Source: Botryllus schlosseri (Eukaryota). From it: a stretch of 64,000 bases of DNA. The notes below the pieces were generated by a model. That model had not been told where the DNA came from, made no database searches, and saw nothing but the letters and a program-made list of their open reading frames with translations. The DNA lies in assembly GCA_051294905.1 (NCBI GenBank), contig CM119383.1, positions 21,514,001 through 21,578,000 of the forward strand, in the 5' to 3' direction. Positions 1-64,000 of the stretch are shown here, one piece after another. The translations under genes and the position numbers were made by a program. Numbering within the stretch: the stretch's first letter is position 1; each line of letters opens with the position of its first letter.

Positions 1-201
1 TACTCTGTTTAATTAACTTACGAGATACAATATTACACAATAAACTTTACAGCCCTACTAAGGCAGTTTCAGTAGAAACAAAGACATGCACCAGTACTGA
101 GTTGTTTTGAGAGGAATAGTCTCATATTAGACATAGTTGAATAAAATATAGTATTATTATATGAGAATATTGCTGAAGTCATGTCGATGTGTGTCTCTCA
201 C

Positions 202-327
202 CTAAAAGAATCGAAAATATCAGCAGATTTCGATTCCAAACCCAGGGCCGCCGTGTCAGATTCGCCAACTTCCAAGTGTCTTATGCAACCAGTCAACCCT
301 TTGGTCACTCCTGTATGCTTTTCGACC
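202..327 (-). CDS. AGRN: Agrin exon, laminin G1 C-terminal part (VEKHTGVTKGLTGCIRHLEV...)
   Basis: tttgcag acceptor, gtgaga donor, phase 2-2, LamG GCIR motif; preceded by a 55-bp intron. Confidence 0.85.
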
Positions 328-382
328 CTGCAAAGTTTTACTTCAAAATATGATCATCAAAAAACACTGTTAGACATGTTAC

Positions 383-489
383 TTTGCTTGAAACATTGAC
401 GAAAATCCGCCAATAAATAACGGCGTATCAAGATTTACTCCAGTCATGCTTGATGGCGATGTGCCGACAACTTCATTCTCTTCGTCAAC
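383..489 (-). CDS. AGRN: Agrin exon, laminin G1 (VDEENEVVGTSPSSMTGVNLDTPLFIGG...)
   Basis: tttatcag acceptor, gtaaca donor, phase 0-2; typical LamG motif LNLD-x-LF-x-GG. Confidence 0.9.
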
Positions 490-1714
490 CTGATAAACGT
501 AAAAATCAAGTTTTTCAAAACATATTAAACTGATTTTCAATGCTGGTTGTAACAAAGGCCACAGGGACTAGATAGGTTATTCCTTGGATCAAAGTTAAGT
601 CAGAGAGATATTTTAATGACACGAGAATGAGTAGAACGAAAGAAACATACAGATGTTAGTCACATTCATGTGTTGTATGCACAACTATTGCTTTGATGGA
701 AACTAGGAAATTCCATTTCCCAGTGACTGTGGCCATTGCTGCTATCATAAGGTAGAATGATTTCACAGTAGCATTTCAGTTCATGTTACTAGCAATTTTT
801 ATCAGCTCAACACACCACAGAAATGCGTTCCTATGAAACGATAGGAAGGTGTCGCAACGACTTCGAGTGAGTGAGAGAGTGAATGAGCATTCTCGGCTTG
901 CTTGCCTTCAGTAAGCCAGTTCCTGGCTTGAATTTACAGCGCAAGTCAGCTTCAACCTCCAACTGATTTCAATGCTCTATTTTAAGCACACACACACACA
1001 TTGAAAGGAATCAAATAGCTCTAAGTAAATATGTTGATATTCTAATTACAAATCACTAAAAAATCGGTCACACTTCGTATATTGAGTCTGAAGATCACTC
1101 TGTTAATTGTGATTGTTCAGTATCCTCTGAATGCGACTCTCCTGTTTACTATAGCCTCTATTATACTGCCAAGGGTAGGAATCTAACGAAGATTGTTAAA
1201 AAGTCTCAGTAGCGTCTACCTATAACTTTTCCGAAATGAGTCGAGGCGACTATTGAATAGTGTCGTACAACACTTTGCACCATTGTGATGTATGCCAAAA
1301 ATCAGCCACGAACTCTCTCTTACAGCACCACACAGGATAACTTTTTCACATCAATTTGAAATTTGATAATTTCTCTAATTAATGGACAAGCTACCAACTT
1401 CTTGCATTTTTGAATCTAAGGATAAAATTGTAACATACTTGGCGGACCGACAGGAAACTGGCCACGGACCGGCGGTACAGACCCACTGATTTAGTAGATA
1501 AGCAGATCATTGTTTTTGTGAGTAGGTAAAAAATTTGAGATTAGCCGAAGGCTTACTGATATGGGTAAGGCAGATTTGTAATGATCAAGAACCACTTAGG
1601 TAGACAAGGTAGTGTATTATCTACTTCCATACTGATACTGAAGTTATATACCGGTACAAAATATTACTCTATCACATGGCAAATTATATGAACATAATAG
1701 TGACTCCTCCAAAC

Positions 1715-1823
1715 CTTTAACATCCCTTCTCTTCGATTCCTTCTTGATATCAGTCTGTGCCATCTTCCATCGTTTACTCGCACATTGCTTCGCAACGCAA
1801 GTACTCCGGATCCAGTATCGAAT
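1715..1823 (-). CDS. AGRN: Agrin exon, laminin G1 (FDTGSGVLALRSNVRVNDGRWHRL...)
   Basis: ttttaatag acceptor, gtttgg donor, phase 2-0; FDTGSG and DGxWH motifs. Confidence 0.92.
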
Positions 1824-3191
1824 CTATTAAAAGAATAGCATGCAATTATTCACACCTCTTCCTGAAAATGGTGAGAGTCTCGAAATTCCAGCATTTTAGT
1901 CCCGTCGTTTCATTGGCGATGGATGTAGGGGAGATGTGGTACCAATGGATCAAAAATTGCAAAATGATCTCTGGCCCTCAAATCTTCAGCCGAGAATAGC
2001 AGATCTTTTGCTGTCTCAACACTTCGATACAAGCTCTACCTATCGCGGACATTTACATGAATATCCGCCTTTTCAAAAAATATTTATAAACGTTTAAAAT
2101 TTGTTGCTCGAACGTTTCATCGGTCCCCACCCGGTGGGTCCAACGGCACACGACCATGGGACCTATGAGACATACGCTCAAAAACTAAGGTTTATTAACT
2201 TGTTTTGTTGTGTACTATAAGCTAAGCTACAGCAAGCCAATGAAGAATGTTTCGTCGTGACCTTCAAGAATGAAATCGATTATATCAACTGTAATATTAT
2301 CATAAAATCATGTTTTGATATACGTCTAAACTTACAAAATTAATGCCACATATATATTACCCTCAAATCGACATTTTGACTTTCAAATAACTCGTAATAG
2401 CGATAAAACACCTCAGGTACCTATGATTTACAGCCTATATATATATGTAGGCGAGTTTCTGTTGTTAAGTGATTAGTTGGCCCATCTATTTTGCTTGATT
2501 TGGCTATAGTACCATAGGTCCCCCACCCCATAAATATTGTAATTGACTTGAAAATAGTCCACTCGAAGATTGTATTGATTAAAAAAATATGTGCCATTAT
2601 ATACCCTGATACAAGCCCTATACTTCACATCAAAATTTATGGCGGGTTTGTTAGTCTGGAAGGTGATATAGAAAAATGCAAATGTCGATCCAAATTTACT
2701 TTACACCCCCTAAAACGTAAATCATTCGTCACAGACCCCATAACTCACGCACGTCGAATTTTTTTGCATGTGAGGAAAGATTCTGTCAGCATGTCATTGT
2801 AGACAAATTCACGGAGAGTAATCATGGAATTATCATGGAGAATTTTTCAAGTATTTTCGGTCCCAGTGATCCATCGGTACCACATCTCCCCTATTTCAAT
2901 CTATCTATTTTTCGGAAATCCATCGGCTATTCAACAAAAAGATTAAAAAGGGTGAATTATCATTAATGTTGCCATGTAAGAGTATTCTGTGAGTATTTGA
3001 TACTAAATTACATGCCTAAAACAAAAAGTAATAACCAACAGCTGCCTTTCAGACCTAATGGTGAACCAGTTCTAAACTAGTGCTCTAGAACTGGTAATAT
3101 TGATATACTTGACCGCATGGATGATACGGTGGCTAGCTTGAATGTCTTTCTCATATGTCAAAATCTGATGAATGCCATGCGATGCACAAAC

Positions 3192-3384
3192 CTGAACTCC
3201 ACGTATCCGTTAATGATCGCATGCGAAATGAAGTCCCTTCCTGACATCTGCCCGTTGAACAGTAGCAAACCTTCGGCATCGTTGGATTTGAATTGCATAT
3301 CAATTGTTACAGAGCTGTACGCGTTGATGGTGCCGTACTCCAAGTAAGAGTTTCCACCAAATTGAGGCGTTGTCCATGTTCCAT
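3192..3384 (-). CDS. AGRN: Agrin exon, laminin G1 N-terminal part (PQFGGNSYLEY...GLLLFNGQ...DFIS...GYVEFR)
   Basis: gtgtttag acceptor, gtttgt donor, phase 1-2; overlaps ORF 3158..3343. Confidence 0.93.
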
Positions 3385-3450
3385 CTAAACACGGTATAAA
3401 GCGTGCTAATAATAGTGAAAAGTGATTTTTAAGGACGACTCAACATCTAC

Positions 3451-3483
3451 CTTCTGCATACATTGCTGTCGCAGGTAACATTA
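3451..3483 (-). CDS. AGRN: Agrin 33-nt mini-exon linking SEA to LamG1 (VMLPATAMYAE)
   Basis: Very strong poly-T/cag acceptor, AG/gtagat donor, phase 1-1, in frame with both neighbours; followed by a 66-bp intron. Confidence 0.65.
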
Positions 3484-3615
3484 CTGAAAAAAAAAAATTT
3501 CTATGATTGGTTGGCAAGACGATTTTTAGTTGCATGCGGTAATTGTTGTGTGAATGAAAATTAGGAGAGATTGTTCAAATCAGACAGAGAAAGAAGATAT
3601 TGGCATTCATTAGAG

Positions 3616-4427
3616 CAGGGGTCACCAACACGCGGCCCGCAAGGTCATATTTTGCGGCCCGCGACTTGATTTGAGATTTCGGAAGAAAGCTAAGAAAACA
3701 TTTTTAAATACTGAGATACAAATACACGACGCATAGAGAACGGCATAAGGCAGTGGTTCTGAAACTGGGGGGCCACCCCCCTGTGGGGGCGTGGAAGCAT
3801 CTGAAGGGAGCGCGGAATTGCGGTCAACTGAAAAAATTTTCGCGCTCTTTGCGCTTTACCTTGATTTCATAGTTATAGTTTTTGTTCTGTGTATAACCCA
3901 AATTCATATTATAGAATTCTCTCATCAACATTCGTAACCTTCCATGCCTTCAAACTATCCGCTGGGATTGCTAGCATTGTGGATGCATTGTGTGATATGA
4001 CGATAAGGGAGGAGGGGCGGAATTTTTCCGTGTCATAAAGGGGGCATGTCTAAAAAGGTTGGAGGACCACTGGCTTAATACTTCCCCACAAGATCAAGCT
4101 TTACGTGGAGATGGTCTTTCTGCTAATAACGTATCTCGCTAGCCCCCAGAAGCGTTTCCAGGTACCGTGTACAGCTCAGAGTTCAAAATAAAATGATATT
4201 GATGACAGTGATCCTTTGTTGTATCTTTATTCCTTTAATAAAACATCACTTCTTTTGTGGTCACTATACCCGTCGCCTATGTTAGGTAGCACAGCGTTGT
4301 ACTGACGTACAGTCTTAAAACGTGGTTGCCTACTTTATATCGATAGCCTATTGAATTCATGCGGCCCGCGGCCGCTATGAAATTTGAAAAGTGTTTGAGT
4401 TGACATGTTTTGAGTTGGCGACCCCTG
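3616..4427. mobile_element. Non-autonomous hAT-type element (CAGGGGT termini) containing a nested MITE
   Basis: TIRs caggggtcaccaac / gttggcgacccctg; 8-bp flanks cattagag / ccttagag (7/8); gcggcccgc subterminal motifs. Confidence 0.85.
3751..4072. mobile_element. Nested hAT-type MITE (CAGTGGTTC termini)
   Basis: Termini cagtggttct / ggaccactg; interior is the reverse complement of part of the 13930-14256 element; TSD degraded (gcataagg / gcttaata). Confidence 0.75.
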
Positions 4428-6023
4428 CCTTAGAGAGTATGAAATAGGACTGCCTACAAGTTACTACACCAGGACGGCCTTCAAGCTACTACACCATCTA
4501 CATTACACAATTACAAAAAAAAATGCATCGTTCTGATGATGCATAAAACCCATTATTTCGGAATTGACTGCCTATAGATAAGTTAAGAGAGAGAAAGAGT
4601 TTATTTTGTGTCGATTTGAATTATATAAGCGTATAATATGTTTTGAATTTTCTAGCAAAGCTGCACCCGAAATACTGGCTTCCGTTGTTACATTGCCAAG
4701 TAATATGAGATCACACAGCACACAAAGCGTTTAGCAACATACCACAGGGTGGCTACTTACACATGTTTTGGTTGACGTTTGTTTTGATGGCCTCCCAAAC
4801 ATCGGGTCATCCGAATTCTCTTGAACCAATTTGGATGTACTTTGAGATTCAGATCTTTCATTTTTAATCAATTTTTTCAGAGCAATTGCATGCAGGCAAT
4901 GACATGATTCATTAGCGTGTGATATTTTGGCTCAATCAAAAATCTTAGCGAATTCATGTCTTATTGTGGATATGATGGATTGGAAAGAAAAACGTGATAA
5001 AATGAAAATAATGGCATTTCGAAATGGTGCTGGTGCACATAACATAATTTTCATAATCTCACGCAAAAGAAAACTAGATAACTTTCAGATTTTTAGTGTG
5101 CGATATTGAAATTGGCTCGAAAATCTCACAAATGATTGATGTGCAAAAATAAACAAATTTCACAGCACAAATCGGGAAATTTGTATTATGAAACTTGGGA
5201 GGTTACAATTTAGTTTGTCATGTGATATACGCAACACAGGAGTCACTATGTATTGGCAATAATGGTAAGTCATGGTATAATAATATGGTATTTATAATAT
5301 TATATTTATATTTAACAAGGTAAGTTCAGATAATTTTATATTAAGATAGGAAAAAAGTATCGAATTAAATGCTCGATGCAACCAGTAAGATAACACTTCT
5401 ACTTTCAGCATCTATATGCATTACTACTACAGACGTTCTAAAACAAATTGCATCATTTCATGGGCAAAATTTCAACTGCTAATGGGCAGTAACGATCGCA
5501 TTATACTGGTTCTAAAATGACTTGCTCAACGAGCCTACTTTTCAAACAATTCCTTTTCTACTTCATATAACATATATCTTGACTTGGAAGTTAATTCCTC
5601 CGCTCATATTGAAGATAAATTACATATCATCAGTACTATAGTTGACGGTGTTGATCAGCATCACTGTAGATTATCAGCAATGTCATCATGCATCGTCTAC
5701 AGTTAGTATCAGCAACACTATGACATTTTGGTGATTCGATCAGCAATTAATGTGAATCCCACTAGGCTGATTGGACAACATCACAAGGTAATAATCAATT
5801 ACGATTTTGTGATTGCTAAAGGATTTAGTTGCACGTTGATTAAGATGGCAATTATTTTGTTGAGTAGCGATATGTGCATAATCAGGCCTGTTTACACTAC
5901 CACTGCCGCAAATTTTGTAACATAGTTCGAGAAACAAAATGCATCAATGTGTAGGTAGATATTATATTCCAAGCATGGATTCCTAACAAGTTCATGAGTT
6001 GAAAGAGCATTCCAGGTTATATC

Positions 6024-6510
6024 TAGGGTTGGGCTTAATGATTCGAGTACTCAAATCTGAATCGAGTATTATTTTTATTAAAAAATGAGATATGATTTTT
6101 CTCTAGTACTGAAATTGTAAACTTCCTGACACTAAGAGTAAATTCATCAACGAAAATTATAGATTCGGTACTATCTGTCACTGTGGAAGGCTATCAACGT
6201 CGATTTGTCGTATAATAGCATCAACAACAAGTAAGCCTAGTGCCTAGTACAAAGCTACAGACATTAGTGGACATAACATAAGTATGAAGTCGTGATCAAA
6301 CCGCAGCATTGTCGCAAAGTACAAGGAAATAGGTATGGTCGAAAAAATACCAAATGAACTTTAATGTGATGTGCATTATAGACTTGGTATTATATTCTTT
6401 GTGTCCGGATAAAACAAACACATTTTAACTTTCCACGTCAGTGATACTGTTGAGGCCAAATAGTCGATTCAGAATCAAATCACTCAGGTATTCGATTTTG
6501 CCCAAGCCTA
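6024..6510. mobile_element. hAT-type MITE (TAGGG(C/T)TGGGC family)
   Basis: TIRs tagggttgggc / gcccaagccta; perfect 8-bp TSD gttatatc; same family as 41636-42119. Confidence 0.88.
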
Positions 6511-7939
6511 GTTATATCCAGAATGCTACATGAAGCATGACACATAGGTATAATGATGGTGTAAACAGGCCTGAAATCGTGTTTGCAGTGAGAGCATGCC
6601 AGCACTAACAACTCACTTGGGAGTAAATGGAACAATACCAATGTGAAGAAGTTTTCAACTCATCATATTTCTTTCCGCTATTGCTGTTGAGTCTACACGC
6701 ACGGCAAATTCGTGATATTGCCATAAATGCAGATGATACATAGCATCAAAGGGAGTTCTAGTGTATTTGTCTCAGAAGAACAAATACAGCACCGGTCACC
6801 AGATCTTGCATTACAGATATTACAAGTAAGCTACTTCTACATAGGCTCACTTGTGGTGTCATAAAAAACAAGTGCACCGTTTAGAGCAGGTTAATGATGG
6901 TTAATGGAACATCTCTACCTTCTAATGTAATTTCAAATAAAAACTATTTCCATGTGACCGGAGAGTTGACTACCTACGGTCCCTTCTTGACCCTGCCGAC
7001 AACTGGTTCAATATCAGTATCGGATTGGCAATTAGCGGTATAAAAAAAAGGGTAAAATAATATCACCAATTCATGACGTCATAGCCATTATTTCGAAGAT
7101 GGAGAACTATAATCTGTTAGACTGGGAAGATTGATCTATTTCTAATAGCTTACAGGCGTCCAGTTGTAGCCATTCCAGTTTATTACAAGTTCCAACATAG
7201 CAATCGCTGTAACGCTGTGCAAATAAGTGCTCTGAAGTCGTGGAAATGCGCCTTAAGCTAGATGCCATATCTTTTGAATATCAGCTGGATATATCTGGGT
7301 TATCAGTGAAGTTGCTAGTCATCGGTTTTATTGGTATCAGCTCAAAAATCCCATATCAGTCGGATATTAGTCACTAATACGATTCCAAAATCATTGTACC
7401 CCAAGCCCAATGTAGCCAATGCTTACAACCCCCACTTCAGTTGCAATGAGGAATGAACCATTTTTATTCTCACTATCGTCATTGTCTGATAAAATCGATA
7501 CATGACTAACGAAAATCCACAGCCGCTCCAATGAAATAAAACTAAAATCAAGAATTCGTACAAAAATCGGAGCTACGGAAGTGTACATGTTTAAAAAGTA
7601 ATATTCAGCACTGAAAGAACTCGGCAAGTACAATTCACCATAAAAAGGGTTACAACATGCAACCTATTCGATTCGCTAGACTGTAAAACGTCATCTTATA
7701 ATTTCAGTATGAATATCGCACGGTGGCGCAATTTCTTGACAAAACTCAACACTACTATAAAGCAATAAAGAACACTGATATCGACACCGACAAAGACATT
7801 CACCAACAGTGAAATAGGCCTACTGCCTTGCGCCAGAATTTGGTGGGATGGAAAACAGAGACGTAAGACTATGCAGAAAGTTAGCAAGCTCTGCACGAAG
7901 TGTTTTTGAACTATCTTGTTAGTGTGCTAGTTCTGATAC

Positions 7940-8144
7940 CTTCTCCGGTGATATTGAATACTTCTTGGTCTTGTAGTCTGCCGTTGACGAATTTTGTGAT
8001 GCGTGCAATCGATGACTTTGTGGATATGTCGATTTGAAATCTTGCGAAAATGGTGCCATCGTCACGAGGAGATACAACAACGTTCTTCAACGATTCCAAA
8101 TCGACACCATCGCTGTTTGGTATTTCCTCTATGATCAACTCCAA
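7940..8144 (-). CDS. AGRN: Agrin exon, canonical SEA domain C-terminal part (LELIIEEIP...PRDDGTIFARFQIDIS...)
   Basis: tttttcttcag acceptor, gtatca donor, phase 0-1; within ORF 7911..8237; SEA-like pattern at the position expected for agrin. Confidence 0.8.
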
Positions 8145-9041
8145 CTGAAGAAAAATGGTGAGGCTCAAATGGCGATATTTTGAAGTTGAGCCATACGCCA
8201 TAATTACCCACACATTAGATATAGACAATTTTCGCAAGACATTCTTGGGTAGAATTCATATAACATATCACAAAGCAATGGCTGCTACATAGTGCTACAT
8301 TAAAGTTGGTGCATGGTGCACAATGGTCGATACTCATGTACCAAGGTAGCCAAAGCAGTCAGTATTGGTGCATGAGGAGTAGGCCGTGAATTTCTACTCA
8401 CTTACAGGTAGAAGTAGTTCTCTTTTCAAGACATGAAAGTATGCAAAGTACTCGAGGAAGTAGTTTCAAAAAGATGTTATTAAGGAATAATATACTTTAT
8501 TGGGGTAATTAATGACACTACGCAAAGGCACAATTTCTGAAATACTGTCCAAGTAAGATGTGCAGGTTGAATGAATCAGCTGTTGCTACTTCCTACATTT
8601 GAGATCTAGTTCCATCCTCCGAATTCAAATATACGTTTAAGATTAGAGTCACCTATGCAAGTAGTTTTTGGTACCTAACCTATCAATCCACAGTGTACCT
8701 GTTCACCCTCCTGGTTGGTCAGTAGTGCATAGATTTTGTATATTATTACATCTATTTATAGACCCATATTTACACTGGCTTACCGATTGTGACTGTTATT
8801 AAGTGGACATGTGCTATAGCATTTCACCTATCTCTAACAAACATCACTATTCTGACTTACTAACTACTTTAAACCAATTAGCGAACGTTTAGGACAGTGG
8901 GCCTAGTGAAAAGAATCCAAGCAGCTGAATCCGTAGCTTTTAAATTGAATTGGAGAATTCCCACAAACTCTTGGAATAGAGTTGGATGCTTAATCAGTGT
9001 TTATCCTATTACTACTAGGAATGCATGTAAAGAATAGTTGC

Positions 9042-9172
9042 CTTTTCAATAATAGACGATCTGCATTGAGCCATCATTTCCACGTCTGAATTGAGCATTT
9101 GCTGGGAACACACGAGTTCCAAGTCCCCAGTAGTTGACAATGTCAATTCAGCCCAGTATGTCTTGAGATCGC
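9042..9172 (-). CDS. AGRN: Agrin exon, canonical SEA domain N-terminal part (GDLKTYWAELTL...AQCRSSIIEK)
   Basis: cattacag acceptor; open frame; ends at AAG/gcaact (GC donor), phase 1-0, matching the next exon. Confidence 0.72.
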
Positions 9173-9833
9173 CTGTAATGTTAGAACAAGTTTACACCTC
9201 ACTAATCAATTATGAAACGATCATAACAAATCGTGAACGTGAACGTATTTAAGTTCATTTCATTGCATATGAAGAGCTTCTTAGAGGTACAGGACTTGAA
9301 TACATAATTGAAAATTATAATCGTATTGAAATGAGCCCGAATATGTTCAGCTGACACTCGTCAGGGGTAATCGTCAGCAACTAGCAGAGAATTGGAAAGA
9401 ACATTGTATATCAACAGCCGTATCATCAAGTATTGCGTATGAGTGGAGAATTTCAGTATGATAACTATGTTCAAAGCATCATTGATGTACTGAATGTACT
9501 GTATATACCCCAGTTATTTAACTATTGGGTCTAAATACAGCTTTGAGCAATCTCCAAGTAAAATTGATTTCTGTATCTGGTTATTGTTCGAAATGAGCAT
9601 ATAATACATTCAAATACAGTACCCTACAACATAGTGACAATCATGCTACAAAGATCAATATACAGTGAATCATTTTAACAGTCAGTATCATAATCAGGCA
9701 ACATACACACACAAAACATTCGTGCACCATCCCAGACCTTCACTGGTAGACCAGGAGTTGCGTATATGTGCGGCATGTGAAGAAGTAATATAGTCGTAGT
9801 GTTAATATGACGAAAATGTAAACTGCAACATAC

Positions 9834-9864
9834 CTGCACCCAACATGCCGTCCATTGGTTCGTC
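9834..9864 (-). CDS. AGRN: Agrin 31-nt mini-exon (DEPMDGMLGA)
   Basis: tttctcag acceptor, CAG/gtatgt donor; supplies the required phase 0 to 1 bridge between exons 11401 and 9172. Confidence 0.7.
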
Positions 9865-11400
9865 CTGAGAAACAATGCGAAACTTAAAATTATAGTCAAC
9901 ATCTGCATATTAGAGAACCATTGATGATTCCTCCCATGCCAACTGATGGCAATGTTTTTCATGATTATTTTATGGCAAAAGACCGATAGCACTAAAAATT
10001 GGACAGATCATAATATCCAAATTAGTGTGTGTCAGCCAAGCATATTCAGAGTTGAAATAGTCGTAGTAGTTTTAAAAATGCAGTGTCTATATTTCTAACA
10101 TTTGTCAATATCTTGTCTCATATTCAACAATTACAAACTGGTTTCATTTTCGTCATATACCGTATCATTTTTGAGGTCGATCTGTGACACTGCACCTCGA
10201 CACCTACTGTGACACGACATTATACCACAAAACAGGTTTTAGACATTCCCAGCCCCTTTTATTGAGAATTATGTAAGCCAAGAGTACAGAAACATCTCTA
10301 TGACAAAACACTGGAGAAAACAAAGCTGTGTCATATCAAAAATCATGAAGATCCCCTTTGACTTATTTGTTATAGAAAATCAATTGAAGCATGAAGTAGG
10401 CTGCCAAACATTGTATAGTTTCATACAGTTACTGCAGTCAAAATCGAGTTGTTGGTGGTTTTAAGAGGACTCTTGTTTGCAAAAACTTCAATAATATAGA
10501 ACCACATAGACAAGTGTAATATCATCAAATTTCTCCTTGAATTAAGATTACAAATAGTTGTTTACAATTGAATACTTTTGTTGTAATTACTGAATTTTGG
10601 GTTGAGTTTGATTTTGTAAGTTCACAGGTGTGCAAAATTTGTTATGAAATTTACAGTTCCACAAGTTGAAAATGTCGAGACCCACTGGCACACAACATAC
10701 TCCCTCAGCCTGATGACCGTAATTTGCTTGGCATGTGGTGAGTTTGTGGCTCTACCTGGAGATTGATCTCATATGGGCTCACTACCTGACAATGGATACG
10801 TTGCATGCCAGTAAAGAACAAAATTAGTGGCCCCCCTGCTTTACCAGGTTCCATCTCAAACTGCTATTGAAACGGGGGTTCTTAACCTAGGGTCCATGAA
10901 CTCCTTAAGGTTCCATTAAAGGCTAGCGTTGAAACTGCAGCTATAAAACTACATTGTGCTTTATAATATCTCTCCTTATTTTTGAGTTAGGTCCTTATTA
11001 TGAATAATAGATGACCTTTTATTACTCATGAGGTAGCTTTTCAAGTAACAATCGGGCCAGGTGGCACTACATGAAGCCGTGAATAGGATTTTGCAAAAGT
11101 GATGACCTCTGTTTTTAGTCCTTAGGTTCCCAAACTTGAAGTTTCAAGGTCCGCGCTAGCAGCCAAACAATTTTAGGGGGCAGAGGTGGAAAAAGCTAAG
11201 AAGCACTATACTAAATGCAGAATTCATAATAACAACATTGAATAAATTGCGTCATAATTATAATAGAATTGGGATGGTTCAGTTTTCCTTGTTTTTGGAT
11301 CATTTTGAAAGCATCTCCGAGCGCGACAGATGATATTGAAGAATAAAAACCATTACAAGTATAATATAACATAGTTTAATCTTGAAAATCTGTTTCTTAC

Positions 11401-11477
11401 CTCTCCTGATCCATCGGTTAATCCGTCTTCATCGTCATAGGTTGTGTTGCGTGAATCTTCAGAATGCCCACTTCCTT
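11401..11477 (-). CDS. AGRN: Agrin exon, acidic Ser-Gly GAG-attachment segment (EGSGHSED...DDEDGLTDGSGE)
   Basis: gtttcag acceptor, GAG/gtaaga donor, phase 1-0; two SG dipeptides in acidic context. Confidence 0.85.
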
Positions 11478-12833
11478 CTGAAACCGTAGTCACATAAAAC
11501 CTTCCACTTGTCTAAGATTCTGCCTACTTGTATTACTGAACCATGTTTGTATGTTTTTAAACTACTTCCACGTCTACTTTACAGTTTTTAGGAAGATTTT
11601 AAGCACTTTTTCTAGTAAATTTGTGATAAGAACGAGTGGAATATCCCCTGCGTCACGGTAACAGAATATACTTTCCAAGATCGCACATATTTGTGGGGTC
11701 TTTATTTTATCAAGTTCATATTGCGCTTCCCAATCCATCACTTCCCATTAATGGCTTGAAATATGCGAAGCCTCAAGGAAATCTACATTTCGAAACCACT
11801 TGCCCGATTACTTTACATATCTTGACTTTCTACTTTCATTTCAAGTGGTTTTCAAACGCCTTGAAATCGCTACTTTTATAACTTGGAATTGTGAAAATGT
11901 ATGCAACCCCTAGACCACATCTACTTTTGAAGCAACTTACTTGAGTATTCCTCCTTGATACTGTTGCAGGAAATAATACGTAATGATGTGCATGAAAAGT
12001 TTGTACAACATCAATTAATAAATCTTTATGGCATCTCCCAAACCGCTAATTACTTTAATCAGTTGATACCAGTTTTGAGAGTGGAGAGGTTTTACTGGGG
12101 TAAGCCTATTCAAGAAACACAACTCTAACCTTTGACATGTTTTAACTGTAAGACAATCCATTGGCAAATTCAACATTTTTTGCCACAAAGGTTAATTACT
12201 AATGCTGTCTCAGAAAGCTACAAGGCTATAGGATTTTGGCTGGCTGGTTACGATCGTGTTTGTAGCCTGTATGGATATAAAATTATATTACGGTACCGCT
12301 AATGCCGCAAACTACTCAGTCAAATAATCAAGTTATCCAAAGGTATAGTAAAATAAGACTAAACCAGTTTTTAAAAATAAAAACTAAATTTCTTGCAACA
12401 AAAATTTTAGCCGTGCAATCTTCTGTGGATTGTGTGGAAACGGTGTATTCCTAGTATCGCTTAACGCGGTATCAGACTGTCCGGATGCTTTTCTAGGGGT
12501 GTACAATATGCGGGTGCGAGACTATTAGATACAAGTATTTCGGAGAAGACCCTTTCCGTGCCAGTAAACTTGAAGATACGAAGTTTTCACCAACATGCGG
12601 CTGCTCGAAGTGCAGTGCCGAAAAAATAGGCGGCAATAGAACCTGGGCCCATAATGTCCGTCGCTGGTCAGTCAAAACCTTCAATATTGATATGTTTTTC
12701 GATTTGAAATCGCGTGCGTCAGACATGTTTTTGAGAAACGTGTTGCGTACATCTGGTTTAACATTTTTTAATTAATATGGCCATAAAAACGTAGTATATT
12801 AACAAGAGTTTTAGATATAATAAAGGTACTCAC

Positions 12834-13049
12834 CAAGACCTTCACTGTCGTCAAAGGTGGTTGTGTCAAAATTTGAGGTGGTGGTCTTCGTTGATTTTGA
12901 TTCGGTAACTGTTTCTGTGATGGGCGTAGTCGTTAACGTAGCGGTGCTTGCTGTAATTCTTGTTAAGACAGTGGAAGTTGAAGACATTGTTGTGGATGCT
13001 GTGGTGGGAGTCACTGTCGGAGCCAAGGTTGGCAGTGAGCTGAAGTAGC
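12834..13049 (-). CDS. AGRN: Agrin exon, Ser/Thr-rich mucin-like region
   Basis: ttttgcaag acceptor, gtgagt donor, phase 1-1; Thr-rich ORF 12811..13146. Confidence 0.9.
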
Positions 13050-13235
13050 CTTGCAAAAGAAATTGAAATTGGAAGTATTTGTTAGATTTTTCATTTTCCT
13101 GATATGTTTCATGCAATCTGTTTAATTTTTCAAGTATTCTTTGCATAGTGAGATGATTACTGAATTTAGATTTATTCTCACCCAGACCTATATGTATTCT
13201 ATGAATTTAACACTAATGATTAGATTTATCTAAAG

Positions 13236-14430
13236 CAGGGGTGGGCAAACTTTTGAGCTCGCGGGCCGCATTCAACATCTGAATCCATTCGCGGGCCGCA
13301 CTATGTAAAATTGGGATTATAAACCAAAATGCAATATTGGTATTTGATTATATAGTGAGGACATGGAGACAATATATGTGCTTATTTAACACAAACTAAA
13401 CATTGCTTTGATGATATCGTACACGCGTCAGAAACATAGTGGCGAGATTTCATAGGCTGGTCGACCTCAATAACCAATTTGTCAAAACTATAGAGATGAA
13501 AGTCGGTTGTCCCGATTCTTAGAGCAAGACAGAAATTTAAATCTGTGAGAAGCGATCTGTTCATAGATTTACTAAATCCACTGTTGGTTCATTTCCAGGG
13601 CACACAATGTGAACTGCATCATGATCATGTTAGCTCCCAACACGCTTTTACTATGTGAAAATCAAATATAAATACCCAAAGTCTACGCATATAGAGAACG
13701 AATCTACCCTAGACACGCGCGAATCCTTTTTCATAAGCACATCACTGAAATAATTAAAACTGGAGTGGCCAATCTGAAATCTCACTCGCGATCCGAATTA
13801 TGTCAATCTCGTTTAGGATTTTTGTGATGTTCAGCAGTTGAAGCCTTTCAAACTGTGTAGGCCTTGAGGTCGGGCTGTCGCGCCAGAAATTAAACATAAA
13901 AAACAATATAGGAAGTATGTACCTTAGAACAGTGGTTCTCATACTTTTTAAGACACGCCCCCCCCCCCCCCCCCATTATAATGGTGACAGATTTCGCGCC
14001 ACCCTTATTGTCATATCACAAAACGCAACCAGGATACAAGCAAACCAAACGGATAGTTTGATGGCATGGAAGGTTACGACCGTGGATGAGATATTTTGAA
14101 ACATGAAATTCAGATTACATACAGCACAATAAATATGAATCGGATGCAAATCGCGCGGACCGCGAAAAATTTCTTCAGTTGAGCTCAGCTTCGCGACCCG
14201 CTTCAGATGCTTTCACGCCTCCAAGGGGGGCGCGACACCCAGTTTGAGAACCACTGTCTTAGAATTATCATGGTAAAATATACTAAAAGTTTAATCAAGT
14301 CCCTGCAATAATTCGATTTTTAGTACGCATTTTATGAATATTTAAAAAAGTTTCTCTATACTCTCGCGGGCCGCAGAGAACGGTGTTGCGGGCCGCATGC
14401 GGCCCGCAGGCCGTAGTTTGCCCACCCCTG
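13236..14430. mobile_element. Non-autonomous hAT-type element (CAGGGGTGGGCAAAC termini) containing a nested MITE
   Basis: TIRs caggggtgggcaaac / gtttgcccacccctg; 8-bp flanks atctaaag / atcaaaag (7/8); gcgggccgca motifs. Confidence 0.88.
13930..14256. mobile_element. Nested hAT-type MITE (CAGTGGTTCTC termini)
   Basis: TIRs cagtggttctcatact / agtttgagaaccactg; TSD ccttagaa / tcttagaa (7/8). Confidence 0.88.
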
Positions 14431-15160
14431 ATCAAAAGTAACACATAACATCGTAAATGAATTGACCATCAAAAACGGAATGCAGAATTAAGATGAAAGC
14501 AGGACAGCCAAATGAAATTTGAAGGGCGAAAACTGGATTCTATTGAAACAACATCTTCGTTATTAGAAACAAGGTGGCGAAGTATATGAGTTTGGAGAAA
14601 ATCGTCAATAAGACTGTTAAAAACTAATGGATTTTCAAACCTCGCAAACCTCGCTAGAACTACGCAGTTTTGAAAATGTGGAGCCAGAGCTATAATTAGA
14701 TCTATTGCAACTATTCCGAAAAACACGAATCATTGAATTGGGGAGGTTCGACCACTAACGCCCATTCCTGGCTCCGCCACTATTGATCGTGACGACTCTG
14801 AGCGAGCAATGGCAAGAACATCACACAACATATCCCCGGTACCACGATTCACGTCTAACGACAACACATGCTTTCTAGTTGCTCAGCAACTATATTTTTT
14901 ATTGCACAACTAGAAATACAACTACTCACTTTTGAAAAATCGCTACTAGAACTAGAACAGCTAAAAAAAAACAGTAGTTGACCGTCAACTAGCGAGATTG
15001 GTAATTTGTCAAGTTTGTCGTCAATATCATGGATTTTTCTATGCAAATATCAGTGAGATAGTGAAAACAGAACTGCAATGATTTGCATCTCAACACAATC
15101 TCAACAAGTGGGTTTTACAATCTGTAAGTTGGCACTATCAATTTGATCAAAATCACATAC

Positions 15161-15266
15161 TTTCACAAGACCCTTCTGAGAGCACAGACAGATGCTTCCC
15201 TTTCCTGCATCCTGCAACTCTCATGTAGCATTCGTTCGGATACATGATCCCATCGGAGCCGCAAAC
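15161..15266 (-). CDS. AGRN: Agrin exon, last follistatin domain (FS9 equivalent), Kazal half (VCGSDGIMYPNEC...)
   Basis: ttttcaag acceptor, gtatgt donor, phase 0-1; CGSDG motif. Confidence 0.93.
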
Positions 15267-16130
15267 CTTGAAAATGAATTCCGTTAAACTCATATTAGAT
15301 AAATAACAATTTAACTAGAATTGTAACACTAAACAATCGGAGGTGGTCAGCACCGAAATACTTGCATGTCTTAGAAATAACTACTTTTATTTGTAATTGA
15401 CCAAACATGTACTGTGTTACTTGTACTGCTACTTGAGTAGCAATGATTATTACTTTGACCATATCGGTACAATATACGTCAGCGCGACCAGTGGGTCGCC
15501 AAGCTGTTTCAGTAAGTCTTAATTACTAGAGGATGCAGTTTCCTATTCAATTTTCCAAGTATGCCGAAACCACTTATCTTCTCACACTTGTCTTCTCACT
15601 CTTCCTCTAAAATCATTCGTTTTTGCTCCCATAGTCTCCGCAAGTGCCGTTACCATGCTCACAATAATTCGTCAGTCAGATTTTCATGAGAGTCATTTTG
15701 ATTGGACCGTGAAATGGGTCAGTGTGATATTGTGTATGTCTGACAATCAGAACTAATTCATTCCTCCAAGGCTTAGCGGACGTTGATTGGGCAATTCAGC
15801 CATCCAGCCCGATTTGTTGTTATAATAAGCAAACAATTGCTGCGATGCAAGCGACTCAGCATTTTTTTGTTCAATGTAAAAGACAAATTACTGATTAGAT
15901 ACGCGCTTTCTCGTTTGTAATCATCTGTGAAGTGTATCAATTCTCGTCTGCTTGATACACTCATATTTGTCGGCATCTAGTTTAAATCGTTGAATTATGT
16001 TGTAATCGTTTAGTCATAGCTCCCACAATGAAACTTGGATGAAAAGCTGGTCGTGAATTGAAAAAGGTTGCCAAGCACTGCTATATGCTACAGTCAATAT
16101 CCATATCTAATAGAAAGGTGTTTAAGTTAC

Positions 16131-16276
16131 CTTAATCTTAGCATCAGCATCACACTTCGCCACTGCAGGACATCTGCATTCAAACATCTTTGAATGCCCT
16201 GTCATTGCACTGCATTCCTTTCCAAGTTGGCAATCTAGCTCTTCACACGTTGTAGCAGTCTGGGCTTGAACTTGTA
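16131..16276 (-). CDS. AGRN: Agrin exon, last follistatin domain, N-terminal half (TTCEELDCQLGKEC...AKIK)
   Basis: tcatttag acceptor, gtaact donor, phase 1-0; six cysteines in FS spacing. Confidence 0.9.
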
Positions 16277-17583
16277 CTAAATGAACAAAATGAATATATT
16301 TAGTATGGAAGTGGGTCAGCAAAAAAGTTGCTGCGTATTGGAAAATCAGAGGGCTAAGAAAACGTCTATCCATGACGACTACTACGTCTTTGCTAGTAAG
16401 CATATTTATTGTGATGCAATCTAGATTAGTGTGGATGGTTGATTAGTTCAATTTACGACAGTTTTTATCTACTATTACGACAGCATCATGACTTTTCTGA
16501 TTGATAGTGTTTGAAATATGTGTCAACAATCTCAACACAAGATTCAATGTTCACACTACAGAAATGTTGCTAGCAATGCCATTTGTTAACTATTGTAACG
16601 ATGTTAAACTGTATTTTACTACTATCAAGTAATCAAAGGTTCGATATAGTATGGAATTACTTCTAAAAGCATTCGTTTACTGCCATTCTATGCAGCATTA
16701 CTTCTATCAGTAAAATATGTCTGCTGGTACAGCAGATATATATATATCGGGAAATCATATGAGGAACAGCATTGGTTTTTATATATGTACTATAAAAGCT
16801 GCCGAAACCAAAATATATCAAACCATGACACATAGCTAATAAGCCCATGGAATATCTATTTACGGCCACGACAATGAATATGGTATAGCTATTGAATTTG
16901 TATAAACAACATGGTATACCACATCAAATATCTACTTAACAACAGGAAGATATTATGAGATTACATTGAAAGCTCTCGTGTAAAGCTGATTAAAGTGATG
17001 CTGTAGATCTGAATCGCAACAGCGCAGGTGCGTGATTTTACATCAAAAATAATATCTTGTATGTATTGAGGATCAAAGGGATAGGTTAAAATTCCCGAAA
17101 ACTTATTGATTTTTTTATCAATTAATTTGGTGCATCTAGGCATTTGCAATTTGATTTGCAAGTCGATCTACTGCTGCTCAATATCATTACGTTTTACAGC
17201 ACTATTTTCGAGACACTGTATGGACTTCTCGTCACCAGGCTAGACTAAAGTAAACTATAAGTATATATAAAAACGGATTATACTAATACTATTATACAGT
17301 CTGCCTGGTAAAATACTTAGCCTGGCGATCATAGCGAGTTGTGACTATTCAGATCTCGCACAGCAAACTGAAATAGTTTATAATCCTGTATCAGACAGAC
17401 TTCGATGTTTGAAGAAACATTTGAAGGTATATGAAATTAATTCTAAAGCTATTTACGATATATAATGTCCGCAAACAACTATTTTGTAGCAATTTAATGC
17501 AATTGTAAATCATTGATAAATATACTATTAATTTATATGATTCTCCGTGATGAAAAAGTAAATGAATGAAACCGTCGCCTTAC

Positions 17584-17727
17584 CATCCACACAGCCATGG
17601 CTAGTTAGTATTCCACCATCTTCACAGATTGAGCACTTAGTACCAGTCATGCCTTCTTTGCAAGTGCATTGCCCTGTCATAGGGTCGCAATCATCGCGTA
17701 CTGAGCCATCATGATCACAATGACATC
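17584..17727 (-). CDS. AGRN: Agrin exon, laminin-EGF 2 (CHCDHDGSVRDDCDPMTGQCTCKEGMTGTKC...)
   Basis: ttttcag acceptor, gtaagg donor, phase 1-1; GSVRDDC-x-QMTG-like agrin LE2 motif. Confidence 0.95.
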
Positions 17728-18500
17728 CTGAAAATACGATGTTGAAAGCCATTAAAAGTGTTCTATGCATATCGGTCATGACATCGTCAAGGCTCGGGAG
17801 GGTGTCTGATTTTAAAGACTACTCGAACTCTTTTCAACATCATGGTATCTTGTCAATGTATCGCAATCCTGTGGTGTGGTGATCTGATGAAATAATTAAT
17901 CAAACTAATACTGATAAAAAGCTATTTCTCTGCCATTGAAAAACAAAATAACCGCAACATTAGTCAGCTGACAATAACACACAGCGATATGAATTAACGA
18001 TCAAATTAGGCGACACAGCATCCCCTGAAATTTACATACCATATATCAAATATGAAATGGAGATGTTTGGTAATTTGATGTGACGTTTTTCATGTCAAAA
18101 GCTGGACAACAAAATTTGATCAATATTCATGTTTTTATCAACTTATGTTAGTACCCACTATATGGGAGTGGTAAATGCTTAATGGAATTCGGTAACCTGC
18201 TGTAATTGTGGAAACGCCATTTCCGTCAAGTGTCTATCAACCCATGCACAGCGTTGTGACAAAGTGCAAGGACATCGGTGTGGTCGAAAACATCCCAAAT
18301 TATCTTTAAAGTGGTGTGGAACTGGCAATATTTTCTTTGTGGGACATATTTGAACTCTACTAGTTGCTGACGATTACCCCTGATGAGTGTAAGGTGAAAA
18401 CATTCGGGTTCATTTCAATATGAAAATTTGTCTAATGGGTTGGACATAATTACCAGCAACTGTGATACAAATGCAGGAAACATAATGTAAATGTACATAC

Positions 18501-18665
18501 TCATGCATCCAACTGCTTTGCGATCTTGCACAGCTCTGAAGTTCCAGTATCCGGGGAGACATTGGTCACAGTGACGTCCCGTAATGCCAGGCCGGCAGAC
18601 ACACTGTCCAGTCGTGTGATTACAGAACGGTGAAAACGAGCCATCTTCATTGCATGTACACGTTT
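18501..18665 (-). CDS. AGRN: Agrin exon, laminin-EGF 1 (CTCNEDGS...TGQCVCRPGITGRHCDQCLPGYWNFR...)
   Basis: tttctag acceptor, gtatgt donor, phase 1-1; PG(F/Y)WNFR is characteristic of agrin LE1. Confidence 0.95.
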   Translation of the reverse strand, partial: KRVHAMKMARFHRSVITRLDSVSAGLALRDVTVTNVSPDTGTSELCKIAKQLDA

Positions 18666-19690
18666 CTAGAAATGATTCAATAAAACATCAACGGCAAGCA
18701 AAGCCGGAAAATCCACAGAGATCCATTGGGATTTGTAATCATTTTAGGTGAAGAAAGGGAAAAATCAGAAAGTAATCTCAACCCAGTAAGCCAAAGCATA
18801 AGATTCCTTGGACAGGTGTAAGTTATAAGATATAAATCAATAATCCCAGTGTAGAAGTCACATATTATTGACCTCGACTCTATACCACTATGTTGTAATG
18901 TCACGAAAATTACCGATATTTCATTACCTCTAATGGTCTATATGTGCATTTCTTTCAAAGTATGATGAGGAAGAGATATTATCGGATATACATTGGAAAG
19001 TATTTTGGATATGATAGCAAACAACCCTAACTTATCAGAGGTCAAAAGAATGAAGTAAAGCTGTTTTTACAAACTGAACAAATGTCAGAGGCAACATTCA
19101 TTCAGTAGTAGCCATTACTTAATTATCTGAACCACAATGCATTATCAAAGTTAATTTACACTTCATTCACATTGCTAACTCATTTATCTGGTTTCAAAAA
19201 GCAAATGGTATTATGTTCACCAGGTTTAGGATAGTATTTCACAATTATTGTGTAAACGGTGTAATTGAACAGTCATCTGTCAAAAGATCCTTTCTAGTTA
19301 TCTGGGCGGGTTGGTTACAAAATAAGTGGGAGAAGTACAGATCAAAACAACAAGCCCTGAGTGGTGAAGGCAATTTCTCAATCCCCGACACCAATTCACA
19401 TGATGATGAATTATTATCTTAGCTTGCTGCCATTGCCTGACATCTAAAGTGCTTAGATGCAAAGCACGATTCTTGAGAAAATTGTGCTATGAAAAATAAT
19501 GCCCTCAGCAAATTACGTCAGTGATTTTTTTGTAATTCACAATTGACCATCTATTATTCAGTTACTACAAAACAGTTGGAATTCGACTTCCTATTCTATA
19601 ATAGCTGCAGTGCTGGGTATGGTATGACTAGCAATTCATCACTTTTTTGAATGTTTCTACAGTTTTGAGTACATGGGGTGGGCCACTCAC

Positions 19691-19771
19691 CAGGGCAGCC
19701 AATTTTCCTGCTGTTTTTAGCAGGAGTTATATCGTCGTCACAACAGCCAAACGTGGACCTCGAGCAAGGAT
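19691..19771 (-). CDS. AGRN: Agrin exon, Cys-rich linker (DPCSRSTFGCCDDDITPAKNSRKIGCP)
   Basis: tatttcag acceptor, gtgagt donor, phase 1-1; matches the agrin/papilin-type GCC-x-D motif. Confidence 0.92.
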
Positions 19772-20721
19772 CTGAAATAAAATAGATTTAAGTCAATAAA
19801 TATGTTCAATGAAATTTTTTCAATCACACAACATCTTCTAATTAATTTATGTTATGTGGCAGCTCTTCTTTAGCATAGAACTTCCAAGTAAAGCCTATAT
19901 TTTATATCAATAAGAAATCAAGCCTTTTCAGAATGCTTGTGCAAGATGCGTAACTGACTGAACTGGGAAACATATCATGCAATGAATAGTTTTTAAAGTT
20001 ATTCGAGTTTAATACCAGAAAGCATCTAGGTAAAATCATAAAGCAAATCATTATCTGAAACAATTCGGAATATAGGCCCCTACATATTGAACCATAACAG
20101 TTGGGACGAGGTCTGCAAATGCATCTGCATTGTTACAAGTGTTACATTGGGCATTGTAAGTACTAATACCAAGATGGCCAAGTTTGCAAACCTGAGAAAG
20201 ATGGTCATGAAAATAATCCCTCTGCTCGGTCTACATACATTTGCGAGCACACATTTTTGACCATTAACATTAGTAAGACAAAGCTGTATTCCCATCTAAC
20301 CAAGGGTTTCTAGCTTTCTACATCCGATACACAGCCGAGTTCAAAGAACTTGTTGACAACTTTGATCGACCACAGATGTCTCATTGACTTCAACAGCTAT
20401 TGAAGTACATTAGGTTGATAAATTCATTAAACACTGTCTTTGGTGTCAAAGCTCTAATATTAAATAATATGAGGTTATTCTAAAGTTTACATTAAATAGG
20501 GTTTATTCCTTGCGTAGGTGGATAAATAAGCGATTAAGTATCGATTCTGTAATTCTGCCTGCCAAGTACATTTCCCAAATCAGGTCCGCTGACCGGGGAA
20601 TTTGCCAGACCCTGCTCCAAGTAATGGAGTGTTGCAAAAATATCATAACCATCAATCTCAACTAGGAAAATTAAAAAATTAACTACAAAATAGTACAGTC
20701 GAAACATAACTCAAATCTCAC

Positions 20722-20840
20722 CTTCGCATCGGCCAATTTTAACGACATAGATATCTTGCTGGGCCACACATTCCGCCTTCCTCAGCTCACATTCACCAAA
20801 ATAGGTGACGCCATCAGATCCACAAAGCAAATCCTCTGAA
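20722..20840 (-). CDS. AGRN: Agrin exon, follistatin (FS8 equivalent) Kazal half (LLCGSDGVTYFGECELRKAEC...)
   Basis: tttttag acceptor, gtgaga donor, phase 2-1. Confidence 0.93.
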
Positions 20841-22222
20841 CTAAAAAATATTAATTCAATATTTGCATTGATTGCATTCAAAACTATCTCAATAAAGTTG
20901 CAAAAATTCACCGCACTATTCTAAGTTGCCTATATGCCAAGTTGCTCGAATGCAATGACATTTATGAAAGTGAACACTTATTTGACAGGTTGCAATACGG
21001 TGTTGACAAGAAAAACAAACTAAATCAAATATGGCTTTACAGGTGAAACCAGGAACAGTCAAGCAAGCAAGACACTCCTACAAAGTTGGCTATAATCAGA
21101 GTTACGTATTCGACTTCACTCGACTGTGAATCATAAAAACATATTACTGGAATAACATCAGCGTTAAGATATAGAATTGGAATTTTCATAGGTGAAAGGA
21201 GCGTTATTGGGAAACGAAAATAGTTAATGGGCCATATTAATGGGAAAATTGAGTTGAATTTCAAAGTTACCGGGTACCCGTCAAATAAGGAAGCAATAAA
21301 ACGGTAATAAAATCCGGGAAGGAAGTAATATATTAAGTTCCTTATTTCAAAGCAGTTGCAATGCTGCAATTCATTGGATTCAAAGCTAACATGAATTGGA
21401 ATACGCCTATTGAGCTGTTAGCCTGTATTGAAGTAAATGATTGAGTAGATAGGCCTATAGAGTATAAGATATCGACTTCATGCCTATTTATGCCTACAAA
21501 ACCAAGTAAGTTTTCACACACTGTATATGCTTCTTTCATATATAAACTTTCGTGTAGTTTCATTGTGAGATGAACCGTGTGATAATGATCGAGAGACTTT
21601 ACAAACCTATTTGCACAATTTTGGCATTCAATACCCAGCCAACTCTGAATTGACCAGCACTCCTCGATCCATTGAGCATTTCAGTCAGCGAAACCCAGAC
21701 ATATGGCTGGCTAGGTATTCGATATAACGGTCACCCATGTCAAATATCATTTATATATATAGGTTTAGCTCTGTCCGCGTTCAGACTTAGAGCACCATCA
21801 CCGAGGTGATGGAAGTATCCATCAAAAAAGAGAGAATCAAAGATTTGAATTATAAATTAAATTTCCCGTGAAAGTGCTGCTTGGATTGAAAAAATAGCTT
21901 GATGTTGGCAGTCTGGTAGTCAGACAGGATTAATGTTCTGTATATCAAAGACATTAATTTGAAACCATGGTTTTATAACTATCCTTTCACTTCTGTCCAT
22001 ATTATGTTTTGACAGCATGATTGAACTCGAAGATAAGGTAAAATATTCCAGTTTTACATAACCTTCTCCAGTCCTTTATTGATGGATCACAACACATGAT
22101 GGCAACATGACTCAAAAATGAATATATTTGTCATGCACATATAATAATAATGATTAGCTGGTGCTATAGCGGAGGAGTATGGTAGTCTGTTTGTGAACAA
22201 GCAGTACTTCAAATGTGCCTAC

Positions 22223-22367
22223 CTTTCGCATATGATGTCGCAAATGCATCTTTCGTCTTCGTCATCAATAGTCATTTCATATCTTCCACCAAATCGACAT
22301 CCACAGTCACCTGAGCCTTCAGTATCGCAATCGGATTCGCCTAGCTCCTCGATAGGTATGTTGGGGA
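22223..22367 (-). CDS. AGRN: Agrin exon, GAG site (DTEGSGD) plus N-terminal half of the FS8 equivalent
   Basis: gttatag acceptor, gtaggc donor, phase 1-2; acidic Ser-Gly then CGCRFGG...CICDIIC. Confidence 0.88.
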
Positions 22368-22743
22368 CTATAACATTTTGTGATCAAATAACAACTCAAA
22401 AGTAGCAGGCAATATAATTGACACTTAAGTTGATGCAATTCAACAATCGGCCTTATCAGTAGGCAAAATGAAAAAGCTAAGGTAGACTAATGAATGCGAA
22501 ATTCATCAACATACTGCAATATCTCGCATACTGATGAAAGCCTTAAATATTGCTTTATGTAACATGAACATGCGCACTACCAGTCAAAGTAAAGTTCTCT
22601 ATTGTTCATAAAAGGAAACATCCTTCTTTGAATAGAATGTTATAAACGGCATTGACACAACATTACTTACTTTGATGAGGTTAGGTGCGTCAGACTTTTA
22701 TCAAGTTTTAAAATTGACCGATTTTCATGGCCTTATGGTCGCC

Positions 22744-22957
22744 AGTCTGCCGCCCAACATGGCATACTCTATTAGTGGAATTCATACATGACGTTTCAAA
22801 CCAGCTTAAACCCTTTCAATACTTACAATGCCTGGGAGGGTATCATGTTCAGCCTGCTGCCAAACATGGCATACTCTATTAGTGGAATTCATACATGACG
22901 TTTCAAACCAGCTCAAACCCTTTCAATACTTACAATGGCTGAGAGGGTATCATGTTC
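22744..22957. repeat. Tandem duplication, two ~107-bp units
   Basis: Unit starts at 22744 and 22851, near-identical (ggcatactctattagtggaattcatacatgacgtttcaaaccagc...). Confidence 0.9.
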
Positions 22958-23483
22958 TTACAACTGCTAACCATGCGTGACTTTGTAGTCATATTCATAT
23001 AGTGACATCATGCTGTAAAATGACGTATGCGGTATGTGGATCAGTTTATTTGAAATATTTTTCAAGGCCGGAAGGGTTTATACAATCCAGGAATGTGCTT
23101 ATAATTAGTGCCCAGCTGTTATTCAAAAGATAACACATCCAGCGTAGGGTGCATTTCGAAAACTTTATATCATTTATTTGAACAGCTTTGCAGCCATTGC
23201 TATGCTTCGACAAGAAATAAAATAGCTGCATCTGTAAGCTACAAGAAATACATCGATATTTTCAGTCTAACAGTCGCAGATTATAGTTCTCCGACTCCCT
23301 ACTAATATGCTGTGACGTCACGAATATTTTCGATATTTTCACTTTTAATGGTCCATACCAATATTCCTTTTAAATAGTGATATTGACTTGATATTATAGG
23401 AGAATGGAGAAATCAGTTGGGCTCTAGTTATGACCTGGCATGTTTTTCTCTAATTTAGCAAGGAACCAACTCTCAAAACTTAC

Positions 23484-23607
23484 CACAAGGATTCCTGTGC
23501 ACAGCCGTGATTGGCTTTTTCTTGTTGCAAGAAGCAATCGTCATTTCGCAGTCATTTTCATACGTGACACCATCCGAGCCACAGACGGGATCATGCAGTT
23601 GGAGACA
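23484..23607 (-). CDS. AGRN: Agrin exon, follistatin Kazal half (CLQLHDPVCGSDGVTYENDC...)
   Basis: ttttaccag acceptor, gtaagt donor, phase 0-1; preceded by a 56-bp intron. Confidence 0.93.
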
Positions 23608-23663
23608 CTGGTAAAATTTCAAAGTCAGTTTTCAACAAAATTCAAAACAACATAACATCATAC

Positions 23664-23752
23664 ATTTTCCGGACAGATGCATTGAGCGCTTCCGTTCGAA
23701 AGTTCTTCGCATTGGCCGCCAACTCCACATTCAACATCATCACATGGACTCT
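23664..23752 (-). CDS. AGRN: Agrin exon, follistatin N-terminal half (SPCDDVECGVGGQC...CICPEN)
   Basis: atatttag acceptor, gtatga donor, phase 1-0. Confidence 0.9.
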
Positions 23753-24358
23753 CTAAATATATACGAACGTTATTTTAATTTACAGTATTAGTCTGTTCAA
23801 TATGAGAATTTATACATTCGATGTTATTTCTCCAAATTGTAATGTTATGGTCAACGTAAATATGAAGTTGCAAATTCTCATGCATCGTTTTAATTTGATA
23901 TCAGATATGGTGGTTATGAAACGACTTGTAGTACTTCTGTTCAGCAGTTCATATGCCACAATATAGGCCCAACTGTCCGACAGCAGCTCTTGTGCCATCA
24001 TTATCATTAGCAAGTCCTTGACATCAACACAGAATTTCGAGAAGATAGGAAAATTGATATGGGCTTTAGACCATTCAGGAAAGTAGGTATTTTTTAATGC
24101 TGTGAGTAGGTTCAACGTACAAATACGGCAACATAGTATAAAGATTTTTAATATAAAACAAATGCAATATGAAATTAGCGAATAAATATCTCGACAGGGT
24201 TGGTAAATCATGAGATTTGCCAGAATCACCATCAAGAGCTATTATGATCTTGTTGTGAACAGTTAAGCAAGAATATTCAAATTCCCTAAGTCCAACTAGG
24301 TCCAAACCCCCTTATATCTTGTTGCATTAGAGTGGTAGCGTCACTAGATCACACATAC

Positions 24359-24432
24359 TGCAATATCCTTGTTTCTTGACAGATACTTGAACGCTTTTAA
24401 CACAGTTGTCCCTTGTAAGTTCGCAAAGATTC
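24359..24432 (-). CDS. AGRN: Agrin exon, follistatin C-terminal part (NLCELTRDNC...QGYC)
   Basis: ctttcttaccag acceptor, gtatgt donor, phase 2-1. Confidence 0.9.
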
Positions 24433-25116
24433 CTGGTAAGAAAGGAGACACACATTTGAATTGGTTGAATGTGATTCATAATATTAGAGTTACTGGTCGC
24501 AAAAAGCAGGCTACACCTATCACATCGACACTATAAAATCAAACATGTTGTTTTGTGTTGATTTTGTAAGGGACATTAAAAAATTTGCCAAGGGACTGTT
24601 CCGTGAATTTTTTTTTGAAAAGTTTGAAAACCACCGCTCCAGCGTTTGTCAAGTACAAAAGCCACAAATCGAGAAAACAGAGGAGAGATAATATAAAATC
24701 GCTATGTAGGCATTTGAAATATATTTGTATGTCTGGAGTAACATCTGTGAAATAAATAAATTGTAATCCTCAGCACAGAACTTCCAGGTCAAGTGGCCAG
24801 CCAGCTAAAGCAAATATATCTATTAGCTATTCTATACTGCTACAGGAATGCCATGGCAAGTCCCCTGTACTAGCCTACTTGCACCACAGAGATGAAGTGG
24901 AATGGTACATTTGTTAAAATTCCTTTAGCTGCAGTTCTAACTGAGGAAAATGGATGCTGTAAAAGATATTTCCACATTTTCAACTTTAATATCAGACCGG
25001 ATAATCTTTACAGCAAAATACCACTTCCATAACAAGGATGAACACACATTTATACTGATCATCACAAATTGGTATTGAGATGCCTCACCAACGCAATGAG
25101 AACACAGCTATCTCAC

Positions 25117-25258
25117 TTGTAGGTTTTGTCATTTGAACCGCAAACAGGCGCAAAGTCATTCTGACAGGTGACGCAATCGCAAGACGGTACTCCATTGGTT
25201 ACGATGCAGGTGCTTCCAATTTCGCAACTCCATCCGTCACACGGATTACTTTGGGTCT
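25117..25258 (-). CDS. AGRN: Agrin exon, follistatin N-terminal part (NPCDGWSCEIGSTC...APVCGSNDKTY)
   Basis: ctcttgaag acceptor, gtgaga donor, phase 1-2. Confidence 0.92.
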
Positions 25259-26321
25259 CTTCAAGAGGAATAAAGTCAGGTATTAACCAAAGGATATATC
25301 AATGATGTGTTGTGTCTACAGCTTTTGAAGCTGGAATACTTCGTTAAAATTTCATCCAGTAATAAGCTAAATAACTTTGGGAAAGATTTGTATTGTAATG
25401 ACCTGGCTATGCAGTCTTCTCATATCACAGTAGCAGAAAAATTGTGGCTATGGCGATATCAGTCAGTCAGCATTACTGTGTTAATTGAAACTTGAAATTG
25501 TAAGCGACTGATTCATTTCATATGACGGACCTGATGCGTGGAACAGTAGGCTATCCCGCCAATGAATACTAGTCCGCCCTCAAGATTACCGGACAACGAC
25601 CCGACTTATCAATCTCGCCATCCGTGACATGCCAGCCCATTTTGTCGCTTGCTTTTCCATACCTCCTTCTTACATGTTTTCATTCATTGTGCATGCCTCC
25701 TCTTTACATCGCCTAGGCCAAGGTGGGTGTCTGATTCCAAAGACTACTCCAAGTCGTTTCGACACCATCCAATCTTTTCATTGTATCGCGAATTTTGTGA
25801 TGAGTATTGAACTGATAAAAATTGCTAATAAACTGAACAAGAACCTAGTTTGGTTCAGTTATAATTTTGAAGGCATTAATATTATTACTGTTAATGATTA
25901 TTGAAACTAGGTCATGGTGCTTGGGTCCTTTGCACCACCAGCTAAGCAATTTAATCAACAAAGAAGGCTAGCTCATGAAGTCTGTCAGAGACTATAAGAT
26001 ATTCAGAATATTGGGGTATTTGTCAAAATTAATTATAGGTTATACGCCGTCTTGATGCAACTATAAAATCGATTACATGTTCTAAAACATTGCAATCAGT
26101 CAATAAGTTGTCCAAGTTAAATAGAATACTTATTCGCTGTTCAATTTTTCTTAGTATCCGGTGACTCTGTTCAAGTTCAAGACATAACTTCTTCATGAGC
26201 CAAAGTATAATTCAACGCATTACCTCAATATCCACTTGAGTACCATCAGGAGCCACTTTGACCCCTCTGCATCATATATATTAGTATTTTCAGGAGGAAG
26301 TGACTGATGGAAGAATACTGG

Positions 26322-27054
26322 CGCTTCTTCGATATATACCCCAGATCGAAACAGTGTTTCTCATGTCACCAGCAAGTGCTTCTCATGAACACAATAAAAT
26401 TTTATAAACATCAAAATAAATTGTTTTTTGCCTTTGGAGAGGCGGATATTAGGGTTGGATGTGGGTTAGGGTCAAAGTTGGGGTTAGGGTATCCCAATAT
26501 TAGGGTTGGGGCGGGGGTATTAAGGTTCCAGAAGAGGATGTTAGGGTTGGGGGGATATTAGGGTTGGATGTGGGTTAGGGTATCCCAAGGAGGATACTAT
26601 GGTTGGGGGCGAGGGGATATTAGGGTTGGGGGAGGGCTGATATTAGGGTTGGATGTGGGTTTGGGTATCCCAAGATTAGTGTTGGGGAAGGAGGATATTC
26701 GGGTTGAAGGTGGGTTAGGGTCAAAGTTGGGGTTAGGGTATCCCAAGATGAGGGTTGGGGGATATTATGGTCGGCAGAGTGTGGGATATTAGGGTTGGAT
26801 ATCATGTCCGTCACCCCAAACCTAATGTTAGGATACTTTAGCCCCTAACCCTAACCCACCTCCAACCCCTAACTCTAATATCCCCCCTTCCCCAACCCTA
26901 CTATCCCCCTCTCCTCCAACCATAATATCCCCTACCCACAACAAAGGCAAAAAATAATTTATTTTGACGTTTATAAATTTTATTGTGTTCATGTGAAACA
27001 TTTGTTGGTGTCACGGGGTACACTGTTTCGATCTGGGCGTATATCGAAGAAGCG
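26322..27054. mobile_element. Foldback/MITE-like element with ~115-bp TIRs enclosing degenerate telomere-like (TTAGGG/TTGGG) repeats
   Basis: cgcttcttcgatat...cccagatcgaaacagtgt...gcctttg (26322-26436) is mirrored at 26942-27054. The interior is G-rich repeats (about 26445-26790) followed by their C-rich complement (about 26810-26940). Confidence 0.85.
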
Positions 27055-27089
27055 ACGGAATACTTGTACTTAATCTCAATAAACACATA

Positions 27090-27295
27090 CCATCAACCGG
27101 GGTGGGGTGACTTTGATATCTTTTGACCTTTTAAAAAATCTTGACTAGACAAAACCTGATAAAAAAGTGATTCAGTATATTGATAGCCATGAGCCACATT
27201 GTTACTAGTTCAAAGAATAAGGAATGAAAAACCCGTTCAACCTACTCAAAAAGTATCAAAGTGCCAAAAACTATCAAAGTCACCCCAATTGATGA
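27090..27295. mobile_element. Tc1/mariner(pogo)-type MITE
   Basis: TIRs catcaa...ggggtgactttgata / tatcaaagtcaccccaattgatg, flanked by TA on both sides. Confidence 0.7.
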
Positions 27296-27614
27296 TACAG
27301 CTTGCAACAACAGGCTTATTGTATACCGACACACCATTAATCCAACAATTGAAAATTATCCTAATAAAGTGTCTCGTTCCACTTACCTCATGAGTGTGAT
27401 GGAGGAAGACTTACAAGCTTTCAACAATGCAATTACACAAAAAACACAACAGAACTGATATTCGGATCTTAAATCATGCTCAACATCCCACAACAACTAC
27501 GGTCCAAACATTCGCGCACAACATTTATACTGGCAGACTGCAACATTGCTTACTTACTATTTCGTTGCGACCTTAGATGTTGACTTAGCAAGGAGAAACG
27601 ATGTAGCTTCTCAC

Positions 27615-27848
27615 CCATGCAAATATTCGTGAACGTCAAAAAGGATCTGGTAGCACACGAGACATCTTTCACAGCATTCTTGTTGTCATAGAAACGATCG
27701 TTGTTCGCGATTCTGCATCCCAGCGTGACGGGAAGCCGATTTGAATCGCCGATAGCAGAGCAGTCGCAATCGTACAGGAATCCTCCGGATTCGTCTTTCG
27801 ACAGTTTACAACTGGCGCCATAGTCGCATTGCATGCTGCCACAAATTT
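27615..27848 (-). CDS. AGRN: Agrin exon, divergent follistatin domain with 8 cysteines
   Basis: aatttcag acceptor, gtgaga donor, phase 1-1; C-x4-C-x5-C...CDC...C...C...C pattern but no CGSDG. Confidence 0.85.
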
Positions 27849-28684
27849 CTGAAATTAGAGAGGTGAGAGAAAATCTATTAAATCCTAATGATCATCCATG
27901 GTCATCTCTGTTCCAAGCGAAACATAACAAAAGCAAAACAATCATAATGATGATCGTAAGCATGTAGTCAAATTAGATACTTGTGGAAAAAATTGTTGAG
28001 TTAAGTTAATTGTACAATCAACCGACTTACGGACTTATTACGACTTACGGATGTTTGTTCAATGAATGAACTATAGAAAATAAGCTGAGCCTATAAACAA
28101 AATCGCTAACTTCAGTAGATCGCCAAGAAAACATGAACGAACGGGAATATTATTATACAATGTGGGTCGCACTATGTAGCATAAGTCGGTTATCTGCACA
28201 CACAATCTACGCACCCAAAATTATGACCATCCAGTAGTAAACTGTTGTAAAAATACATAAAAATCGATAACGCAGATTCCAATTTACATACGCGCTACAA
28301 TTCAAGACAAACGAATTTTCAAGAGGCCTAGGTTATCGACTATAACATTGTCCAAACTTCATGGACTCGCGAGTCCTTTCAAGGCAATTTACAGGGCCTT
28401 TCTCTTACAAAGCAGCATTTATTCAAATCACAATCACTTAGAGCAATAGAAAGCAATTAGACGTATTAAACTGTCCTTGAATCAATTTTCGATGCAGAAC
28501 CACCAATTACCAAAAATAATAAGTCAAACGTTCCACGTGCAGTACAGTTAGCGAGTTTACATCCTCTACAAGTCAACAGACAGAACAGCAATTATGTTAC
28601 ATGTGTTTCGTGTAATCTTGGTATATTGTTAAGGATTGGACGTTTTCCTACAACAGAATTGAATGATAGACGTCAAAAACAAAC

Positions 28685-28863
28685 CTTCCGTTATGAAATC
28701 ATCTTGAGGATTATGAGCAGGTGCGCGCCTAACGCTCATATCATTGATAACAACGGCGAAGGCTCCATCATCAGGATCGTGTAATCTTTGGTATGCCCAC
28801 GTTGAGTCCTGACCAGGTGTGAAGTCTTTATCAATCGGCTTATCAAGCCAAGATATTCTCGCT
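28685..28863 (-). CDS. AGRN: Agrin exon, extra SEA-like module, part 3 (ARISWLDKPIDKDF...FITE)
   Basis: cttcttggtttag acceptor, GAAG/gtttgt donor, phase 2-1; exactly bridges exon 33531 (phase 2) to exon 27848 (phase 1); inside ORF 28629..28910. Confidence 0.72.
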
Positions 28864-30385
28864 CTAAACCAAGAAGGGCAATAAATATACAAGAAAGATC
28901 CAAGCTTCACTCAGAGTTCGGCGGAATGAAGGCTTCGCATTCGACGAAACAGACTAATCACTTATTTCATTATTCAATACCAGCGTACACATTCCGACAC
29001 GCTGCAAATCCCTGCGATATATAAACTGATGCAAGTGAAGCGGGCGGACGTGAGCAGGTGTAAAGATCCGCAATTTGTACACAAGAATTATAGTATTACA
29101 TGTTGCCACCCGGAAAGCATGACAATGGAAAGCCTTTCGTTGTTAATATGAGCAGAATTTTGAGTGCTTTTATTAATGGCAGAGGAGAAAAGGTGGCCAC
29201 AAAGTCCAGCCGGTGTTTCAAGATCTATGTCTTTGTAGTATACCTACTCGGCACTGGGCAGTGCTGTAATTCTAGCCTATATGAGAAATTCATCGGTTGA
29301 CATATAGAAGGAAGACATGTTTGCGAACAAAAATTTCTACTTACGCAAACACATTTATTCAATTTCCTTTGCAAAATCAGAAGTTAGTCCTAAGTGAATT
29401 TCAATCAGCAGTGCATAATTGATTTTATCAATCGATTCTAGAAATCGACCATCCCTTGAAAACACGAAAAAGTCATTCCTCATAGACGATCATAATCGTC
29501 GCTACAGCACAAAATACGTGAATTCTACCGATATAATGGGCACCCTGTAGGAAATTTAGTATTCGCACCCTAATAAGGAGTTGAATGAGATGGAATAAGT
29601 ATCAATGAATTCATGACAGGCCAACATATTTGATCAGTTTGTAATTGAAAGATATAACATATCATTGACATATAGAAACAAAATCTGTGACAAAATACCA
29701 ATCGCAATTTATACTCCGCTGAAGCTCCACAGTGAAAGTAGGACTCGGGATCCTTTGAACTATAACATACAACGCTCGCGTCGGCTTACATGAGATTCGC
29801 CCAAATCTTGTAAACAAGGAAAACAATAGCGCCATGTGCGGTGTGTATGTAAAGATAATCTTGTTCTCAAATCCGGTGGAATTTGTCACTAGGAAATTGT
29901 CAAGGACGACGTATACACAACAGAACATATTCCGCAATGCCCCAGGCGTATAAACAGAAAATTAATCTCCAAAAACGCCGGTTTACAGCGACAACATGGG
30001 TGCAAAAATCGCGTGTTGTGAAGGTCACCCGTAAAGAGTATATGATAAAACTAAATGAAAGCCATCCTTTTTCCAAGGTTAGATGTGTATTGTGCATAGT
30101 GCATTACCATTGCCGAACTGGCAGAGCGACACACACCAAATTGTATATGTGATTTGTTTTCAATATATGAAACTTGACAATTGACATAGACGACGTGTAG
30201 CCTAAGTAACAAATTACATGTGTTATGTGCCAATTTTCTAGGCATGTGCAATGAATGTTGTATATGAATTCCAATACCTCTCTTCGGCCAAATAATACGC
30301 AGAAGATGCGTGAACACTGAACACATATATACAATGTCCTACAGTGTGCACATAGCTTATACATATATTTAAGCCGAGGTATAAA

Positions 30386-31288
30386 CTGTGTTGGGATGAC
30401 TCGAGTCACTTTTTCGTATGACTTGATTTGACTCGAGTCACTTCGCCAAAATGACTTAATTTGACTTGACTCGGCGTATCAGAAATGTGGATTGACTCGT
30501 GACTCGGAGCAAAATTCACGAGTCAATTTCATCAAGTAATCGGCATCGATAAAAATCACTATATCTTGCATATGGTCGATTTTTTTGCGAAATGCTGGTG
30601 TAACCCGTGAGAGCGACCAATCATTCAATAATCGTGCGTTTTACTGAGCCTCCGTTGTTCTATCACAAATAAATTGACCGGAAACGAAGTGATCGAAACT
30701 TACAGCTTACGCTGTCGTAACCTAGTATAGTAAAGTAAATTAATAGCAAAATGTCTATTTCTGTTCTCTGTTCTTACCTTTAAAAAAATATATTGCTTGA
30801 TTGAAATTGAATTCGAATATACTTTATATAGTCCTCAACCACTGACGCAGGCTCGAATTGTATCATATCAATTTGTAAATGGGCAATGTATTGCATGTTA
30901 TCATTCATTTCTTTATTCTCTATTTTTGCTGTTAGCTATAAACTGAGGCTGTAGGTATATGTGAGCGACGAAGCGCCTTTTTGCCTGCACATTTAACTCT
31001 ATATTCGTTCATTGGTTCAGAATCAATGACCACTCAATCTGCATATCAGACAGCTATTAAAACGCAATGACGTAATCATTCCTAATACTTCAAATAGGCA
31101 ACTTGGCTTGAATTGTGACTTGACTCGTGACTTGACTTGACTTGACTCGACTTGACTCGAGTCACCTCCAAAAATCGAGTGACTTGACTTGACTCGAGTC
31201 ACCTTCGAAAATCGATTGATTTGACTTGACTCAAGTCAAAATGTGCAATGACTCGTGACTCGAAGGTAGTGACTTGATCCCAACACTG
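30386..31288. mobile_element. hAT-type non-autonomous element with GACTT/GACTC micro-repeat arms
   Basis: Termini ctgtgttgggat / atcccaacactg; flanks ggtataaa / gatataaa (7/8); (gactt)n and gactcgagtc arrays near both ends. Confidence 0.82.
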
Positions 31289-33530
31289 GATATAAATATT
31301 AGTTGCTGTCGGGCTCGATAGTACTAGAGTGGGTCACAATAACAAGTGGTTTGATTGCAACACGTTTAAACTTCAAATAAGAAGTAGCCTACACAATACG
31401 ACGTTATATAGAACAAAGTCGAGTATATGCTTGCTATATGGTCAGATTCGGTATTTTCGAGGAAATAGTTTTGAGGTGATGAATTTATCTTCGAACCAAA
31501 TCTGGAAAAAACTCCTTTCGGTAATTCCATGCGGTGTCAATATTTCGATTTTCTCACATTGCGACAATACAATAGATGAGCTGGTCACTGCCATTGCATA
31601 CTTTTCAATTCCTCTAAACGACATAAATCGATTTGCAGCACATGACACAGCAGGGTAAACATATAATTCATGGGCAAATATTTTCTCAGGATTGAAGCGC
31701 TGGAGTTTAATAAGAAATCAAGTTTAGCAGTATTTACTTTGCAACGTCGAAAATTTCACTCTAATCTAGTTAGCGGCGACAGATATTCTTGAGATGAAGG
31801 GGCCCAACGATTGACTTTAATCTTCTGAAAGTCAAGTCAAGTAGAACATAAAACAATGGCAAGTGTCAGCAATGTTTTCTTATGTTGTTATATATCTATG
31901 GAAATAGTCCTCGTGAAAATCAATTCAACAAGGATCAAGGGTCATTGGATAATATAACAGTCTGAAGTGGCCAATTGAAATTGGATTCGACTTATTTGAT
32001 CAATGACCACGTTTCGCTCTGCGTACTGAGTCGTCAGTTGTCAGATTTTGACTGACACATTTTCAACTACTATTCCTACAAAGACGTTAAGCGTTGGCCT
32101 TGAAACATTAGCTTGCAGTCATACTCCACGCCGGATATTCTATATATTATATAGCATACATTACGTATAAATTAAATATATTTCTTGCAGAAGCATGATT
32201 GCCATGATGCGTGAATAATCGTTAAATATGAATGACCAGAGAATAACTGTATCACGAGAGCATACTTGGCAAACGAAACGAAATTAGTATTACTGTGGCA
32301 TGTGGCGAAACTTCGCTATCAACGGGAAACGAGAAAATCCACATATCTATAAGTTCAACAACTGCGGCGCAAAAAATATAGGAAGCTAATTTGATAGGTT
32401 GAAACAGTGTAGTTCTAAGCTATATTGTCGGAAAATATATCCGAATATTCCATAGCGAGAGTTGCATTTTAACCATTTTCACGTCACTAGAATATACATC
32501 AAATAATAACAATATGGTTTTGGGCCATATTTTCGGGAAATATATGTGAATATTCCATGCGAAAATTGCATTTTCACATATTCACATTTACACAAAACAC
32601 ATAAAATAATCTCATTCACGAGTGAGCACGGGCATATGAATCGAAAGAGGATTGCAAATGTCAAAAAATCCATAGATAATATCCGATTCAATGCTACGTC
32701 ATATATGAGCGTAAGCTGTAATTTGGCGTACGCCTGTTAACATTAGTTGCGTCATGGCCATGTACAATTCACAATATATATTTTATGTGCAGGTATAAAA
32801 ACATCGCATCCTTGGCGAACTCCCTAACACAATGGGAGTAATCATTCAAGTTTGCTCAAATGCATGTTTCATTCTACACACCAATTGCGGTGTGGATATG
32901 GATTCCACAAGATATAGTCGCGCAGTAACCTTTCCAGTGTCCATAACGACATCCAACATATATGTAGGAATCATGAATTCGCAGAAATAGTCAAACAGTC
33001 AGCGTTGCTACTACAGTATGTACTACAGCTACTACAGTATGTAGAAGCTGTAACGCAGTGGATTTCCACTCAATTAAAAAAGAAGTGTCAAGTTGTGTGA
33101 GATTATTTCACGGAGTTCGCATGACGATTTCGTACACACAAATGATGCAAACTCATCCCAAAAGTACTTGGTGCTATTCAAAATCGAAAGTGGAAATCAA
33201 AGAAAATTAGATCTAATCACTGTTAAAGTTGAAGTGGAAGCAGTCTTAAAAGTGTAAGTAGTGGTAATAGACATAATCTATACTAGAGGGCATCGGAAAA
33301 CGGTTAATTGGTTACCGACACTGCGAACTCACCAGGAGTGTTAAGATAAGAGTTGTGTAATTTACCAATCTGCACAATATTTCCAATATTTCTTAGCTCA
33401 TTGGCGATTTCGGAATTGAATCTAGATAGGTGAGTTGTCTAATTAGTTAAGTGTGGATTTTCAATGTCGTTCGTTCCAGCAGAAGTTCTAATTGCGCATG
33501 TACAAGGCTTTGTCAAGTTGCGAACATTAC

Positions 33531-33625
33531 CTGTAGACAAAAATGACACTTCCACTTCGCACGTCCTCAATTGTAAAGTCCGTGATCTGCCGCGCGTCGT
33601 CGTCTCTATTCTGCATTTCGAGATG
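33531..33625 (-). CDS. AGRN: Agrin exon, extra SEA-like module, part 2 (HLEMQNRDDDARQITDFTIEDVRSGSVIFVYR)
   Basis: tattttctctccag acceptor, CAG/gtaatg donor, phase 0-2; contains a GSV motif. Confidence 0.78.
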
Positions 33626-33708
33626 CTGGAGAGAAAATAGGCAGGTGCTCAATTCTTTGACGGAGTCCAAGGCTAGTATGTACTGGAAGAACTGGAACTC
33701 ATTGATAC

Positions 33709-33857
33709 CTTCACTACGGCTTGTTTGAAATTGTATTTGAATTCGGAAATCTCCGGCGAATCAGGCTGGCAATCTCCCAGACAACGGTCGTCCGCTAAGA
33801 TACTGGTGCTTCCGCGTATCGTTGTGGATTCTGTCAACGGTGAAATGTGAATTAAGT
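33709..33857 (-). CDS. AGRN: Agrin exon, extra SEA-like module, part 1 (LIHISPLTESTTIRGSTSI...PDSPEISEFKYNFKQAVVK)
   Basis: cttttgcag acceptor, AAG/gtatca donor, phase 1-0; followed by an 83-bp intron. Confidence 0.75.
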
Positions 33858-33925
33858 CTGCAAAAGATTACAAGAATACAGCAAAGGGTTCCACGTTTCG
33901 ATAAGAATTTGAGAATCGATTAGGC

Positions 33926-34251
33926 CAGTAGTTCTTAACCTTTAATAACCTGACGAACCCTTACGCTTATCTGCAATAGTTCGGCGTCTGCTACACAAGA
34001 ATATACCAAATTACGCATACAATAGATTACGAGTGCATATAATGAACTGTGCATCATCAACATCAGTGTTAAAAGAATAAACCAATGAAACATTAAAACA
34101 TGATTTTCACACAAAAATATATTGTGATAAATATTTACTGCAAATCGGCGTGACTTTTGCTGTGTGGGCGATGTTTTGACCTCCAGTAAACCGCTGATAC
34201 CGGCAAATCGAATCCCTGGAGTTTCCGGGAACACCGGTTATGAACCAATAG
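33926..34251. mobile_element. Degenerate hAT-type MITE
   Basis: Termini cagtagttcttaacc / ggttatgaaccaatag; flanks share taggc. Confidence 0.5.
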
Positions 34252-36858
34252 ACTAGGCGCACAGGGTACTTGATCCAAACTTACTACTCTTCGTTAGTCT
34301 AAGGTAGATAGTTCGCAAATTTTTGGAATATAAGCGCCACGAACTTTCAACCGTTTGCTATATTTACCAACCACGTCGGTGTAGATGTGTTACCAGAATC
34401 AAAACTGGCAGCGAAAAAAATCAAACAACGAGGTACCCTCAGAGATCAAATATATTGCGTGTGCGCTGTTTTTGATCAATTAGCATTTTTTTATCCAAAA
34501 GCTGCCCCAAGCCATCTCAGGATTGAAACGCGTAAAAAATCATCACGAAATTGAGGAAATTTGCCACCGTATAAATACAATTATTTCCGAAAATGTTCGG
34601 AATATCAAGTTGTACTATCTTTGCTTCTACTGATTGGAATTGACTCTAATTTTGTGTGAAACGATTTCAGGCTACCCAACGATATTTAAACTAGCAAGTG
34701 TAATTTGGATAAAATGATGTTTCTGCAATGCTCTAATCTGTGCATATAAAGTCACAATGGCGAAAAGTACGTAATGCAGATTACAGCGTGCCACGTAACT
34801 GCATGGGTGCGGTTTAGCGAGTGCATGCGTGGATGTGACTTGACGAATCTCATCGAATTCCATCAAATCGACACTATACCACAGTCGTCGAAACTTATAG
34901 GCATTTGAATATAACTTTTTCATGTATGATACACATTATCATTTATCTTCGTCACGGGAGAACCAATAACGTTAAAAGTGCTGTCGCAAGCACCACAATA
35001 GACCAATGCAGCCCACGAATGATAATGTGACAAGCCTGAATTTTGAATTCGCCGTATATACAATTTCGATGGGTTGTTCATTCGTTCTATCAACTAGCGA
35101 AAGCAGCGTACTGACGTTCCTAAACAATATTAACAATGCCGCATGCAACGTGGTCCGGCATAAATAGATGTTGAACACGCAAATTAATTAAATTGATAGC
35201 CATACAAAGAATGAGTCGCGGGCCGCCATTCGAATTCTATTATAGAAAACACGAGCCAGAAGTCGTTAGTATTAACAAGAATAATAGCGAAACGTTGACA
35301 CGAATCAATCACCTCTCGCCCGATACTTGCAACAATCACAAACATCGAATCATATCCGATCCTATCTTACGCCGGTACCTTTGACGGTGCGGCAAACCGT
35401 CAATTAGACAATATTTAATCGTTCCAAATAGAACGAGCAACACGAAAAGCCGTACGTGGATGGCATTGTGATTAGTTAAGCGCCGGCGCCTTTGATCTGC
35501 TTGTTGACATCGGCAGACAGCCTACGACCAAAGAACTGCTGCGTGTGCAATTGTGCATCTGACGCTTCGTAACGTAGTATATCTTAAACTTTTTGAAATA
35601 TTTGTGTACAATAGAATAATATATTGTTATTGAAATAAACCAGAACCCGAATATTTTGGCTGAGACTCGTCGAGGGGTAATTGTCAGCAACTAGTAGCGA
35701 ATTGAAAGGAACATTGCAAATCAACAATCGTTCACCAAATATGATGATTGATGATAATGATGATGATACGATTACTGAATGCTGATATCCATATACAATT
35801 ATCTACTAGTTATACAGACACATTCAGACCACATTGGATTGAATTAACTATTCAATATATTCGTCAAGGCCAGGGGTAATCGTCAGCAACTAGTAGAAAA
35901 TAGCTAGTTACTATAGTAATATTATTACTACTACAGTGCTACTATAGTTGCAGATTTTTACCCCCGATGTGCGTCAGTCGAACGTATTCAGGTTAATTTC
36001 AATACGAATATATTGTTCATAGTGTTCAATCGTACACTGAAGTTCTGTACCTCCAATGGTATAATCAAATATCAGTGTGATTGTCGTATCCAAAAACATT
36101 ATTGCAAATATCGCAAATAAGTGGTATAATAATTGGGGAATTGAAATGCATTGGTATATCCTGTATGCGGTAAGCGATAGTTTGAAAATTTTGCAATTCC
36201 AAAATGTAATCGTTAGATACCTTGTGGACTACAACATACATATAACTGGATTAAAGAGCAGACAATTTAATAGTATATTCCTATTGAAATAAACCCGAAT
36301 ACCTTCGGCTGAAACTCGCCAGGGGTAATCGTGAGCAACTAGAAACGATTTCATAATCACTTTGTACAACAACAGCCGTAACATGGAAAATTAAAAAGTA
36401 CTCGAATTTTCATGTCGGTGAAGTCATCATTACTGATGCCATATTGTGATTTTTAACCGTTAGAGTGTGGTAGGATTCAATAAGACAGTTATGATGCATA
36501 GTTTTAAATACATGTAAAGAATCTTTAATATGGGATGGAATTTTGTGATATAAGCACGAGGTATAAATAAGTTCATAGAGTTCCAAGCTATTTCGTGTAA
36601 TGAGCATCATATCCACTAAGCTGAGTAAAATAGTCAAGTAGCATATTATTATAGTGTATCATTGTGAAGTATAGTGTAGGATACTAGCCTATTACTATCC
36701 TAATGAATATATTGTTTGTCGCGATATCGGACTTTTGTACCATCGGAAGCCTATGGTAATGTTTATATAGATAATTCTGAATTCAAAATAAACCCTATCC
36801 ACCCTCCTCTCTCTCTGTTCGATTCCAAGAAAACTGCTCAAAATCCTAGCGAACTTAC

Positions 36859-37104
36859 TTTTCCCCGACGGACAAGATCCCGCCGATATCTCTACGATGT
36901 CTTTCCCCGATTTGCAAGCATGTCTTTCCAAAGCGCACTTCGACATGTACGTTCTGCCGTCCGAGCCACAGATCATGATGGCGCTTGACGAGGGGCAGGG
37001 AATATCATCGCAGCACTGAGGCTTACCGCTGCTGTCAAGAGAGCATTTCCCCTCGCAGGCGCTAGCGATTGACTGAGTGCTTTCATTGAAAAACGCGCAA
37101 GGTT
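36859..37104 (-). CDS. AGRN: Agrin exon, third follistatin domain (EPCAFF...MICGSDGRTYMSKCALERHAC...GSCP)
   Basis: tctttttcag acceptor, gtaagt donor, phase 1-1; 10 Cys. Confidence 0.92.
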
Positions 37105-39473
37105 CTGAAAAAGAGACCCGTCTAAGTGATTCTGAACCTTCAAAAACCGGAGGAAAACCTACGCTACTCTGCAAGTCGTCGAGAATTCTCAAATTTGCGC
37201 CGAGTCGAAAAAACGTACCACATCACACGTCCAACTACACATCTTATACGTTACTATAAATTACTGGTGAACAAAATTAACTGAGCGTCAACAACATTAA
37301 TAAAAGAACAAACAGTTATACTACGATTCTCACACAAAACGAATACATTATAGTGAATATTTCTTTGCGAAACAGTGTGAGATCTGCTCATTCTGCTGTT
37401 ACGTTTCAGAGACCAGTTCAGAACTGCGAGCCTTCACCGTAGAAAGAGTTATCGCATTGTTCGGTCGTAACAAAGTTCGTATTTTACTTCGATTACGACT
37501 GTAGCCTGTTATATTAATAAATGCCACGATGAAACGACGTATGTGCATTGTGCAGCCATATTTGATAAAAACTTGACAATGCTACATTGCAGTTATTCTT
37601 TGGTTTTGTTGCTTGCTATGCACAAAATTCCAACTTGTTTATCAAATTTCTAGACTACATATTGTTGTTGAAAAGCCTGCGCTATTGAATAAGGTATTAC
37701 GGCGTCTGACGAATTCCAACATTAAAATAAGGACCGACATAAGTATGTATCAGCCTCGCCATTATGAAATACCCCCATTCAAGGAAGTGAAAAGGGTTGT
37801 ACTTGAAGTAATTTATAAGTATCCCTTTATTTAAGTGTCTAAAAAAAGACTAGCGGTGCATGAAGGTTTGGTATTTGCTATCATCATTCAGTAATGTTTT
37901 ACTACACACCAGGACGCAAACGAGAATGATTCACAGGCGAAGATGAAACAAAATATGACCATCAGCCTTTGATGTCGACATAATGGCTGTGTATTGTGGT
38001 TGTGAGTACGGTATGTGATTACGTTCATCACGCGTCTGGAAAGCGTCGGCATCGTTGTTCGTAGATCCAAACACTGCGCATTACTGCGTGAAATATTTGA
38101 CCTGTCGAATTATATGCGGACACTTCAATCTATAAACGTTGGGTCAACTGTAGGATCGTGTCGTACACAACGCTGATTCAATGGTGTAATCATAGTTATA
38201 TCTAGCTAAAATTTCGTATCGTTGGCTATATAAACCAAAATTTTAAGTTTACATACGGAAACGAATGCGTACAGTACAACAGTTTACAGAAGTTAAGAGT
38301 TTGCTATGGTTTCTGATAGGGACATAAATTATTGTGAACGCATTGAAGTAGAAATAACTCTAACTTACAGATAGATGCGCAATCCGCATTGCGCGTGAAC
38401 TGGCTGAAAATCTAGATAATTGCGAACAATCCGAAAGCCGTCATTGTTATGGGCTTAACGTTACGGGGCTCCGATTGTTCTAATAAATAGCAATTTCAGT
38501 ATTTTCAGGGGAGTTCTGGGATGGTTGCAGTGCTCTTACATGATCATAATCAATATTTTCAGAGTCACAGTCTGACAGTAGCTTTTTCTCAAGGCTCCCT
38601 TTAATAAAATTTGCGCGAGGTTAGCAAGGTATACCATTACCATATTTGTTTACGAAGCTACCATAGATTGATGTTGCTCTATCCGTTTGCCAGGTCGTGC
38701 AGTGACGTATTTCGCATCTAATTGTGGATTAGTTATCTATAATTGCGCCGAACATGGGCCGATGACGTTGGTACGTACAATAAAGGGATTTTGTTATGCA
38801 CATCGCAATTGCAAAACTGTCGTCGTAATCAATGACGGTGCTTTGAGGTTTGCGTCAAAACATGTCATAATTTAGATTACAATTTGCGAATGACCGAGTT
38901 GAATACGAAAACTGCATGAAGTGAAGCCATTACGGATTTTGACGTCACGCAGAGTAACCGGTCAAATCTGTATTTTTTCAAGTTTTTGAACGCCCAAGAA
39001 AGATGACCATATTAAAAAAACCACAACTACGGTTAGGGTTACATTTGAAACAAATATGTTTAATACATGGCCCCTAATTGTTTAATATATGGTTTCATGG
39101 TATGGCGTCACGAACCCTATACGTGACGTCACCGTGAATTGACATTATAATCTGACTATATCTGTAGTGTAAGTCGTCAAACGGCTCATACCACATGTTG
39201 TTTGGACAGTATCGACACAATTTTGAACTAATTATACAATTTGCAAAACAAAAAGTTTTTATTAGAAATGGTATTGCTTGAAACACTTCTCATGGATCCC
39301 GAATTATGCGTCGCAAAAAAATATAGGATACAAATTTGGGCGGGACATCAAACTTGATTCACACCGATAACGGCCCGCCGTTTCAAATTGTATCATTCTA
39401 CTAGCGGTAATTGGATGTACATGTACATGAAACAGCCATTACTGGATTTCATAGCTTCATGAAAAGTACATAC

Positions 39474-39698
39474 CGCAAGGCGATCTCCTCACGACGGTAA
39501 TCTCTTGTGCGTTCATGCACGCTTGCCTGTGCAAATCGCATTCAGAACGATACGTCCTCTGGTCCGAACCGCAGACCAATTTAGGCGCCACGCCATCGCA
39601 CGAACGACACCTGCACCTAGCAGAGTTTTCGACTACCACGCATTCGGCAGAATTTCCGCAAGACATCGTGTCGCACAAGTCCACGTGAAGCACAGGCG
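39474..39698 (-). CDS. AGRN: Agrin exon, second follistatin domain (DLCDTMSC...VCGSDQRTYRSECDLHRQAC...SPC)
   Basis: catttcag acceptor, gtatgt donor, phase 1-1; 10 Cys. Confidence 0.93.
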
Positions 39699-41635
39699 CT
39701 GAAATGTGTCAGAAGATTACGAGCTTGAATTTTTGCTGATGAGCCGGTCTTAGCATGCATTGTAATGACTCGAGAACAGTGTCATGCTTAGACTCGAGTT
39801 GTAATTAAGTCACAATTTTTCGTGGACTGGACTTGACTCCAATCAAAACTATCAAAGTATGATCGATTTATGGATCAATCAACCACCATAGGAACAAAGG
39901 TGTCGAGGCCATTCCCATTAACGTATGAACTATAATTGACAGTAATAAGCAGGAACCATATACGAATAGTTTTGGATTGCTTCTCAAGCACTGTAGTGCG
40001 GACGCAATCGACTTGTCCAAAAAGTTTATCGAGAAAACACTCTAAAACAGAATCCCGTTCCGAAGCGGTTCTTCCGTCTGCACGTCCATTAAGACGTGAA
40101 TGTTATATCTACAAATAGTACAGCATCGACGAATAGACCACAATTTTGGTCTCTCTAGGAACGACAGATTACAATCGTCAAGAAGCAATTTAGGACGAAC
40201 GAGCGGAAGAACAAGCACAATTTCCTCGTCTCGCTCACAATGCGACCACAGGAACAGTACTGACTCTAGCAGCGCAAAGTGAAGCCTTGGATCTGGGCTG
40301 GCAGAAGAAATTTCAAGGTTTTGTACGAATGAAGAATAGCTGCTAATTATTTAGTTGATTGTGAAGAGAACGGCTAAAAAATTACAATGAACCGCTATTT
40401 AAAGTGGAACGTATACGTAAACGTATATAGAAACGGTTTGAACTTTTAAGATTCAGACGGAAATACATCGGTAATGAAATAGAATATGACATGTTTTACA
40501 ATAGCAAGCGCATTCCGGTCGGAGCAATAAACACATTCCACGGTGGACAGTAAAACAAGGTCGATATACACGCCCTGGTGCAAAATCAACAGCTGTCAAA
40601 CTGAATGGCCCACTTGAAGGTTCTATAGCAAGACTGTATTCACGCACAGTATAGATGCATATAAGCGCTATCAACGAATGACTCAACGCTAAAAGTCATG
40701 TCTGCACACCCAATGAAAGAAGACGGAAAATAGAGGGAGATGGAGCGCGAAAAAACAGAAGACAAGGGTTGTAGTTCGGCAACTCATATAGCATGAAAAA
40801 TTAGTTCAACAAATTAACCCTGTATGTATGTATTACATTGGAAGTGTCACAGAAGTGCTTATCGCTTGCGAAAAGGGCTTACACGTCGCAGATCAAAAAC
40901 TAAAGCATGATGTTCTTTCCACCAAAATATACGTATTTCTGCTAAATTGAATCAGACGCCAACATGGCCTACGCAGTACGCACAGCGGAAAATAGATCCA
41001 TATCGTTTCCACTACAGAATAAATGATATCCCAAATTGATGGCCATGCATCGCAGAGTCGCTCTTGATTGAATCAAATACGTTAAGTTTATTCGGTGTCA
41101 ATAACCTAATTTATATAATAAGAGTACTCTATAATAATGGATGGGTGCGATATTGCTTCGGATATATTCGAGCTCAATACATGATTAGTTGATTGTTCTG
41201 TTCTCCAATGCACCTAATCACTCTAATATATGATCCCTAAAATATGGAGATGCCAGAGGAAATTGCCAAGAACAATAAAGTCAGTAAATCAGAAGGAATC
41301 CTACGATATCGTCTACACACAACTAAACATGAACCATATCTACCCATTGCGACTATTTATTCAACTCACGAAGTGCATGGCTCATACGTGAGGGAAATGC
41401 GATCACATATCGGTTGCTGACGCCATGAAAGATCCTAGATTTGCAAAAGTCTGAATTCACGTCTGCGCCTTTGCAAATCGAAGCTGGGCAAATAAGAACA
41501 CCCACGGAATTCAAGTGCAAATAAGACACAGAAATATAGCAAACAGACGTTATGCGTTTATGGTACAGATAAGTATTTAGCGAAATTGACTCGTGCGTCT
41601 TGAAGCTCCGTGTAATTCGACAACACGCTCTTTAT

Positions 41636-42119
41636 TAGGGCTGGGCACAATGATTCGAGTACTCGAATCTGAATCGAGTAACAATTTTAATGATTCAAGT
41701 CGAGTAGTAAAAGACAATTTATTCGAGTATAGAAATTATACGCTTCTCGCCTCTGAAAGTTAATTTATCAACACCGTGGAAGCCTTGAAACCTTGATTGG
41801 CGGTATCGTAGCATACGAAATATATAGTACAAAGCTACGAAGGTTACTGAGCGTAGCACATTTTCGAAGTCACGATTATCCCACAACATTTTCACCAAGT
41901 GAAATGAAATCGGTATGACCGAAAAATACCAAAGTATCATGAGATGGATAAAAGACACTTTATTCTTCGTGGCGGCATACACGGTACATATTTGAACTTT
42001 GACGAATTACATTCTGTTATGGCGTCATAATGAGTGATACTCGATTACTCGACTCGACTCGAAGCAGATTACGTGATTCAGGATCGAATCACTCAAGTAC
42101 TCGGTTTTGCCCAGACCTA
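41636..42119. mobile_element. hAT-type MITE (TAGGGCTGGGC family)
   Basis: TIRs tagggctgggc / gcccagaccta; TSD ctctttat / ctctgtat (7/8); shares gattcgagtactcgaatctgaatcgagta with 6024-6510. Partial copies near 51160 and 55720-55860. Confidence 0.86.
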
Positions 42120-43724
42120 CTCTGTATAATATACGTTTATGGTTCGCAGTTACATGGCAGTTACAAGTAAGCCCTGCTTATGAGGACAACGATTTCATGC
42201 AATCCTATCAAGTATCGGTGGAAGATGTTATAAATATAGGCCTATTTATTTCAATATACGAAGATAATCATAACAGTGCCATCAGATCTAGCATATCCCA
42301 ATTCAAATATAAATGAACATTGTGTATTTTGACGATTATCACCCTAAATTGTGTTTTCACGCCCGTCCAATTGGTGATATTGTGTACAATACACCAATTC
42401 TTATGGAGACAAATCCCCGGGGCTGTAGTGGGTTCTGTTGTCGTGTACCAGCTCAAGAAATCTCAAAAGAGTGGTATACGCGTGAACAGTACCCAGTACC
42501 CACTGTACCCCTGGAATATACTATAAATAGGGGTGGTGTTCTTGGCTCATTTTCGCCGATTGAAATGGGTATGAAACCACAATTTAGTACTTGAAAGGGC
42601 CGTTTACCTGATTTACACCCATTCCAATAGATGAAAATAAGCCAAACATGGATGAAATCAGATAAATACATCTAATTTCCCCCCATGGATATTGGATATA
42701 GCCTACCGTTTAGTTTCAATAAAATTATACAGTATATCCGAATCCAACTTCATGCTTATTTCCTTCATTGATACACCGGGTTTGAAAGCGTTATTGCACT
42801 CATTGCTATTTCGTGTACAGTAATGGTAGACTATATATTTTGAAAAATACCTAATTTTGTACAATAAGATGTTAGATGTATATTATTGATATCAGCAGAT
42901 ATAGATGACCTTTACGGCCGAGTAAAACAGCACACCACACATTGAATAACATGATCGGCCTTTCGTAATATTGTTTTGGTTCGGTGAAAGGCTTAATCGT
43001 GTCAAGGCATATTATATAAGATTCATGTACGATGCACGGGTTCGTCGCGAGGCAAGTTCATAACTCTCAGAAATTCAAGCAAGTAACGCCAAATATATCG
43101 ATTCGGGACCATCGTTTGATTTGTTTCCATTGATGTGAACTTGGTCCATGACCGCTGTTTAGAAGGTTGTGAACATCAATGGCAATGAAATTCAAACGTT
43201 CATCGTCAAATTTTATGGCGACACTTAACGTGGTGGGTCGATCAGCGATATCTCCAACCAATACAATGATTGAATACACTGCGTGATACTAATTACAATA
43301 GCGACAGAAATGAATAATAATTAGGGGTCGTCGTAAGGCGCGAAAATGCACATTGCACAAAATCCATTACATCGTTAGCGTTATGCGTCATATATACGGA
43401 ACGGAAGCGTACCGTTCGACCATTGCCTTCGTAACTGGTTACATTCATCAGTGTTTTCGTCCTAATCCACTCTGATTCGAATACAAAAGAAAATTTGAAC
43501 AGCTTCTTGGAGGTACAGAACTTCAATATGCAATTGAATAGTCATATTTTGTTATACGATTGTTGATATGCAATGTTTTTTTGAATTCTTTACTAGTTGC
43601 TGACGATTACGCATGACGAGTGTCAGCCGAAAATATCCTGGCTCATTTCAATATGAATGTACTATTCAAGAGATAATTTGCAGTCACGCGCCAATGGGAA
43701 GCTAATTTTACTGCTTAGAGTCAG

Positions 43725-44169
43725 ACTTGTACAAGTTGGATTTTTAAAATCCGCATTGCGCAATTTGAGCTAGAGATGAACTACTCACTTTCCAGCACTG
43801 GCAACTAAAACAATACCAAATCTTTACAAATCCGCAACTAATTAACTAAAATACAGCTACATAGACTTAATTCAGAAGCAACTCAATAATTTTATCGCGG
43901 TGTTTTGAGTGCGTTGAATTTCGAGTTTGAGCTCGATCAACCTGCCTACGCCACTGTTGGTATAGTATTGACTCTGATCTAGCAATGACTGCACGAACAC
44001 CACGCAACAGAACACCAGAATCGCGATTCCCAGATTTTATAGTTGTATCGCAACTATTTTTTCAATTTGCAACTAGACGTAGACCACTTATCAGAATCCG
44101 CAATTAGAACTAGTTCAAAAACCAGTACTAGTTGACCGTCAACTAACTAAATTGGTAGTTTGTACAAGT
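43725..44169. repeat. Interspersed repeat/MITE-like element with short inverted ends
   Basis: acttgtacaa / ttgtacaagt ends; the 44045-44169 part is also present at about 14875-15012; related pieces near 38380 and 55020. Confidence 0.5.
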
Positions 44170-44300
44170 GTTTTGCAAGTCTCATATCTCGACTCGACTT
44201 CTCCCAGTCAGAGCAAAATCTGAAGTAAACACATTGGCGCTTATAGAGGTAACTGGTAGGCTAACGTTAAACAGAGATAGACACGCATCAGCAGACTTAC

Positions 44301-44513
44301 CGCAAGCCTGTCTCGACACCACTCTTATCCTCTTCTGCCACCAGCACTGCGCCACTTCAAGCACCCTCTCGCAATGATAAGTAAGTCCATCGGAGCCACA
44401 CACGGGCGCGGTAACATTACCGCAGCTCGCAATGGGACAGACGCAAGTAGCAGAGCCGTTGACGGCGGTCTCGCATTTGCCCCCGAAGCCGCACCACACG
44501 AACAAGCAAGGAT
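44301..44513 (-). CDS. AGRN: Agrin exon, first follistatin domain (DPCLFVWCGFGGKC...APVCGSDGLTY...AQCWWQKRIRVVSRQAC)
   Basis: tttctcgcag acceptor, gtaagt donor, phase 1-1; most similar to vertebrate agrin FS1 (CGFGAVC...AQC..QRRIR..SRGPC). Confidence 0.94.
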
Positions 44514-44607
44514 CTGCGAGAAATTCAAGATGAGTAATTCGATTATCGAAGCGAGGGTTGATTTCCGTTTGGTTACGGATCACAGGAGAGATGTAAGGAA
44601 ATATCAC

Positions 44608-44643
44608 CTGCTGCTTTCTTGGGAGCTTCTTCGATCTTAATCC
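44608..44643 (-). CDS. AGRN: Agrin 36-nt linker exon before FS1 (xIKIEEAPKKAA)
   Basis: gtcttttgcag acceptor, CAG/gtgata donor, phase 1-1, 94-bp intron to FS1; positionally like the short Pro-rich linker preceding FS1 in vertebrates. Confidence 0.62.
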
Positions 44644-45063
44644 CTGCAAAAGACGGACAAGTGTCAGGCTCTTGTTGTTTTTATTCATTCATGCAGTTCC
44701 GACTACGCTGATCATTTTACACCAGCCCTATATTCTATATTACTAATCCACATCTGCTGACTCGTAGCACGACATACTCTATGGATTTTTAGTTCACTGC
44801 TGTAATGTCACGTGGTCACGAATACAGGCTGCAACTATGGGACTCTGGACAATGATTAGAGCACTGTAATCTGAGCTGAGTATTAATTCCGATGATTCGA
44901 GAAGCGTAGCGAAATATGTTTTTTCGGGTATTCAAATGATACGCCCCTTTTTTATAAGAGTTAATTTTATCAACGAGAATTATAGTTTTGATAGTATTTT
45001 ACACTCTGGAAGCCTCGAAGCCTCGATTGGTCGTATCGCGGAATACGGAACATTTAGTACAAA

Positions 45064-45545
45064 TAGGGTTGCATTGCAATCAAATGGTTGTTTTAATCAG
45101 GTTTTAAACAAATACCTTTAAAAAATATGTTTTTTAACTTGTATACTTTCAGAAAATCGTGTTGTATGAGCCTACGGAGTGCGGACGATTACCACCCGAT
45201 ATAGCCGACGTACGCGATATGGGATGGTTGGAACCCTCGAAATAATCGGTTCAATAGCTATAGTGTACGCAGATATAGATCATTGGTACGGAGTGAATGT
45301 TCTGATCATGGTGACCGCCGATCGTAAAAACACTGCATGACGATGTATAACATGGTTTGGAAGCCTATTTCGTTGAAGGAGCTGTTTTGCACAAAATTTT
45401 TCAATTGTCAATGTCTATTCACGATGGCGTCAAAATTAAAGATTCGTGATGTCAAGACTTGAGAAAAATTGAAAACATGTTTTAAACAAGGGTCTTGTTT
45501 TAAACATGTTTGTTTTAAATTGATTTTGCTTTAAATGCAAACCTA
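45064..45545. mobile_element. hAT-type MITE (TAGGGTTGCAT family)
   Basis: TIRs tagggttgcat / atgcaaaccta; TSD agtacaaa / agtaccaa (7/8); inverted copy at 61449-61905. Confidence 0.86.
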
Positions 45546-45589
45546 AGTACCAAGATAACCGCGTTAGTGGAAATGAAATATATGCGCAT

Positions 45590-45934
45590 TATGGCTGTTC
45601 AAACATGACTTTTTTTCTCAAATCGTGCTGGTTACTTGATAAAATTGTTAGGTTACCTGAATTAAGCCTACACACAAAATTTGGTTCAATTCCAGCCAGT
45701 AACCGCTATGCTACAGGAGAAGAAAGTTTCTATTTGTTTTATAAAAATAAATAATAAAAAATTTGAAAATTTTCTGATCACCCCATGAAAGTGTTAGGCT
45801 GTTTATAGAAACGACCCTCACTAAATGGTTGGAATTGAACCAAATTTGGTGTGTAGGCATAAATTAGGTAACCTAACAATTTTATCAAGTAGCCAGTACG
45901 ATTTGAGAAAAAAAGTCGTTTTTGAAGAGCCCTA
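45590..45934. mobile_element. hAT-type MITE with ~120-bp TIRs (hairpin)
   Basis: Arms about 45590-45700 and 45825-45934 are inverted copies; perfect 8-bp TSD atgcgcat. Confidence 0.9.
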
Positions 45935-45997
45935 ATGCGCATTCGTGATGATCTCACATCATCGTCACAAATGCAATGAAATAGGCGTACCGTCGAT

Positions 45998-46494
45998 CAC
46001 TGGCGTAGCAGCATGTGCTGCCGCCCCCGGCGCTCTTGAAAATGCCGCCCCCTAGGTAGACCTCATCAAATTTCGACATAGATTGATGTTCAGCAAGTAA
46101 TCTTGTCAATAGGAATAATTACAAATAATATGCCGCTTCTCAGCTTCACCGTCTCGACGTTAATGACGCCGAAAATAATAAAAACAAGAAATAGCGAACG
46201 AATGTATTGTACAAATAGAAAATCAATGGCCGCCTCAAAGCAAAAGCAGCTATAACATCCTCAAATACAAGTTTTTGAACGTAGTCTCTTTCTATAGACA
46301 GAATGGATGGAGCTGATAGCCGATCATTATTCATGAATCATGATAGAACTAAATATATAAGACCAGGGGCGTATTTAGGGGGGGGTAATGGGTGTCCGGC
46401 ATCTCTCTCACTGTGCAGCCTCATTTTGCCGCCCCCTTGGAGCCTGCCGCCCCTGGCGCAGAGCCAGAACCGCCAGGTGGCTGCTACGCCACTG
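45998..46494. mobile_element. hAT-type MITE (CAGTGGCGTAGC family)
   Basis: TIRs cactggcgtagcagc / gctgctacgccactg; perfect 8-bp TSD ccgtcgat; gccgccccc subterminal repeats. Confidence 0.9.
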
Positions 46495-47036
46495 CCGTCG
46501 ATAAAATACCCACCACCCAGACATCTTTAATGCGGGGTGAAGTCAAACTGTCATTATTGTCCTCGTGGTGGCATAAAAGATGCATATTCGAACCTTCCAG
46601 TTTCCACATCATTGATGCTCTTGTGATGTCATAACGAGTGATACTCGAAGCTTATTATTCGATGCACAATCGAATCGCTCATGCCCTCGAATTTTCTCAG
46701 CACTAGTTTCAACAAACACTATCGCAATTGTAAATATATTAAGATCAAGGCATCGCGCAGTATGCACGCGTTAAATCAACGAAATGAAGATTTCGGCGAT
46801 CTGCTACAAAATACTAGAGGAGTTGTAATAACATATGCGTCTACTCGGGACCCCAGTTTACCGATAGCCAACTACGTCGAGATTACGTCTCCGTTTAAGA
46901 ACCGCAGGGTTCTTTCAGTTCAGGCACCGTTTTCCGATTGTAATCACCAGACACAAATACTCAAAAGCTTTATTCCTACAAGCTCGCACCAGCTAACCGT
47001 AAATCCGCAAACAACTCGAACTAGGATGATTACAAT

Positions 47037-47449
47037 TAGAACCTGACCGATATCGGATTTTGGTCCGACGCCGATCAAATCGATAACTGGCTCCTTCACC
47101 GATGACCCCGATCTATCTGGCCTTCAAAAGATAACATATCTAGCTTAAGGCGCATTTCCAAACTTCACAGCATTTATTAAAACAACTTCACAGTACCCGC
47201 GATGGGTGGACAATCTGGACATGAAATAAACCAGAAATGCCTCATCTGGACACCTGTAGGGGCTGTAGGCTATAAGAAATCGATCAATATATATAGCGTA
47301 GCAGTCGTAGATTTAAGTTTTATCCCTATACTGTGTCATATTGTGACGTTCCAGAAATTGCCGCTATGTTTCCCTCCACTGGCCGATACCGATATTTATT
47401 TCAACGTGGGATATCGATTATCGGCGAGCCAATATTCGGTGGAGCTCTA
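47037..47449. mobile_element. Probable hAT-type MITE (TAGAG...ccgata family)
   Basis: Ends tagaacctgaccgatat / attcggtggagctcta with ccgata/tatcgg motifs; related 3' ends near 7270-7370 and 63570-63660. No TSD recognised. Confidence 0.5.
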
Positions 47450-50400
47450 GTAATGATGACGTTATGAGCAACAATTGCCAAACAATTAGAAGCGGAGTGT
47501 GGGAATCGCTACTGTAACAACGGGCGGATCGGGTGTGTGTTCTCAGATACAGTCTACTTGACAGCCTGGGAAAACAGGTAGGATTTTCTGACAAAATCAT
47601 GTCGACACAACTCGGAACAAAACCAGTGGGTAATCGGAAACTCCGAGAGATATATCTACAATCAACTGGGCTTGGTTTCGTGTTCAGATTTGGCTATCTC
47701 GGCCGACGACCCGTCATGCGATTATAGAATGAATCGGAATCTGAAATAACCCTGTTCTAATCTGTTCATTTGGATTTAAACGCGCGATGTTGTCGACTAG
47801 ACGCTAACTCTAGTTCAAAAAGACGTGCACACGTGAAAAATAGGTGTATTTTTTCACCATAGCATAGAATGGAAATCAAGTAAACGGTTTATACGGGTCA
47901 TCTTAACATTTTGTAAGGGTCTAAAAGCACAATTTTGTACTAGAAACTGAAGTTTGCCTGAATGACACATCTTACGGTAGGGTGAAAATCGCCGATAGAC
48001 AAGATCAATTTAATTGTCACGCGTAGCAAGAGGCACACGTCATGATCGGCTCTACGTTTTACTAAAGGAAAATCCGAAGCCCGTAGCTAAGACCGATAGC
48101 ACCTTACTCGGTTATTGAAGAGCGACCAGGTGCTAATGCTAATGGTACTTGAAAATGCAAGTATTCAATTTTGTGGTGTGGGAAAAGTTGACGCATTTCG
48201 TATATAGCCCATATATAGGTAGCAAACATATGAAAATGTTCGTATATCTACAAAAATCCAATACGAATTCAACAATTCGAGGTGCGCGTCGATCAGTCCA
48301 GTGCCGCTAAACGGTAATCCACCGGAAATGGACAATAATTGTGAACTTCCCAATCAATTTGGAATTACGTTACACCGATGAATTTTCGGAATAATCACGC
48401 ACACACCGACATTATAGTATTCCATTCTAACCAAGCCTACTGAGTGAAGCTGAAGCGCTTAGTACGCCCACAAGCAAGTTTCGAGCAACGAAAAGCCGTA
48501 AACGTCTTAAGAATAGCGTTAAATTGCAAATCTTTATAATCCGATAATGCTGAATTGGGCTTGCGGCCCTCACAAGCCGCTAAGTTACATATACATATAT
48601 GACGTCCATATGTGCATGTGAAAAGTTTAAACATGTACCTTTCAGGTGACCACAAAGAACATAATGCCAATTCTACAACACATCAAAGATGATTTCGCAA
48701 TTTTTGCAACCACGACTCTCCCATTGCGCTTGTGACAAGGCGACTGTACGCGGAACGCTTCCTACTATAAATATGGCTATGATCGCAACATATATGACCC
48801 AAAATTGAGAAGCAGATGTTTAATGAACATATGACGCCCGGCCTCGTCATTTCTATCTCGCGTCGCAGCTCATCTTCAAGTTATTCTGGAATAGGGGTTA
48901 TGTATATCACAGGATAAAATGGATTTTTGCAAACAATTTTTTTCCAAAACCCCAACAAAACATCTCTAATCACAGCGATCAGTAGGCTATTGGCCATTTG
49001 GCGATTGAAATGAGTTTGCACAGTAGAATATTTCATCACAGACGGGAATTCTGCTTATGTGAATAATATAGTTCTAGCTCTTAGGAAGCGAGTCTTCCTT
49101 GTGATTTCTTTCATTTAAAGAATACGACTCAGGTTATCAACCATTTTGCAAATTATTGGAGGTTTCGCGGACCCCTGAAAATGCTTCGTAGACCCCGTTG
49201 AGAACCGCTGCATTAAGATTAATACTAAATTCATATTTGAGTGGTCGAACCATTGTGTCCGGAGTTAGTGATGATAGCAAATCGAAATAGTATTTTTGTT
49301 CAAAAAATATTTTTACAGATTATCTATATTTGACATCGCATTTCAACAAATGTTAAACGCACAATCACGTCATAGTCAACGTCCCAATAGCGAATCTGTT
49401 GATTTGGCCCGCGTAAAATAATCCTCAATGTGTCACCGACCATCTGTCAAAAGCGCGCGGAGGAACGGATAGGTCAAAGTGATCAAGTCAAGAGCGATGA
49501 CCTTGAACGTTGCATACAGAAACAAAGTACGTGCCGGCGTCACACTCCATGAAAATATCCTCCAGTTGTTATGATATATGTATTCTACTGTTTCGCGAAA
49601 GGGGTGTTTTGTTATCTATATATATATCATATATCTTTGATGGAGAAGCATTGTAACTAGTAAAGACAACATATTGCTGCTTAACAGACACTTGCATTCT
49701 ATCCTAATGCCATTTCTGTAACGGTGGAATCATATCTGATCCGAAGTTGTTTCTGATTTGAATCCCACTAAAATTCAGAATGCTAACAGTAACGTTAACG
49801 GTACAGCTGTCACAATTATCCTAACTGCGTGGAAATCGATACCTTGAGTCGAAACTCCGTGGCCAAAATGAAAGTCATACTTATCATATTGATATAAATT
49901 GTTCTTTTCAATTCATTATTTGTTGCTGACGATTTCCCCATACCTATGTCCGCCTAAAATATTCAGGTTTATTTGAATACGAATGTCCTATCCAGTTGCA
50001 TACCAAAATTTATAGTTCATCGAAAATCAGATCGAAGCCTATTTTGTGATCACGCACCAAATTACCGCATAGAAAATCAAAAGTCTCCGAGACTCATTAC
50101 TTATTCATTTCGATCCAAGTATTTTTGGTGCCCCACTAACTGACAGTTGTACAACTGATCGTTATCCTGTTAGGGTTAACCACAGTACGATTCAAGATTT
50201 ATAAATATGTATGACATGTAAGTGCGATATCGTGCCTCTTTGACGTCATAAATGATACGAAGTATTGGAGTTCGATATTCAAACTGCAAACGGCGCGCGG
50301 CGACCACGTCAATATATAGGCAAGGAGAAACCAAAATCTAATTCAAACAGTTTCGGTCAGTGATGGATTTCCAAACAGCCAGGATGTGTCGGAAATACTT

Positions 50401-53400
50401 GATTTTTTAACTCCGCCGCCCAAAATACGCGTTTCATCGGAGATTCCTCGTTGCGAAATGTGCCATCGTTAGTGAACTGAATATGAGCCCCGTTAGTGAC
50501 CTGAATAGTGAATATGTCCCACGCAGAATCCTGTAATCGTCATCTATGAATATGGGCCTTGGTTGTGTTTTCTTAACGAACCGAAATCTTATTTCCACCA
50601 ATCTCATTTTAAACCGTGAAATAATATTGACCGTGATGAAAAAGACCAACAGGTGATAAGCATGTATTTTTCTGTTTGACAAACGACAACAACTTTGTAA
50701 TTGAAGAGATGCTCAGGAGTATTTAACCTCAAAGTACATTTGAATAATATATTCACGTTTATTCACGAAGTTTTCCGAGCTGGCACTCGTCAATAAAGGA
50801 ACAAATCATGAAACCAGCTATTGATTGTTGCTACACAAAATTTTGGATGTTTTCATTATTGTTGGTAAACAATGTCTTGAATGTTCGCTTTATAGCTGAC
50901 GGTAACCCCTGATGCGATTGTATTGGAAGATGTAATATGGTTCTCACCATTTAATAAAATGATGGGCATAACCCAGTCTTTAAACCAAAGCGAAAATCCT
51001 CAGTGATGATGATAAATGCGTACGTTTGACTGCACAAAACCGGCCCTAATTGAGATAACCGCAAAAACGTGACGGGATAATTCCAATGGGTGACCCATCA
51101 ATCAAAAAATTGGCCAGGGTTCAAAGAATCCTAGCTTTGATCAAAGCGAACTACTCCTAGGCCGGGCTGGGAAAATCGACTGATTCGAATCCGAATCGGA
51201 TTTAGGCTTCGAGTCGAACCGAGTATTCGACAATAACTCATTATGACGTCGAAGCAGTATAAATGATGCAGAATATTGCATTCGCCAGCCTGTTGCGTAT
51301 TTTTATAAAATGCCCGTTAGACAATATTCATTGTACTAGAACCAAGCGAGGTGAGAATATATCTTTGGTTTCCGCGATCGATGCATGACGAGCAGCGTTA
51401 TGGGGAAAACGTTGTCGCCTACGTCGCAAAACGCGACATGAATCGGATTGGGAAAAAACGGTTACGCATCCTTTAGTCAATGTCTTGCACGTTTGAGGAT
51501 CGAATTTGCGACCAACTTTGTGTGAGAACGGTAGGAGCGCGTCAAGTATGACGAGACAGCTCAGCTTGAAAATATTTGTCGTCGTGAAATAACGACAACG
51601 CACTCTTGGCGAGACGGCTGGAGAGTCACTGTCACTTACAAAAAAAGTATTTAAATTCTAGAGGTGTTATTGGGTTTGACGGGGGTTGTTACGAAACACA
51701 TACTGATATCTCGTTGCATTCAAGAAGGAATTCGACAACTTGATCCTCCTAGTTGCTTAATTATACTAATTAGTAATTAGTGCGAAACACCGGTAATCTA
51801 AGCCCAAGTTAGGCGAACAGACATTCGCCATTCTCGTGCTTATGAGAATTACCTCTGTTTGATATGAACTTAACTTCATTCTAATCGCATTTCTTCATTA
51901 TTCGGAATTTAATTCAACTCTGTAATTACAATTATAATCGAACTTCGAAAAGATGAAGATTTTCTGGTTTTCCGTAGTCTTATTCTGATTCAAGGATGTA
52001 GAACCGGTAGTTTGTGCAAGTCAGCATTAGGACGGGTGTGTCTGTGATCTTTTCACTGGTCTGTCTGTGGGAAGGATGATTGTATTTAAGTCGATACCGA
52101 ACTAAATCAGTTCAACGCGACGGGATTGACTTCCATCAGTCCATGCTATGGGTATTGTTCATCAACCCATCTTATATAGATGTTGGACTACAGGTACTGT
52201 GTTCAGATACAATATAGATCATGTCCATTGTATGAGCTCAATACCAGCAATATGTTGATTTCGGACTAAACAAACCAACATTGATCCATGTTATCGTCAA
52301 TACAGATTTTACTACTCTTGCATATCACCACGAAAATACAATATTGACTCAGGACAACCGTCTGAAATACTTTCCCATCTGATATAAGCTATATAAGGAG
52401 TTGAGCGTTCACACTACTAATTGTAAGCTTGTAAAATAGAGCTAAAGTGTTTCACGGTTTCGAATGTTGTTGTACGCGTACACGTCAGATTCACGTTTCG
52501 CGTTTCAAATTGGTTCACTAAATTTTACGCGGCTACTTGAGCTTAAAGGAGCATATCTCTGAATACCCGACTTGTATGCATTATTTCAGGAATGCCTTAT
52601 TCGACCGCCTTATATTATCATCCGGGCAGATACCCCACTTGAACGTACGAATGCAAAATCGTTGACAATTGTAAATACTGTATCGAGGATTTAGAAGTAA
52701 TGTACACTTCAGAACATCCGCCGGACGCGAGTGACTCCACCTGCTCGGCAGTTACAAAAATACGGTTTCGTATTCTTGCATACGGGCCTGAGTGACACAT
52801 CAACGTTTTTACACAGGTACGTTTATGTCAACGTTTTGCTTAGGGATCATGGGGTTTCGACATTTATGGTCAATTAGTCATTTCACCCCAGTTCAGTGTT
52901 AGTTCCGATCATGCCCGGGTTGCGGACTTACAGCACGGGACGGCCCTCTACCCTATTGGAAGACACCACTTATACGGAGCCAGACATGGGCAATTAGATA
53001 ATTCTGATTGTCTACTAAGGCTAATTAGAGCGAAATTCAATTCTAATATAATTTTTGAAATATTTATATGTTTTCATTTTAACCTAATGTATTTTCTGGT
53101 TGCCGAAAAATGCTACAGGAGAACTCCATGACATAAAACGAGTCAAGTTTGCTGTACATACATTTGAAATTCTCATGTTTAAAAGAAAGAACTCTGGTTT
53201 GATAGGAACTTGTTTTCTCTTGTTCGGAATTTAATTCAAATGAGAAGTTTTCTCGGAATCCGTAATTCGAATTCTAATCGAATATGGACAAAAACTGAGT
53301 AACTATAACTCTAATTCTAATTTAATCTACTCGTCTCCCAACCTTCATTCCAACATACGACAGGCTACTGTTGCATTGTAAATAAACGTAGACCTAAATA

Positions 53401-56400
53401 AATGGATAATAAATCGCAAGCGGGCCTACGACAAATTAACTTGTCGCAGGCCCCGCCGCAAGTTGAGTCGACATCGTGCTATGGAACAAGTGAATTTCTT
53501 TAGTATGGTTTCACTATAAAGAGAAGCCTAAGCGGTACAATTTGCAGTTGCTATTTAATGATAAGTCAGCTATAACAATGGCGATTGCGTTGCCGTGTAT
53601 GCAGATGATATTGGGTGAAGTTGAAGATGAATGACCCTCAAATTATAATTCCCCGTGATGGATGTCTAGGTACTTCTAGCGAGTAAAGAAAGTTGATATC
53701 ACAATATTGATCTGACCATAAAAACCTCACCGATGGGTCACCGAATGCCGAGTCAATAAGGAGTACAATGCGGCATAAGGTGAGAAAGGTGATATGCGAC
53801 GCCGCAAGACGTACAGCTCTTTCGAATACGATACGGGGTGAGATGTAAATGGATCTATAGGAAACTTTCGATGTTTGTAAGATTGCGGGAATACAGACGG
53901 TATCAGAATTTAAGAGAACAAGAGAGCAATCGATAATAATTGAATATTATATCCTTTTAACGGCACACACTTGAAAATAAAATCTCTTATGCGGAGCTAG
54001 TCATGGACAACACGTATGCATATTCGGATTGTCTGTGGGTGTGGGCTTATTGAGCTACCACCACTGTAGAGTGCATCTTCTGCATCATGAACGCAATTTT
54101 ATAGTATTGATGGATGATAATAGCTAGATTTATTGATGATATAGTGACATCCAGCTTACTACACTGACTCTGTGAAATTAGATCATCAGACAAGGTTGAT
54201 ATCGACTAAGTTGAGAAAATGATCGAGACTTGGGAATTTCGCCATTCGGGACACTCCTAGACATTTTTTTAAATTCATAATTGAATAAAAACTCGCATTC
54301 TTCTGAAGCTGCCAGATTCGTATACCAGGAAAGGGTGCTGGATTTTTAATACGATACTCCACAATCAAATGTAATACCACATTTCTCTATTTTACCAAGG
54401 CATTATTAGGTATATTCGAAGATAGTGACCATTGGTGCGCCAACGTGAAGTGTATTTATTCCGTATGTGGATGTTTAATCTACAGATGGAAGCAGGATCC
54501 GGATAGGATCGGATCCAACATAGGGTTACTGCAATACCGGTTTGGCATTCAGCAGTCCCATTTATAATGCAAACGATTGGTAATTTGATCACATTTATTT
54601 AGAAATGTTCGAATGCATAACGTCACTCACACCCGCCGGTAATTACGATCAATCAACGAGATCCAGTCGATAACACCAGCACATCTGGTAGTCTGAAACA
54701 ACGGACTGTTTCCACTCGGTGCGCTTCTAGTTCTACTTGCGCTTTTCAAAAATATTTACCGGAAACTTAGAAAATACGTGTCGTCGATTGGCCGATACCG
54801 GTGTTCTGTTGTGTGTCGTTCTAGTAGCCATTGCTATAGCGCGGAGTCATCACTACTAAAAGTGGCGTAGCCACGGAGTGGGTTCTTTTTGTCGCAACCC
54901 CTCCCATTTCCAATTCGATACGCCATCCTTTTTGAAATGTCGACTCTATCTTCAACATTTTCTTCTCTTATTTGCAATTCACTTATTCGTCTTTTCAGTG
55001 CTGAATTGCTCCGCAAATGAATCTAGCTAGTTGTGTTTTAGCTTGTCGCGGATTTTTAAATGCCGTTAGTTCTAGTTCCAGTTGCGTATTTTGAAAATCC
55101 ACTACTTTGTACAAATCTACTCTAGGGCACACCGGCGACATACGTCATCGCACACTACCAGTGAGTTACCACCAGGATCTATTTACAATTTGTTTTGTTA
55201 TCGGAAACCATTTAGCCCATCAATGTCAATCATCACAAATTTGCAGTTGCGTCCCGGATGGCTTCGCTCAATATGTATTTCCCTCTAATAATTATACACC
55301 GTAGCGAACCAAATAGTTCCATTGGTCAAATCGCGATCGCTTTTCAAAGTCACGTTCCGCCGTAATGGAAGGGTTGCTTCAACATACGAGGAAGAAAAAT
55401 GCAAGAGTATGGAATGTATTCTCGAGCTCGGAATTTGACACTGGTAGTATAGGAATGAAATGAACAAACCACAGACCACCGACGAAGACAAGAGAAATCG
55501 ACGGCTGAATTCACGTGACGAGATGACATGGGCGGTTACAAACGTATTGCAGCCTGAGTTACGTGTGGTTAACGCTACTCACGTTAGTGGAAACGACATA
55601 TCTGCATAGTCGAGATAGACCATAGCATTGTTACAAATTGCAATGAAATAGGCATGGTTGCAAAAACACCAAATAAGCTTTAACGTAATGTAGAACTGAT
55701 ACTATATTCTTTGTGGTGGCATAACGGTACCTATTTGAACTTTTCACGTCATTCGTAATATTGTGACGCAATACTGTATGATATTAGAGTAGGCTATTTG
55801 ACGCGTATTACTCGATTCAGCATCGAATCTCTCAGGTACCCGATTCTACCCAGTCCAGATAAAAATCAGTTCTCACGAATCGCTATTCGGGGCAGGCCTG
55901 TAGTTGGAGTAAAGCGCCGTATTTCCGTCTGCGACAATCATAAAATACTCCAGTAAAGATATGGTTAGAAAATATAATATTGGGAGATTGGATGCGATCT
56001 ACTTCACGGTTACCGAAGGCATCTGGTAGTTATGTAAGCGCACGCGCGCAATACTGAAAACCCGCCTACCGCGTGCGGATTAGCAGAGATCACGATAAAT
56101 CCACTGTTTATATCCCTCCCTTGTAAAAACACGACTACAGCTTCCGCGGAGCGCAGGTAGCGTCTCGAGCTCACAGCCGCATCAACGCGTGTAATGATTT
56201 GCCGTCACGGCCGCGAGGATTTCAAGTACGACTCAAACAAAACTCTCACAGAGTTCAATCAAAATCATCGGCTCCAGAATTCCAGAAGCATTCCAGGGGA
56301 TTTCAAATAATCTCGCCTATCGGAGTATGCTCGCGAGGTCCGTGTCTGCCTGTGCTATCAATATTATGTACCAGCGACACGTAAAGATAACAGCATAACG

Positions 56401-59400
56401 CTGGCGCGCAGACTTCGACATCCTGAACATTTTCAGCTTTTACAAAATAGATATATTAGAGTTATAGCTACACAGTAATTTTACAACTCAGACTAAAACT
56501 AGAATTATAACTACACAGTTTTATCCAGATTATACTAGAATTAGAATTATAGGTATAGAGTTCTGTTCAAATTAGATTTGAATTAGAAATGTAACTACAG
56601 ATTTTTCCAGATTAGATTACAATTAGAATTACTGAATTCGCAAAAACACTGACAATGAATGAAGTTTTCAGTTCATATCAACTCAGCGTTCATTCGCATA
56701 AGAATGATAGTTGCAAATGTTTGTACTGCAAGCTTGGCTCGTTTCGCCCTTCCCAGTTCTCCTCCAACCTTCTCATGAAAACCAGAAATTAGATTAGAAT
56801 TAAACTTGGGGTATAGACACATTGGACAAATTATATTATAATTCGATTTCCGGCATTTCGCTCTAATTAGTCTAATTACATGGCTAGAACTATCTAGTTT
56901 CCAAGTATGCTTGAGCGTATCATCAACATATTAACAGGGTCCTAAGACCTATTCCAGCAAAAATTATGCGGTCGATCCTAATCAAAGTCCATTGCTTAGG
57001 TATTGCGAGTCACTTCGTCAACATCAACAAACACATCCATGCAAATCTCCCGATAACCTATTCGTCCCCTTGACTATCGGCGTAGCGGTGTGGCGAGGGG
57101 TTATTCCGGTACGTCAATATTATACATGATAGATCACGCGCCTAGACTTATGATTATATACGCCGGCGAGATTGGAGGCTGCAAGCGAGTAGTGTGGTCC
57201 CAATGAGTCAGACTTCGCGCCGCTAGGCAATCGTCGGCGAGGTGATCGCCGCGTACCGATTTTGTAGCACTTATACAAGGTATTCATATTGCTTGACTTT
57301 ACAGTGTACACACTGTACAGTGTACAATGCACTGTGTACAGTACATGAACGGACATAAAGGAAACGGTACACTGGACTAGGTCTAGGTCAACTAAAATTA
57401 CAGTTTCGATAATATTTTTAATCATGGAACATAAAAGACGTGTATGTCTGTGAAGTTGTGATCGACTAACAGCAGTGTCACAAAGTGCAGCGAAATAGGC
57501 ATGTGTTGAAGAACTAGCATTATGTTTATCCTGATTGCATGAAAGTACATAAGTGCACAAGTGCATGAAAGTACGTAAGATCTACGCCTACTCTAAGGAC
57601 ATGCTCGTTTCAACACCAGCCCACCTCAACATAATGTAATAAAGCAATAAGCATTAAGGATGCATACAATTGTATATCTAGACTAGACTGAAACGCAATA
57701 ATAAAAACCACAATTAAATCGCAAATATACCACGCCACTGATGTTCCACCTATGGAATACTGTAAGTGCCACCAAATTTCTGTTTGTGCCCAAGTGTAGA
57801 TCGGCGAAGTTAATGTACAGATGCATTATAAATATAACAATGCCTCGCCCTTAACCTGTCGTATGTCCATTGCCCAAAGATCTTGCAGCTGGATGGTATA
57901 GTCATGGATACATGTGCCTTTACTGTCTAATTTTAATATGCCTCCAGGAACGAAAACTACATGAATCCATGAACGAATTGTATTCGATTCAGTGATTCAA
58001 GCAAAATATGTATTTTTCGGTGAACAGAATCTGGGTCATTCAAGGTTTTGTTCTAGGTGTGGAGACGCGAACAGTAGTACATGCGAAGGGGTAATCAGTT
58101 CAGCAATCACTGAAAGGAAATGAATACACTCCGCAGCTTAACTTACGCCAGACAGACTCGAAATCACACTTGAGCGATATACTCGCTACTTGGTTATCAG
58201 TTTAAAATCTCAATTTGGTAGTTTTGAGAAATACTTTCAAAGGATGATCTACTCCCGCGAACTTTGAAGCAGTCATCCATTTTCTAAAGCCGTCCTTGAA
58301 AGGGCCCGACGCCTGCGCTGGACCGGCAAATGATCGCGGATCAGTATGTGAGACGAGGTCGGGTGCAAATCTTGGGTTATCAAAAAGAGATTATTGACTA
58401 TGGAATGATCCATTTTGGTGTTTTATTTTCAATTCGAATATTTCAGCATCATAATAACTCGAATGCGGTGGATAATATAATCGAACACTTTATCCATAGT
58501 TAAGTGGATATTTATTACATTTCTTTTGCACAGTAGATCTATTCATAGCACTCAAGACATCTGCAAGATTAAGTAACATGATCAAGAGACCAGAAAATTT
58601 AATCTCGTTAACTCAACCACGGCCGTTACTGCAAGTAAGTATGGCTCACAATGCATGCAACCAAGACGTAATTTGTCTATCAGAATTAAACCATGGTGTA
58701 TTCATTTTTAATGTTTCGTGATCTCTTAACGTTTTCAATTATATTTCCCGCTTCAGACACAATGTACATGTCAAAATACGACCCATGGATTGGGAACTAC
58801 CGAGCTAGACAACCGGCATCGCGGTATATTTCCAACGGACTCCAGAAACCAGCGCTTGACATGGATCGATTGAGATCAAAACAAAATATTTTGATTTCGC
58901 AAAGAATCACATTCCCTGTTATAGCCTATCCGTGTCTTGAAGTGCGTAGTTTATATAGACGAGGCACGAGGGATTCTCACTGTTTTGAAGGAGACAAGAC
59001 GCTTATATCGCGCGGCCTGTTCAAATAGATTACGATCGATCGGCCTGAATGATAAGGTCCGTCGTATCTTTGAACCGGTGCTTCTCGTATATAGGAGCTA
59101 GGCCAATTAATGAAGTATCCTATCGAATGGTCAAAGTAACGCGAAGTTTAAAAGCTTTCTCTTATTGATTTTACTGATTGCCTTAGCGTCAAGCGATTGC
59201 CATTTCGAGAAGGTCTACCATTTAGAAAGTAACATACCATCTCTATCAACAAACCTGCGCGTGACCAATCTATTCAAGAAAGTCACGTAGAGATGTTGAA
59301 ATAGAATATCAATGACGAATCTCTCCCAACATTATTACGATCGAATAGCGACGGCGAAGTCACAGATTAGGTTTGATTCTCGTTTGAGAACTAGGCGTAC

Positions 59401-60151
59401 CACATTAATTTACTGATTCTAGTTACTAATTTTCACATGCTACTAATGAAATTTTAATATAAGATTGGAATTCTACACCATCTGATAATTGACATCTTTA
59501 TCCCATAACTGATAAGCAACAGAAAAGCAGAATATTAGAATGCAGTCCATAGCGACTAAGACCATATACGCATAATCGTACAGCGTTAGTAGTATAGTTA
59601 TTTGTGCGTTATAGGCGAATGCTTGTTTTGCAAATAGTCCAACTTAATAACTCTGCTGGTTTAAACGATAAATTATAATTATTATATATACCCGACCGGT
59701 TTAAGGTTTTTAAACTTGATAAGACTGAACCGGGGATGGAAATTTATGTTGCTCTGATCGTTATTGAATATAATGTTTCATTCGACATTATATTATGAAT
59801 TATGCATGGGTGTCTCTTCGTAGTGAATTTCAAAAATATGTTGGCTATTTTTGTTAGCAATCTTAAAACGCGTTTATGGTTACATTATCTTACACTATGC
59901 ACATTGTACCACCATATGGTCGCGCGTGAATGTGAGTGATTGCACTCGGGTGTACTCAAATAAAGAAAGGCTATGCTGTTAGTTTGTCGAATAGTTGATT
60001 ACACAATAGCGAAATGACACTCCGTGACTGTCGAATTTCGATGAATAGGTGTACCTTACAAGATATGGTGCGGATTATACATAATACAGACACAGTCAGT
60101 CCACATTGGCAGTAACGTTGCCATTGAATAATATATATTATATACATATAT

Positions 60152-60349
60152 ATATTGAAATAAACTCGAATATATTCGGCTGACTCTCGTCAGGCGTAAT
60201 CGTCAGCAACTAGTCGAGAATTACTAGTTACTATTATTACTACTACTAGTTTGTGACGATTACCCCTGGCGAGTGTCATCCGAAAATATTTGGGTTTAAT
60301 TCAATATGAATGTATTATTCAATTGTATAATGTAGTTCAGTACCTCCAA
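60152..60349. repeat. High-copy palindromic repeat family (actagttgctgacgattacccctgacgagtgtcagccgaa...), complete hairpin copy
   Basis: Inverted arms 60152-60214 and 60245-60307 around an (act)n spacer, plus a tail ending gtacctccaa. Other full or half copies at about 9284-9385, 18359-18421, 35626-35695, 35862-36055, 36282-36342, 43508-43655, 49918-49980 and 63345-63449. Confidence 0.85.
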
Positions 60350-60748
60350 GAGTCTCTCTGAGGTTGCCAATAATTAGCAACATTACGTTCCTGGTAATAA
60401 ACCGAAAACGGCAGACGAAATTCAGAAACTGAGCAACGACCATATGGTATGAAAAGCTCTTGCGAGATATCAGTCTCCGACTTGAGCTGAATTTCCGCGA
60501 AAGCGGGGACGTAACACGTTTGATCAATAGGGCGGGGCCTGTAGTTTACATCCCAATAACTCCTCTCAGCGACAATGACGACCAAGCCTCGCCCGGTATG
60601 GATATTGGAAGCATAAAAATTCCAACACCGTACACCGGGTGTTTATTCGAATCAAAGCAGTCGATTACAGTTAATTTACCGTGACCGGCTTTATAAACTC
60701 CGCAATCTCAACAACGGTTAAACCAACAGCAGCTAGAAAAGGTATATA

Positions 60749-61060
60749 ATATGGTTGCCCGACATATGAGCATGCGACACAATGGAAAACGACAGTTCAG
60801 CATGGAACACATCAGAATGCGTCACTTCAGCATGTGACTGTATAACCCTAAAACTTACCCTAACCCTAAACATAGCCTAACCTAACCTAACCTAGCCTAA
60901 CCTAACCTAAAACCTAACCCTAACCCAACCATAAATCCAACCCTAACCTACCTCTAACCCGTAGTTTAACCCACATGCTCATGTGTCGCATGCCAAATTG
61001 TCGCATGCCGAAGTCTCGCATGCTGTAATGTCGCATGCTCATATGTCCACGGACCATATA
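60749..61060. mobile_element. Foldback/MITE-like element with 15-bp subrepeat arms and a central (CCTAA/CCCTAA)n array
   Basis: Ends atatgg...gacatatgagcatgcgaca / tgtcgcatgctcatatgtc...ccatat; right arm has tgtcgcatgc at 15-bp period; 60845-60960 is telomere-like. Confidence 0.78.
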
Positions 61061-61448
61061 ATATATATGGACGGAGGTACTTAATAGGATAACCGCAAGT
61101 ATGTCGATAACTCGAGTGTAAACGCAGCTTCTCTCACACAAATTCACCTATTTAGCATAATAAACGATTTATTATCCAATGAATTGCTTATTTCATAATA
61201 GACGGTATATCTCAGAATAAGGCCCCGCTCAAAGCTTGGTCCAATTACAAAAGTTTGCTTAGATCCGTTATAACTCTCATGAAATAATTTACTGTCGCAT
61301 AAATGTAATAAGTTATAACCGTGTACGAAATCCGTTAAAGCGGCATTAGCAAAATGAATAAACGAAATGGATTTAATATTCTGTTATACACAGCTAGTGG
61401 GAGAGTTGGTATCTTTTATTTCCTCATTTTTATAAACACGCATGCACC

Positions 61449-61905
61449 TAGGGTTGCATTTACAACTAAAATCAATTCGAAACAAACATGTTTAAAACAA
61501 GGCCCGGAGCCTATGATATCGTAGGCCCTGCAAGGCCCTTGTTCAAAATATTTTTTCAAGTCCATGACGTCACGAATGTACTAGTGTGACGTCATAGTGG
61601 ATTAACATTGTCAATTGAAACTATTGGGTTTATATAGCTCCATTGACGAGATATCTACGTACTATAGCTGTTTAACCGACTATTTTGAGGGTCCCAACCA
61701 TCCCATATCATATACGTCGGCTGTATCGGTTGGTATTCGTCCGTAGGCTCATACCACATGTTTTTTGGAAAGTATGTACACAATTATGGCATAATTATAC
61801 AACTTAAAAAACATCATTTAAAAAAAATGCCTTCGTTTAAAATGCTGTTTAAACATGTTTTAAACAAAGTGCTTTAAACAACCATTTGTTTTATATGCAA
61901 CCCTA
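61449..61905. mobile_element. hAT-type MITE (TAGGGTTGCAT family)
   Basis: TIRs tagggttgcat / atgcaacccta; TSD catgcacc / cgtgcacc (7/8). Confidence 0.86.
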
Positions 61906-64000
61906 CGTGCACCCGAGACTTTGAGCACCACCGATCTTGACAACCGAAGATCCTGGAGAGATTCGGGCTCTAATCATGGCTGTTACCTATTGTTAGTTTG
62001 GATATGAACAGAAATAACAAACTTTGCTTCTACAAATCAACGATAGTGTATTTGGTTTTGTTAAGAAACGAATAAAATACTGGGACAGATAAGGTCCGGA
62101 GTCTAAACTGCGATCAGCCAGTTGAATGGCCCTGGTATATTGCATCACAGATAACGGGAATTTATCGCTCGCAGAGAAGCTTAACTTCCGCGATCGTTTC
62201 GCTGTCGGATATGAAACGCACCAGTTAGTCGACACTTCACAAGCGCGACGCCGTGATTACTGATTGCTGATTAGCGCTGTGACGCCGAAACTAGATATTA
62301 ATGATCACTTAAGAAGTGGGATTCAAGTGCCATAATTAGTACCTAGAAAAGCAATTCTGTGCCATTATACAAAAAATAAATCAACCGATTTTAACCGGAA
62401 ATAACGAGACAGCTACGAGACAGTCATGACAAGGTTCAATAGCATGTTCGCGGAGCTAATGGTCCACTTGTTTGGATCACGTCCCTAGTAGGAAATGAAC
62501 ATCACTGATGGTCGGCCGTACTTCTATGTATCGGACACGTTATGTGTGTGTAGGGAAATGTCGGTAAACGGACTGAAATTTAAGATATCACCACGATACA
62601 ACTATCGCCCAGATCTGGGTTTCCCAAACCGGGGGTACAGAGAGTATATCAATTAAACCCCAAAGTTAACTGCACATTATCCGATGTATAAAACTGTCGA
62701 GCGTTCAATTTGGATACTTCACGTAAGCTACGATCAGTAATAATGATATGCAATTTTGTGAGCTGACCGTAGATTGTGGACTGTTGAAAATGATTATTTC
62801 CGTTTATTACTATATGCGGCTATGCCAGGTATAATCTGTTCCATCTATTTGGGTCTGGAATCCTAAACTCAATACTGCACAATGCCATATTTGCGAAAGT
62901 GCCTGAGAGAATATCGGTAATGACCATAACATATATGGGATGGGGATATAATATATATATCGTCGTACTGGAGTGGTGGACTTGCATGAATATTTGTTAA
63001 AGATCCGACAACCAACGTAAAATTTTGAAATACGGAAGACAACGGGTTATCCGGGTGGTTGGTAGAATGATTGAAATGTTGGGCCTAACTATTTTTCCTA
63101 GCCATTTATGTGTCTCCTATGGATTTGTTAAAATGTTGAGGGCCGCTACTACGCGTAAAATAATTACTATCTGGCCGGATAGGGATAAAGATTGCATTGT
63201 GCGTAACCCCGTTTTACAATTGAACGAAATAGTGATATTTAAATGCACCCAAATATTTTCGGCTCACACACGTCAGCGGTGATCGCCAAAGAATTGAACA
63301 GAACATTTTATATCAACAATCGTACAATGTTCTTCCCAATTCTCAACTAGCTGCTGGCCATAACCCCTGACGAGTGCCAGTCGAAAATATTCGGGTTTAT
63401 TACAATATCAATATAATATTTCAATGTATATTGTAGTTCTGTACCTCCAACCGTACCGGCACTTGGTACGGGGGTTCTTTAGTTATCGTAGGCGGGTTGG
63501 TTCCGTTATTGCAAATCTCTTCAAATAAACGCTCTAATGTTTTCGAAATGCCAGTTGTGCTAGATGCCATATTTTTAATATCGGCCGACTATATCGTGGT
63601 TATCGGTCAAGGCGCTTAGTTATCGGTATCGGCTCAAAAATCCGACAACGGTCAGGCTCTAGTTATCACTACACAATTCGTGTTCTGCGATAGCGCTCTA
63701 TTAGTAAGTCGGTTCGGTATGCAGAGTACAAAGCTCTTCAACTCCCCTTTGTAAGCACTTCACGACGGTCATCAACGACATATTACGGCCGATAAGAAAA
63801 TTCAAAGAACCGTACCGTCGTCGTCGTGTACTACAATACGGTGACGCCAACATAAACGCTAAATACACAAATATCGTTACCGACTTCGCCACGCAAAATT
63901 GCCTGCTACAATGCCTTGAATAAATCGACAAATTGACCGAATTGATACATTTACCGCTTCATGAAACTCATACGAAATGTCGCCCGATTTGGGCTATCGA

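What the first reader, a model, noticed from the sequence alone, without database searches (positions are those of the whole stretch)
28685..33857. A second SEA domain with a mucin-type autoproteolysis motif inserted in the agrin follistatin array
Seen: three exons (149+95+179 = 423 nt, 141 codons) splice in frame between FS3 and the degenerate FS, giving ...STTIRGSTSI...PDSPEISEFKYNFKQAVVK-HLEMQ...ITDFTIEDVRSGSVIFVYRARISW.... This follows the SEA strand-helix-strand-GSV-strand pattern. Established: canonical agrin has a single SEA domain, C-terminal to the Ser/Thr region and not known to self-cleave, whereas MUC1-type SEA domains self-cleave at G/SVVV (FRPG/SVVV) and stay non-covalently associated until pulled apart. 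Inference: this agrin could be autoproteolytically split at RSG/SVIF, making a force- or condition-releasable link between its N-terminal anchor (plus FS1-3) and the GAG/LamG signalling body, a protease-independent shedding mechanism I do not know for agrin. Only seven FS domains precede the laminin-EGFs here against eight in vertebrates.
Basis: partly seen in the sequence, partly recalled or inferred. Interest (0 to 1): 0.85.

Follow-up and report, generated by a model that had tools for sequence, protein, structure and literature searches.

The report
Unannotated SEA-like insert in sea-squirt agrin
A sea-squirt agrin gene really does splice a conserved 132-residue extra domain into its follistatin array, and the domain carries the Gly-Ser turn typical of self-cleaving SEA domains, but neither the fold nor any cleavage could be tested here.

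Summary
The three exons are real and lie on the minus strand. RNA contigs from four studies join FS3 to exon A, A to B, B to C, and C to the degenerate FS, all in frame. One correction: exon A starts at 33830, not 33857, so the module is 122+95+179 = 396 nt (132 codons, phase 1-1).

The module is single-copy in this 495 Mb genome. It is conserved with the same exon structure in another tunicate contig (42% identity, as conserved as the flanking FS domains). It is also present in the published Ciona intestinalis agrin, where Banyai et al. 2010 listed residues 431-677 as 'unassigned by Pfam'. Sea-urchin agrin has no such gap. Arg-x-Gly-Ser followed by hydrophobic residues is kept in all three tunicates.

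SEA membership is unproven. Pfam SEA matches neither the separate exons here nor the contiguous Ciona orthologue in 2010. Local profile tests had no power. The spliced protein could not be given to the fold tools. Crude secondary structure gives beta-alpha-beta-beta-alpha-beta with Gly-Ser in the beta2/beta3 turn, which fits a SEA-type fold.

I put a SEA-type fold at about 0.65 and self-cleavage at about 0.35. The region was public but uninterpreted.

The parts
36859..37104 (-). FS3 exon (follistatin/Kazal). Its donor at 36859|gtaagt is spliced to 33830.
   Evidence: Kazal_2 E=6.6e-10. The acceptor context and the loose end ...ISAGSCPSGK in RNA contigs are.
33831..33857 (-).
   Evidence: Contigs of X5, X10 and X14 all end alignment at 33830. 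The orthologous exon in L004 is 122 nt.
33709..33830 (-). Module exon A (122 nt). It holds predicted strand beta1, a conserved Cys-x3-Cys, the D-S-P-E N-cap and most of helix alpha1. It ends in phase 0.
33531..33625 (-). Module exon B (95 nt). It holds the end of alpha1, predicted beta2, the turn and the start of beta3. It ends in phase 2.
   Evidence: Joints 33709|33625 and 33531|28863 in RNA contigs.
33548..33553 (-). The Gly-Ser codons of the R-S-G-S-V-I-F motif, the putative scissile bond.
   Evidence: Position derived. Gly-Ser is invariant in the window, L004 and Ciona.
28685..28863 (-). Module exon C (179 nt). It holds the rest of beta3, a loop, helix alpha2 (WAYQRLH), predicted beta4 and the conserved N-P-x-D-D-F tail. 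It ends in phase 1.
   Evidence: Present in full in 20 runs. Orthologous exon fragments P0001, P0002, P0006 and P0007 are 38-69% identical. It is single-copy in the genome.
27615..27848 (-). Degenerate FS exon (234 nt, phase 1-1) that directly follows the module.
   Evidence: The loose end at 28685 reads ICGSMQCDY. No Pfam hit. It is 41% identical to L004 and shares LPVT-x-x-C with Ciona.
7926..8144 (-). Exon at the canonical agrin SEA position, downstream of the Ser/Thr-rich exons. It resembles the second half of the Ciona agrin SEA and has no Gly-Ser motif.
   Evidence: ORF. Compared by eye with the Ciona SEA in Banyai Fig. S6. No Pfam hit for the exon alone.

Best explanation
The window holds part of a sea-squirt agrin gene. 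Between FS3 and a degenerate FS, tunicate agrin carries a lineage-specific module of 132 residues in three exons, with phase 1-1 boundaries. I think it most likely folds as a divergent SEA-type alpha/beta domain (beta1-alpha1-beta2-turn-beta3-alpha2-beta4). In that reading its tight beta2/beta3 turn carries the invariant Arg-x-Gly-Ser-hydrophobic motif and undergoes strain-driven N-to-O acyl-shift self-cleavage between Gly and Ser, as in MUC1-type SEA domains. The two halves would stay joined through the shared beta-sheet. The laminin-binding N-terminus (NtA-FS1-3) would then be linked only non-covalently, and so mechanically separably, to the proteoglycan and LamG signalling body. Shown here: the exons, their splicing, their conservation, the motif, and the restriction to tunicates. 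Inferred: the fold, the cleavage, and the functional consequence.
For: Splicing of FS3, A, B, C and degenerate FS in RNA contigs of four studies. The module is as conserved as the flanking FS domains: 42% identity against 36-49% outside the cysteines, with identical exon architecture in L004 (122/98/179 nt). The orthologous module sits in the published Ciona agrin at the same place. V-R-x-G-S followed by four hydrophobic residues is kept in three species. A crude propensity and periodicity analysis gives E-H-E-E-H-E with Gly-Ser between strands 2 and 3, similar to a bona fide GSVVV SEA exon of the same genome. Even bona fide SEA exons of this genome score only 15-25 bits against Pfam SEA, below its 26.4-bit cut-off. 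Ciona's accepted agrin SEA scored only E=0.0017. Failure of the HMM is therefore weak evidence against. The strain-driven cleavage mechanism and the retention of the halves through an intact sheet are described in PMC10556640.
Against: No profile evidence. Pfam SEA gives nothing on the three exon pieces even at E<=10, and nothing at the locus in a six-frame scan of the genome. Pfam left the contiguous Ciona orthologue unassigned at E<0.01. A local SEA HMM and hhalign gave no signal, although both profiles were very shallow. There are no paralogous copies and no reciprocal hits to SEA exons. The residue after Ser varies (Val, Ser, Ala), so two of the three species depart from G-S-V/I-V/I. The module is flanked by FS domains rather than by the O-glycosylated stretch usual next to SEA domains. 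No fold model of the whole module and no protein data exist.
Confidence: 0.36

Rival explanations
1. The module has a SEA-type fold but does not cleave itself. It would act as a rigid spacer or a binding surface within the follistatin array, and the Gly-Ser would be kept only because a tight hairpin needs small residues.
For: Same structural indications as the best explanation. The +2 residue is Ser or Ala in two species, departing from the canonical G-S-V/I-V/I. Many SEA domains, including vertebrate agrin's own, are not cleaved (Banyai Fig. S6 shows no Gly-Ser there).
Against: Both Gly and Ser, plus Arg at -3 and the hydrophobic run, are invariant at about 40% overall identity. That is more than a turn alone requires.
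Confidence: 0.28
2. The module is a tunicate-specific alpha/beta domain unrelated to SEA, and the Gly-Ser resemblance is coincidental. Its role would be an unknown interaction within the N-terminal, growth-factor- or matrix-binding half of agrin.
For: Every sequence-based test for SEA failed (Pfam on Ciona). No PDB sequence relative was found, and there was no atlas lead. Its conserved features (Cys-x3-Cys, W-A-Y-x-R-L-H, N-P-x-D-D-F) are not SEA hallmarks.
Against: The predicted order of elements, the length, the S-P-E helix cap and the R-x-G-S-hydrophobic hairpin all fit SEA. Extracellular ferredoxin-like modules are usually SEA-like (my own knowledge).
Confidence: 0.3
3. The module is a decayed pair or remnant of follistatin domains, or an alternatively spliced or artefactual insert of no consequence.
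For: Tunicates have fewer recognisable FS domains than sea urchin (ten) or vertebrates (nine), and the next domain is itself a degenerate FS.
Against: The module has only two cysteines, no FS or Kazal pattern, and predicted long strands and helices. It is conserved as strongly as intact FS domains. It is present in spliced RNA from four studies, and no contig was seen that skips it, although skipping from FS3 to the degenerate FS lay outside the stretch laid.
Confidence: 0.04

Closest known systems
Ciona intestinalis agrin (XP_002123658.1), residues 431-677 'unassigned by Pfam' in Banyai et al. 2010 (PMC2874008, Table S1)
   Same: This is the orthologous module at the same place, after FS3 (Kazal 384-430) and followed by the same degenerate FS. 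It shares R-G-S-x-S-I, Cys-P-G-N-Cys, V-R-Q-G-S-A-I-L-L-F, W-I-Y-D-R-L-Y and N-P-R-D-D-F.
   Different: It is a different species with about 35-45% identity. The paper gave the region no domain name or function, and its consensus procedure did not assign it.
Autoproteolytic SEA domains of the MUC1 type (Pfam PF01390; MUC1 F-R-P-G|S-V-V-V; and, from my own knowledge, matriptase and enteropeptidase G|S-V-I-A)
   Same: About 115-130 residues and extracellular. The predicted order is beta-alpha-beta-beta-alpha-beta, with R-x-G-S followed by hydrophobic residues between strands 2 and 3 and an S-x-E cap before helix 1. The mechanism is described in PMC10556640.
   Different: There is no significant profile match. 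The +2 residue is variable. A Cys-x3-Cys and an N-P-x-D-D-F tail are present that are not typical of SEA. The module is embedded between follistatin domains of a secreted matrix protein, not next to a mucin stalk or a membrane anchor.
Canonical agrin SEA domain (vertebrates; Ciona residues 1292-1401)
   Same: It is in the same protein and would be the same presumed fold class. This gene also has an exon at that position (8144-7926).
   Different: The canonical one lies after the last FS and the Ser/Thr region and has no Gly-Ser at the hairpin (Fig. S6). It shows no detectable sequence similarity to the module.
Protease-mediated release of agrin fragments in vertebrates (neurotrypsin alpha/beta sites, MMPs)
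   Same: It separates the N-terminal anchor from the C-terminal signalling part.
   Different: It is enzyme-dependent, its sites lie elsewhere, and the neurotrypsin sites are absent from invertebrate agrins (PMC2874008). The module would be enzyme-independent and the halves would stay associated.

Membership tests
SEA domain (Pfam PF01390 / SMART SEA) | Significant match to the family profile HMM | tested here: not met
   The exon pieces gave no SEA hit at E<=10. A six-frame PF01390 scan of the whole genome gave ten weak hits, none at the module. Pfam on the contiguous Ciona orthologue left residues 431-677 unassigned at E<0.01. Caveat: the whole spliced module of this genome could not be submitted because it has no reference, and genuine GSVVV SEA exons of this genome also fall below the cut-off.
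SEA domain (Pfam PF01390 / SMART SEA) | Ferredoxin-like beta-alpha-beta-beta-alpha-beta sandwich fold | tested here: inconclusive
   A crude propensity and periodicity call gives E-H-E-E-H-E. AlphaFold2 on single exons had low confidence (pLDDT 63) and showed only the WAYQRLH helix. A whole-module fold could not be run.
Autoproteolytic SEA subclass (MUC1 type) | Gly-Ser followed by hydrophobic residues in the beta2/beta3 hairpin | tested here: met
   The motif is R-S-G-S-V-I-F-V-Y here, R-T-G-S-S-V-L-V-Y in L004 and R-Q-G-S-A-I-L-L-F in Ciona. Its placement in a hairpin is predicted, not shown.
Autoproteolytic SEA subclass (MUC1 type) | Cleavage at Gly|Ser with the fragments staying non-covalently associated | not testable with these tools
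   This needs recombinant protein or proteomics. The exon-piece complex job gave no verdict.
SEA domain (Pfam PF01390 / SMART SEA) | Extracellular context next to heavily O-glycosylated sequence | tested here: not met
   The module is extracellular in a mosaic protein, but it is flanked directly by FS3 and a degenerate FS. The Ser/Thr-rich exons lie far downstream at 13206-12814.
Agrin | FS array, two laminin-EGF, FS, Ser/Thr region, LamG domains in order | tested here: met
   Kazal hits at six exons, EGF_laminin twice, Kazal, a Ser/Thr-rich ORF and Laminin_G on the minus strand in that order. The layout is collinear with Ciona agrin.

The most novel reading that the evidence does not exclude
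Tunicate agrin contains a built-in, enzyme-independent self-cleaving SEA-type joint between its laminin anchor (NtA-FS1-3) and the rest of the molecule. The mature protein would then be a two-piece, force-separable complex. This would be a mechanical fuse or release mechanism for a synaptic matrix organiser, with no counterpart in vertebrate agrin, where release depends on neurotrypsin and MMPs.
Probability: 0.33. Interest if true: 0.75.

Novelty: new variant of a known kind. Interest (0 to 1): 0.5.

Why it matters
Agrin links the laminin network, through its N-terminus, to receptors such as Lrp4/MuSK and dystroglycan, through its C-terminus. How the two ends are uncoupled governs its signalling. 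In vertebrates, dedicated proteases do this, and their sites are missing in invertebrates (PMC2874008). Ciona agrin has recently been shown to act in neuromuscular junction development (PMC12445529), so the system is experimentally tractable. If the tunicate insert is a self-cleaving SEA-type module, it would be a different, autonomous solution to the same uncoupling problem. It would also be the first SEA-type joint placed inside a follistatin array. Even if it is not, a 130-residue domain has sat unassigned in a well-studied protein of a model chordate since 2010. It now has exact exon boundaries, RNA support and a testable hypothesis.

Tried and rejected
- Pfam on the three exon translations gave no SEA hit, only a chance Cadherin_3 hit at E=0.03.
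- PF01390 against the whole genome in six frames gave no hit at the module.
- An exhaustive representative search with exon C found four true exon fragments. The multi-stretch hits were bacterial Kelch, cadherin, Big and FAST repeat proteins, which I reject as chance.
- Three word-index protein searches (FS3 ORF, exon C alignment, degenerate-FS alignment) looked for transcript-derived proteins that would give a referable spliced module. They returned only genomic exon fragments.
- A metagenome contig scan found nothing.
- PDB sequence searches with exon B, the exon C profile and a local SEA exon found nothing significant.
- The ESM atlas with exon C gave noise-level scores.
- In the sandbox, a SEA HMM built from this genome's own SEA exons was run against the spliced module with 1000 shuffles, and hhalign was run with a reversed control. 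Neither gave signal, but Neff was about 2, so the tests have almost no power.
- A complex prediction of the three exon-encoded pieces gave no verdict (score 0.01, pLDDT about 30, alignments not used). It is evidence neither way.
- AlphaFold2 on exon B and exon C alone had low confidence.
- Genome searches with the exon A and exon B alignments returned only self matches.
- The intron-position comparison with genuine SEA exons showed phase 0 in helix 1 and phase 2 in strand 3 in both, but the offsets differ by 2-4 codons depending on the anchor, so it is suggestive only.
- The apparent 'GSHFIFY' upstream of exon C in L005 is rejected. It is the polypyrimidine tract and acceptor read in frame.
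- Steps left out: Pfam, AlphaFold and Foldseek on the whole spliced module, and on the Ciona segment printed in the paper. These strings have no reference and long sequences may not be typed.
Full report
**Observation.** The gene runs on the minus strand. The three exons have canonical AG/GT boundaries. I laid Logan contigs of four runs from four different studies on 28300-34200. The introns are uncovered apart from a repeat at about 30270-31450, so these runs behave as RNA. The joint 33531|28863 (skipping 4667 nt, GT..AG on the coding strand) is present in all four runs. The joint between exons A and B is present in three runs. It was reported as 33627 to 33714 with 'TTG' between, which is exactly the predicted 33709|33625 junction carrying two SNPs at 33712-33713 (Val to Ala). 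The loose end at 28685 reads the start of the next exon (ICGSMQCDY), which lies at 27848 behind a good acceptor. At the 5' side every contig stops at 33830, not 33857. The loose end there matches the end of the FS3 exon (genome 36888-36859, one mismatch, followed by gtaagt). The true first exon is therefore 33830-33709 (122 nt), and the module is 396 nt or 132 codons, still phase 1-1.

**Context.** Pfam on the neighbouring minus-strand ORFs gives three Kazal/FS exons upstream (about 44480, 39708 and 37104), a non-matching Cys-rich exon after the module (the 'degenerate FS', 27848-27615), three more Kazal domains, two laminin-EGF domains and another Kazal. Further downstream come Ser/Thr-rich exons and LamG. 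This is an agrin architecture. An exon at 8144-7926 resembles the second half of the Ciona agrin SEA domain and has no Gly-Ser.

**Relatives and clade.** An exhaustive search of 1.8 billion representatives with exon C found only four true relatives. All are short ORF read-throughs of the orthologous exon in other genomes, at 38-69% identity. The multi-stretch hits were bacterial repeat proteins. One relative lies on a 4 kb contig with about 60-nt introns (L004). That contig carries FS1, FS2, FS3, three module exons of 122/98/179 nt, and the degenerate FS in the same order. Another relative comes from a marine biofilm metagenome.

The decisive link came from the supplement of Banyai et al. 2010 (PMC2874008). 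The printed Ciona intestinalis agrin sequence contains the same module directly after FS3 and before the same degenerate FS. The paper lists residues 431-677, lying between Kazal 384-430 and Kazal 678-722, as unassigned by Pfam. Sea-urchin agrin in the same table has ten uninterrupted FS domains and no such gap. The insert therefore looks tunicate-specific. Earlier follow-up notes on this genome also call it a sea squirt. The three exons are single-copy in the 495 Mb assembly.

**Is it a domain under selection?** Between the window and L004 the module is 42% identical. The flanking FS domains are 36-49% identical once invariant cysteines are excluded. Conserved features are R-G-S-x-S-I, D-D-x-Cys-x-G-x-Cys, S-P-E/Q, D-F-x-I-x-E/D-V-R-x-G-S, W-A-Y/F-x-R-L-H and N/D-P-x-D-D-F. 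The hairpin motif reads V-R-S-G-S-V-I-F-V-Y here, V-R-T-G-S-S-V-L-V-Y in L004 and V-R-Q-G-S-A-I-L-L-F in Ciona.

**Is it SEA?** By profile, no. Pfam gives nothing on the separate exons. The genome-wide six-frame PF01390 scan does not touch the locus. Pfam in 2010 did not assign the contiguous Ciona orthologue. A SEA HMM and hhalign built from this genome's own SEA exons gave no signal, but those profiles are too shallow to mean much. Two facts put this in perspective. Genuine single-exon SEA domains of this genome with a G-S-V-V-V motif score only 19-25 bits, below Pfam's cut-off of 26.4. Ciona's accepted agrin SEA scored only E=0.0017.

A crude propensity and hydrophobic-periodicity call on the two-species alignment gives strand-helix-strand-strand-helix-strand, with Gly-Ser between strands 2 and 3. 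That is the SEA order. Intron phases are similar to those in genuine SEA exons (phase 0 inside helix 1, phase 2 in strand 3), but the positions are not demonstrably identical.

The decisive tests are Pfam or HHpred and AlphaFold plus Foldseek on the whole spliced module. Attempts to find a transcript-derived database protein to use as a reference all failed. Substitutes were uninformative: a complex job on the three exon pieces, and AlphaFold2 on single exons.

**Mechanism and odds.** SEA autoproteolysis is driven by strain in a short beta-hairpin, and the products stay together through the undisrupted sheet (PMC10556640). The module has the sequence requisites in all three species. I put a SEA-type fold at about 0.65. 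Given that fold, I put cleavage at a little over one half. That yields about 0.36 for a self-cleaving SEA-type joint, 0.28 for an uncleaved SEA-type module, 0.30 for an unrelated alpha/beta domain, and a few percent for a decayed FS or an inconsequential insert. If it cleaves, NtA-FS1-3 would be held to the rest of agrin only non-covalently.

**Novelty.** The sequence of the orthologous region has been public since 2010 as an unassigned stretch. I found no paper that names or interprets it. Membership in the SEA family fails the profile test, so I do not file it as a SEA member. I describe it as a tunicate variant of agrin carrying a SEA-like insert. Ciona agrin is now known to function at the neuromuscular junction (PMC12445529), which makes the cleavage hypothesis directly testable.

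Noticed in passing
window 30380-31294 (inside the exon B-C intron): A foldback, MITE-like element of about 915 bp. It has terminal inverted repeats (30380-30397 / 31277-31294) and many internal GACTCGAGTC palindromes. Its pieces reach very high summed depth in all four RNA runs, so the family is abundant and transcribed.
   Followed up: partly
window 8144-7926 (-): An exon at the canonical agrin SEA position resembles the second half of the Ciona agrin SEA (Banyai Fig. S6). It has no Gly-Ser at the hairpin, and Pfam does not recognise the exon on its own.
   Followed up: partly
G000 C1:41.33-41.43 Mb (L008, L010, L013) and C10:4.65 Mb (L009): A small family of near-identical single-exon SEA domains with a canonical Q-G-S-V-V-V motif. 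Three are clustered within 100 kb. All score below Pfam's SEA cut-off.
   Followed up: no
window 19787-19599 (-): A short Cys motif (F-G-C-C-D-D-D-I-T-P-A-K...G-C-P) just before the laminin-EGF exons. The same G-C-C-x-D-x-x-T-x-A...G-C-P motif appears at that position in the Ciona, bee, beetle and sea-urchin agrins printed in PMC2874008. There is no Pfam hit.
   Followed up: no
window 33712-33713 and 33450-33531: RNA contigs of three studies carry two adjacent SNPs relative to the assembly (Val to Ala at the end of exon A). One X14 contig runs on from exon B into the intron, which indicates unspliced or retained-intron RNA.
   Followed up: no
window 27848-27615 (-): The 'degenerate FS' keeps its N-terminal Cys pattern and a conserved L-P-V-T-x-x-C. 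It is conserved at 41% to L004 and 67% to another relative (P0011). It gets no Kazal hit, so it is a conserved divergent domain rather than a decaying one.
   Followed up: partly
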